DNA of 64,000 bases from contig NC_086097.1 in assembly GCF_963921235.1 (NCBI RefSeq), positions 168,332,001-168,396,000 on the forward strand, written 5' to 3'. The stretch is from Mobula hypostoma. Taxonomy: Eukaryota. This document shows, one piece after another, positions 1-64,000 of the stretch (position 1 is its first letter; each line of letters opens with the position of its first letter). The position numbers and the translations under genes are program-made. The notes below the pieces were generated by a model that was not told where the DNA came from, searched no databases, and saw only the letters and a list, made by a program, of their open reading frames with translations.

Positions 1-429
1 TTTTCAATTACAGTACAGTATATATAAATTTAAATATGTAGTTCAAAAAGAGTAAAAATAGCAAGGTAGTGTTTATAAGTTGATTCACTGCTCATTCAGA
101 AATATGAAGGCAGAGGGAAAGAAGATACTCCTAAAACATTGAGGGTGTGTTTTCAGGCTCCTGTAGTTCCTCCCTGATGGTAGCAATGAGAAGAGGGCAT
201 GTCCTGTGTGATTGAGGGGTGGGGGGTCCTTAATGATGGATGCCTCCTTTATTTGAGGCATCACCTTTTGATGATGTCTTTGATGGTGGTGGTGAGGGGA
301 GGGGACAGGGTTAATGCCCATGTTCGAGCTGGCTAGTACAGTGGCCTCTCCATACCGGATGGTGACGCAACCAATTAGAATGCTACTTCTGTTACAGAGA
401 AATTAATAGTAAAGAAATGAAAATCTTAC

Positions 430-554
430 CCATCACTCTCTGTGGAATATACAACGGGTATCCTACTTTCACCTTCTATACCCTGTTCCTGCTGTGCAGA
501 TTCCAGATTCCTTTCAAAGGTATCTACACTCCCGATGTTAAACCATACATAGTG
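430..554 (-). CDS. AFG3L2: AFG3L2 exon 7 ([42 protein letters not shown])
   Basis: tttctacag acceptor and GTAAGA donor; 125 nt; [14 protein letters not shown] motif of the intermembrane-space domain; gene continues beyond the window start. Confidence 0.97.
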
Positions 555-1819
555 CTGTAGAAACAGATACAAGAATATGAGCAGACTAATTACAATGAAG
601 ATAATATAGTAAATATGGCACACTAAATCAATTTAAGACAAGTTTCATTAAAAAGTCAAATAGTTTCAATTCACATCTAGATAACTTTGGGGGCTCAATC
701 GCATAATAACATGTTTTCTCTTTTCCTTCTACGTTTCAACTCTTGTAACATATCCAAGCACACCAGCTAATTTATTCATAGCAATTAGTAGAGTTAAGAG
801 GCCTTCTTAATGTGTTTATAGTTCCTCCAGATTCCAGCAATCTGCAGTCTCGTATCCTTCTCTAGCATTTGGAAATACTGCTTTAGGATTAAACATAAGG
901 ACACCTTAAAAAAATCCACAGTCCTTAGATCAGGTAGTCCTTTGGGTTGAAGATACCCCAATTCCAAAGTGATCCATGGGTTTCAAGCTGGCTGCTATGG
1001 CCAGCATAGGACTCACAAACTGCCAAAGATGAACAAGGAATACTTAATGGAAGAAGCACACTGCTCAAACTTGTCATTTACCTAGGGCTCCTGCATGCTC
1101 ACAAACTTCAATGGTCATGGGTCCTGGATATTCATGAATCAATAGGGAAGTTATAGATGTCTAGAGCAGGGGGGACATTAAGAACACCTTTGAACCTTGG
1201 TAATCACTTGTTGTGATGGAGTTGAGTACAGTTTAAGTGTCAGGCATGTGAATAACATGGCCTACCCTTCACATATGGCTGACTGAATTTACCCATCACA
1301 TCTGGCTGACTGAATTTAGACCCTCAGTACTTTTAGTGCATGAGGATTTTGTGAAGATAGACCAACAAACAATCTGCTGAAGGAGATCAGCAGGTCAAAC
1401 AGCAGCCAAAGAAGGAAAGGAATCAAGAAATTTTGGGCTGAAACCTTGCATCAGTACTCTTGTATCTCTTGTTAAGACAGCAACAGTGCTTTAAGGTGCT
1501 TGTTATAAGCAATTTATAATTCTGAAGGATAGCAAACGGGGATTGTGGCAGCCCAGTAAACCATAAGCTGTGTGGTCCAGAAATTCAAACAGCCAAAGGC
1601 TGTTCTAGTAGTAGTGACTTTCATCATCCATGTCAGCATTTATTAACAGGTTTCTCTCAAGAAGTAGAAAATGATTCTTTTAATGACTGTCATTGATCTT
1701 TATATTCTGGAAGTTGAGGTTAGGAAGAATTTCGCATCAAGGGCTGGTAAGGCACCATTTCTATGTGGAGGTCAGGGCAAAGCCTCAGTGAATCAACCTA
1801 TAATAACTTGGAAATCAGA

Positions 1820-2500
1820 GATCATATAAGGTCTTGGCCAGGTACAACATCATGGCCAGATGCTTTCCGTGACACTTGAATGAATACTGAAGAGCTGTAT
1901 TCTCCTGGCTGGACTGTTTACTAACATCTTCAACCTCTCACTTCAGCAGTTTGAGGTACCCAAATGCTTCAAGCAGGCTCCAATCATACCATTGCCTAAG
2001 AAAAACATGGTAGCCTGCCTCAATGACTATCATCCAGTGGCTCTTACATCCAATGTGATGAAGTGTTTTGAGAGGTTGGTCATGAAGCACATCAACTCCT
2101 GCCTGAGGAGTGACTTTGATCACTTCCAATTTGCCTTGTGTCGCAACAGGTCAACAGCAGATGCCATTTTATTGGCTCTGGAACATTTAGGCAATGAAAA
2201 TGTATACATCAGGATGCTCTTCATTGACTACAGCTTAGCACTCAACATAATTATCCCCTCAAAACTAAATCACTAAACTCCAAGACATAGGCCTTGATAC
2301 CTCCGTGTGCAACTGGATCCTCAATATTGTCACTTGCAAATCCCAGTCAATATTGATTTGCAACAACTACCTCCACAATCACCATTGGCAAAGGTGCACC
2401 ACATGGCTGTGTAATTAGCCCCCTGCTCTACTCGTTTTATAACTATGAATATAAGGCGAAGTACAGCTCCAATGCCATATTTCAGTTTGCTCACAACACC
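1820..2500 (+). mobile_element. Rex1/Babar-type LINE RT fragment
   Basis: CLNDYHPVALTSNVMKCFERLV; STADAI; RMLFIDYS; related fragments at ~30-400 (-), 21660-22590 (+), 34911-35097 (-), 48275-48825 (-). Confidence 0.8.
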
Positions 2501-5500
2501 ACAGTTTGAGGAGACCCGGGTCAGGCAGCTGATTGACATGATCTATCCCTCGGAGCTGCTGTTGCTTTATCATGGTAAGACTACTGTTCATGTGGGCCTC
2601 CTCTGGTACAATGGTGTTAGTATGTTTGTCCTTCCAGCTGATCCTCAAAATCTTTCGTAAGGTTCTTTGGTGGTATTGTTCCACGGCTTCTAGGTGGTCC
2701 ATGATTCAGCACCATACAATAATCTACTGCCCTTGCAATGCGTTGTATACAAAGCTAGCTGGGGGTTAAGTACCTTCTCAAAAATCACCCGAGCCAGAAG
2801 CCTTCTTCAGGGTTTTTAAATGAGAAAACATTTTGCAACTGCAGAAAGTTAAGTAAAACACATAATAGAGTCAATACAGAATTGTTGCACACCTGAATAT
2901 AATACTATCAAATATTTTCACAATCAGCATTAAACAAGGTAATACACACCTGCAACATTCCATAGCTATCCTGTGGACTAGAGCAAACTCATGGCGTGAT
3001 GATAGCTTAATAGTGTTGCACTCCTTCAGCTACTAAATGTTTACTAATATTAAGATGAAGACACACAGATATTGCTGTTTCAAGGTCAAATAGTGAATGG
3101 AGATGGATGTCTTCTTACCATGTTTGCTCCAAGTCGAAATTCAAGTTAACCCATGCAGGAAATGTAAAAAAGCAGCTTACAAACAGGAAGTGATGTTTGT
3201 ACAAAACAAATTTCATACAAAACACACAGTGCCTCTAGAGGCAGAACAAGTAATGTAAGAAGGACGACTGTTCTGGAGACAAAAAGTATTGTTTGGACCT
3301 ATAGGTAGTGGTCTTCAAAGACACTTTTCCTTAATCCTGCGAAGACTCCACAAGCACTACTCAGACAGTGACTGATCTGAGTTGACCTCTGCATTTGCTG
3401 CCAAGATAGGGAAAGTAGTCTACATTTTCAGGAGCGATACTGTCAACTTTGATGGAGGGTAGGATAAAGGGCTGGTTGGATGATGGCTGATACAAGACCT
3501 GTGTCTTTTCTTAAAAATATCAAAACAAGACATGGGGCTCTATATGCCTTGGTAAAGGCATTCAGGATACACCTGAGATCTTCTTCAGAATGTGTTGCGA
3601 TAGCGTTATCATCCACATACCGAAGTTCCGCAATCCCGGTGGTGTTGACCTTGAACCAGTTGAGATTGAGAAGCTTGTTATCCATTCTATACAAGATTGA
3701 GATTCCCTTTGGCAGATCTTGGCCAATGAAGTAATGGATGGCAGCTATAAAGATGGCAAATAGGGTGGGATCTATGATACAGCCCTGTTTTGACTCCTGA
3801 CAGTGAAAGGTTCTGATTCAGCGCTCCTGTTACTGAGTACTACGGCTGACATACCATCATGCAGCAGCCTCAGTATTCGTGTGCTTGTCAGGACAGCCAT
3901 CTCTTGATAGCATATGCCAGTGAGCTTGACAGTGTTCTGTATCAAATACCTTTGTCAAATCTATGAAAGCCAAGCACAAAGGTTGCCTTTGTTCATGACA
4001 TTTTTACTGTAATTGGCTTCTGCAGTACCTCTAGATGGGCAGAAATCACACTGTAATTCAAGGTGCAGTACTTCAGGTTGTGGAAAAAGTCGGTTGACAA
4101 AGATACATACAAGCACTTTGCCTGTTGCTGACAGGAGGAAGATGCCTTTGTTATTGCCACAATCTGCCTAGTCTCCCTTCTTTAATATAGCCACTATTAT
4201 AGCCTCCCTGAGTTCTGACCGTAGTTGTTCATTTTCCCAAACCTTCAGGAGGAAGACAAGTATGTGATATACGAGTGCAGGACATAGGATCCTTCCTTAA
4301 GGATCTCTGCTGGGATTCACCAGGACCTGTGGTTTTGTTGCTTTTCAGGTTCCTGATGGCATCATGGACTTATTTCACACTGGGAGGTTTCCCCTCATCT
4401 TCTCTCATATGTCACTGAAGGTTTTTTGTAACCCCTAGTTCTGCAGTGTTGTCATGGTTAAGTAGTTTTTGAAAGTGCTCTCTCTATCAATCGTTGATAA
4501 CTTTCCGATCCTTTAGCAAGCTCTTCCCATCCTTTGCGAGTCATTTAATCCCAAGTATCTTGGACCATAGAGTGCTTTGGTGGCACTGAAGAATCCTCTC
4601 GTGTTACCAGAGTCTGCCAGCCTCTGGATTTTCAGGGCTTTCTCAGTCCACCAAGAATTCTTTAGCTCCCTCACTAGGCACTAAAGGTTTTTCTTTTCTT
4701 GGCGATAAGCTGTTTAATCTCCATGTCATTACCATCAAAGCAATCCTGATGTTTTCTGGATATACCTTCAAAAACATCCTTGGGTACCAGGGATGGTGGA
4801 TTTAAGCAGACCCCAGTGTTCTTCGATATCCTCCAAATATTCTTGCTGGTGGTTTCCCCCCAAACAAGGCCTGAAGGTAATTTTGGGTGGCAGTGTCAAG
4901 CAGGCTCTTGAGTTTTAGTGTTGGTCTGGTCTGCTTCTTACGAGCCCTCCTGTTTTTCATGAGTCTGATGGACATGGTGGGGTGGACCAAGTGATTGTCT
5001 ATACAGCAGTCATCTGTGCCAATCATGACCCTTTTTATAATAACATCACAGTGGGTCCTTAGCTCAAGCAATGAGATGCTACTCTTTAGATCTGGGGTGC
5101 CATCAAGATGCCTTGAATTTGTTTTTCTGGTGGAAGAGAGTGCTCGTGATGATCAGATTGTGCTCAGCGCATTTGGCGAGAAATAGTAGTTGCTTTGAGT
5201 TGATGTTGCCAATGCCTTCCTTTCCTGTGGTGCTCTTCCAAAGTGTGAAGTCTTGATCGACCCTGGCACTGAAGTCCCTAAGAGAATTCTTATTCTCCTT
5301 GTGGATGCTTGACAGTGTTGTGTCTAGGCAAGCTAGAAGGCCTCTTCTGCATACTTGTGCGAGTCCACAGATGGTATATAAGCATTCACAACAGTTTCCA
5401 TCAGGTTGTTGGCAAGCACCAAACAGATGGTCATAAGACATTCACTGATCCCCACGGGAAGTTCAAAAGAGTTAACTGACAAGCTGGTTCTTTACTGCAA

Positions 5501-6060
5501 ACCCAACACCATGGATCCTGGGCTTGTAAGCTGCCTTCCCTTTCTAGGAGAAGGTCTAACCACCCTTCTCCTCCCTCAGTTGCCTTTTGTTTGCCAGATG
5601 GGTTTCAAAAAGAGCAGCTTGGTCAATTTAGCATCTCCTCAGTTATTTGGCGATGATTTCAGTTTGCCTCTTTGATTAATCACTGGTTGCACGAGAGTAC
5701 ACACATTCCAAGCTCCAAAGGTCATGTTTTTTTTTGTTTCTGATCAGCAAACTGAATCCTCAATAGGGCTGCTAAGTCATTGGGCAGCTGCCGAAGGATG
5801 CTTTCTGCCTCAGTCTAAGGGCCCAGTGATTGAATCAAACACCCACCATCCAATGTGCCAGTTTGTGACTAGGGACTTTCAGACCACACATTACCCCACT
5901 TTGCCATTTGTTGATGGCGGGTCCAGCGGCATGGAGTACAAAATGACTGGGGATCTTTCACTGCTGCAGCCTTCGTTAATTAAATGTGAGTCTCTGATAC
6001 AACCTGCCCTGATGTTTTCAAGTAGGGAAACTAAGACTCTTCATAGGTGTTGGTTATGGA
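2500..6060 (-). mobile_element. Decayed RTE-clade LINE
   Basis: EN DFSARVD..GKEGIGNINS..CAEHNLIIT; RT ELRYVDD..ATHSEEDL; C-terminal HQRTLRKILRISWKDK. Confidence 0.8.
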
Positions 6061-6466
6061 GGAATGCGGCTCAACTCAAAAACTGGACACATGCAGGTTC
6101 CTGTTGGTTAGAAGTTGGAAGTTTGTCTCTGAGGCAGTATCAAAATTTGCTCAAAATCTTAATATTGGTTTTCTTGCAGCTGCATTTCTGCTGTTGAATA
6201 CTTTGGGACCAGGCTGATAAGAGTAATAACCACCGAATTTGTTTTGCATTCTTCAACAGTCAGTGTCTGTTATTCCACAGGTAATATGGATATCCTTGTG
6301 GTATCTTGTTTGAATGATGACAACCCAACAGTTGACAGTACCTGAATTTCGGGTGTTGCCACAATGTCTTATACTAGAATGCATATAGGCATTATCAAAT
6401 GCAACTGGGGCTCTCCTTTCCCATTTCCTCCATGTCCATCACAGACTTCGAGAGGACTGTATTGTT

Positions 6467-7660
6467 TAGAAACATAGAAAACCTACAGCACAATACAGGC
6501 CCTTCGGCCCACAAAGCTGTGTCAAACATGTCCTTACCTTAGAAATTACCTAGGATTACCCATAGCCCTCTATTTTTCTAAGCTCCATGTACCTATACAG
6601 GAGTCTCTTAAATCCTATCGTATCCGCCTCCACCACCGTCACCGGCAGTCCATTCCAAGCAATCACCACTCTCTGCGTAAAAAACTTACCCCTGACATCT
6701 CCTCTGTACCTACTTCCAAGCACCTGAAACCTGTGCCCTCTCGTGATAGCCATTTCAGTGTTGGGAAAAAGCCTTTGACTATCCACACAATCAACGCCTC
6801 TCATCATCTTATACACCTCTATAAGGTCACCTCTGATCCTCCGTCACTCCAAGGAGAAAAGGCCAAGTTCACTCAACCTATTCTCATAAGGTATGATCCC
6901 CAATCCAGGCAACATCCTTGTAAACCTCCTCTGCACCCTTTCTATAGTTTCTACATCTTTCCTGTCCGAGGTGACCAGAACTAAGCACGGTACTCTAAGT
7001 GGCATCTGACCGGGGTCCTATATAGCTATAACATTATCTCTTGGCTCTTAAACTCAATCCCACGGTTGATGAAGACTAATACACTGTATGCCTTCCTAAC
7101 CACACACTGCGCAACAGCTTTGACTGTCCTATAGACTCGGACCCCAAGATCCCTCTGATCTACCACACTGCCAAGAGTCTTACCATTAATACTATATTCT
7201 GCCATCATATTTGACCTACCAAAATGAACCATCTCACACTTATCTGGGTCGAACTCCATCTGCCACTTCTCAGCCCAGTTGTGCATCCTATCAATGTCCC
7301 GCTGTAACCTCTGACAGCCCTCCACACTCTCCACAGCACCCCCAACTTCTGTGTCATCAGCAAATTTAATAACCCATCCCTCCATTTCTTCATCCAGGTC
7401 ATTTATAAAAATCATGAAGAGAAGGGGTCCAAGAACAGATCCAAGTCATACCTCTGGTCACCGACCTCCATGCAGAATATGACCTATCTACAACTACTCT
7501 TTGCCTTCTGTGGGCAAGCCACTTCTGGATCCACAAAGCAAAGTTCCCTTGGATCCCATGCCTCCTTACTTTCTCAATAAGCCTTGCATGAGGTACCTTA
7601 TCAAATGCCTTACTGAATTCCATATACACTACATCTACTGCTCTACCTTCATCAATGCTT
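6467..7660 (-). mobile_element. CR1 LINE 3' fragment
   Basis: FSKAFDKVPH; FADDT; WAEKWQMEF; tail at the left end. Confidence 0.9.
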
Positions 7661-8301
7661 CTAAGCCTGGCATTGCAGTCATCTGGGAGGATTAAGTTTT
7701 CTACCTTTGATAACAAACGAAGTCTTTTCCAATGTCAGAATAGAAGTCTCCTTTAACTTCATCAATAGTTTCCAAGATACGTGTACGTGTTGGTAACCGT
7801 AGTTTGTGTTTCGCACTTGGGGTCAGAGGGTTAGAAGACATACACTTGTATTGCTTAGGGAATTGCTGTGATCCAATCTACTCTGTTACAAGAAGTGCTT
7901 TACTGAATTTGGTAAATTGATTCTAATGAGAGTTTTTGTTCTCCTTCTGGATGACAACTACATTACTGGAATTCTGGCATGCAAACGCTACCAATCATGG
8001 TCTCTTATACATAACCAATTTTCTTCACTTTAGCAGCAACTCCATATTTTAGGCCAAAGGTCACTATTTTATTCTGTATACCACATTCAACCCTCTGTCC
8101 ATTTTCAAAACATTTCTTAAAATTTCTCCCTTTGACCAAGTTTTTTGGTCATCTGTTTTACCTCTTGTGGTTCAGCAGCAAATCCACTTCAGAGTATTTC
8201 GTTACCTTCATAAGGTGGCGTATTTACAGAACTTCTGCTGTACAGTACACATTTTAATTTATAACAATCTACAAAGTAGAATATTGTATAAATGAACTTA
8301 C

Positions 8302-8376
8302 GGCATCCATGGCTGCTTTATCTGGAGCAAAAACTACTCTAACATAGCGTTTGTTTACAACTTCCAACCTCTCCAC
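8302..8376 (-). CDS. AFG3L2: AFG3L2 exon 6 (VERLEVVNKRYVRVVFAPDKAAMDA)
   Basis: ttaccag acceptor and GTAAGT donor; 75 nt; RLEVVNKR.VRV motif. Confidence 0.96.
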
Positions 8377-9924
8377 CTGGTAACAAGAATAGAGATGGTA
8401 AGTAACAAAATTTGACACAACTCATCTTCATTTCTACATGCTAACAAGTTCAAAGCTTCTATTTTTCAGATAGTAATTGAACATTCAAATTTAAGCAGAT
8501 ATTTATAATGAAGGCAAGATAAACTTGTATGTTAAAAAATATTTTAGTCAAGAACTCAGTGTCATTCTTACAAATTTAAGTCAATTCAAAATAAACTTAT
8601 TCTTTAAATTTAATATTTTTTTCAAAAGTACAATATCTGCACAAATGATTGCGTTTCCAAATTGATCCATAATTTCTCCACAACATCATTCAATAAACTT
8701 TGTCCTGCTTTCCATGTTTTTTAACCCACCTTGGCATGGTTTTTTATTTGTGAATATGACTGCTATATTCTGAAATACTGACACCAAAATGATTGCTTCT
8801 TGTCACAACTAGCTTGCTAATGTTATAAAGCTTACAATTTGTGTCATTAGTATATGCAAAGTGCAGAAAATGCATCCCATCTACAACTTAACATTCTCTC
8901 CGCACATTCAGGAAGAAAACCCAAACAAGTTCCAAGTCTCATTCATCTAAACTCTGGAGATCAGAGCCTCAACAGAGGTAATACTTGGGTTAAACAAGGG
9001 TTCCACTTCCTGAGAACTGTTCAATAACCAGCTTCTTTATGAGTCAGTAGTCTTTTTTGTAGCTGCCCACATCATATTGTTCTACATACACTTGCTAAAA
9101 TTCTTTCGTTTCAGTGGTCAATACATTAACCTCCATATTAAGTGGGGAAGGGAGAGTTGAAGGGTCACATGCCTAGAGAATGGGCTGTCACAATTTCCCA
9201 AATATAAAGCCACATCATCTGTGCATGCAGCAAGAATCACAAGTTATAAAAAATACAAATATTTCCTGTTTGCTTTTTTTCTCCCCACATATTCTATGAG
9301 AGCAATTTTTATTCTGTATGTCAAATATTTTGGTATTATCTATGAATATTTTAAGAGCAAATTTCCATCACCAAGATGGCCAGATCACAAAACTCACCTG
9401 TAGTCACCCTAATAGTACATCATCATCAGGTGCTATGCCCAGTTTGAGCTTTGTCTGCCATGGCCCACACACTCCTGTTTCGGGTCAAGTGGATCAATTC
9501 ATTCGTACTCATTTCCAGTTCTCTGGCTGCTGTCTCCATCATTTGTCTTTGTCTTCCTCTTGCTTTCTTTCTTTCAATCTTTCCCATAATTACTGTACGT
9601 TCTAACTCCTCTTTCCTAATCACATGTCTAATGAAGTTACGTTGCCTTTTCATGATCTCATACATTATTTAAAAGTACACATAATGAAATTAATAAAATA
9701 TATACTCTATTCAGTCATAAATGACTACGACGATTAGCACTAGCTTGAAAAATGCTTCAAAATATATGGAAGAATTTGTGTAAAGTGAGATTTTCATAGG
9801 TCAGATTGTTCAACACCCCCCCACCCCCCCCCCCATGTAGCAAACCTACCATTCCTAGAACCTATCCTGTGAATCTTCACTGTCTTTTTATATCTGTACA
9901 AACTGCAGCCTTCTTGGACAGAGA

Positions 9925-12900
9925 TACTCCACTCTAAGAATGGAGGGGTGCAAACGACAGGAAACTGTAGGCCAGTTAGCCTAATTTCAGTGGTTGGCGA
10001 CCATTATTAGGATGAGGTTTTGGGGCACTTGGAGGCACATTACAAAATAGGGAAAAGTCAGCATGGTTTCCTCAAGGGAAAATCTTGCCTGACAAATCTG
10101 TTGGAATTCTTTGAAGAAATAGCAAGCAGGACAGACAAAGGAGAATCGTTTGAAGTTGTGTACTTAGATTTCCAGAAGGCCTTTGACGAAGGTGCTGCAT
10201 ATGAGGCTGCTAAACATGATAAGAGCCCAGGGTAGGGTATTACAGGACAGATAGCAGCATGGATAGGTGGTTTACTGACTAGCAGGAGGCAAGTAGTGGG
10301 AATAAGGGTGCCTGCTGGTGTCTAGTGGTGTTCTAGGGATCAGTATTGGGACCACTCCTTTTTAGGTTATATTTTAATGACTTGAATGACGGAATTGATG
10401 CCTTTGTGGGCAAGTTTACCGATGATACAGAAACAGGTGGAACAGCAGGTACTATTGAGGAAGCAAGGAGGCTGCAGAAGACTTAAGACAGATTAGGATA
10501 GTGGGCAAAGAAGTGGCAGATGGAATACAGAGCTTGAAGTGTAGAGTTATGCACTTTGGCAGAAGGGACAAAAGCATAGACTATTTTCTACATGGAGAGG
10601 AAATACAGAAATCAGAGGTGCAACGGGACTTGAGGAGCCTTCATGCAGCATTTCCTAAGGACTAATTTGCAGGTTAAGTCTATGGTAAGGAAGGCAAATA
10701 CAATGTTAGCATTCATTTTGAGAGAACTATACTACAAGACCATAAGAGGTAGGAACAGAATTAGGCCAATTGGCCCATCGAGTCTGCTCCACCATTTCAT
10801 CATGGCTAATCCAATTTTCCTTTCCGCCCTCATCTCTTGTCTTCTCCCTGTATCCCTTCATGCCCTGACCATCAAGAACCTATTAACCTCTACTTTAAAT
10901 ATACGTAAAGACTTTGCCACAGGCAGCTGAGGAGGCCAAGTATTCCACAGATTAACCTCGCTGGCTAAAGAAGTTCCTCATCTCTGTTCTAAAAGGACAC
11001 CTCTCTATTCTGAGGCTGTGCCCTCTGGTCTTAGACTCTCCCACCATAGGAAACATCCTCTCCACAGCCACTCGATAGAGGCCTTTCATAATTCAATGAG
11101 GTCACCCCTCATTCTTCTGAATTCCAGTGAATATAGGCCCAGATCCATCAAGTGCTTTTCATATGACAAACCATCCAACCCTGGAACAATTTTCATGAAA
11201 CTCCTTTGAACCTTCTCCAGTTTCAGCACATCCTTTCTGAGATATGTGGCCCAAAACTGCTCCCAATACTTCAAGTGAGGCCTCACCAATGTTTTATAAA
11301 GCTTCAACATTACATCCTTGCTTTTATATTCTAGTCCTCTGGAAATGAATGTTAACATTGCATTTGCTTTCCTCACCGCAGACTCAACCTGAAAATTAAC
11401 CTTTAGGGAATCCTTCACAAGGGTTCCCAAGTCTCTTTGCATCTCAGTTTTTTGTACCTTCCTTCCATTTAGAAAATAGTCAACTCTTTCATTCCTTCTA
11501 CCAAAGAACATAACCATACACTTCACAACACTGTATTCCATCTGCCACTTCTTTGCCCATTCTCCTAATCTGTCTAAGTCCTTCTGTAGTCTCTCTACTT
11601 CCTCAAAACTACCTGCTCCTCCAACTATTTTCATATTGTCTGCAAAAACTTTGCAACAAAGCTATCAATTACGTCATTCAAATTACAGTCGGCCCTCCTT
11701 ATCCACGGGTTCCGCTCACGCGGATTCAACCAACCGCGGATTGGGAAAACCCGGAAGTTTTCTCCCCAGCACTCGTTGTTTGAGCATGTACAGACTTTTT
11801 TTCTTGTCATTATTCCCTAAACAATACAGTATAACAACTATTTTACATAGCATTTACATTGTATTAGGTATTACAAGTAATCTAGAGATGATTTAAAGTA
11901 TACGGGAGGATGTGCATAGGTTACCGCAGATCGAGATAAAAAAAAAACCCGGAAGTTTCCTCTCCAGCACTTGTTGTTCGAGCATGTACAGACTTTTTTT
12001 CTTGTCATTATTCCCTAAACAATACAGTACAACAACTATTTACATAGCACTTACATTGTATTAGGTACTATAAGTAATCTAGAGGTGATTTAATGTACAG
12101 GCAGTCTTTAAGTCGGATTTGTACGCAAGTCGGAACAGGTACATCCGGTATTATTTAGCGTCAGTTAGTCAAATGTTTGTCTTAGTATATAGTACAAATT
12201 TTACCTTTCTATGCATATAAAACACTTAAGAAACATATGTATTTCAATAATTAAACCACTGCGCTGCTTAGTAATAATTGTAGCTTTCATCGGGCAGGGC
12301 CTTTCACATGCTCCATTATTCTCACTTCATCCTTTAAAATTGTTCCGATCGTTGACTGACTGTAACCTAACGCTTTCCCAATGACCGATGGCATTTCACC
12401 TCTTTCCAAATGCTTTATTATTTCCACTTTATTTTCAATCATAACTGTTTTCCACCAACGGAACAGAAACACTGCAGATTCAGCAGCGGCCGCGGGCGGT
12501 GGGTCCGGAGTTCCCCCGGGTCCTGAAGTCCACCCGCACTGAGACGGGTTAAATAAAAGACTTGAGCATCCGCGTTTTTTGGTATCCGCGGGGGGTCCCG
12601 GAACCAATCCCCCACGGATAAGGAGGGCCAACTGTATTAACAGTTAACGTAAAAAGAATCGGTCCCAACAGAGACCCCTGCCAGCTAGAAAAGGATCCCT
12701 TGATTTCTACTCTTTGCCTCCTGCCAATCAACCACTGCTTTATCTGTAGCTTGTTAAGCAGCCTCATGTGTGGCACCTTGTCAAAAGCCTTCTGAAATCC
12801 AAGGACACAACAGCAACCAATCCTTCTGCTTGTTATTTCTTCAAAGAATTCCAACATATTTGTCAGGCAAGATTTTCCTTTGAAAAAACCATGCTGACTA

Positions 12901-14427
12901 CGGCCTATTTTATCATGTGCCTCCAAGTACCCTGAGACCTCATCCTTAATAATCAACTCCAACATCTTCCCAGCCACTGAGGTTAGACTATCTGGGCCAA
13001 TAGTTTCCTTTCTTCTGCCTCTCTCCGTTCTTGAAGAGTGGAGTGACATTTGCAATTTTTCAGACTTCCAGAACATAAATACAAAGATGTAATGCTGAAG
13101 TTTTATAAGGCATTGATCAGACAACACTTAGAGTACTGTGAGCAGTTTTGGGCCCCTTATATAAAAAAAGATGTGCTGGCATTGGAAAGGCTCCAGAGGT
13201 GGGTCACGAGAATGATTCCAGGAATTAAAGGGTTAATGTACGAGGCGCAGTAGATGACTCTGGATCTCCGTGAAACATATTGAATATTGAAAGGCCGAGG
13301 TAATGTGAATGGGGTGAGGATGTTCCAGAGGACACAACCACAGAATAGAAGGATGTCCCTTTAGAACAGAAATGAGGAGGAATTTCTTCAGCCAGAGGGT
13401 GGTGAATTTGTAGAATTCATTGTCACAGGTGGCTGTGAAGGCCAAATCATTAGACATACAATGAATTCCAGTTAATTGGGCCATTGGTTAATCGGGGCAG
13501 CCGCTTTATTGTGAAAACTCTTAAAGAACAAATACTAATCAAGAAAATAACCGTGATTCCCTTTGCTTATTTGGGACATGATGCCGCTTTACTGGGGCAA
13601 TAGATTGTTGCTGAACAGTTCTAACTAGCTTCAGACATGTGAACTTGTGTGACCGTTAGACACTACCATGTGCGTACAGCGAACAGTCTTTAAATAGTGT
13701 CAGTTGTGTGTGCTTGTGTTCAAAAAGCAATGATTTCTGTCACCCATTGCTGGTGAGAAATAAGCTGTACGACAATTCAGAACTGTTTAGCTCACTGCAG
13801 TTTCAAGCATTTAAGCTTGGAGATGCCAGAAATGGCCTAGAGTGAAAATTTCAAGTTAGGAATTAAGAATCTGAAGATATCTACAATCATCTTGAATGTT
13901 ACATTGGAAATGAATATTTGGAGGTTGCAATTATTGATAGCATTGTATGACGGCATCCATTATCTGCACTATGTGTCTGCTCTGATTTTGTTAATTTACA
14001 GTAAATCAAAAGACTACAGCAACATGCTGAATTCCTCCATCAATAACTATTAGGAATTAATATAGTTTTATAGTACAGTAGTATTGATAATGTTCTAATT
14101 AGTTCTGTATTTCAGTTAAATACATAATTTGTTACTCAGTTAAATAGTAGTTTGTCTTTTTTTTTAATACCTTTTTAATTATTTCCATGAAACTTTGGCT
14201 AATTGGGGAAGCTGCTTAATTGGGTCAAAATGTACTGGTCCTGGTGTGTAGCAGTTAACTAGAATACACTGTACTTAAAGCGGAGGTTGATAGATTCTTG
14301 ATTAGTAAGGGTATGAAAGATTACAGGGAGAAGGCAGAAGAACTGGATACGGGGGTAAATATGATGGAATGACAGAGTGGACTCAATGGGCTGAATGTCC
14401 TAATTCTGCTCCTATGCCTTATGGTCT
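9925..14427. mobile_element. Nested CR1 fragments in both orientations with DNA-transposon insertions
   Basis: QHGFLKGKSCLTNL on + at ~10050 and on - at ~12880; minus-strand CR1 ~10735-13060; MITE ~13457-14272. Confidence 0.8.
11686..12634 (-). mobile_element. Tigger/pogo-type non-autonomous DNA transposon
   Basis: TA flanks; TIR CAGT(C/T)GGCCCTCCTTATCC; CENP-B-like HTH KVEIIKHLERGE..IGKALGYSQSTIGTILKD; internal ~150-bp duplication. Confidence 0.85.
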
Positions 14428-14989
14428 TAGACCAAAACTACATACAACTGTAGTTTCACTAATGTTTCATATATATGCAACAAGACTTCCTTAGTCCTGT
14501 ATTCAAATCCTCTTGTAAGAGGCAAACATAGAGTTTGCCTTCCAAATTCCTTTCTGCACATGGTTGTTGGCCTTAACTTGTATAGAAACTCACCCAGGTC
14601 CCTTAGAACATTAACACCACCCAGACTCCCACCGTTTATAGTTTGGTTTTCTTTGATGTGCAAAGTGAATGATCCCATATTTCCCATATTATAGAAAGGA
14701 TGTGATTGCACTGGAGAGTCTGCAGAGGAGATTCACCTGGATAGGAGGCCTTTAGTTATGGGGAGAAATTGGATAGGCTGAGTTTGCATTGCCTGGAGTG
14801 AAAAAAACCAAGCAGAAGCACCAACTTACTGGCAACAAACAAAACTATTAACTACTTAATTAATCACACTTTTTTCTGGTAAACAATCACTGCAATCAAT
14901 AGACTATAACCTCCCTTTCAGAGTTGAGCTTTTGAACCGCCTGCACAACCTGGCATTTTTTACAGTGTGAACTGAAGTCTCGAAGCTGC

Positions 14990-15735
14990 AGCACAGTTGC
15001 GACATGGTTAGTACGGGACAAATTAAGACTTTCTATTTTGATTAACAGTGTGAAAACTATTTTAGATCCAGAGAGTCTCCACAATGAACTAAGACGATTA
15101 TGCACAATATTCCCACAGAATGGCTACAAAGTGAAGGAAATCAATCAGGGCCTTAAAAGGGCTGATGGAAAAACCAGGAAACCTAACAACGAGGAGGAAC
15201 CCATCACTGCTGTCCGTCTTCCCTATATTTCCATGTTTCTGGAAGGATTGCCAGGATCCTGAAGAAATACCGGATTAGTACCATCCAGAAACCCGTAAGG
15301 AAGCTCCAATCACAGCTTACACGGGTCAAAGATGACCTGGGGCTCAGGGCGGCTGGCACTTACAGGATTCCGTGAACGTAGATTGACTTCGACGGCACAA
15401 AACTACAGTGCCGCACTAGTGACTTTTGGGACTGCCTGGTAAAGGGAGCCATTGAAATAGAACTAGAGGAAAAGAATTATAACAAAGATGAAGGCCTTGC
15501 TCTAAGAAATGGAATTTGATTGTAAACAAGGTGGGACAACAGAAACTTGATTGGATGAGGACTAGCCAATCAAGAGAGACAGACGGCGGGAGTTTAAATA
15601 CCACTGGACTAAACATCCCTGATGATGATGGCAGAGTTTGTCATCGAAGCATCGGTTAAAATCGATCCCTTTTCCCAGCTGGAACCCAAGAAGAGTTTAC
15701 TCATCAGAGACACAGGGAAAACATGAGGTCCTTTT
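14990..15735 (+). mobile_element. Penelope-like element 3' fragment (second family)
   Basis: FPQNGY, LPYI and GTYRIP motifs; terminal CTGATGA-stem-GAAG hammerhead-like motif at ~15619-15655. Confidence 0.7.
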
Positions 15736-16250
15736 TCCACTAGTCACAGTTTGCCAATCTGAGAAGGATCAGTTTATTTCCACTCTACTTCATCTCTAAC
15801 AACCAATTCTCAATCCATGTCTGTATGTTATCCTCAGTTCCACATGTCTTAAGTCTTGATGATCAACATTACTGAATGACCTTCCAAATATCCAAACACT
15901 CCACATCTAGGGGTTTCTTCTTTCTACTCTACAAGTCAAGTCAATCAAAAAAATTAGTCAAACATAATTCATTTCCATTAATCCATGTTGGTTCAGCTCA
16001 ATTCCATCATTCTTTTGAGGGTGTTCTGTTATTGCATCCTTCATTATGGATTGCAGCATTTTCCTCTACCACTGGAGTTGGATAATTGCTCAGTACACTC
16101 CAGTTTTCTCTTTCGCTCCTTTTTTTAAACAGTGGTACCCATCAACCAACAAGAAAAATATCAGGATCTACAGAACTCTGAAAAACCCATAACATAATAT
16201 CCACCACCTTGAAGGACACCTGATGAGTTTGAGAACACAATCAATACCTA

Positions 16251-16874
16251 GGCGGGAGGAGAAGAGAAGCAGCGCGCCATGTGTGCGCAGCCCTCCAATG
16301 AAAAATGATATCGTATCTGTTAAATAGGGGCCATGGACAATTCTGATTTTATGAAGATGGACATGAAAGCACAGAGGAATATCTGGAAAAATTTCTGAAA
16401 CGCTTGTTCGCTGCTGTCGTTACTGCACAGTCGGGAATCTTTCGGAGGGTAGGCCTCAAAATCCCTGGCTTTGCCTGCTGTTGGCGACCAAGAAGGAGGT
16501 CGAATCGTTCGGATAGTGATGGCGCTCAGTACTCAGTGTTGGACAGCTGATCAGAGCTCGAAGTTCTCGGATGACTCAGAGTTGGACCGTGGTCGGTATG
16601 GCAGGGAGAGTTTTTCTTCCTTCTCTCCGTCTGCGTGAGATGTGGGACATTTGAGTGACTTTGAACTTTTACTGTGCTCATGGACTTCTTCATCAAGTTA
16701 TGGTATTGTTGCACTGTTGTAACTATATGTTATAATTATATGGTTTTGTTAGTTTTTTCAGTCTTGGTCTGTCCTGTGTTTTGTGATATCACACTGGAGG
16801 AAATATTGTATCATTTCTTAATGCATGCATTACTAAATGACAATAAAAGAGGATTGCGTGTCTTCATAATCTAA
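16251..16874 (+). mobile_element. SINE-like non-autonomous retroposon
   Basis: TSD AATACCT; AATAAA and ATAATCTAA tail; homologous to 58920-61384 in the opposite orientation. Confidence 0.65.
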
Positions 16875-17450
16875 AATACCTGTAGAACACCTGAGAACAG
16901 AATTAAACACCATTAAAATTAATTAACCCAATTAACTCAACTTAGAACACTTGAGAGGCTAAACTTCCCACATAGTAAATAGTAAACATTAAAAAAGATT
17001 AAAGATAAAGATTCTATTCAACCAATTGAAATAGACACAAAGTGGCAGCTTTTCTGTAGTAAAGAATTGAGAAAGTCAGAATCTTCAACCTTGAAGCTAC
17101 TTAACTGCAGTTATTGCTCACAAAAGGTATCAATGTTGTAATCATTTCTAGTATCGTTTAAATGCTTGGCAATGTTTTAAAAGAGTTACATTGAGAAACT
17201 ACATTTCTTAAATATTTTTCAAATAAATAGAGAATCTGGAATGTGATCCTCAAAACTAGAATTGACTTGGAGATCAGAAACATCTAATGATTCCATTTTC
17301 AAATTATACAACTATTATAAAGTAGAATTTCAGAAGAAAGAAAATTAAACATTTTTAGACTGTATTTGGCAGATAAATGTCAAATTATGAATTTTACATA
17401 GTGCAACAAATTTTACAATAGTAAGGCATAGATGCTAATTCAACACTTAC

Positions 17451-17603
17451 TATTCCTTTTGAAAGGTAATTATTGACAAAGTCCTTCCATGTAACTTCTC
17501 TACCAACGTTTCTGAAGAAAACATAATAAGCAACAGTTGCCCAAAATGCTGCTCCTCCTATGAAGTAAAATCGAAATTCCTTATCGTCCCAGGGAATATC
17601 ACC
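17451..17603 (-). CDS. AFG3L2: AFG3L2 exon 5 ([51 protein letters not shown]; first TM helix)
   Basis: ttttctag acceptor and GTAAGT donor; 153 nt; [12 protein letters not shown] is the AFG3L2 form rather than AFG3L1. Confidence 0.97.
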
Positions 17604-18569
17604 CTAGAAAACAAAGAGCTATTAAATAGATGTAAATAGATCATGCATTCAAACACATCCAAATGCAGTGTTTCTGAGATAAATATCTGCTGTGCTGAAA
17701 TATTAACTATTGAACCAATGCACAAAACACACACTATAGATTTCTATTCTAAACACTACAGATATTCACAATTGAATTCAGTCTTAAAATAAAATTCTAC
17801 CTAATGCCTTGAACTTTTGAAATTCAACCCATTTCTTCACACCACTGGTGTGCTTCATGTGATAAGCAGTGCCATTGACACTATTGATAGAGGTATATTT
17901 ACATACATATTTATTGCAAAGGAAGCAACTATTCAGCCCATCTTTTCCATGCCAGCTTCCAGAAGAGCAGCCTCATCAGCCCTATTTCCCCTCCCCCCCC
18001 GGTAACCTTAGTTTATTCTTTACATGCCCGTCAACCTTCCTTGATTCTTTTTCCATTAATCTGTGGTAAAAGAGCAATTTATAGCAGGCAATTAACCTAG
18101 CAGCACGAGACAGGGAGGGAAAGTGGAGTTCACAAGGTCTCACCATGACATATATTTGATATGACTTGAGGAGAACTTGTGAAATCCACACATCCGAGGT
18201 CAGGTTTGAACCTGGACCCCTAGAACTAAGGCAGAAATGCTAACTGCTGGACTACTGTGCTGTTAATATAGATGAAATGGCCTCTTGTAACATGGATATA
18301 ATCTAAGCACCCATCTGTTTCATATTTAGCATAGGAAGCAAACGGAAAACATGCACAGGCATTTGAAAGTTCTTAAGGCAAATATTTATTGGGAAGAAAA
18401 TTTGTACTTTTATTTAAATGACACTTCCAACATGTTCAGTGGAATTTAATTTCATTGATTTACCATTTTTAGAGATCATTAGGCTGTTGGTACTGATCCC
18501 TGATACATACTTTGATGTATACTTGATTCAAGGCTTGGAGTTATTGTTGTTACCCATTTTAACATTAGT

Positions 18570-18864
18570 GGGCACGTGACCAAGTGTTTAAGGCATTGGA
18601 CTAACGATCTGAAGGTCGTGAGTTCGAGCCCCAGCCAAGGGAATGTGTTGTGTCCTTGAGCAAGGCACTTAATCACACATTGCTCTGCAACGACACTGGT
18701 GCCAAGCTGTATGGGTCCTAATGCCCTTCCCTTGGATAACACTGGTGTCATGGAGAGGGGAGACTTGCAGCATGGGCAACTGCTAGTCTTCCGTACAACC
18801 TTACCCAGGCCTGCACCCTGGAGAGTGAAGACTTTCCAGGCACACATCCATGGTCTCGCAAGAC
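18570..18864 (+). mobile_element. tRNA-derived SINE
   Basis: A box TGACCAAGTG and B box GTTCGAGCC; core GTGTCCTTGAGCAAGGCACTTAA; TSD TAACATTAGT. Confidence 0.85.
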
Positions 18865-19990
18865 TAACATTAGTATGAGATTTCACCATGGGGAACAATT
18901 TCATATGACTTTGAAGTAAGAAGCAGATTTGTACCATTTAATGGTTATATTTGTAAAGAACTGATTTGCCATCAAGGGTAGTATTACACCACGACACTTA
19001 CACAAGGGTTTAAAAAAATGGGTCTAATTTTATGCTTCTTTAAGAAGGAAGAGCACCACAGACATGGAAGACACAAGTTTCCTGTCAGCATCCGGAACAT
19101 AGTCAAGTGTATGACATTCCAAACTGAGAAAGCCAAAGGCCGTAGCAACAGCATCTGAATACTCCTCTCCCACATCATGCACTGCTCCAGTCAGCAGTTT
19201 CCATGGAAAAGGGATTTAGATTAATTAAGAGTCACTGGTTTAGTAAGTTTGGCACAATATTATGGGCCATAGGCTTTGCCCTCTACCTTACTGCTCTATA
19301 TTCTATGCTCCAACTTTAAAATCACTACAGGTGTTAATAAGCAATTAGTGAGTTTTCAAGATATTGCTTGATAATATCAATCTTTCTTTAATTTCCATAT
19401 TTGTAAAAGAAATGTTTCTGTGCAACTTATCTCACTTAAATAAAAACAAAACTATAGTATAAATAGTTAAAACTTTCAGTTATTCATCATGGGCAAGAAC
19501 CCTAGCTGATTTCCTGTATTCCTTCTCTGGAGAACTGAATTTAATTGCCATTTCTGAAAGAGGAGATTAAAGTACTTTATTAGAGCTTAAGTGCTCCCAT
19601 TTCCAATAATGAATATGTTCAGTGATACCAAATCCAAATTTTATTGCAGGTTAAGTGAACAGTGGGCTATAATAACTGCTGAGTTTTGCATAATAATTTT
19701 ATAATAGCTGAACAATTGCTTTTTGCCATTATGTATCCCAAGAATTCAGCTATTTCAATGCAGAATACTATTCCAGTCCCTTTGACTCTGTTGTTCTTCA
19801 AAGTTCCTAAAACAGATAACCAAAAAAGTGTGCAATACTCAAAGGTGGCCTCATTGCCTTCCTTCACAGATACTGCCCAATCAGCTGAATGTTTCCAAAA
19901 TAATATTTTACTTTTAATGAAGGAAGTGTTAGGAACTCCAGGAATTTAACCTTGCAGAGCAGGATTAAGGCAAAAGTTCGCAGCACTTAC

Positions 19991-20103
19991 CTTCTGTAAC
20001 CTGGCCCACCAAGTGGATTCATCTTTTCGGCCTCCTTTCCTTCCACCAGTTCCACCACCTGACCCGTTATTCCCAAGACGCTGAGAATTTGCAGATTTTG
20101 ACT
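19991..20103 (-). CDS. AFG3L2: AFG3L2 exon 4 (ESKSANSQRLGNNGSGGGTGGRKGGRKDESTWWARLQK)
   Basis: tttcag acceptor and GTAAGT donor; 113 nt; Gly-rich stretch plus WW.R.QK motif. Confidence 0.95.
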
Positions 20104-20953
20104 CTGAAATATTCAACAGATCATTATCAGTTGCCATTGTTAATTGGTTAAATCATCATGTAGTGCAGATATTTGAAACAGTCTGGTTTCCTTGGCTGCG
20201 CAAGTCCAGGGAAGACACTCTCAAGTCCCACCAAACTCACGAGATTGAGACTGCTTGATCCCCGCCCAAACCCCGGTTTGTATGGATGCTGTGTAATTTG
20301 CTACCCTGTTAAAAATTAGTGCCACGAAATAACACAGTAGTACACTGCATACGATTAAAGGAATTATATTTATGAATCTTAACTTAAGTAAAGGATTAGT
20401 AAAGAATTAACAAAAAGGGCCCATTCTAATTAAACAGTAAAATGTGCACAAGTTGGATTTCATCTTGAACTTCTCTGTCACACATGTGCTGGGCCCTCAG
20501 TCAGCGTGAATACCCACACCACCTTCCGAACATTGCTCGCAAACCATCTCAAACTAACGGGTCTCCCACTGGATCATATGCTAAGACCAGTTCTCCCCAG
20601 CGCCTTCTCTCTTCAACTTCTGCTGAACAAAAAAGCCTAAGCTCAACCTTAGTGTCCCTCACCAGAGGAACCTCCCCTTAATTCGACCGTCCTAATTGGA
20701 TGGCACACCTTTCTCCTCATCTCTCATCTTCAACAGTAACCCAAACAAGCTGCTCTTATAGAACTGCCAACATGAAATACATACAACATAACATCAAAAA
20801 TATGAACTAGGGCATTACATATTCAACATAGATTACTGGAAAACTAATCCTAAAGTTGCTGTTTTCCCTGTTAATGAATGATCATTAGAAATTCTAAATT
20901 AATGCAAGTCATTTATAAATTTAGATATGATGGCAATAAGCCAAATCCCATAC

Positions 20954-21022
20954 CTTTTGCTTCAGAGGATCCTTTGGATTCATTTGCTTTTTTGGATTTG
21001 CTTGGAAAATATTTTTCAAACC
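20954..21022 (-). CDS. AFG3L2: AFG3L2 exon 3 (GFEKYFPSKSKKANESKGSSEAK)
   Basis: ttttcctgcag acceptor and GTATGG donor; 69 nt, phase 1-1; conserved GFEKYFP. Confidence 0.95.
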
Positions 21023-24000
21023 CTGCAGGAAAATAATGTCAGTTTAAAATCCATACAAAGTGTAAACTTAACTAAATCTTTGTAAATGTATAGGATGTAC
21101 TTTGAACCTCAAGACTCACCATTACATAGAAATAAATATAGCTCATTTATAGAACTGGTAACTGGAAATTAGAATGTTAATAATTTGCTTTTGTATTTAA
21201 TCCATTTTGCCACATACATTCAACCCTCTTATTTCCCCCAAAGCTGGTGATCTACCCAAATGAACCTCTCCAAGCTTCAGCTAGGTACCTTTTTATGGGA
21301 AGGTAACCAAACAAGTGTGTGTGTCGGGTACAATGATTCAGCATGCCCATGGTTATGAGTCCCATAATCTATACCAATATCATAAAACCAAGTTGATTTT
21401 TCTTTCAAATGTATCAGAGTCAGAGAGATACAGCATGAAATCATGTGCTTTAATGCACCAAGTGCATGCCAACTATTAAACATCCTAATCATGCACTAAA
21501 CAATTTTATTTTCCCCACTTTCCTATCGGCTGTCCCTTCCCCAGGTTCTACTACCCACATCTTTTTGGAAGTTAGGAGAAACTGGAGTGCCTAGGGAAAC
21601 ATGAGAAGTCACAGCAAGAATTGCAAACCTCACACAAATTGCACTGGAGTTAAGATCGAACACAAGTTCAACCCTATCATCCCCTCGAAAGTGATCACTA
21701 AGCTCTAAGGCCTAGGCTTTGATGCGCAACTGGATCCTCGATTTCCTCACCTGCAGACTCCATCAGTGCAGGTTGATAACAACATCTCCCCCACAATCAC
21801 CATCAGCAAGGGTGCACCACAAGACTCTGTATATAGCCCAGTGCTCTGCTCACTTAATGCCTTTGATTGTGTGGTTAAGTATAGCTCCAATGCCATATTT
21901 AAGTTTGACATTGACACCACTGTTGCTGGCTGAATCAAAGGTCATGAGAAATCGGCATATAGGAGGGAGATTGAAAATCTGACTGAATGGTGTCAGAACA
22001 ACAACTTCTCACTCAACATCAGCATAACTCAAAACTGATGATCAACTACTGGAGGTCTATGAACCAGTCCTCATCAGGGGGTCAGAGGTGGAGAGCAACT
22101 TTAAATTCCTTGGCGATATCATTTCAGAGGACCTATCTGGGATCTGTAAGCAGGTGCCATCCCAAAGAAGGCACAACAATACTTCTAATTTCTTTGTATA
22201 CATTTGGCATGTCATCTAAAACTCTGACAAACTTCTATAGATGCACAGTGGAGAGCATCTTCATGGCCTGGAATGGAAACACCAATGCTCAGAAATGAAA
22301 AAGTCTACAGAAAGCCCTTCCCAACATTGAGCACTTTTATAAGGAGCGCTTCCACAAGAAAGCACCACCCCTCATCAAGGACCCCCACCACCCAAGCCAT
22401 GCTCTCTTCTCACTACCACTATCAGGCAGGAAATACAAGAGCCTCAGGTCTCAGACTATCAGGGTCAGGAGCAGTTTTACCCTTTAACCATCAGGCAGCT
22501 GAACCAATGAGGATACCTTCACTCACCTCAAATCTGCACTGATTCCACAACCTACAATCTCACTTTCAAAAACATCATAACTCATGCTTGCAGTAAAGTG
22601 GATTCTGGTTAATTGAGCCATCAGATAATCAGGACAACCACTTATTTGGGACTCTATGCTGTTTAATTGGGATAAGACACTGTTGCAGAAGTTTCTAACC
22701 AGCATACAGTCATATGCACTTGTGTAGCTATTAAAACACTACCCATGCTTAGAATGAGCAGTTTTTAAACAGCGTCAGTTGCGTGTGTTTGTGTTCCACA
22801 AGCAGTGATTTTTGTCACTGATAGGTGGCAAGAAATAAGCAGTGATACAATTCAGAACTGTTTTGCTCACTGTGGCTTGGCGATGCCAGAAAGGCCAGGA
22901 ATGAAAATGAAATAATTTCATTACTTCAACAAGTTAGGAACTATGAAGGATTAAGGTATCGACAATCATTTTGAATGTTACAATGAAAATGAAGATTTGG
23001 AGGATGCAATCATTGAAAGCATTGTATGAAGGCAGTCCTCTTTTCCATAGATGCTGCCTGGCCTGCTGGTTTCCTCCAGCATTTTGTGTGTGTTGCTTAG
23101 ATTTCCAGCATCTGCAGATTTTCTCTTGTTTGAGAATCTATTAGTTTTTTTTTGCACAATTCGTCTTCTTTTGTACATTGGTTGTTTGTCAGTCTTTATG
23201 TATAATTTTTCATAAATTCTATTGTACTCTTTTTCCTGTAAATGCCTGCAAGAAAATTAATTTCAAGGTAGAATATAGTACTTTGATAACAAATTTACTT
23301 TGACTTTGAAGTCACTGGAGCAGTGAACCTGTGGCTGCACCACTGTGATCTTACAGTCAATAGAATGTTAGCAACAGAAAACTATGATACATCAAGCATT
23401 TTTTTAAATGAGTGGAAATTATACTAGGCGTGGCCCTCCTGAACAGTTAAACTCCCTATGCACACGATCCATGCCAAAGGCAAGACCAGCAAATCCATAG
23501 ACATCACAACAGATGTCAGGATTGTTTCTCATTCCAGGATATTTTGAATTTAAGTAACAATAAATATAGCTCATTATTTACTAAAATGTTAACTGAAAAA
23601 TAAGGATATTTTATTATATTTTGAATTAATCCATTCTACTGCATAAATGACCCTCTTTCAATTTCAGAGAGGTGAAGACCTGCCCTTGTGAACCTTTCTA
23701 GTTTGAAGTAAAAGGCCCTCTTAAAGCACTGCTAGATAAAGAATTCCAGGATTTTGACCTAGGGGATTTAGGAGTTATAACTCTAATAATTGGCTTAATT
23801 TTAAACACGAGGGATCCTGCAGATGTTGGAAGTCTTGAGCAATATCAGGCAGCACCTATGAAGGGGCATAAACAGTTGACATTTCAGGTCAAAAACTTCC
23901 ATCAGAACTGGAAAGGAAAGGGGTAGAAAGTAGAATAAGGAGGTGGGGGTTGTGGCTGGAATACATTTAATGGCTGACAGTATTAGTTTAGCCCTGTTGC

Positions 24001-25023
24001 TGAAGATAGGCATCTTGATCATGTTTGATTGGGTAATAAGTGTATTATATCATTCATGTTTGGTCAGTGACGATTCAGTAATTTTTTTGTGTATTTACAA
24101 CTGGTTCACAGGCAATCCTTGAACTTCAGCCTAACTATAAATGCTATCTAGCTGATTTTAAACTTACAATGACATAACTACACACAATGAAACAGAACAA
24201 TGCAGAGTGAAACCCATAGGGAAGGTGTAGCAAAAGGATGTAAATACAGGTCAGTCTTAAATTACATGATATGAGCAAAAAACAGAAACAATAAACTAAT
24301 AAGTCAGCTTGAAGTAGAAAAGCATTGGCTGGATGTTGAGTAAGATTTCAATTAATCATCCTTGACATATTGAAGAATTTTTTTAAAATCCTGATAACAT
24401 TACATTTTCCAGCAGGATCACGTCAGTTAATGCAACACAATTAAGCTTGCTCAAAGAGACCATTGTTGGAGAAGATGAAGCAGGTAGGAGATCAAATGAA
24501 TATTTTACTGCATCCCTTTAAGCTTATCATAGAGGTGGCCAGGAATACATTCACCCACAAGCAGTAAACAGGAGGTCAAAGGATCAACATTAACTTACAG
24601 CTGGTTGTGAATGACTTCAGATTTAAAACACAGTAGTAATGTACACAACATCCATAACAGTGGTGAAAATGTGAACAGTAATAGGTTAACAACAGGAATT
24701 CTGCAGATGCTGGAAATTCAAGCAACACACATCAAAGTTGCTGGTGAACGCAGACGAAGGGTCTCGGCCTGAAACGTCAACTGTACCTCTTCCTAGAGAT
24801 GCTGCCTGGCCTGCTGCGTTCACCAGCAACTTTGATATGTGTAACAGTAATAGGTTGATAGGCAAGAAAGACAGCTATCCTCAATTCATATTCAATGAAA
24901 ATGAGACAGGCTTCTTTACAAAAGGAATGCTGTCACACACATTTCCACATATGCCTGGATATAAAACTACCAGAGACCACTTGTCACTCCTGCTGAGTTA
25001 GGGGGCAATGCCTCAAGATCTTA

Positions 25024-26612
25024 GAGGTGGCAGAAAGTTTGTGAACCCTGTAGAATTTTCTCTATTTCTGCATATCACCTAAAATGTGATCAGATCTTCA
25101 CTCAAGTCCTAGACCTAGATAAAGAGAACCCAATTAAATAAATAATACAAAAAACATTACACTTGTTCATTTATTTATTGAGAAAATGATCTAATATTAC
25201 ATGCATTTGTTGGATAAAGTATGTGAACTTTTGCTTTCAGTAAAAGTGGTGTGAACCCTGCCCCCCCCCCCACCCCTGTACAGCAATAACTTCAACCAAG
25301 AGTTTCCAGTAACTGTTGATCAGTCGTGCACATCATCTTAAAGGAACGTTCGGCCATCCCTCCTTAGAAACTGCTTCAGCTCTGGGATGTTGGTGGGCTT
25401 CCTTGAATGAACTGCTCACTTCAGGTCCTTCCACAATGTTTCTATAGGATTAAGGTCAGAACTCAGCCATTTCAAAACACGTATTTTCTTCTTTTTAAAC
25501 CATTCTGTATTTGATTTACTCTTGTCTTTTGGATCATTGTCTTGTTGCATTATCCAACTTCTAATAAGCTACAGGTGACGGATTACTACCCTGACATTCT
25601 CCTGTAAAATGTCTTGACATAATTTTGAATTCATTGTTCTCTCAACGACTGCAAGCTGTCCAGGCCTCGAGGCAGCAAAGCAGCCTCAAACCATGATGCT
25701 CCTTCTACCATGCTTCAGTTGGGATGGGATTTTGGTGTTGGTGTACAGAACCCTTTTTCCTCCAAACTTAGCAATGTGTATTTCTGCCAAAAAGTTCAAC
25801 TTTTGTCTCATCTGCCCACAGAATATTTGTCCCAGAAGCATTGTAGAGCATTTAGGCAGTCTTTTGCAAACTTGAGACTTGCAGCAATGTTTTATTTTTG
25901 GAGAGCAGTGGTTTCCTTCATGGTGTCCTTCCATGAACACCATTCTTGTTCAGTGTTTTTCTTATAGTGAACACATGAGCAGAGACCTGAGCAAGTTCTA
26001 CTGATTTCTGCAGGTCTTTTGCTGTTATCCTTGGGATGTTTTTCACCTCCTTCAGCATTGCACATTGTGCTCTTGGTGTGATCTTTGCAGGATGCCCACT
26101 CCTAGGGAGAGTAGTAACAGAAATGAGTTTCCTCCATTCGTAGACAATTTCTTCCACTGTGGACTGATGAACACTCATGTCTTTAGAAATGCTTTTGTAG
26201 CCTTTTCCAGCTTCATGCATCTCTACAATTCTTCTTCAAAGGTCCTCTGAAAATTGTTTTGATTGAAGCATGGTCCACATAATGAATGTGTGTCTTTTTT
26301 TAATAGAGCAGAGCACCTCCACAACCCACACCTCCAATCTCATCTCAATGATTGGAACACCTGACTCCAAATAGCTTTTGTAGAAGACATTACTCCAGAG
26401 GTTCACACACTTTTCCCAGCAAATACATGTAATATTAGATCATTTTTCTCAATTAATAAATGAACTGGTATAATCTTTTCTGTGTTATTTATTTAGTTGG
26501 GTTTTCTTTATCTAGTTTTAGGACTTGCATGAAGATCTGATCACATTTTAGGCCATATTTATCCAGAATAAGAGAAAATTCTACAGGGTTCACAAACTTT
26601 CTAGCACCACTG
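25024..26612 (-). mobile_element. Tc1 transposon inserted in an older Tigger/pogo remnant (~24100-27700)
   Basis: Long TIRs (GTGG.AGAAAGTTTGTGAACCCTGTAG); HEAGKGYKSISK HTH; flanking Tigger DDE text FNENETGFF..PGYKTTRDHLSLLL. Confidence 0.85.
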
Positions 26613-28159
26613 TATACCAAAATCCATGCTTGTCTACCAGAAAATTCAACAGCAATAAATGGGTTTTCTGAAGAGCACCTGTTTTTAATTCGGAAGGCAA
26701 GCCAAGACACATGTAACAATGTCTTCTCCTAGCAGTGGTTTATTTCATATTTTTGCCCAATGAAGAATTACTGCATAGAAAGTAATCTTGAATATCAGGT
26801 AAAGTGTTTATAATATCCCAGGCCATCTAAAGGACAATAATAGACTCTCAGATTGTTGACCTTGGAAAGAACGAATCTTCCAAACACAAAAGTCCCTTAC
26901 AAAGCTAATGGACTAAAAATTAAAGTACAATTTCAAGGCTTTTTATCAATGCAACTTCAAGCATTTGACTGAAAAAACAATTAAGCAGCCAAGATAAGTA
27001 GTCAATGAGGAAATCTTGAAGAACAAAATCACGCCCTGTGAAGTGTACTATAACATCTTTTGATGTTATCAATTGCCATCATTGATTATATAATCATATC
27101 ATTCTGTGAATGTACCATTCTGTGATCATGAAAACCATTTTTAACACCGCTGCATCCTAGACGGTGGTCACCAGCATTTCCAGGAACAGTATGGCACAAG
27201 TTATGGCTGGAGGCATATGGCAACGTTGTGGCATTTGGGAGCGGAGCAGTGAGCAGCAATGACATCACTCAACCAGCTTCCCAAAAAGGACTGGATAAAG
27301 TTGTTACTCAGGGTGACAGAGTTACTGCAGTCTCATGGGGCACCCTAATGAATGAGGAACTGCAAGATTTGCAACAATGCCAATTCCAGTGAATACCAAT
27401 AATACTGAAACAGTAGATTCCAGTTGAAATACTTAATAGTTGATGTGATCATAGATGTAAGTATTCTGAAAGACAGAGGGAATTGAACCATTTTCTGAGA
27501 AGGACTCAAACTGCAGGCACAGTTCCTCAGTTAAAAGAATTGTGCTTGACAGCATTTCCCATTAGAGAAATGCTCCATGAAGGGAATAGGCATGACAGTT
27601 AACCCTGGATCTCATCACAACTTGGCCATCTTCCCAGATACAGCTTGACTCATCACCCACACTTTCACCTGTATCCTCTTCCACTAATGTTCTTATTGCT
27701 GCTCTGGGGCATTTGCAAATTCATTCTTGTCAGTTTACACTATATTTTGTATTACTTCTCATTACATTGACCTTAACAAGACTTGGTACAATGCACAGCC
27801 TTAAAGGTCCTTGATATGAAATGTTGACTAAGCTTAATATTTCCACAGATGCTGCTTGACCTGCTGAATTCTTCTAGCATCTTTTTGCTCCAGTTTCCAG
27901 ATCTGAAGCCCCTTGTGTCTCCAAATTTTAAAAAAGTAGGTGTCTTACATTACTGTCAAAACAGATTCTAAACAATTTGGTCCCATACTAAAATAAAGGT
28001 TTAGAATGCAAGGAAGTGTACTTAAGTGGCTCATTTAAAATAATGTAAGTTCTTTTTCTTGCTTTACAGAGCGACTAGATTAAAAAGCATTTTGGACATT
28101 TAAAGAAACAGACTAGTTATTAAATGATAATATATAATTAGAATCTCAAGATGCCGTAC

Positions 28160-28253
28160 CTTTAGGAGGCCGTGAGCAGAGGCGTCTGTAGACACCAAGC
28201 ACGTTTGTCAGCAGACTGTTCCCATCCACACAGTTAAATGTACAACCAGAAGA
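28160..28253 (-). CDS. AFG3L2: AFG3L2 exon 2 (SSGCTFNCVDGNSLLTNVLGVYRRLCSRPPK/G)
   Basis: ttttgcag acceptor and GTACGG donor; 94 nt; matches NSLLTD..AYQRFCSRPPKG of AFG3L2. Confidence 0.93.
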
Positions 28254-28694
28254 CTGCAAAACAAATGGCACTAATCCTTCAACCAGCCATTGCAACAAGA
28301 ATGTCACAAAAACAGCGTTAAAAGAGCTAGATAACACTTGCTTGCTTTTTCACATTAAACCAATTTAGTGCTATGGTGGTATTAAGACATTGAGGTTACA
28401 ATTTTAAAAGGCAAAATAATTTCAACCTCTGTCTTTAATGTAGATCATTAGAGAAACGGAAAGGTGTTTGATGTTTGGCATGATCACAGTGGGTCAAAGA
28501 AGCTACTTCTGTGGTGCTGCTTCACTTCATACCCTCTGCTCAAATTTTGAGATCTTTATAGAATTCAAGAAATACTTTTGATTCTGTAACTTCTGATAAT
28601 ATAACTTTTTCCTACCACAATATAATTCTTGTTTGTCGTTTCATGTGTTCTTTCCATCTCAAATCAGACAAGATCAACCAATATCATTTGGTAT

Positions 28695-29100
28695 TGTTGG
28701 ATCCAACTGTTGAATTTTAATCATCATTTTCTTTGCTATTTAACAATCAATTATCTGCTTGTATTTTAAGTAGCCGTTATATACATAACAATTTAATATG
28801 CCTCTTGTGTCTATGCAAAGTACAATTCTGGAAGTGTTGTTCCTTCATTAAATGGCTAATATTGTCTCATTAGTTAATTTTACCAGAGTATTTAATAAGT
28901 ATTTTATAATTGGTTTATTCTTATCTATGAATTTTCTTATCTTTTGGGTATAAAAATAGCTGTTTTGTGCTAGGCACCATCTTTAGATCCTCTCTTCAAT
29001 AGTAAGCCCTCGGCCACTGCTCTGTTCCTGTTCTCTTTGTTCTATCAACTCAACAACATCCTCTATTGTCAGAGGGAAAAGTTCTGGAAAAAAGAATTTT
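28695..29100 (+). repeat. ERV 5' LTR (3' boundary approximate)
   Basis: Direct repeat of 44471 onward; 7 mismatches in the first 81 nt by manual alignment; more diverged distally. Confidence 0.8.
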
Positions 29101-29156
29101 GGCACGATGAAAATAGTGGTTTTACGATCTATTTGCTTGTTGGATCAACCTATGTA

Positions 29157-29577
29157 CTTACTTACTGCCCATTACGCCACTGGCATTGAGGGCAACAATG
29201 AAGGTACTCCATCCCTAGCAGTATTCAGGATTTCCTTCATCACGTCAGTAGCTTCCTCTTGGCTTTCACTGCTGTCAGTCATACAAGTCCCAGGTAGAGA
29301 CTTAGGAATACCATTGCACTCAGATGTAGAAGGATTCTTCATTGTTATTTCAATAACAATTTTGTTTTCCCAGTCAGGATTGTTACCTCTGAGGTGAACC
29401 CCCAAACCTGGAGGGCTGGTGGACTACTCTTAGTCTGTCCTCTACCCTTTGACCTGTTTGACATGGGTGACCCTACCTAGAGCCAAAGCATAAAGCCCCA
29501 ACTCCAGCCAACATAGCTCTCCAGGTCATTGAGGTATGCAAGCCTCCAAACCCTAGAACAAGGTTATAGTCCCCTTG
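29157..29577 (-). mobile_element. Short retroposon (RTE-related SINE-like) inserted in the ERV leader
   Basis: TSD GGATCA(A/G)CCTATGT on both sides; (ACTT)n tail at the left end. Confidence 0.55.
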
Positions 29578-30422
29578 GAGGATCAGCCTATGTGGTTACA
29601 ATCTATTTGGTTGTTTGAAGATTATCTACTTGCTATTTGGTTACAATCTATTAATATTTCTAGATCTCAAATTGATAAAAGCATCTACAAATTAAAATTG
29701 AATCAAAACGATTACCAATGTTGTGAAAGTTAATAAGAACTCTTACCCAAATAAAACATTTCAGTTGGATAAAACTATTGAAAAAGTCCAGACAAAAATA
29801 CCAACATAACTAAGTTTATTGAGAATAAGAAGGGATGTATTAAATTCAAGAAAATGGCTGCTACTGATTTAGAGATAAGAGCACATGGTCAGTTTGATGG
29901 AATGTGTGAGCAATTGAGAAAGTTTAACAGGGAGTCTTCTACTAATTGAAACAAACACAAAACCTACGATAAACTACAAAACAGTATGACAGAGACAATA
30001 AAAAGTCTAAAGAGCAAATCTTTGCATTAACCAAAACAGAAGAACAATACAGTATTTCAATTTACACAAGTGCAATGTATGGAGTTTCAAAGCAAACTAA
30101 AACAAAATGGAAAAGCCATGAATTCAAGTGGGTGATCCTGCTAATGATGCTTTGAGTGACATTGCTAGTGATGCTACAGCTGATGCTGGAAAACACCCAC
30201 CTCTGAAGTTTCACCTGAAGAATTACGGCTCACATCAAACAGTCTCCCTATACATTGCCAGCATCCAAACGCTGGAGAATTACAGCCTGTATCAGACAGT
30301 CCTCCAAGACAGCGACACCATCTGAATGCCGAAGAATTATAGGATGGACATGACATGGACTCTACCACAGTCTCAAGAATCTCAAATGAAAATGAGTGAT
30401 GAAACAATAAGATTGACAGCTA

Positions 30423-32631
30423 CAGTGCCTGTAAAAAGCATTCAACCCCCGCGAAGTTTTCACATTTTATTGTTTTACAACATTGAATCACAGTGGATTT
30501 AATTTGTTTTTTTACACTAATGAACAGAAAAGACTCTTTCATGTCAAAGTGAAAACAGATCTCTACTAAGGTAGATTAAAGTCTGACACGAGCCTTGTGG
30601 CCCCGGCCAAAGCTCAAACCCACAACCTTCAGATCACTAGTCCAAAGCCACTAGTCCACTTGGCCACACACCACACATTCTACTAAGTGATCTAAATTAA
30701 TTACAAATATAAAACACAAAATAATTGATTACTTAAGTATTCACACTCTTTAACATGACACACCAAATCATCACTGGTGCAGTCAATTGGTTTTAGAAGT
30801 CACATAATTAGTGAAATGGAGACCTGTGTGCAGTCAAGGTGTTTCAATTGATGGTAGTGAAACTACACCTGTATCTGGAAGGTCCAACTGCTGATAAGTC
30901 AGTACCCTGGCAAAAACTACACCATGAAGACAAAATGACATGTTGAAGGGTTGAAGGGGTTGGGGGGTGGTTTTCGGACCCTTGTGAGGAGGGGTTGCTC
31001 AGACTTCTGTCTGGGTGGTCTGCCTGTGTTGCTTTCAGACTGACAATTTTGCAGGAGTTATGTTTTGTGAATTGGGTTCCGCTTTTCTGTCTTTGTAAGC
31101 TAGTCCTAAAAATAACCTCAGGTTAGACAAAGGTTCAATATGACCTTGTAATTCTTGTTTCACCTTGCACAGTGTGGTAAGACTGTCTAAAAAAAATGAG
31201 GAACTAGAAGAGAGAAGAGAGAAGAGAGAAGAGAGAAGAGAGAAGAGAGAAGAGAGAAGAGAGAAGAGAGAAGAGAGAAGAGAGAAGAGAGAAGAGAGAA
31301 GAGACAGACACCCCCACCACTGGTACGGATCCCGTGTGTGTCCGAGAAGTGCACTCTCTTTCCAGTAGCAAGCTATTAATAAAGAAGTTGCTTTATCTCC
31401 TGTAGTACTTGTGTTCTTGCATCGGGTACAGGTGATAATTAGAAGTAAGGTTTCAACAAAAAGAACACTCCAAGCAGCTCCGCGTAAAGGTTACTGAAAA
31501 GCACAAGTCAGGAGATAGATAGAAGAACATTCTAAGTGACTGAATATCCCTTGGAGTACAGTTAAATCAATCATCAAGGAATGGAAAGAATATGGCACAG
31601 CTGTAAATCTGCCTAGCACTAGCAGTCCTCAAAAACCGAGTGACTGCAAGGAGGGGACCACTGAGGGAGGCCACCAATAGACCTACAATAACTCTGGAGG
31701 AGTTACAAGCTTCAGTGGCTGAGAAGGGAGAGACTGCACATACAACAAACTGTTGCCTGGGTGCTTCACCAGTCACAGATTTATGGGCAAGTTGAAAGAG
31801 AAAGCCACTATTGAAAAATCTCACATGAAATCCTGGCTAGAGTTTGCCAGAAGGCATGTGGGAGACTCCAAAGTCAGCTGGAAGAAGGTTCTATGGTCTG
31901 ATGAAATTAAAATTGAGCTTTTTGGCCATCAGATTAAAATGCTATGTTTGGCTTATATACATCATCAAAAATACAACGTGAAGCATGCTGATGCTTCACT
32001 GCAGCCGGTCCTGGAAGGCCAGTGAAGGTAGAGGGTAAAATGAATGTAGCAAAATACAGGGAAATCCTGGAGGAAAACCTGATGCAGTCTGCAAGGGAAC
32101 TGTGACTTCAGAGAAGATTTGTTTTCCAGCAAGGCAATGACCCCAAGTATAAAGCAAATGCTACACAGGAAAGGCTAAAAAAAACAAAGTTAATGTCCTG
32201 GAGTGGCCAAGTCAGACTCCAGACCTCAATCCAATTTCGAATTTGCAGCTGGACTTGAAAAGGGCTGTTCACTCATGATCCCCATGCAATCTGACAGAGC
32301 TTGAGCACTTTTGTAAAGAAGAATGGGGAAAAATTGCAGTATCCAGGTGTATAAAGCTGATGGAGACTCATCTACATCTCAAGGCTGTAATTGCTGCCAA
32401 AGGTGTGTGTACTAAATTCTGACTTGAAGGGGGTGAATACTATGCAATCAATTATTTTGTGTTTTATATTTGTAATTAATTTAGATCACTTTATAGAGAT
32501 CCATTTTCACTTTGACACAAAAAGAGTCTTTTTCTGTTGACGTGACAAAAAAGCCAAATTAAATTCACAGTGATTCAATGTTGTAAAACATGAAAAATTC
32601 CAAGGGAAGTGAATACTTTTTATAGGCACTG
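30423..32631 (+). mobile_element. Tc1 DNA transposon with degenerate transposase
   Basis: TA flanks; TIR CAGTGCCT.TAAAAAG.ATTCA; WKKVLWSDEIKIELFG and WPSQ.PDLNPI motifs; tRNA-SINE fragment at ~30571-30678 with TSD TCTACTAAG. Confidence 0.9.
30936..31458 (+). mobile_element. Probable solo LTR inserted in the Tc1, containing a purine microsatellite
   Basis: TGTTGAA...TTCAACA termini; AAAA duplicated at the Tc1 break (ATGAAGACAAAA / AAAAGAACAC); AATAAA at ~31378; (AGAGAAGAGAGA)n at ~31207-31304. Confidence 0.6.
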
Positions 32632-32729
32632 TATTTCACAGCTTGCTCCAATAAAGACAAGGGAGTGAAGACACACAGGACTGAGAATGAAATCATTGTT
32701 GATCAATGTAATGACAAGCTAGTGTTAGA

Positions 32730-35291
32730 TCCATTGATTATTGCTCAATCATTCCACAATCTGCTGAGGAACAGTAAGTGCTCAGACAACCCTATGACTC
32801 TTAATGAAGAACAACTGAAAGTGTCTCAAATTTTAAAGGTGACATTGTGTATCACCTGCATTAAGAATCTTGATACAGACAAGTAATTTGTCCTGCATGT
32901 TAATGAGAAACACGATAGTGGTTTTAATTTGAGAACATGGAGACTAACTGCGTCCTGTTGGTTATTACTCTGCCAATGATGACGGTTCTTCAATGATTAA
33001 GAAAGGAATTCAAATGGTACTGAAATGTTGATATTAGGAAGCATGGCTTCTGGTACCTCTGTGCAACAGGCAGAACTGAAAGCAACACACATCAAAGTTG
33101 CTGGTGAACGCAGCAGGCCAGGTAGCATCTCTAGGAAGAGGTGCAGTCGATGTTTCAGGCCGAGACCCTTCGTCAGGACTAACTGAAGGAAGAGTGAGTA
33201 AGAGATTTGAAAGTTGGAGGGGGAGGGGGAGATCCAAAATGATAGGAGAAGACAGGAGGGGGAGGGATGGAGCCAAGAGCTGGACAGGTGATTGGCAAAA
33301 AGGATACGAGAGGATCATGGGTCAGGAGGTCCGGGAAGAAAGACAAGAGGGGGGAACCCAGAGGATGGGCAAGGGGGATATTCAGAGGGACAGAGGGAGA
33401 AAAAGGAGAGTGAGAGAAAGAATGTGTGTATAAAAGTAAGTAACAGATGGGGTACGAGGGGGAGGTGGGGCATTAGCGGAAGTTAGAGAAGTCGATGTTC
33501 ACGCCATCAGGTTGGAGGCTGCCCAGACGGAATATAAGGTGTTGTTCCTCCAACCAGAGTGTGGCTTCATCTTTAGAGTAGAGGAGGCCATGGATAGACA
33601 TGTCAGAATGGGAATGGGATGTGGAATTAAAATGTGTGGCACTGGGAGATCCTGCTTTCTCTGGCGGACAGAGCGTAGGTGTTCAGCAAAGCGGTCTCCC
33701 AGTCTGCGTCGGGTCTCACCAATATATAAAAGGCCACATCAGGAGCACCGGACGCAGTATATCACCCCAGCCGACTCACAGGTAAAGTGTCGCCTCACCT
33801 GGAAGGACTGTTTGGGGCCCTGAATGGTGGTAAGGGAGGAAGTGTAAGGGCATGTGTAGCACTTGTTCCACTTATACAGATAAGTTCCAGGAGGCAGAAC
33901 TGAAAGCTTTGATTGAAGCCTGAAGTCGGCAAAGGGAAGATCAGCTAATATCTACACTGATTCTTGGCATGCTTCTAGTGTTGTTTATGATTTTGGAAAC
34001 TTATGGAGACAAGGAAGATTTCCTATGACTATAGGAACCCCAACCAAGAATGACCAACTGGTACAAGATCCTAAGGGTGTCATACAACTGCCATCAGAAA
34101 TTGCCGTATTAAAATGTAAACGTTACTCCAAAATGACCACAATGGAAAGCCGTGGAAATGCATTCACAGATGAAATTGCAGAAGAGACAGCACGGGAAGA
34201 AATAAAAGAAGTGAAATATGTACCGAGAACATATACAGTAAACCCAACAACTGGAATTATAGAAACAAAGTTAAACTCTGTATCACAGATGATTATACAA
34301 GATATTGGAGAGCTGCAAGCTCAATGCTCTAACCAGGAAAAATAGTTCTGGATGGAGAATGGTGGGAAGTTAAACAGTGACAGAGTATTATATTTTGCAC
34401 TCCAATGTGTTGTCCTGTGGAGTGTATTTGCTATGTGAGATAAGAAGCAACATAGTTGGGGCTACTAGCCTATGGTACTAGTTATAGGCTAGTAACTCCA
34501 ACTACATTGCTTCCTTATCTGGCACAGCAAACACACTCCATAAGACACATTGGAGTACAAAAGATGATCGGCAAATTCTCCCAGTGGTGATGGAATCCAT
34601 TATTCGGGGCACAAGCTTGACAAACATTTGAAAGATGCATGACATGCCAGAAAATGTATTCTGGAACAGCAAAGCTACCATAATTGAGTGCTTCTGCTCC
34701 AAATGATCCATTTTTACATTTACAAGTGGCCTATATTTCTTTGACAAAGTGTCTAGAATTCTCAGATGTACTGGTAATAGTGGACAAGGTTTCAAGATGG
34801 GAGGAAGCCATTCCAGCAAGGTAATCACACAGGAAAAACTCTGATCAAGGACTATATTCCTAGATGGGGATTGCCATGTTACATCAACTCTGACCAAAGA
34901 ACATATTTCATAGTCATAGTCATACTTTATTGATCCCGAGGGAAATTGGGTTTTGTTACAGTTGTACCAACCAAGAATAGAGTATAGATATAGCAAAATA
35001 AAACCATAAATAATTAAATAATATGTAAATTATGCCAGGAAATAAGTCCAGGACCAGCCTATTGGCTCAGGGTGTCTGACCCTCCAAGGGAGGAGTCAGC
35101 TTGCCAGGAATTATGTGGACTGATGAGCACTGAATGATCTTTTCATTGTCCACATCACCCAGAATCAAGACAAGTTAAACAAATAAATGGAACCATCAAT
35201 CAATGACTAAGTATCATAAGGAAGGCGTACCATGGCCTACAGCTCTTCCTCTGGCCTTGTGTAGCATCAGAGCATCAAGAAAACTAAACCA
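32730..35291 (+). pseudogene. ERV pol remnant: RT thumb/connection, RNase H, integrase N-terminus and core (interrupted)
   Basis: LRPVGYYS; DGSS; GTSVQQAELKAL; ANIYTDS...VVYDFGNLWRQ; LPSEIAVLKCK...RGNAFTD; LVIVDKVSRWEEAIP; YIPRWGLPCYINSDQRTYF; HCPHHPES; WPTALPLALCSIR. Confidence 0.85.
33084..33891 (-). mobile_element. Penelope-like element 3' portion inserted in the ERV RNase H
   Basis: TSD AGGCAGAACTGAAAGC; GIY-YIG-type text (GVIYCVRCS..LLYIGET) on the minus strand; pLTR with hammerhead-like motif. Confidence 0.85.
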
Positions 35292-38200
35292 GGAGTCAAG
35301 TGGGCGCTGGGCAAGATGGTCGCACATTCGCGGAGCTCTGACAACCCACCATGAAATTTGATTAATTAGAGCATATTTATCCCGCCTTCTCCAGATATGG
35401 CTGTCCCGCAGTTAGAAACTGTTTGTTTTCTTCACTAAAAGTGCTAATAACAACTTTGTGAGATAACTCTGTACAATGTCAAGACCTTCTAAGAACGCTA
35501 CAACGAGCCGTGTGGCTACAAGACAGAGCCCACAATCTGAAGCTCAAGCCACACTAATGACACAAACGGACCAAGGCTCCAACATGGAGAATTTACTGGC
35601 TGAGGTTAGTCCTATGAGTTCCACTCTACTCCTGGTGGCTGCTGATGTATCTATGATTAAGGAAATGACAACGGAGCTGAAGAACTCCGTCAATGCCATT
35701 CAAGAGAGGCTGACGGAAGCCAAGGGTCGGCTCTCCAGTGTGGAGGACACCACTGTGCAACTGGTGGGTGCCAGCAAGCAGCATAGTAAACGCTTGGACC
35801 TTCCGTGGAACCGTGTCGAGGAGCTTGAGAACAGAAGCAGACGCAACAACGTCAGGCTGATCGGTCTAAAGGAGGGTGCGGAAACGGGTGGTCTGAAAAG
35901 TGTGTGCAAGAATCATGTCCAAAGGATTTGGCATCGAACTGAACGCAGAGTTCGAGATTGAGAGAGCACATCAGGCCTCGGCCCCTAGGCCAGACGAGAA
36001 TCACCCTCCCAGGCTGATTCTTGCACTCCTCGGCCAGAGAGAAAGTGCTGCAAGTGGCCAAAGCAAAGAGAGGAGTTGAGTGGGAGGGATGCAAAGTTCC
36101 CTTCTTTCCAGATATGTCCAGAGAATTGGCTGAAAAACGGAGGGCATTTACTAAGGCTCGGAAAATGCTGCAAAAAGTCAACGTGAGGTACACACTCGCT
36201 TATCCAGCAATTCTACGCTTCACGTGGAAAGGAAAAAACAAGTTCTTTACTACTGCTGCAGAAGCACAGAAATTCATTCAGGAAAACTGCAGTGCTGACA
36301 CTGACTGAGAGACAGGATATGATTACAGTATTAGGTGGAGATAACTTTTTAGGTATAACAAGGTGAGTGGGGAGCTGGTTAAAGCGATCTGATTAGGGCT
36401 AGGCTTACTAGCAGGCACAGCACTTTGCGGACCATATCATGTGTCTTTTTCTTTTTTGTTTCTTTGTGGAGCTTATCCTGCCTGTTTGTTTTTATTTGTT
36501 AGTTAATCTGGCAGGAATATGTTTTTGGGTTATGTTGGTTGTTTACTTGTTGTTTGAGAGCGCAGCATTTGCAGTGTTTGTGAGTAGTAATTGAGCATGG
36601 GGATAGAGTACAGGGTTTTTTGGGGAGTTTTCATTTTCTTGCATTCCAGACTCAGCCATCCGGGTCAATGTATATTTTTGGGTGTGGAAATCCAATCAAG
36701 AGGAAAAAGATTTTTATCATAAGTTAAAGGTAAACAAATTGATGTTGCATTTGTCCAGGAAACACATTTTAAAGATGTTGAAGCCAGGTATTCTATTCAT
36801 CATTTAATAGCAAACAAAATGGGACAATGATTTTAGTTAACAAAAAACTTATTTTTGTATTGCTTGGGGAATTTAAAGACAAGGAAGGCAGGATAATTTG
36901 TATAGATGCACTTATTAATGGGGTGATAGTAGTACTTTGTAACATATATGCACCTAATAAGGAAGACCCAGATGTTCTTAACAAGGTGAATGAAATTTTA
37001 GGTACCAAGGAAGGAAAAATAATTTCAGCAGGAGACTTTAACCAAGTAATGGACCCTGTTATAGATACAAGCAAATTTCAGACATCACCAGTACCTAGGG
37101 ACAGGGCTGCCTTACATCAACTTATCGAGGATATCGGTCTGGTGGATATATGGTGATTGGTGAATCCATCCGGAAAAGAATATACATTTTTCTCTCATCG
37201 ACATAAATCCTACTCTAGAATAGATTTTTTTCTAATATCCAACTCCACAATAGACGGTAAAACTGGCCCAATAGTATTATCAGACCATGCAGCAGTTGAA
37301 ATACAAATTGATTTAAATACTGAAAGGGGAAGGAGGGGTAGATGGCAAATGAATACTACGCTGTGAAAAGATGAGGATTTTAGTGATAAGTTGACTGAGG
37401 ATCTGACCGTCTTTTGAGTTGAACGTAGGGACTGCAGTAAAGCTGTCCTCGCTATGGGAGGCATCCAAGATGTATATAAGAGGAAAATTAATAGCACAAG
37501 CATCTAAAAGGAATAAAGTATGAAGCAAATAAAAAATCTGGAAGCAGAAATAACCACACTGGAAAAGGTCTTATTAAGACAGTATACCGATGAGTTATAC
37601 AAAGATCTGTGCAATTTGAAGTTCTAGCTAAATAATATATATAACAAAAAAGCAGAATATGCATTACTTAGATTAAAAACAAGTTTCTACGAAGGTGGTG
37701 ACAAAGCTGGTAAGCTGCAGGCATGATATTTAAAGCAGCAGAATACAAGTGTTATACCTGTAATTAAGAAAGGGGATACATTAGCGTCATCATCTAAAGA
37801 AATAAACGAAGTCTTTCAATAGTTCTATGAACATTTATATGCATCACCGTTTAACCATGACCAGGAGGAGCTGAATCAGTTTTTTGCTAACATAAAATTG
37901 CGTACATTATCTCTACAACAAGCTGAGTCCTTGGATGTCCCAATTACTGAGGATGAGGTCAGACTGGCTACTGCGGCTATGAAAATGGGGAAATCTCCAG
38001 GTATGGATGGCTTCCCAGTTGAATATTATAAGAAATTTCTGGATATATTGGCTCCTATTCTAACAACAATCTATTCAGAAGCATTTAATTTGGAATCTTT
38101 ACCTAATACATTTAATGAAGCATTATTATCATTGATCCCAAAAAAAGGCAGGGATGCAATAGATCCTTCCAATTATAGGCCTATAAGTTTAATTAATGTG

Positions 38201-40714
38201 GACTGTAAGATACTGACTAAAATACTGGCTTTGCGATTCGAGAAAGGATTGCCATCTATAATTAATACTGACCAGGTTGGCTTCATTAAAGGCAGATCCC
38301 CAACTGACAACTTAAGGAGACTACTGCACTTAACATGGCTGAACTCAAGTAGTATCCCAGTTACTGTCATCTCCCTGGATGCTGAAAAGGCCTTTGACAG
38401 GCTTGAGTGGAGATTTTTAACCACAGCCCTGTCATTCGTTGGGTTTGGCTCTATCTTTAAATCATGGATTAGAATTTTGTATAAAAACTCTAAGGCTGTA
38501 GTTATTACAAATGGTATCATTTCCCCATTTTTCAACATTTCAAGGGGTACATGCCAAGGCTGCTCCCTCTCCCCACTGTTATTTACAATTTTTTTGGAAC
38601 CATTGGCAATCATGATTAGAGCAGATCCAAATATTAGAGAGGTGAAGGGAGGCGGAAAGGAACAAAAGCTGATGCTATATGCTGACAATATTTTATTACT
38701 GATTAGTAACCCTCCTAATTCCTTACTCCCACTAATGAAAACAATTCAATTATATTCTGACAACATACATCAAAGTTGCTGGTGAACGCAGCAGGCCAAG
38801 CAGCATCTATAGGAAGAGGCGCAGTCGACGTTTCAGGCCGAGACCCTTCGTCAGGTCTCGGCCTGAAACGTCGACTGCGCCTCTTCCTATAGATGCTGCT
38901 TGGCCTGCTGCGTTCACCAGCAACTTTGATGTATGTTGCTTGAATTTCCAGCATCTGCAGAATTCCTGTTGTTTGCAATTATATTCTGAGGTATCTGTTT
39001 ATAAAATCAACTCCAATAAATCTGAGGCTATGCCAATGTCAAAATTGTGTTATTCAAATTCAGTATCTCAGTTTAATTTCAGATGGGTGCCAGTTGGAAT
39101 GAAGTATCTAGGGGTCAAACTCAGTCAGAATTTGGATGAAATAATCACTTTAAATTATGATCCATTATTGAGTAGGATAAGAAACAATCTGGCTAAGTGG
39201 GGGGCACTGAGACTGTCATTCTGGGGTAAAGTCAATGTAGTTAAAATGGTCATAGCACCTCAGTTTAACTATCTTTCTATGATGCTTCCTTTAAATACAT
39301 CAGATTTGATCTACAAGCAATACAACAAAATTATCAGTGATTTTCTATGGGATAAGAAGCCCAGAATTAAAATGAGTAAGATGTGTATGTCCAGGGACAT
39401 GGGTGGGCTCAGTATACCAGACGTCAGGGCATATACGTTATCCTTTAAAATGACCAAATTAGTTAAACATTGGGACAGGGCTGATGTTGATTTAGATTGG
39501 GTAATTATAGAACAGAGCCTGGCTGCACCACATTCACCCCTTAACATCCTCTCACAACATGTGGAAAACAAGACTAGTATAAATCCTATACTATTTCACT
39601 CAAGGAGTGTGTGGAGTACAATTCCATAAAGCACGTAGAATGTCACATTTAAACCAGTTATACTCCTCACTCTGGAATAACCCTGAGATATGCATTGGGA
39701 AAAGAATGGTGTACTGGAAAGAATGGAAGATTAAAGGTGTAAATACAGTAGGTGATCTCTATGAGAATGGGATTTTTATGTCGTATGTGGATTTGCAGAG
39801 GAAATATAACTTGGTAGATAAAGGGAATTTTTGGAAGTATTTACAAATAAGACATTGCATTAGTAGCGTATTTAAGAACGGTGACCCACCAAAGTAACTC
39901 TTTAACTGAATACTTTACATTACCACAGGAAGTTCATAAAGCATCAGTGTTTTATAAAATGTTCAAGCACTCTGTGGGTGAATCGTGTAACAATCTCAAA
40001 GCAGCATGACAGAAGGATCTTGGAAGAGATATTGAAGATAATGAGTGGTCAAATATTTTATCAAATGTGGGTAGATATATTAGGGAAACGAGAGGGAAAT
40101 TTATTCAGTATAAGATAGTACACAGATATTATTGGACACCAACTAGACTGTATAAAACGGGGATTATTGATAATAACTTATGCTGGAAATGTAAAAATGA
40201 GGTGGGCACATATTTTCACGATTTGGGAGTGTTCCATGGTTCTTCCATTTTGGTGTAAAGTTCCTGATCTGTTGGGGAATTGGTCGGGTTCTACACTGCC
40301 CTTGTGCCCACGGCTTTGTCTCCTGGGCGATAGGACAATGATACCTTATGTAAACAATGACAAATTTACTATTTTAAAGGTGGGTCTCATCACAGTTGCA
40401 AAAATTATATTGCAAAACTGGAAAAAACCCAGATGTCCCACTGTAAAGGAATGGACTGAGGAAATGATTAAGATTTCATTATATGAACACGTGCTGGGAA
40501 GAATTAACAGTGAGGGAAAAGTGCAAGACGCGTGGGATCAATTTAGGTTGCATGTTAATTTAAACTTAAATTAGAACTTCTTTCTGTCTCTAAGTTTTAT
40601 TTGTTTTCCTGTCATGAGATGGCTGTGTAAATATGCTGTACTGTATCTGCTCTGTGATATGCTGTGCTGCTTTGTAAAATAAGAATAAATAATAATAAAA
40701 ATTTGTATTTTAAA
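35292..40714 (+). mobile_element. Near full-length L1 LINE with disrupted ORF1 (35476-36308) and ORF2 (~36670-40574)
   Basis: TSD AAAACTAAACCA; ORF1 LENRSRRNNVRLIGLKEG; EN NIYAPN, GDFN, SRIDFF, SDH; RT KSPGMDG, YRPISL, QGCSLSPLLF, YADN; C-terminal CWKC; A-rich tail. Confidence 0.93.
38761..38975. repeat. Fold-back Penelope-terminus insertion inside the L1 RT
   Basis: 85-bp inverted arms 38761-38845 and 38854-38938 with an 8-nt loop; TSD CAATTATATTCTGA. Confidence 0.9.
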
Positions 40715-40781
40715 AAAACTAAACCAAGTCCATTTGATTTAGTAACAGGACATCCTACACCACTGCCGGGAGCCCTTGATC

Positions 40782-42996
40782 GCTCCCTGGCCTTTAGCAT
40801 TATCATGGAAAAGGATAGAATCAGAGAGGACAGGAAAATTTTTAATTAGGGAAGGGCAAATTATGAGGCTATAAGGCTTGAACTTGCGGGTGTGAATTGG
40901 GATGATATTTTTGCAGGGAAATGTACTATGGACATGTGGTCGATGTTTAGAGATCTCTTGCGGGATGTTAGGGATAAATTTGTCCCGGTGAGGAAGATAA
41001 AGAATGGTAGGGCGAAGGAACCATGGGTGACAAGTGAGGTGGAAAATCTAGTCAGGTGGAAGAAGGCAGCATACATGAGGTTTAGGAAGCAAGGATCAGA
41101 TGGGTCTATTGAGGAATATAGGGAAGCAAGAAAGGAGCTTAAGAAGGGGCTGAGAAGAGCAAGAAGGGGGCATGAGAAGGCCTTGGCTAGTAAGGTAAAG
41201 GAAAACCCCAAGGCATTCTTCAATTATGTGAAGAAAAAAAGGATGACAGGAGTGAAGGTAGGACCGATTAGAGATAAAGGTGGGAAGATGTGCCTGGAGG
41301 CTGTGGAAGTGAGCGAGGTCCTCAATGAATACTTCTCTTCAGTATTCACCAATGAGAGGGAACTTGATGATGGTGAGGACAATATGAGTGAGGTTGATGT
41401 TCTGGAGCATGTTGATATTAAGGGAGAGGAGGTGTTGGAGTTGTTAAAATACATTTGGACAGACAAGTCCCTGGGGCCTGACAGAATATTCCCCAGGCTG
41501 CTCCACAAGGCGAGAGAAGAGATTGCTGAGCCTCTGGCTAGGATCTTTATGTCCTCGTTGTCCACGGGAATGGTACCGGAGGATTGGAGGGAGGCGAATG
41601 TTGTCCCCTTGTTCAGAAAAGGTAGTAGGGATAGTCCGGGTAATTATAAACCAGTGAGCCTTATATCTGTGGTGGGAAAGCTGTTGGAAAAGATTCTTAG
41701 AGATAGGATCTATAGGCATTTAGAGAATTATGGTCTGATCAGGGACAGTCAGCCCTTTGTGAAGGGCAGATCGTGTCTAACAAGCCTGATTGAGGAGGTG
41801 ACCAGGCATATAGGTGAGGGTAGTGCAGTGGATGTGATCTATATGGATTTTAGTAAGGTATTTGACAAGGTTCCACACAGTAGGCTTATTCAGAAAGTCA
41901 GAAGGCGTGGGATCCAGGGAAGTTTGGCCAGGTTCAGAATTGGCTTGCCTGCAGAGGGCAGAGGGTGGTGGTGGAAGGAGTACATTCAGATTGGAGGATT
42001 GTGACTAGTGGTGTCCCACAAGGATCTGTTCTGGGACCACTACTTTTCGTGATTTTTATTAATGACCTGGATGTGGGGGTAGAAGGGTGGGTTGGCAAGT
42101 TTGCAGACAACACAAACGTTGGTGGTGTTGTAGATAGTGTAGAGGATTGTCAAAGATTCCAGAGAGACATTGATAGGATGCAGGAGTGAGTTGAGAAGTG
42201 GCAGATGGAGTTCAACCCAGAGAAGTGTGAGGTGGTACACTTTGGAAGGACAAACTCCAAGGCAGAGTACAAAGTAAATGGCAGGATACTTGGTAGTGTG
42301 GAGGAGCAGAGGGATCTCGGGGTACATGTCCACAGATCCCTGAAAGTTGCCTCACAGGTGGATAGGGTAGTTAAGAAAGCTTATGAGGTGTTAACTCTCA
42401 TAAGTTGAGGGACAGAGTTTAAGAGTCGCGATGTAATGATGCAGCTCTATAAAACTCTGGTTAGGCCACATTTGGAGTACTGTGTCCAGTTCTGATCACC
42501 TCACTATAGGAAGGATATGGAAGCATTGGAAAGGGTACAGAGGAGATTTACCAGGATGCTGCCTGGTTTAGAAAGTATGTATTATGATCAGAGATTAAGG
42601 AAGCTAGGGCTTTACTCTTTGGAGAGAAGAAGGATGAGAGGAGACATGATAGAGGTGTACAAGATAATAAGAGGAATAGATAGAGTGGATAGCCAGCGCC
42701 TCTTCCCCAGGGCACCACTGCTCAGTACTAGAGAACATGGCTTTAAAGTAAGGGGTGGGAAGTTCAAGGGGGATATTAGAGGAAGGTTTTTTACTCAGAG
42801 AGTGGTTGGTGCGTGGAATGCACTGCCTGGGTCAGTGGTGGAGGCAGATACACTAGTGAAGTTTAAGAGACTACTAGACAGATATATGGAGGAATTTAAG
42901 GCGGGGGCTTATATGGGAGGCAGGGTTTGAGGGTCGGCACAACATTGTGGGCCAAAGGGCCTGTACTGTGCTGTACTATTCTACGTTCTATGTTCT
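40782..42996 (+). mobile_element. CR1 LINE, 5'-truncated, inserted in the ERV integrase
   Basis: RT motifs DFSKVFDKVPH, GVPQGSVLGPLLF, FADNT; TTCTATG-type tail; a closely similar 3' end at 47830-48145. Confidence 0.92.
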
Positions 42997-43380
42997 ATCT
43001 CCGAAAGGCTGATATACAGATTACGGCAGACGGTTCAGTTAACTATTGTGTTAAATTAACTCGAGCTGTATAGTTTACTTCTCAACAGGGTTCTGCCACT
43101 TGGAAAGAAACTGCATAAGGAATCACAGGGAGCTGGATAGGAAGATCCTTATCAAGTGCTGCTAATTACCAACGGCAACACACACAAATTTCTGGAGGAA
43201 CTTAGCAGGCCGAGCAGCTTCGATAGAAGAGAATAAATAGTCGATGTTTTGGACAGAGATCCCTCACAGGACTGATGAGTCCATCTGCAGATTTTCTCAT
43301 GTTTGCTGTTAATTATCAACACGGCCGTGAAAGAGCATGGTAAAAGAAGTGGATACAGGCCAACCACTGCAAGTGAGCTA
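42997..43380 (+). pseudogene. ERV integrase C-terminus (continues from SPFDLVTGHP at 40727-40780)
   Basis: LDLRKADIQITADGSVNYCVKL; PYQVLLI/NTAVK..WIQANHCK; split by a short Penelope-end insertion at ~43170-43302. Confidence 0.75.
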
Positions 43381-43399
43381 AAGTGGTATCCGACAAACG

Positions 43400-44300
43400 C
43401 TGTGGTTACTGTGCTAACCTCTTGGTCACACTGCCTATATTGCTGGACTCCAGTGAGTAAATCACTAACAAGCCACAAGACTTCAAACAAGTCAACAATG
43501 ACTGGACATTATGAAGTTTACTTTAATATTATTTGTTGTTAAGTTTTAGCCACTTTTCCCTACTCATAGTGTGCCAATCTGACTCTTAATGTATACTTGT
43601 ATTATTGATGATCAGAAATATTACACTTCAATAAAGTTCCTATCAAGTAATAAGAAATGGTCTAAGTTCATGGACCAATACATACCCTATGTGCAAAAAG
43701 AATCTACAGCTCCCTTCCATGTACTTGGTTAAGATCTTGTTATTTAGGGTATGTTTTTCCTGCCACAAGACACATACACACACCATACCTTTACCTCCCA
43801 AGTGTGGTAGTAAATGAGACATTGCAAGAGTTAGTTTTGCATCCTATTCTCATTTTATGGAGTTGCAAGAAGTACAAGAAAGATTAAAAATGTTGCTGCA
43901 GCCTCAGAAAAGGTAAACAATGACACTGCTGAAACCTTGGGAAATATACCATCAAATGATTACCATACACAAGATGGTTCTTCAAAATCATATGGCAATA
44001 GATCTTCTCATAGCAGGTAAGGGGCGAGAACATATGCTGTTGTAGACAAGAGTGTTGTACTTACCTGACAAGTCTGAAGACATAACTAATTTGGCTGGTC
44101 ATATCGTAAGGAAACAACTAAAATGCATCAATCAGATGTATGGGATTTCTTTGTATTCATTAAGTCTTGGAAGCTGGGGTTACTCAATATTACAAGTCAC
44201 AATATTCATACTAATATGCCTTATAATTTACAACTTTTTTTACTTGCTTAAAGGTGATCCTTACCAGAATACTTCAAACTTACGCAAGTGTGCCCACTAA
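43400..44300 (+). pseudogene. ERV env remnant (gamma-type TM subunit)
   Basis: Hydrophobic FCILFSFYGVA; heptad region; immunosuppressive-domain-like LQNHMAIDLLIAGKG at 43980; ECCTY/PDKSEDIT; TM helix GSWGYSILQVTIFILICLIIY. Confidence 0.8.
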
Positions 44301-44470
44301 TCTGCCTAGCAATAATCTTATGAATACTTTGAAGTATGTGCACTTTGATATTTCATAACCCAAGTAGTTTATTAAAAATTATTTTACACATAACCTAGAT
44401 AGCAGTTTTTCTACCACTGAATTTTCAGATGTAATGATTCTAACTTGTGATTTAGGATCAAAGGGGGGTT

Positions 44471-44924
44471 TGTTGGATCCAACTGTTTAATTTTAATTGT
44501 CATTTTCTTTGCAGTTTAGCAATCAATTATCTGCTTCTATTTTAAGTAGCCTTTTTCGAATGGAGGGTTTGTTCTTTCATTAAGTGGCTAATATTTTCTC
44601 ATTGGTTAATTTTACCATAGTATTAAATAAGCATAATTCAATGAGATAATACCTAAACTATGGAATTTTCTTCGTGTTTTGAGTTTGAAAGTAGCTGTTT
44701 TATGCTAGACACCATCTTTAGATCCTCATGCAACACACATAAAAATTGTTGGTGAACGCTTTAGATCGTCTCTTCTTCAAGTAGTAAGAACCCTCCACCC
44801 ATCACTGTTCCGTCCCTGTTCTTTTTGTTCTAACAATTCTAATAAAAAGCTCGTGAAGCAACAAGTTTTATGCCTTGTTCCTGACTTTTAAAAGAATTTT
44901 AGATTTAAGGGCCAGAATCCAACA
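44471..44924 (+). repeat. ERV 3' LTR
   Basis: TGTTGGAT...ATCCAACA inverted termini; AATAAA at ~44841; preceded by a polypurine tract. Confidence 0.85.
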
Positions 44925-45153
44925 ACATCTACACTTAAATCCCTTTCACCCTTCTACTTGTTCTAAGTGCTCTTATTAAAAAGCTCTCCCAAATTGCTTA
45001 TAACTCCATTTTCAAACTCCTAACATCAGGCCATTAATTTTTATCAAAACTCCAGCAAGTCGCAGTCTGCTTCTGTTCTCAGTAAATCCTATTTTCACTT
45101 ATACTAGTTGTGCTTTATGAGCCTTTAGTTTTTGCTGCCCCACTGGAGATATA

Positions 45154-46346
45154 CAACACCTTGAAAAAGTATTCAGCCCCCAACCAGTTGTTCTCATCAA
45201 TGAGTACTACAAACAGGGATTTTGATCAATTTAACTGAGAACTTTTATTTGTGAATCACATGTTCCTTTTCTCACAGTAGAACCCAAAAAACAGGGAAAA
45301 TTGTAAAGCAGGAGAAAGTAAAAATCCAAAAATGGTGATGTCAGCAGTTCAAAAGTATTCACCCCCCCGCCTCCACTTTGCTCAGTACTTAGTTGAACCA
45401 CCTCTCACAGCTCTTACAGCCAGTAGTCTTTTTGGATAAGTCTCCATTGGCTTTGTACAACATGATGGAGCAAGATTTGCCTATTCCTCCTTGCAGATGC
45501 TCTAGCTGTGCCAGGTTAGTTGGGGAGAGGCAGTGAACAGCAATCTTGAGGTCTTGCCAGAGATGTTCAATTGGGTTAAGGTCACGACTCTGACTGGGAC
45601 ACTCAAGGACATTAATTTTCTTCATCTGAAGCCACCACATGGTTCCTTTGGCAGTGTGCTTTGGGTTGTTATCCTGCTGAAAGGCAAATTTCCTCCCCAG
45701 TTTAAACTTTCAGGCAGAACTAGCAGGTTTTTATCCAGCATCTCTGTATTTAGCAGCATTTGACTTCCCAGTTACACAGTAAAGATCTTGGACACTTGGC
45801 TCTGCCAATATTGTCTCATTACTGCTGCTGCTTGTTATAGCTGTAGCTTCAACAGATCTTTTATCGCTATCGTCTCTCCTCCAGGGTTTTCACCCTGAGT
45901 TTTTCAAGTAAGGTAGAGATACTCACTACTAATTCCACTTTTAACAGTTTATATCTTTGGTTTCTAATAGTTTGCAGCGTTTCTCTCACTTTCCCGTACT
46001 GCGTCAGCCACGCCTCCTTTTCACAAAGCTTTTTTTCTCCCCAGTTCTTTTTTAATTCAATAAACCTCATTTTCATCCCTCCACAGGTGGAGCTTACTAA
46101 CATTACATCGTTCGGGTTTAATTAACCTGCATTACACCAGCATAGTCATTACAAAGGAGATGAATTCTTTTTCAGCCTCACAATTTAGGCTTTTAATTTT
46201 CAGTTAATTGCTGACAGGTTTTGGAATTTTTTTATTTGACATGATACACAATGTTTTGTAGAATGCTACCTCAACATATTTTAAATTTAGAAGACAGTAA
46301 AATGCGAAAATAGTTGTGGGGGCTGAATACTTTCACGAAGCACCGC
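45154..46346 (-). mobile_element. Tc1 derivative retaining only the transposase C-terminus
   Basis: TIR core AAAGTATTCAGCCCCC at both ends; LECPSQSRDLNPIEHLWQDLK. Confidence 0.75.
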
Positions 46347-49300
46347 AGATTTGAACTACTTCGGCATTTGACCAAACCATATTAAACACTATCAGACCCT
46401 AGATTCTGCGAATCAAAGTTCAAAATTAATTTATTATCAAAGTACATAAAAGTCATTCTGGAATACCAAAGTTCTTTTTTCAGATGACCTCCTCTTGTAG
46501 CATTGAGCCATCTCTATAGCACGCTTCAATTCACCTTAGCCACCAAGCTAAACTTCACCTAAGAAACTATCCCCTCTCATCGCCCAAAAGCTTATCCTGT
46601 GTGCAATTTAATTCTTCTTAAAACTTTGGCTTCACTTTTTTTGAGCTGAGAACTAGTTGACAAATTCTCAAATAATCTGTCATCCACCTCAAGTTCCTTC
46701 TCAAAACATTCAAGCACCATCCTTACAAATTCATCTGCTCTCTCATTTTCTTCGCCGTAAAACACATCATCAGTGATAAAGTTTAAGGAAATGGGGGATT
46801 CTCAGATTCCTGTAAACAATGGGTTAAGTACTGACTATGTCTGTGACTGCAGTGTGATTGAATAATGTCTCACAGCTGCTTTCTTTGGAGCAAGATAAGG
46901 ATTAACGTTCACCCAGATCCACATAAGATGTCTACTGGCTTTTCACACCTTTTGATTTTGACAAACGGCAGTACCTGATGGAAATTAGACAAGATTTCTT
47001 TAATTAAGGTGGCTGGACTGTCTATCAAACTGATTGTTCTTTTGTATCAATAGTCCATTGACTTGACTGGAATGGTTATCAAACTGATTGTTCTTTTGTA
47101 TTGGTGGCCTTATAACTTATAATTCTGACATCAGGCAGTGAACTTGTTGAACTGCTGGAGAGATGAGAACACTTCTCTCTCTGATGTCGGGTCCCAAGTT
47201 CACTCACCGGCTGAGCTCGAAGAAATAAATGGGTGAAAAAATGAGTAACAATCTTTTTGTGCCATCGAGATTTGATCCGGCACATTTACGTTTACATCAG
47301 CTCCTCAATAAATAATATTTATACAGCTGTATGCTTCTACCATGAAGGGTGAATGAATGGACAAAAACTTGATAAAGAAATTGTAAGGTTATGCACATCG
47401 GCAAGTGGAATCTTAAGGCAGGTAATTCTCTTAATGGAGAAAGATTGTAGATGTGTGAAGTACTGAGGGTTCTAGGTATTTTTGTGCAGGAATCCATTTG
47501 CAATCAGGCACAGCAAGCAGTTAGGAAGACAAATGACATGTTAGCCTTTATTGAAAGAAGGTTAGTATTCAAAAATATGGAGGTGTTTTTACAATTGTAC
47601 CAGGGTACCAGCAAGGACATAGCAGGAGTACTGCGCAGAGTCTTGCACAACTCAATTAAGAAATGACATACTGGTATTGGAGATGGTCGAAAAAGAAATT
47701 CACTGAGCTAATTCGTGGATAAGAGGGTTGTCATGTCATTTATTTAGCAACACACCGTGGAGTTGGCCCCTCTGGCCACATCATCCCAAAACTGCCTAAC
47801 CTAATCACAGGACAATTTACAATGACCAAGTAGAGTGGATAGCCAGCGCCTCTTCTCCAGGGCACCACTGCTCAATACAAGAGGACATGGCTTTAAGGTG
47901 AGGGGTGGGAAGTTCAAGGGGGATATTAGAGGAAGGTTTTTTACTCAGAGAGTGGCTGGTACATGGTATGCATTGCCTGAATCAGTGGTAGAGGCAGATA
48001 CACAAGTGAAATTTAAGAGACTACTAGACAAGTATATGGAGGAATTTAAGATGGGGGCTTATATGGGAGGCAGGGTTTGAGGGTAGGCATAACATTGTGG
48101 GCCGAAGGGCCTGTACTGTGCTGTACTATTCTATATTCTATGTTCAAGTAGCCTTCTGGTAGTCTTTGAACTGTGGGAGGAAACCGAAGCACATTGGAAA
48201 AACCCATGCATTACAGGTGGAGGATGTACAGACTCCTTAAAGAACAACGCCAGAATTAACTCTGAACTCCAGAATAGTCATAGTCATACTTCATTGATCC
48301 CGGGGGAAATTGGTTTTCGTTACAGTTGCACCATAAATAATAAATAGTAATAGAAATAATAATAGTAACACTACTATTAGTAAATAGTAATAGTCATGGA
48401 AATAATAAATCGTAATAGAATAGTAAAAGAAAAATAGTAATAAATAGTTAAATAGTAATATGTAATTTATGCCAGTAAATTATGAAATAAGTCCTGGACC
48501 AGCCTATCGGCTCAGGGTGTCTGACCCTCCAAGGGAGGAGTTGTAAAGTTTGATGGCCACGGGCAGGAATGACTTCATATGATGCTCTGTGCTGCATCTC
48601 GGAGGAATGAGTCTCTGGCTGAATGTACTCCTGTGCCCACCCAGTACATTATGTAGTGGATGGGAGACACTGACCAAGATGGCATGCAACTTAGACAGCA
48701 TCCTCTTTTCAGACACCACCGTGAGAGCGTCCAGTTCCATCCCCACAACATCAATGGCCTTACGAATGAGTTTGTTGATTCTGTTGGTGTCTGCTACCCT
48801 CAGCCTGCTGCCCCAGCACACAACAGTGGTGCCTACGTGTAGTAATTAAGTTAGACCCATATTCTTTGGCGTGTATAGAAAATCCTACAAAGTAGATGTA
48901 GAGATGTTTCCATATTGGCAGACTCCCAAGCAAGGGTTCATGCAGAATATTCTGATGATTAGCTTATCAACCATCTGAGAATCCTAGTGGTTTATCACAT
49001 GAATCAGCAGGTGATGTTTCCTTCACTCTCTTTCAAATCACCATGGCCCCAGCTCTAACACTCATTTTTGACTTACCAGGAACCACTTTCCCAAGCTCCC
49101 TTTAAAATGACCAAGGCTCCATTTCCCAACTCATTTAAAATTAAACGTACTGGGTTAATTGGGAAATTTATAATATTATGTAACATCTGAAAAATTAAAT
49201 TGAATAAAAAAAAGTGCAGGGGTAATAAATGGAAAAACAAACAATACTCCAGAAAATCTGCTTGTCCTGATCAAAGTCTTACAGCTGAAACAAGATAAGT

Positions 49301-50348
49301 GAGTGGGTGGTTATTTAAAACAGAGGTGTGCAGGAACATCTTGCAGAGAGTAGTAAACCTCTGGAAGAGGATTGAGATGGTTAAATCATTTAAGGCATTT
49401 CAATAGGAATATGATCAATTTTTGGAAAATTACACAATAGTGAGCTATGGGGAACTAACAAAGAAGAGCAGAAGCTAGCTGTCAGTTACATAAGCTTGAG
49501 GGAACAAATGACTATTCCTGATCTTTGTTTTTTATGTTACTACTTTGGAACTACTCCAACCAGGTTTTAAATCTCTTACTAACTCTTCCTTCAGTTAGTC
49601 CTGACAAAGGGTCTCAGCCTGAAACGTTGACTGTACCTCTTCCTAGAGATGCTGCCTGGCCTGCTGCATTCACCAGCAACTTTGATGTGTGTTGTTTCAC
49701 CACACAGCACAGGAACAGTCTATCATTTGTAACTGACAACTGATTCCCCTTCCTTGTTTGCAACCTATCTGCAGCCTGTAACAATAAACTACACTGCCTC
49801 CTCCACAGAATTTCCTTCTCCAACATCAACATCCTCTCTCAGGACTAAACGCTCAAGACTGAGACCCTAGTTAGATCAAGGTGGCACCGCTGCTCAGACT
49901 CTGTCATTCACAATCCTGACACCAGACTTCTGAAACAGAAATTATTCCAAACTCCCACAGAATAGGTCATCCAGAAGGCAGAGGAAAAGACTCAAGGATG
50001 TTCTCAAAACAACTTTGAAACTTGCAATATTCCTACTGACTCCTCTCGGTCCCTTGCCCACAATCACGCAAAGCACGAACAATACAGAGAACCTGAAGTC
50101 CATGCATCAGATCCACCATCTACTAAGTTGCTGACTGGGATGTTATACAATACACCAACGTCACTTACCAAGTGCAGAGGCCTAAACTCCACCGGGACCC
50201 GCCTGAGTCACATTGAGAAGGGGCGCTAACCTGAGAAGGTCGAGGTAAGGTGGAAGGAACGTGGAAGGAACGGGGAAGGAGTGAGGCGCAGGGCAGCGAG
50301 CCAGCCGGCCGGCTGAGCTACGGACACTGCTGTAAGTCCATCACTTAC

Positions 50349-50438
50349 CGGTCTCCAGGCTGGCCTGAAGTGCTGAGGGCCCAGGCTCATGCACAATCTC
50401 CGACAGCAACGGGCTACCAGGAAATAACGATGCGCCAT
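50349..50438 (-). CDS. AFG3L2: AFG3L2 coding exon 1 (MAHRYFLVARCCRRLCMSLGPQHFRPAWRP; mitochondrial presequence)
   Basis: ATG at 50438 in a CpG-rich region; MAHR start as in vertebrate AFG3L2; Arg-rich with no acidic residues; 90 nt, phase 0, followed by GTAAGT donor. Confidence 0.88.
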
Positions 50439-50650
50439 AACTCCTTTCGCTCTGAACTACCGAGGGCAATCAGTTACGGTGGCCAAAATCAGACTGAACC
50501 GTGGACATGGCCACAACGTCCCGATTCATTGCATCGCAGCTGTCATCAAGACCCGCTCGCGCTGGCGCCTGACGTCACGTAGTTGCCCCGCCTATGATGG
50601 CGTCACCCAGACTCGGTGACGTCACTGACCAACAAAACACCGGGTAAAGT
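50439..50650 (-). promoter_or_regulatory. AFG3L2 5'UTR and CpG-rich promoter
   Basis: CpG enrichment ~50170-50650; full CRE palindromes TGACGTCA at 50570-50577 and 50617-50624; TGGCGTCA at 50598-50605; GC box CCCCGCC at ~50586. Confidence 0.7.
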
Positions 50651-51459
50651 TTATCTGACTCCTCCGGATGGTTGACCATGTTCTTGCTTTTGTTCTGCCT
50701 GTGCCGCTGCTGCCTTCTGTGCCCATCATGTTGTCTTTGCATGTTTTTCACGCTTCTTTTCGTCGTCATTTATTTGCTCGATTCCTCTGCGTTCATAAAT
50801 CTGCCACCATATGGTGAAGTGCCATAACCTCCTCCACTCTCACTTCCGAGCTGTAGCAATTGTATTTTCACTGCAAAAGGTGAACCAAACTGTAGACCCA
50901 TTTAAAAAAGCAATTCAACCCCCCTAGAATGGATTTAATTTCAAATATGTTTGGAATCTGCTAGACAAATTAGGCTCAACTGAAATCAAAGCAAAACGCA
51001 CAAACTGCTGGAGGAACTCAGCAGGCTGAGCAGCATCTATGGGAAAAAAAAGTACGGTCGACGTTTTAGACCGCGACCCTTCGGCAGGACTGGAGAAAAG
51101 TAGTTGAGCAGATTTAAAAGATGGGGGAGGGATGAAGTAAAGAGCTGGGAAGTTGATTGGTGAAAGAGAAAGGGGAAATCTGATAGAAGAGGACAGAAAG
51201 CCATGGAAGAAAGAAGAGGGGGAGGAGCACCAGAAGAGGCAATGGCCGGGCAAGGAGATAAGGTGAGTGAGGGAAAAGGAGATGGGGAAAGGTGAAGGAG
51301 GGGTGGTGATTACCGGAAGTTCAAGAAATCATGTTCATCCCATCCGGTTGGAGGCTACCCAGATGGAATTCAAGGTGTTGTTACTCCAACCTAAGTGTGG
51401 CCTCATCACGACAGTGGAGGAGGAATGGAAATGGGAAGTGGAATTAAATGAGTGGCCAC

Positions 51460-53790
51460 TGTGGTGATATCACGTGTAAGAACGTGATTGGAGAGAGCTC
51501 TAAGCATGCGCAGAAATGATAGAATGATCTGGAACATGGCTTGGTAAAAACATGGTTTTGTTTTGTTGCTGTAAATAAAAGTTCTAATTCTTCCAGAATA
51601 TGATTGTTAACCCACGGTACGTATAAATATTAAGAACACAACATGGTGTCAGAAGTCGGTCTGGAAGAATAATATGTTCACTAACATGGGAGAAGCGAAG
51701 ATAATCGAAGAAAAAAGAGTTCAAACTGTTTTGGTGTTCGCTAACAGTTTTAAAAATGGAAGGTTTGCAACCTCCACTGACACTTCAGCTGACTGGGAAT
51801 GTAGCTGAGAACTGGAGAAAATTCAAGCAGTGTTTTGAAATATATTTATCGGCGATTGAAGCTGATAGAAAACCGGAAAAAACAAAAGCTGCGCTTCTAC
51901 TCCACATAATAGGTGATGACACAATTGAGGTATATAATCACTTTATTTTTGAAGATGGAGGTAATTTGAAATTGGAATCGATAATGGACAAATTTAAAGC
52001 ATACCGAAGCGTAATGTGACGTATGAAAGGCATAAATTTTTTACACGTGCGTAGAGAGCTGCTGAAACAATTGATCAATATATTATGGAGTTGAGACACA
52101 GGAGTAAATCATGCGAGTTTGCAGAACTGACAGACTCTCTCACTAAAGACAGAGTTGTTTGTGACATTTGGGATAATGGTGTGAGAGAAAGACTGTTAAG
52201 AGAACAAGATTTAGACAGCAAAAGCTTTGATGCTTTGCAAAGCTTCAGAAACCATGATGTCACGGGCTAAAGTGCTTTTCATTCAGAGCTGTGCTGTGAA
52301 AAAGTGCGAACATATTAGAATAAATAATAATACGACAACAAAACCGACAGAGAGCAAGACGTCATCTGAGAGAATTAAGCTATGTGATCGCTGTGGGCAG
52401 CATCGACCTAAACAGTGTCCAGCATATGGGAAAATGTGCAGCAACTGCGGTAACAGTAATAATTTTTCACTCTGTTGCAGAAGTAGAATGAAAATAAAAC
52501 AAGTAAACTCAGTGCTTGAAAATGAACTTGAGGAGTTTTATATAGATATGCTCTGTGAAAACAAAGTAAGAATGACTGGACTATTCCATTGCAAGTGAAC
52601 CAAAACAATATTCTGTTTGTGCTTGATACTGAAGCACAAGTAAATATTCTTGCAGAATCTGAGTTTAATGTATTAAAGCCAAGACCAAAGTTATATAAGA
52701 CAAATGTAAAAGTGACTGGGTATTCAGGTGCAGACATTCCAGTTAAAGGAACATGTGTGGTAAAAGTATCACACAAAAATATTGTGCACATGCTTTCATT
52801 TGTGGTGGTGCCAAAGAATGTACAGTCAATACTGGGTCTATCTGTCTGTGAGAGACTGAATTTGGTGAAAAGAGTCTTAGTCCTGGACAGTGACAGAGTC
52901 AGAATACAGTGACAGAATAGAATGGCTAGAAGTCATAAAGAAAACTCCCAGACCCATCCCTTTGTTACCAGCATCTGGCAAAGCATTGCCACCACAACCA
53001 GGAGTTGCAATTTTGCCCTCTGGAAGTAATGCACATGCATCAATGGGCCATGCATTCCATCACAATCTCACCTCTGCAGGAGGACAGAGGCCAAACTTGC
53101 CGGTACAGTACAATACTGATCTGAAGCCAAAGAATGACAAGAATCAGGATCCAATTGAAGAAGTGAAAGCACAAGTGAAGGAATTGAGAAGTGTTATTGA
53201 AATGATGAAGTCTCAGCATAAAAAAGAGATTACACAGTGAATGAATAAATTAGATGAAGAAAAGAAGATTCGTATTTCATTACAAGCGGAAGTGGAAGGA
53301 ATTAAGAAAGCTACAGTACTTGAAGAAGTACAACCCAGGTCATACATGGTCCAAACAGACGAAGGAGCAGTGTTAAGAAGAAATCACAAAGACCTAAAGA
53401 AAGAGCCAACTTCAGAGTTTTAGTTAACTGATGCAAACCAGACAAAACATGGAAATAACAACAAAACACAAGAACTGTGTGAACCACTTAGAAGGTCTCC
53501 TCGTGTTCGTAAACCCCAGAGAGACTGATAAAAACATGTTAAATTATGCGTTTGTTCTGGTTAATGTGGCTACTTGTTTCTGTTGTTAAGGAAAGGAAGA
53601 TGTGGTGATATCACGTGTAAGAACGTAATTGGAAAGGGTTCTGAGCATGCGCAGAAATGATAGAATGGTCTGGAACGTGGCTTGGTAAAAACGTAGTTTG
53701 GCTTTGTTGCTGTAAATAAAAGTTCTAATTCTTTCAGAATATGATTCTTTATTGTTAACCCACGGTACGTATAAATATAAGAACACAATA
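51460..53790 (+). mobile_element. Non-autonomous Gypsy LTR retrotransposon (gag, protease, captured segment, IN C-terminal tail)
   Basis: LTRs 51460-51643 and 53601-53790; 5-bp TSD GCCAC; PBS TGGTGTCAGAAGT (tRNA-Leu type) at 51644; PPT AAGGAAAGGAAGA at 53588-53600; gag GNVAENWRKFKQ; Cys knuckle CDRCG..H..CPAYGKMCSNCG; protease LDTEAQVNIL; IN tail PRSYMVQTDEGAVLRRN; several frameshifts. Confidence 0.93.
52914..53312 (+). pseudogene. SH3KBP1: Captured SH3KBP1/CIN85 C-terminal fragment (Pro-rich linker and coiled coil) inside the Gypsy element
   Basis: [52 protein letters not shown] versus recalled CIN85 [53 protein letters not shown]; upstream LPPQPG versus LPPKPG; one in-frame stop at 53238-53240. 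Confidence 0.85.
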
Positions 53791-54089
53791 GCCACTGGGA
53801 GATGTGCTCGGCGAAGCGACCTCCCAATCTACGTCGGATCTGACCAATATGCAGGAGGTCACACCAGGAGCACCGGACACAGTATATGACCCCAACAGAC
53901 TCACAGGTGAAGTGTCGCCTCACCAAAAGAACTGTTAATGGCCCTGAATGGTAGTGAGGAGGAGGTGTTGGGCAGGTGTAGCACTTGTTCCGTTTGCAAG
54001 GATAAGTGCCAGGAGGGAGATTAGTGGGGGGAGGGGAACAAATGGACAAGGGAGTCACGAAGGGAGCGTCCCTGTGGAAAGCAGAAAGG

Positions 54090-54163
<74 letters not shown>

Positions 54164-56109
54164 CGGGGGGGGCGCGGGGAGATGTACTTCGTGGTGGGAT
54201 CCTGTTGGAGATGGTGGAAGCTGAGGAGAATTATGTGCTGGACACAGAGGCTGGTGTGGTAGGTGAGGACAAGAGGAACCCTATCCCTGGTAGGGTGGTG
54301 AGAGGATGGGGTAAGAGCAGACGTGTGTGAAATGGAAGAGGTGTGGTTGAGGGCAGCGTTGATGGTGGAGGAAGAGGAAACCCCTCTCTTTGAAAAAGTA
54401 GGACATCTTCGATATGGAATGAAAAGCCTCATCCTGACAGCAAATACGGCGGAGACTGAGGAATTCAGGGAAGGGGATGGCATTTTTACAAGTGACAGGA
54501 TGGGAGGAGGTATAGTCCAGGTCCAAACAGTCCTTTCAGGTGAGGCGACACTTAACCTGTGAGTCTGTTGGGGCCATATACTGTGTTTGGTGCTCCCAGT
54601 GTGGCCTCCTGTATATCAGTGAGACCCGTCATAGATGGGAGACTGCTTTGCCAAGCACCTACACTCTGTCTGCCAGAAAAAGTGATATCTCCCAGTGACC
54701 ACCAATTTTAATTCCACTTTCCATGTCTAATCATGGCCGTCTCCACTGTCGTGATGAGGCTACACTTAGGGTGGAATAATAACACCTTATATTCCGTCTG
54801 GGTAGCCTCCAACCTGATGGCATGAACATTGATTTCTGGAACTTCTGGTAGTGACCCTTCACCTTTCCCCATCTCCGTTTCCCTCTCTCACCTTATTTCC
54901 TTGCACTCCAATTCCCTCCCTCTGGTGCTTCCCCCCCCCCACTTTCTCCCATGGCCTTCTGTCCTCTTCTATCATACTCTCCCTTCTCCAGCCTTGTATC
55001 TCTTTCACCAATTTCCAAGCTTTTTACTTATCGCTCCCCCTTCAGGTTTCATATATCACCCTTTGTTTCCCTTGTCTACCGCTCCCCCCACTTTTTAAAT
55101 CTACTCCTCAGCCTTTTCTCCAATCCTGCCGAAGGGACTCGATCCGAAACGCCAATTGTACTCTTTTCCATAGATGCTGCCTGGCCTGCTGTGTTCCTCC
55201 AGCAGTTTGTGTGTGTTGCTTGTATTTCCAGCATCTGCAGATTTTCTCATTTTTCAACTGAAAACAAGCCCACTTCTTCAATAAAGTTTGCACGTACAGT
55301 GTAAGCGGGGCAAAATACTCTCAGCAAGTTACTAACAGGTACTTTGAAATTAACCAATAGATCTTTGGACTGTAGAAGGAGACTGGAGCACCCGAAGAAA
55401 CCCATGCATTCAATGGAGAGGACAAACAGACTCCTTACGGATGACGTTGGAATTGAACTCCAATGCCCTGAGCCGTAATCGCGTCTCGCTAACCACTGCG
55501 CTAATGTGACATGAATCTTGTGTTGGTCTGTTTTAGCTCTCGTTTCCATTTAGATTAATATTTCAAATAAATGTTTCATCAAAACTACAGAAGTATGTGA
55601 AACAGCTTTAAAAATAATGATTGACTTTCATATGAAATAACCATAAATGCTTTCATTAAGATGGAAATTTCAAAAATGATAGATAATGGTCAAATACTGA
55701 TTTTTAGCATTGTGTTCTATGGAAGTCAAATTACTAACATATCATTACCTGAGTTTCTCAGGAGTTTTTTTTTAATCCAGGTGTTAATCCTTGCATATAT
55801 AAAAAAGTAGTCTTGACATCCTTGTACCTGTGTTTCCTTGTATCACTACTTTGTTAAATGGTGCTAGGATTCAATTTTACCTGAGCCACCAAGTAACTTA
55901 TTAGACTCAGAATGAAGGTTTAGCTAACATAGTGATGAACTATGAGGCAAAAAGGTCAATTTGAAAGTGAAAAACAAAAACGTAGATGCAGATAGGCACA
56001 ATATTAAAATACAGAAAGTGAGGAGAAAGAATAAAGATAAAGCATCCCAAAAATTGGATAGAGGATAGGAATTTCACTGCAGGGCAGGAGACAATGTTAA
56101 TGAAATGAT

Positions 56110-57055
56110 CTTTGAAGAAATAACAGGCAGAACAGAGACTCTGTGGATGTTGTTTATTTGGATTTTTAGAAGGCCTTTGACAAGGTGTCTCATATGAGAC
56201 TGCTTAAAAAGATAAGAGCCCATGGTATTAAAGTAAAGATGTGTGTGTGTGCCCTTAAGTCCTGGTGGAGTTGTCGGGGCACCATCATGACAAGCTTTCT
56301 GGTATGCTCATCGTACGGTGTGTCTTGGGCATCTGAAACCTGGTGGAGCCCATCCCTCTTCAGGTTTTTTTTTACGAGGTCGAGTTATTAGCTTGACACT
56401 CAACCCAGGCACAGATGGAGAACTAGGGACCTCTCGCCCCGAAGTCCAGTGCTAATGCCACTATGCCACCAGCTAGCCAGGTAAAGATATTAGCATGGAA
56501 AGAGATTGACCAAATGGCAGGAGGCCAATGGTAGGAATAAAGGGGTCTTTACTGAGTGGCTGCTAGTGATTAGTGGTGTGCCATCGGGGTCAGTGTAGGG
56601 ACTGCTTCTTCTCACGTTATGTCAATGATATCGAAGAAGCAATTGATGGATTTGTGACCAAGTTTGCAGACGAAAGAAAGATAGGTGGAAGGGCAGGTGG
56701 TGTTGAAGAAGCAGGGTGTCTGCAGAAAGACTGAGACAAATTGGAAGAATGGACAAAGAAGTGGCAGATGGAATAATGCTGAGGGAAGTGCATGGTGATG
56801 CACTTTGGTAGAAGGAATAAAAGTGTGGACTATTCAAAATGGGGAGAAAATTCAAAACTATGAGATGCAAAGGGACTTGGGAGTCCTTGTGCAGGATTCC
56901 CTAAAGGTTAACTTGCAGATTGAGTCAGCGGTAAGGAAGACTAATGCAATGTTAACATTCATTTCGAGAGGACTAGAATACAAAAGCAAGGATATGATGC
57001 TGAGGCTTCATAAGCCAATAGTCAGACCGCACTTGGTGTATTGTGAGAAATAGGG
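56110..57055 (+). mobile_element. CR1 RT fragment
   Basis: LDF*KAFDKV; QRDLGVLVQDSLKV; VRPHL. Confidence 0.8.
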
Positions 57056-58919
57056 CACCTTACCTCCTTCTCTCTCCACCTTGTTATTGGGGCTTCTGCC
57101 CCCACCCTTTTCAGTCCTGGTAAAAGGTTCTCAACCGAAAACGTTAAGTTTACGTCCCTCCATAGATGCTACCTGACCTGCTAACCTCCTGCAGCATTCT
57201 ATGCGTGTTGCATATATCTCTGACAAAAAGGACTTGCATTTATACAAAAAATAGTCTCATAGGATGCTTTCTGTCTATTTGGTGGGGTGGATTGGAGCTT
57301 CTTTTTATACCTCATTTCATTCTGTACTTTGCTGCCACCCTCATTTATTCTACTTCCATCCCTGGAGTGGGACTTGAATCCACAACCTTCTGACCCTGAT
57401 GTGAGAGTTCTGCGAAAATAGCTATGGTTGACACTGATCAAGCCTATCCAGTACCAGGCCAACGTTACAGCAAGATCCAAAAAAGTACAATGAAAAGTCA
57501 CCTCACTAGTCCACTGCTCATGTGCTCTCTTAATGAATCAATTCATATCATTGCAGCTATTAGACCACCCTGCGATCGTGCAATCCCTAAAAGCGAACAA
57601 AATAAAACCTGAGATCAATTTAGTAAATAAAGACAGAATGTGCTATAAATACTCAACAACTTAGACAGCATCTATGGAGAGAAAATTGGAATTAGCATCT
57701 CAGGCCTCATGTTGGAAGTGGAAAAAGTTAGATATAGAGATATAGAGAAGAGTGGGAGGGGAGGCACAAGTAAAGCTCTGATATGTGTTGGAATGCAGGA
57801 GAGATTGAACAATCAAAATTATGGTATAAAGCCAAAAGGATGATAGTAGAATAAAAATATTGATCCACCAAAGGTCTTATTTGAATTATTAGAATTACTG
57901 TATGAAATTTTTAAATTTAGAGGATTGGATTGTGCTTGGGATTGAATAGTCCACAAGCCCAGGGGGGTCATATCATTGGGAGAATTAACTAAAATAAATG
58001 TGTCAACTATGTTAAGTAACTTCATTGAATTCATAATGCTGGAAGCACTACACCATCTAACTTGTGATTCCTTCCACTTGCAGAAATAAATCTATCTCCT
58101 ACTCCAACACGTACAGTGAATTCGTACCTGTCGGCAACTTATTCCAGATGTTCGTGACTTTCAAGGAAAAGTAATTCCATTTATGATATCTAATTTCATT
58201 GTCTATTGAGGTCTTCTTTTTCTTATCGGTTCCTTTGGGTTTCTTTGTTTTGTGGCTGTCTGCTAGATGAATCTCAAGGCTGTATAATGTATATATACTT
58301 TGATAACAAACGTACTTTGAACTTTGGTAACATGATGATATAAAATAAGAACTCTATAAATTATAGTCATAACCACTGCCAAAGTGGTTGTCCTCCCAAA
58401 GTGCAACACCTCACACTTATTTGAATTAAATTACATCTGCCATTTTTCAGCCCATTTTTCCAGCTGGTCCAGATCCAGCTGCAAGTTTTGATTGCCTATC
58501 TCGCTGTCCATTACACCCCCAATTTTGATGTCATCTGCAAATTTGCTGATCTAGGGTTTACCACATTATTATCAATGTTACAATGGAACAACATTAGCTA
58601 TTGTCTAGTTCTGTTGCACCTCCCCCATGGCTGAGGACGTTTTAAGTACCTTTGCCCGAACTCTTGAAATTTCTGCACTAGCCTGCCAGAAAGTCCCGGG
58701 GAACACTTTATCAGGCACTGGGGACTTATCCATTCTAATTTTCCTCAAGACAGCAAGAGGAAATCTGTAATCTGAATATGGTCCATGACCTCACTACTGG
58801 GGTCCGAGTCCATAGGACACTCAAAGCTGCTGCGGAGGTTGACTCTGTGGTTAAGAAGGGATACAGTGCATTGGCCTTCATCAACCGTGGGATTGAGTTT
58901 AAGCCAAGAGGAAATATTA

Positions 58920-61384
58920 GATTAGATTACGAGGATACCCAGTCCTCGTTTATTGTCATTTAGAAATGCATGCATTAAAAAACGATACAATTTTCCTCCA
59001 AAATGATATCACAAAAAAAGGACAAACCAAGACTAAAACTGATGAAATCACATAATTATAACATATAGTTACAACAATACAAAGCAATACCATAATTTGA
59101 AAAAGAGCTTGATAAAGAGCAGACCATGGGCATGGTAAAAAAAAGTCTCAAAGTCCCGATCGACTCATCATCTTTTTTTTTTTAAATCTTTTTATTGAGT
59201 AAGTATACAAAAAAGGTAAACCATATAAACATTAATACAATGTTAAAGTATAATAAAATTCCAAAAGATAACAATACCAAAAAGAAAATACTACAATGTA
59301 ATTTAAGCATAAGAAACCAAGATAACATAATAGTTTACTAAATTTTATATATATCAATGGAAAAAAAGAAAAAAAAACCCCAAAAAAAACCCACCGTGCA
59401 ACTAACTAAAAGCAAGGCAAAGCAATGGGCTAACTTGAAACCAAACAGAGTTAAACTTAAAATCACGTCCTCAATCCCGACCTCCATTAAAACAGTGAAA
59501 AAAAAACAAGAAGGGTAAATATTACATTAAATGAAAATATCGAATAAAAGGTCCCCAAATCTGTTCAAATTTAAATGAAGAATCATAAAGGTTACTTCTA
59601 ATTTTCTCCAGATTCAAACATAAAATCGTCTGAGAAAACCAAAAAAAGGTAGTTGGGGCATTAAGCTCTTTCCAATGTTGTAAAATACATCTTTTCGCCA
59701 TTAAAGTAAGAAATGCAATCATTCTACGGGCTGAAGGGGAAAGATTACTAGAAATTTTAGGTAGTCCAAAGATAGCAGTAATAGAAGCAAAACATTTATA
59801 AAATTCAACGGTAAATCCATCAGGGCCAGGAGCTTTCCCCAGATTCATAGAAAAAATAACATTCTTAATCTCATCCATTGTAATGGAAGTATCTAATAAA
59901 GAAGACATATCCCGTGAAATCTGAGGGAAGTCTAACTTATCTAAAAAATCATTCATATATTTAGAATCTCGAGGAGACTCTGATTGATATAAAGAAGAAT
60001 AAAAATCACAAAAGGTTTGATTAATCCCCACATGATCCAATATCAATCGATCATTTTGGTTATAAATCTGATTGATTTGAGATTTAACATAATTAGATTT
60101 CAATTGATTAGCCAGCAGCTTGCCAATTTTATCACTGTGAACATAAAAATCACTTCTTGTTTTCTTTAATTGGTTTACAATCGAGGACGAGAGTAGTAAA
60201 CTGTGTTCCATTTGAAGTTCAGTTCTTTGTTTGTATAGCTCCTCAGAAGGAGCCATAACATATTTCTTATCAATTTCTTTAATCTTGTCCACAATTGCCA
60301 TCTCCTCCTGCTTCTGTTTCTTCCTCAAAGCAACGGAATACGAAATAATCTGACCCCGAATATAGGCTTTAAAAGTGTCCCAAAGAGTGTTAACCGAAAT
60401 ATCTTCTGTATAGTTAATTGTAAAAAAAAGCTCAATCTGTTCATTCATAAAATTAACAAAGTCTGAGTCCTGAAGCAACAACGAATTAAAACGCCATTGT
60501 CTATTGTTTGGTATATTGGCCATAATTTTAATAGAAAGCTTAAGTGGAGCATGATCCGAAATGGTTATAGAATCATAATCACATTTAATCACTGAAGGAA
60601 TGAGACGAGAATCAATGAAAAAATAATCAATTCTTGAATAGGAATGATGAACATGTGAAAAGAAGGAAAAATCTTTTTCCTGAGGATGCAGAAAACGCCA
60701 AATGTCTGTCGACCCAGAATCAGAAAGGAAAAAATTAATCAAATTTGCAGATTTATTAGGTAAAGTCCGTAAAGGAGCCGAACGGTCCAAAGCTGGAGAT
60801 AAACAGGTATTAAGATCTCCGCCCCAAATCAATGAAAACTCGTTCAAATTCGGAAACTGATCAAACAATGATTTATAAAATTCCGGACAATCCATATTAG
60901 GAGCATAAACATTAACCAAAACTACTTTTTTATTAAATAGTAAACCACTAACCAATAAAAATCTACCATTCGGATCAGAGATAATATCCTGGACTCATCA
61001 TCTAACGCAGGCAGCAGAAGGGAGAAACTCTCCCTGCCATGAACCTCCAAGCACCAACAACTTGCCAATGCATCGGAAGCACCTGACCGCAGCCGACTCT
61101 GAGTCTGTCTGAAAACTTCGAGCCCCTGACCAGCCCCTCCGATACAGCCTCTCCGAGCACCATCCTCTGCCGAGCGCTTCGAACCCGCCCCGGCTGCCGA
61201 GCAACAAGCAAAGCCGAGGACTCGGGGCCTTCTCCTCCAGAGATTCCGGACCACACAGTAGCAGCAGCAGCGAAGCAGGCATTTCAGAAGTTTCTCCAGA
61301 TGTTCCTCCGTGCTCTCACGTCCGTCTCCATCAAATCAGGATTGTGCATGGCACCCTACTTGACAAACAACAGACATTATATTA
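58920..61384 (-). mobile_element. SINE-like non-autonomous retroposon with (TCTAA)n tail, split by the L1
   Basis: TSD AATATTA within a CR1; same family as the copy at 16251-16874. Confidence 0.65.
59174..60991 (-). mobile_element. 5'-truncated L1 with internal in-frame deletion of RT; open 477-codon ORF 59522-60955
   Basis: TSD GACTCATCATCT; poly(T) and TTTATT at the left end; EN NVYAPN, GGDLN, SRIDYF, SDH; KAPGPDGFTVEFYK joined directly to the ORF2 C-terminal AIFGLP...AKRCILQHWK. Confidence 0.9.
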
Positions 61385-61869
61385 ATATTACAGTTATATA
61401 GGACCCTGGTCAGACCCCACTTGGAGTACTGTGCTCAATTCTGGTCACCTCACTACAGGAGGGATGTGGAAGCTATAGAAAGGGTGCAGAGGAGATTTAC
61501 AAGGATGTTGCCTGGATTGGGGAGCATACCTTATGAGAATAGGTTGAGTGAACTTGACCTTTTCTCCTTGGAGCGACAGAGGATGAGATATGACCTGATA
61601 GAAGTGTACAAGATCATGAGAGGCATTGATTGTGTTGATAGTCAGAGGCTTTTTCCCAGGGCTGAAATGGCTAGCACGAGCGGGCACAGTTTTAAGGTGC
61701 TTGGAGGTAGGTACAGAGGAGATGTCAGGGGTAAGTTTTTTACACAGAGAGTGGTGAATGCGTGGAATGGGCTGCTGGTGGCGGCGGTGGAGGCGGAAAT
61801 GATAGGGTCTTTTAAGAGACTCTTGGATAGGTACATGGAGCTTAGAAAAATAGAAGGCCAAGGGTAAAC
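61385..61869 (+). mobile_element. CR1 3' region (upstream part 58798-58919; tail resumes at 63632-63725)
   Basis: EYCAQFWSPHYRRDVEAIERVQRRFTRM; FFTQRVVNAWN. Confidence 0.88.
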
Positions 61870-62285
61870 TGTCATGGTCTGGATCGGGGTCCCTTTAAAT
61901 TTCCTTGTTTATGTTATGATCCGGACTGTTGATTCCCTGTTTTCCCGTGTCCCTCGACTTTGGTGATTAGAGGCAATTAACGCTCGGCTGAACCGATAGT
62001 TTATAGTCTCCAGCTTTCAGCCGTTCAGCGTGGGAGCGTCTGCAAAGCCATCTAAGGTACGGTGTGCCGATGTCATCTGGCCGGAGCAAGTCTAGTCTCT
62101 GCCGAAGCGAGTGCCGGTAATTCGCCTTTTCCTCACCGGAGCAACCCTGTCCAGTTACCTCACCAAAGTGAGCCTGCAAAGTTTCCTCACCGAGGTGGGT
62201 CCGTCAGTTAACCCGCCGGAGGGAATCAAGAACCGCTGTTTACCGTTTCTGGGCCGAGTCGAGAGCTCGCCACTACCCAGAGGCT

Positions 62286-62695
62286 CCAAGTCAAGTCCTG
62301 GCTCTGGGGGCATTCAAGTACCAAGTCAAGTACTGGCTCCGGGGGCATTCAAGCACCAAGTCAAGTCCTGGCTCCGGCGGTATTCAAGCACCAAGTCAAG
62401 TCCTGGCCCTGGTGGCATTCAAGCACCAAGTCAAGTCCTCGCCCTGGCGGCATTCAAGCACCAAGTCAAGTCCTTTCCCTGGCGGCATTCTAGCACCAAG
62501 TCAAGTCCTGTCCCTAGTGGCATTCAAGCACCAAGTCAAGCCCTGGCCCTGGCGGCATTCAAGCACCCAGTCAAGTCCTGGTCCTGGCGGCATTCTAGCA
62601 CCAAGTCAAGTCCTGTCCCTAGTGGCATTCAAGCACCAAGTCAAGTCCCGGTCCTGGCGGCATTCAAGCACCAAGTCAAGCCCTGGCCCTGGCGG
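62286..62695 (+). repeat. 35-bp tandem repeat, ~11-12 copies
   Basis: Unit CCAAGTCAAGTCCTGGCCCTGGCGGCATTCAAGCA. Confidence 0.92.
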
Positions 62696-62837
62696 TCTGT
62701 GATTCCTGTCCTACCCCTTGTCTGAATCCCTCCTCTACCCCTCTCGCCTCTAGCCCTCATCTGCAGCCCCCGCCTGCACTTCGGTCTAGTTCCATCGCTG
62801 AAGCTGGATAGGTACTGTCTGGTGTTCATTCGTGTTG

Positions 62838-63130
62838 GTCTTGTCTTGTCTTGTCCTCGCCTCCGTGGGGTAAGTCAGGCCATCTTGCCATTGCTCCGCA
62901 GGGGGTCATGTTCTGTCTTGTCTGGTCCTTTCCTCCGTGGGGTAAGTCAGGCCGTCTTGCCGTTGCCCCGCGGGGAGTCATGTCTTGTCTTGCCTTGTCC
63001 TCGCCTCCATGGGGTAGGTCAGGCCGTCTTGCCATTGCCCCGCGGGGGGGGGGTCATGTTTTGTCTTGTCTTGTCCTTGCCTCCGTGGGGTAAGTCAGGC
63101 CATCTTGCCGTTGCCCCGCTGAGGGTCATG
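62838..63130 (+). repeat. ~70-bp tandem repeat, 4 copies
   Basis: Unit core GTCTTGTCCTCGCCTCCGTGGGGTAAGTCAGGCCATCTTGCC. Confidence 0.88.
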
Positions 63131-64000
63131 AGTCCCAGCCCTATGTCCTGTACCCAAGGAGGGGTCCCGGCTCTCTGTTCTATGTGTGAGTCCCGGCCCT
63201 ATGTCCTGTACCCAAGGAGGGGTCCCGACTCTGTGTTCTGTGTATGTGTCCATGGTTCCATGTACCTGCTCTCCGGAGACCGAGGCTCTGTGTTCCTATG
63301 TTCCTCCTCTCCCTAGCCCATGTCATGTCCATGCCTGGTTCTGGGGTCCAAGCCCGAGGCAAGACCCAGGTACTGGGTTTTGCCCAGTCTCTGGCTCGGA
63401 GTCCATACCCTAGCCTCTTCATGTCTCCTCTAGTTCTGGGAGCCGATTCCAAGCCCAAGCCCAGACCCTTAGTCCCAGCCTAGTTGTAGTCCTGAATCCT
63501 TGTCCAGTTCGCTATTCCTGCTCCTGCCTTGCTCTCCTGGTATCGAACAATAAATTAAATCTAAGTAACCTCACAAGATGTGTCTTGCATTTGGGTCCAC
63601 CCTTGCTCCCAATACCCCCATCATTGTGACATAAACCTATGTAGTTCTAAGGTAAGAACATGTTCAACACAGCTTTGTGAGCTGAAGGGCCTGTATTGTG
63701 CTGTAGGTTTTATATGTTTCTATGTTACAGTTTTGTCTCAGTTCTCTGCTCCGTGCATACAGTAGATGACCATGCTGATCTTCAATTGGAATATTCCTTA
63801 TAATTCCTTATTATCCCTTTGCTCTTAAAATATCCGTAGAAACCCTTAAGATTCTCCTACACCTTGTCTGCCAGAACAATTTCATGCCTTCTTTTATTCC
63901 TCCTGATTTCCCCCTTATGTACCCACACACAGCTCTTACACTCTTCAAGCACCTCAGTTGTTCTCTGCTGCCTGTACTTACTGTGCACCTTTGTTTCTTT

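Follow-up and report, generated by a model that had tools for sequence, protein, structure and literature searches.

What becomes of a long terminal repeat (LTR) retrotransposon that has exchanged most of its enzymes for a piece of a host message, and does the passenger itself contribute to its spread? This question is raised by a Gypsy-type element of 2331 bp (51460–53790; LTRs of 184 and 190 nt) in the window, i.e., the whole stretch of 64,000 nucleotides from Mobula hypostoma that was analysed here. The preliminary description had recognized a Gypsy element with both LTRs, a target-site duplication (TSD), a primer-binding site (PBS) and a polypurine tract (PPT), all of which were located (Table 1). 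It further held that the protease passes directly into an insert at 52914–53312, derived from the C-terminus of SH3KBP1/CIN85, before the element resumes in the integrase tail. A host-derived block is indeed present, with true limits at 52929–53311, and most of the reverse transcriptase (RT)-RNase H-integrase core is gone, but the passage from the protease is less direct than described, as 52914–52928 is a remnant of the RT start. The integrase tail resumes as stated, in frame with the cargo.

Table 1. Parts of the Gypsy-type element and of its SH3KBP1 cargo (positions in the window)
Feature	Position	Strand	Remarks
Left target-site duplication GCCAC	51455..51459	.	Identical to right TSD
5' LTR (TG...CA)	51460..51643	+	K2P 0.076 vs 3' LTR
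Primer-binding site TGGTGTCAGAAGT	51644..51657	+	Same position in 8 other full-length copies
gag, interrupted by stops and frameshifts	51756..52558	+	Two terminal Cys/His zinc-knuckle-like motifs
Aspartic protease	52559..52900	+	Pfam PF13975 E 2.7e-6, PF13650 E 2.3e-5; triad altered here
Protease-RT linker and RT-start remnant	52901..52928	+	Shortened by in-frame 150-nt deletion at 52910-52913
SH3KBP1 cargo, 3' part of first exon taken	52929..52970	+	Host G000:C18:80902168-80902210
Left cargo junction microhomology GTCATAAA	At start of 52929..52970	+	Cargo vs parent comparison
SH3KBP1 cargo, whole 251-nt exon	52971..53221	+	Host C18:80906391-80906641, 97%; encodes Pro-rich linker and coiled-coil start
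SH3KBP1 cargo, whole 64-nt exon, coiled coil	53222..53285	+	Host C18:80907729-80907792, 97%
SH3KBP1 cargo, 5' part of last coding exon	53286..53311	+	Host C18:80909830-80909855
Right cargo junction microhomology AGAAAGC	At end of 53286..53311	+	Cargo vs parent comparison
Integrase C-terminal tail, frame continuous with cargo	53312..53530	+	Matches P0152 1223-1256
Polypurine tract	53588..53600	+	Ahead of 3' LTR
3' LTR	53601..53790	+	Pairs with 51460..51643
Right target-site duplication GCCAC	53791..53795	.	Identical to left TSD

The reference for the missing parts is P0152, a single-ORF Gag-Pol protein of 1327 aa with the Pfam order protease (PR)-RT-RNase H (RH)-integrase (IN), to which the window's gag could be aligned with tblastn over residues 6–158 (E 7e-41) and 224–288 (E 3e-40). 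The window copy as a whole matches P0152 over residues 6–404 and then again only from 1223, with no match to residues ~405–1222, i.e., the RT-RNase H-integrase core, and there is no space for an env gene between the integrase tail and the PPT. The PBS TGGTGTCAGAAGT presumably fits a Leu tRNA; the window has no tRNA gene. The two LTRs differ at 13 of 183 aligned bases, and the last bases of the 3' LTR are ATA here vs CA in 7 of 8 other full copies. The protease active-site triad is intact in 28 of the 34 copies in which the motif was found (41 examined), and the 150-nt in-frame deletion before the cargo is common to 22 of 41. A stop within the cargo (53238–53240), frameshifts in gag and after the protease, and the altered triad mean that the window copy is now unable to make a fusion protein; with its stops and frameshifts, it also lacks the intact frame under purifying selection at one locus that marks a domesticated gene.

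The element is nested in an older repeat (50982–51459 and 53791–53924) that has an inverted partner 0.7 kb downstream (54539–55228; arms 83–90% complementary). Elsewhere in the window, an open frame of 490 codons (59522–60994, + strand) presumably represents the endonuclease and RT start of an L1-like LINE, and we take three further stretches (47826–48080, 48504–48845 and 56100–57050) to be remnants resembling the ends of non-LTR retrotransposons. A GC- and CpG-rich stretch at 50180–50660 with two TGACGTCA motifs is perhaps a promoter or a LINE leader.

The identity of the cargo agrees with the earlier reading. In the Protein Data Bank (PDB), it matched the human SH3KBP1 coiled-coil chains 5abs_A and 2n64_A (E 2e-14) and was 93% like a solved trimer-forming chain, and it shared 93% identity with ray SH3KBP1 over 96% of the query (E 1e-68), while no Pfam model was significant for it. 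Of 370 candidates in the protein search, 23 were hits; names or domains identify 21 as SH3KBP1, as had been predicted, and the other two are chimeras. This likeness marks the animal as a myliobatiform ray. Alignment to the single SH3KBP1 gene of the genome (G000:C18:80.84–80.91 Mb) places 52929–53311 on four host exons at 95–100% identity, so that 7.7 kb of genomic sequence is condensed to 384 nt with three GT-AG introns removed to the base; the anticipated crossing of exon-exon junctions, free of introns, was thus found three times. Neither outcome that the preliminary description had set against itself, i.e., Gypsy ORFs as best hits or a match that includes introns, was observed. All three exon joints are present in each of the 41 distinct copies that remain after 17 repeats and two local duplicates of the window copy are subtracted from the 60 loci fetched. 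Mean divergence of the cargo from the host is 3.4% in the sample of top hits.

The edges of the cargo are equally informative about how a spliced message came to lie inside the element. At the left join, the parent (AGGAGTCATAAAAAAA) and the host (GATGTCATAAAGAAA) have 8 nt in common, or 9 nt with an older Glu codon that is retained in 35 of 41 copies, and at the right join, the parent (CACAGAAAGCTACA) and the host (TTAAGAAAGCACTT) share 7 nt, the donor side of both joins having been read from natural parent copies. Judged from their letters, both joins carry the signature of template switching as given in the accessible text of Tan et al. 2016 (PMC5131818), and the proposed capture of spliced mRNA is upheld by this microhomology together with the exact removal of the introns. 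The cargo ends five codons ahead of the host stop, has neither a UTR nor a poly(A), and is flanked by no TSD or poly(A) of its own; the sequence of the element is replaced, not interrupted. We consider the chance negligible that the block is instead a LINE-made processed pseudogene, an inserted DNA fragment or an assembly error: two near-identical local duplicates of the window copy, one of which adjoins an assembly gap, could be read in that direction, but there is no poly(A), 3' UTR or duplication around the cargo, and identical joins stand on many contigs and in proteins of two other genera. The exact exon joints, the junction copies and the microhomologies rule these origins out.

The chimera spread as a family, as had been foreseen. 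A DNA search returned 446 candidates, of which 40 were scored, all nearly full length and 93–100% identical, and the right junction alone has 103 genome-wide matches at ≤2 mismatches (control, 0), so at least 103 copies share it. Eight other full-length copies lie in different flanks, have LTR divergences (K2P) of 0.061–0.124, and carry TSDs that are exact in three cases, one mismatch off in three and not clear in two. Two near-identical duplicates of the window element plus its flanks (L001 and L003, G000:C1:168,423,264–168,431,705) were seen 40–45 kb away, one of them in inverted orientation and running up to an assembly gap next to a CCG repeat, which may reflect a real duplication or an assembly error; as they share the site of the window copy, they are duplications and not insertions. 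The integrase tail alone has 242 genome matches, and 20 tail sites without the right junction comprised 14 with native integrase upstream, two with RABEP1, one with the SH3KBP1 coiled coil alone, and three that were truncated or interrupted. A parent family that has RT, RNase H and integrase thus stands beside the chimera, its order of protease, RT, RNase H and integrase having been read from L115 and L073, which come from one parent locus, and from the relative P0152.

Relatives of the chimera are also found outside Mobula. The Hemitrygon protein XP_072897951 has both joins of the window chimera, and on such sequence matches, the family is common to three ray genera; six organisms contain the stretch in DNA or unlabelled runs (shares 0.29–0.39), and two metatranscriptome entries have small shares. 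The cargo carries Met-Gly as in Mobula and Hemitrygon where the sawfish has Thr-Val, keeps Glu (35 of 41 copies) where present-day Mobula has Asp, and keeps three residues that are missing from Hemitrygon SH3KBP1. These residues fit a single capture, probably after the split from sawfish and before that between devil rays and stingrays.

SH3KBP1 is not the only passenger. In Hemitrygon XP_072880776 and Hypanus XP_059819315, the element protease is joined to RABEP1 and the SH3KBP1 coiled coil; three Hemitrygon and Hypanus gene models (P0004, P0023 and P0044) are these chimeras, one titled ‘rab GTPase-binding effector protein 1-like’ and two uncharacterised. CIN85 and Rabaptin-5 are both endocytic adaptors. 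The RABEP1 piece gave 150 scored matches of 260 candidates, one of them the host exon, which leaves about 149, and consists of two exons lying 9 kb apart with one exon joint between them. A third cargo matches skate SLU7 (E 5e-15), with its host gene on C21, has 91 matches at about 87 loci, and spans two exon joints, the exon behind the second being outside the comparison; it had no hit in the ESM Atlas and only one of E 0.096, to human SLU7, in the PDB. All three cargos lie in sense, each in its own frame. Two candidate assignments were rejected. The class of lower identity does not stem from a second RABEP paralogue, but contains less of the one RABEP1, joined to gag, and C66:6507788–6508767, considered as the source gene of the third cargo, turned out to be a further copy, interrupted by an insertion. 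As side observations, the host SLU7 exon at L123 (G000:C21:67,583,310) has a GC donor at its end, the leader of the mini element L125 jumps to the SLU7 piece, and a Narcine RABEP1 isoform model (P0035) ends in a LINE-like reverse transcriptase piece (PF00078).

The cargos have also been combined with each other. Among 18 RABEP1 loci and 20 SLU7 loci fetched, we found mosaics of the classes RT-RABEP1-IN, PR-RABEP1-SH3KBP1-RABEP1-IN, Gag-RABEP1-SH3KBP1-IN and Gag-RABEP1-SH3KBP1-SLU7-tail. The gag and LTR of the last, triple class are only about 75% like those of the window, and subfamilies must therefore have recombined as well. The mosaics drop the Pro-rich linker and keep the coiled coil of SH3KBP1, the window in which that protein is richest in E/K/Q/R, and the parts kept in them have a purine content of 65–69% vs 53–58% in the element, a richness that fits both easier template switching and a taste for charged helices.

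Whether the joins respect the reading frame was read from the 82 top-ranked loci, a list that is no genome-wide census and in whose ranking the frame of the joins played no part. All 15 large junctions found in at least two of these loci keep the frame. With motif counts that allow four mismatches, they are RT-SH3 (about 31 loci), PR-SH3 (5), SH3-IN (45), RT-RABEP1 (2), PR-RABEP1 (8), RABEP1-IN (8), RABEP1-SH3 (33), SH3-RABEP1 (4), gag-RABEP1 (24), IN-SLU7 (24) and SLU7-IN (23), together with two 150-nt deletions (22 and 2) and a pair of deletions within the integrase tail (24 and 5). Among indels of ≥6 nt confined to one copy, by comparison, the frame survives in 17 of 40 cases (Fisher p 5e-5), and words of 3–8 nt shared between the donors are in frame in 37–50% (65% in one small class). 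Even when two or three shared small frameshifts are counted in, the ratio is 15/17 or 15/18 (p 0.001–0.004). In 12 of 41 copies, one nucleotide is missing five codons ahead of the right junction; 6 of 41 have gained one nucleotide within a run of A; and in 2 to 4 of 41, 10 nt have been lost close to where the frame ends. The 12 copies with the 1-nt deletion belong to all left-junction classes and are not grouped on the tree, and the change may therefore be recurrent or shuffled by recombination; at this deletion (equivalent to 53292–53296 of the window), the end of the coiled coil then reads like an earlier word of the same cargo. Seven loci (L076, L085, L089, L099, L100, L107 and L108) have further junctions or deletions, each seen in one sampled copy and in frame by eye.

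That every large shared join is in frame suggests that the passengers could spread only if they were translatable. Weak support for selection on the frame comes from L027 (G000:C64:61,394,458; one genome match), which has both LTRs but no gag, its PBS being joined to the end of the protease. The contrary reading, that the cargos are neutral filler whose frames were fortunate, because purine-rich coding words share the frame in more than one third of cases and shorter elements are copied better, seems improbable to us. It would account for shared words that are in frame in up to half of cases, for the frameshift near the end of the cargo, and for a star-like tree and an omega of about 1 (see below), and in the accessible part of a study of cattle (PMC10924933), non-autonomous D-type elements without intact frames dominate new insertions. 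Against it stand the sense orientation and native frame of all three cargos, and the chance of obtaining 15 of 15 joins in frame, which is 3e-5 if each has a 50% probability of being so and 5e-4 at 60%; for 15 of 18, the values are 0.004 and 0.03.

A translatable frame does not imply that the translated cargo is of use. Relative to the host exons, single-copy changes in the 41 copies amount to 165 non-synonymous, 45 synonymous and five stops (omega 1.1). The SH3KBP1 class has only two near-fixed changes, both synonymous, and the tree of the 3' half of the 41 copies is star-like and mostly unresolved, which points to a burst soon after capture, so that the changes in this class are hardly informative on selection. 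Changes that reach a frequency of ≥25% in the triple class comprise 15 non-synonymous and 6 synonymous, vs a neutral expectation of 14.8 and 5.1, and no stops vs 1.1 expected, a count in which the SLU7 part was not polarised against host change. No purifying selection on the cargo codons was found (omega about 1) in these comparisons of low power, and a use of the oligomerising or membrane-binding activity that the preliminary description ascribes to the coiled coil gains no support from them.

Nonetheless, the nature of the cargos invites the thought that the element profits from the protein they encode. Placed after the protease or the nucleocapsid, a host coiled coil might stand in for RT and integrase as multimerising modules and aid the assembly of Gag, the activation of the protease or the capture of helper particles, with the lysine run of SLU7 as a basic patch. 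In its boldest form, a Gypsy family would have swapped pol for the coiled coils of CIN85 and Rabaptin-5 and the basic tail of SLU7, all fused to Gag in one frame, yielding an oligomerising rod that out-competes the helper for particle assembly. We regard the general idea as possible though unlikely and this specific version as similarly doubtful; if it were true, the Gypsy elements of rays would amount to a repeated experiment of nature in selecting which host domains can take the place of Pol. Two of the three cargos are coiled coils, the mosaics retain that of SH3KBP1 and not the Pro-rich linker, and in one natural triple copy, RABEP1 and SH3KBP1 were modelled by AlphaFold from a single sequence as one continuous helix of 121 residues (pLDDT >90 for about 80), a weak point as charged sequences readily adopt this fold. 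When a leucine zipper is placed after the HIV-1 protease, Gag-PR multimerisation and cleavage rise but particle yield falls, according to the available portion of that report (PMC3291649). The shared changes in the mosaics match the neutral expectation, moreover, the captured RABEP1 part is unremarkable (46th percentile), RABEP1 being coiled coil nearly throughout, and purine richness accounts for the same bias via easier template switching.

It is highly improbable that the host keeps the chimeras for purposes of its own, e.g., to interfere with CIN85 and Rabaptin-5 through dominant-negative fragments, to restrict the parent element or to supply small RNA. Gene models do exist at three such loci in Hemitrygon and Hypanus, and 20 of the 41 copies have no stop across the cargo; however, the copies decay neutrally, that in the window is broken, and they were chosen by similarity, which favours open ones. 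In four runs that we guess to be RNA, the cargo is covered by host SH3KBP1 mRNA, with loose ends at 52928 and 53311 that enter host exons, and short pieces of the element, 85–95% alike, that may be DNA; none of the 32 pieces (of 636) from runs guessed to be RNA spans a chimeric junction.

We therefore favour a reading in which template-switch capture was followed by amplification in trans and by selection for a translatable frame, to which we assign a probability of roughly 0.6. In an ancestor of stingrays and devil rays, the RT of a single-ORF Gypsy element would have jumped, probably within the particle, from the element RNA to an SH3KBP1 mRNA packaged with it and then returned, each time at a short word common to both, so that RT, RNase H and most of the integrase were exchanged for 384 nt of spliced host message. 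The chimera, retaining its LTRs, PBS, PPT, gag and protease, would then have been copied to many sites by the enzymes of the intact parent. The family also took up RABEP1 and SLU7 mRNA, presumably in a like manner. Recombination between co-packaged RNAs would have stitched the three cargos together while the protease and linkers were trimmed. We infer that derivatives spread only if ribosomes could read a path from gag through the cargo, perhaps because the Gag fusion that an RNA encodes, or its translation as such, helps that RNA in cis to be packaged or to remain stable. The cargo would serve mainly as an open, purine-rich spacer whose amino-acid sequence may not matter, and the window copy has meanwhile decayed.

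The benefit in cis, which we propose from the frames, would have a precedent in the mouse IAP 1Delta1 elements, for which Saito et al. 2008 is reportedly the primary paper. As far as the accessible text of two later sources goes (PMC6466679, PMC7411935), these elements have a Gag-Pol fusion in frame to which an action in cis is attributed, enzymes being required in trans, and, like the ray chimera, they are non-autonomous and have lost internal sequence in a way that keeps the Gag fusion in frame. IAP 1Delta1 is, however, as these portions describe it, a plain deletion in a betaretrovirus-like element, whereas in the ray, the gap of a Gypsy element was filled with host mRNA and action in cis is deduced from the frames. 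The bovine D-type elements, which spread without intact frames, argue against a general cis rule in the part of that study available (PMC10924933). Whether non-autonomous LTR elements depend on translation in cis, a requirement so far tied to IAP 1Delta1, can be tested across a whole genome by means of the junction frames in rays.

The preliminary description had likened the chimera to the transduction of oncogenes by retroviruses. Acutely transforming retroviruses capture host mRNA in frame with gag and depend on a helper; the likeness holds for the mechanism, but the ray chimera has no env, gives no sign of selection on the cargo protein and is known from germ-line copies only. In layout, we take the ray family to resemble Mag/Steamer Gypsy elements. 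Steamer-like elements, in the accessible text (PMC11046912), share with the ray family LTRs of about 185 nt and with its relative P0152 a single Gag-Pol frame of ~1300 residues in the order PR-RT-RH-IN, but no host cargo is described for them there.

No description of the ray family was found in the literature searched, most subscription papers and supplements being outside that search; the consulted main text of the manta and devil ray genome preprint does not mention SH3KBP1, RABEP1 or SUDS3, and the passages on retrocopies available from the VGP preprint do not name the family. The closest counterparts are the animal LTR-mediated retrocopies in the accessible text of Tan et al. 2016 (PMC5131818), in which partial spliced mRNA replaces internal ORFs. 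These and the ray family have in common microsimilarity at both joins, a bias for sense and in-frame capture, repeated retroposition and multi-gene chimeras, such as the mouse ‘Super’ retrocopy with four genes (PMC5131818), and the window's family likewise has no introns, a replaced internal ORF, microsimilarity and further rounds of retroposition. The retrocopies described in that text, however, are single loci or few copies, whereas the ray family has at least 103 copies of one junction, three cargos recombined into one gag-continuous frame, and a distribution over three genera. Maize Bs1, an LTR element with exonic pieces of three genes and identical switch points in all copies, is comparable as summarized there (PMC5131818), but has one to five copies vs tens to hundreds in the ray, where simple and mosaic stages occur in one genome. 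From the parts of these sources at hand, the kind of event is thus already known from the retrocopies of Tan et al., from Bs1 and from the four-gene mouse retrocopy, and what is new is the scale, the serial capture into one frame and a frame bias that can be counted. LTR-mediated gene capture is known from single loci, whereas in the ray, parent, single, double and triple stages coexist in tens to hundreds of copies, so that the rules of capture themselves become countable. The ray chimeras also contribute heavily to exon shuffling and to erroneous gene models.
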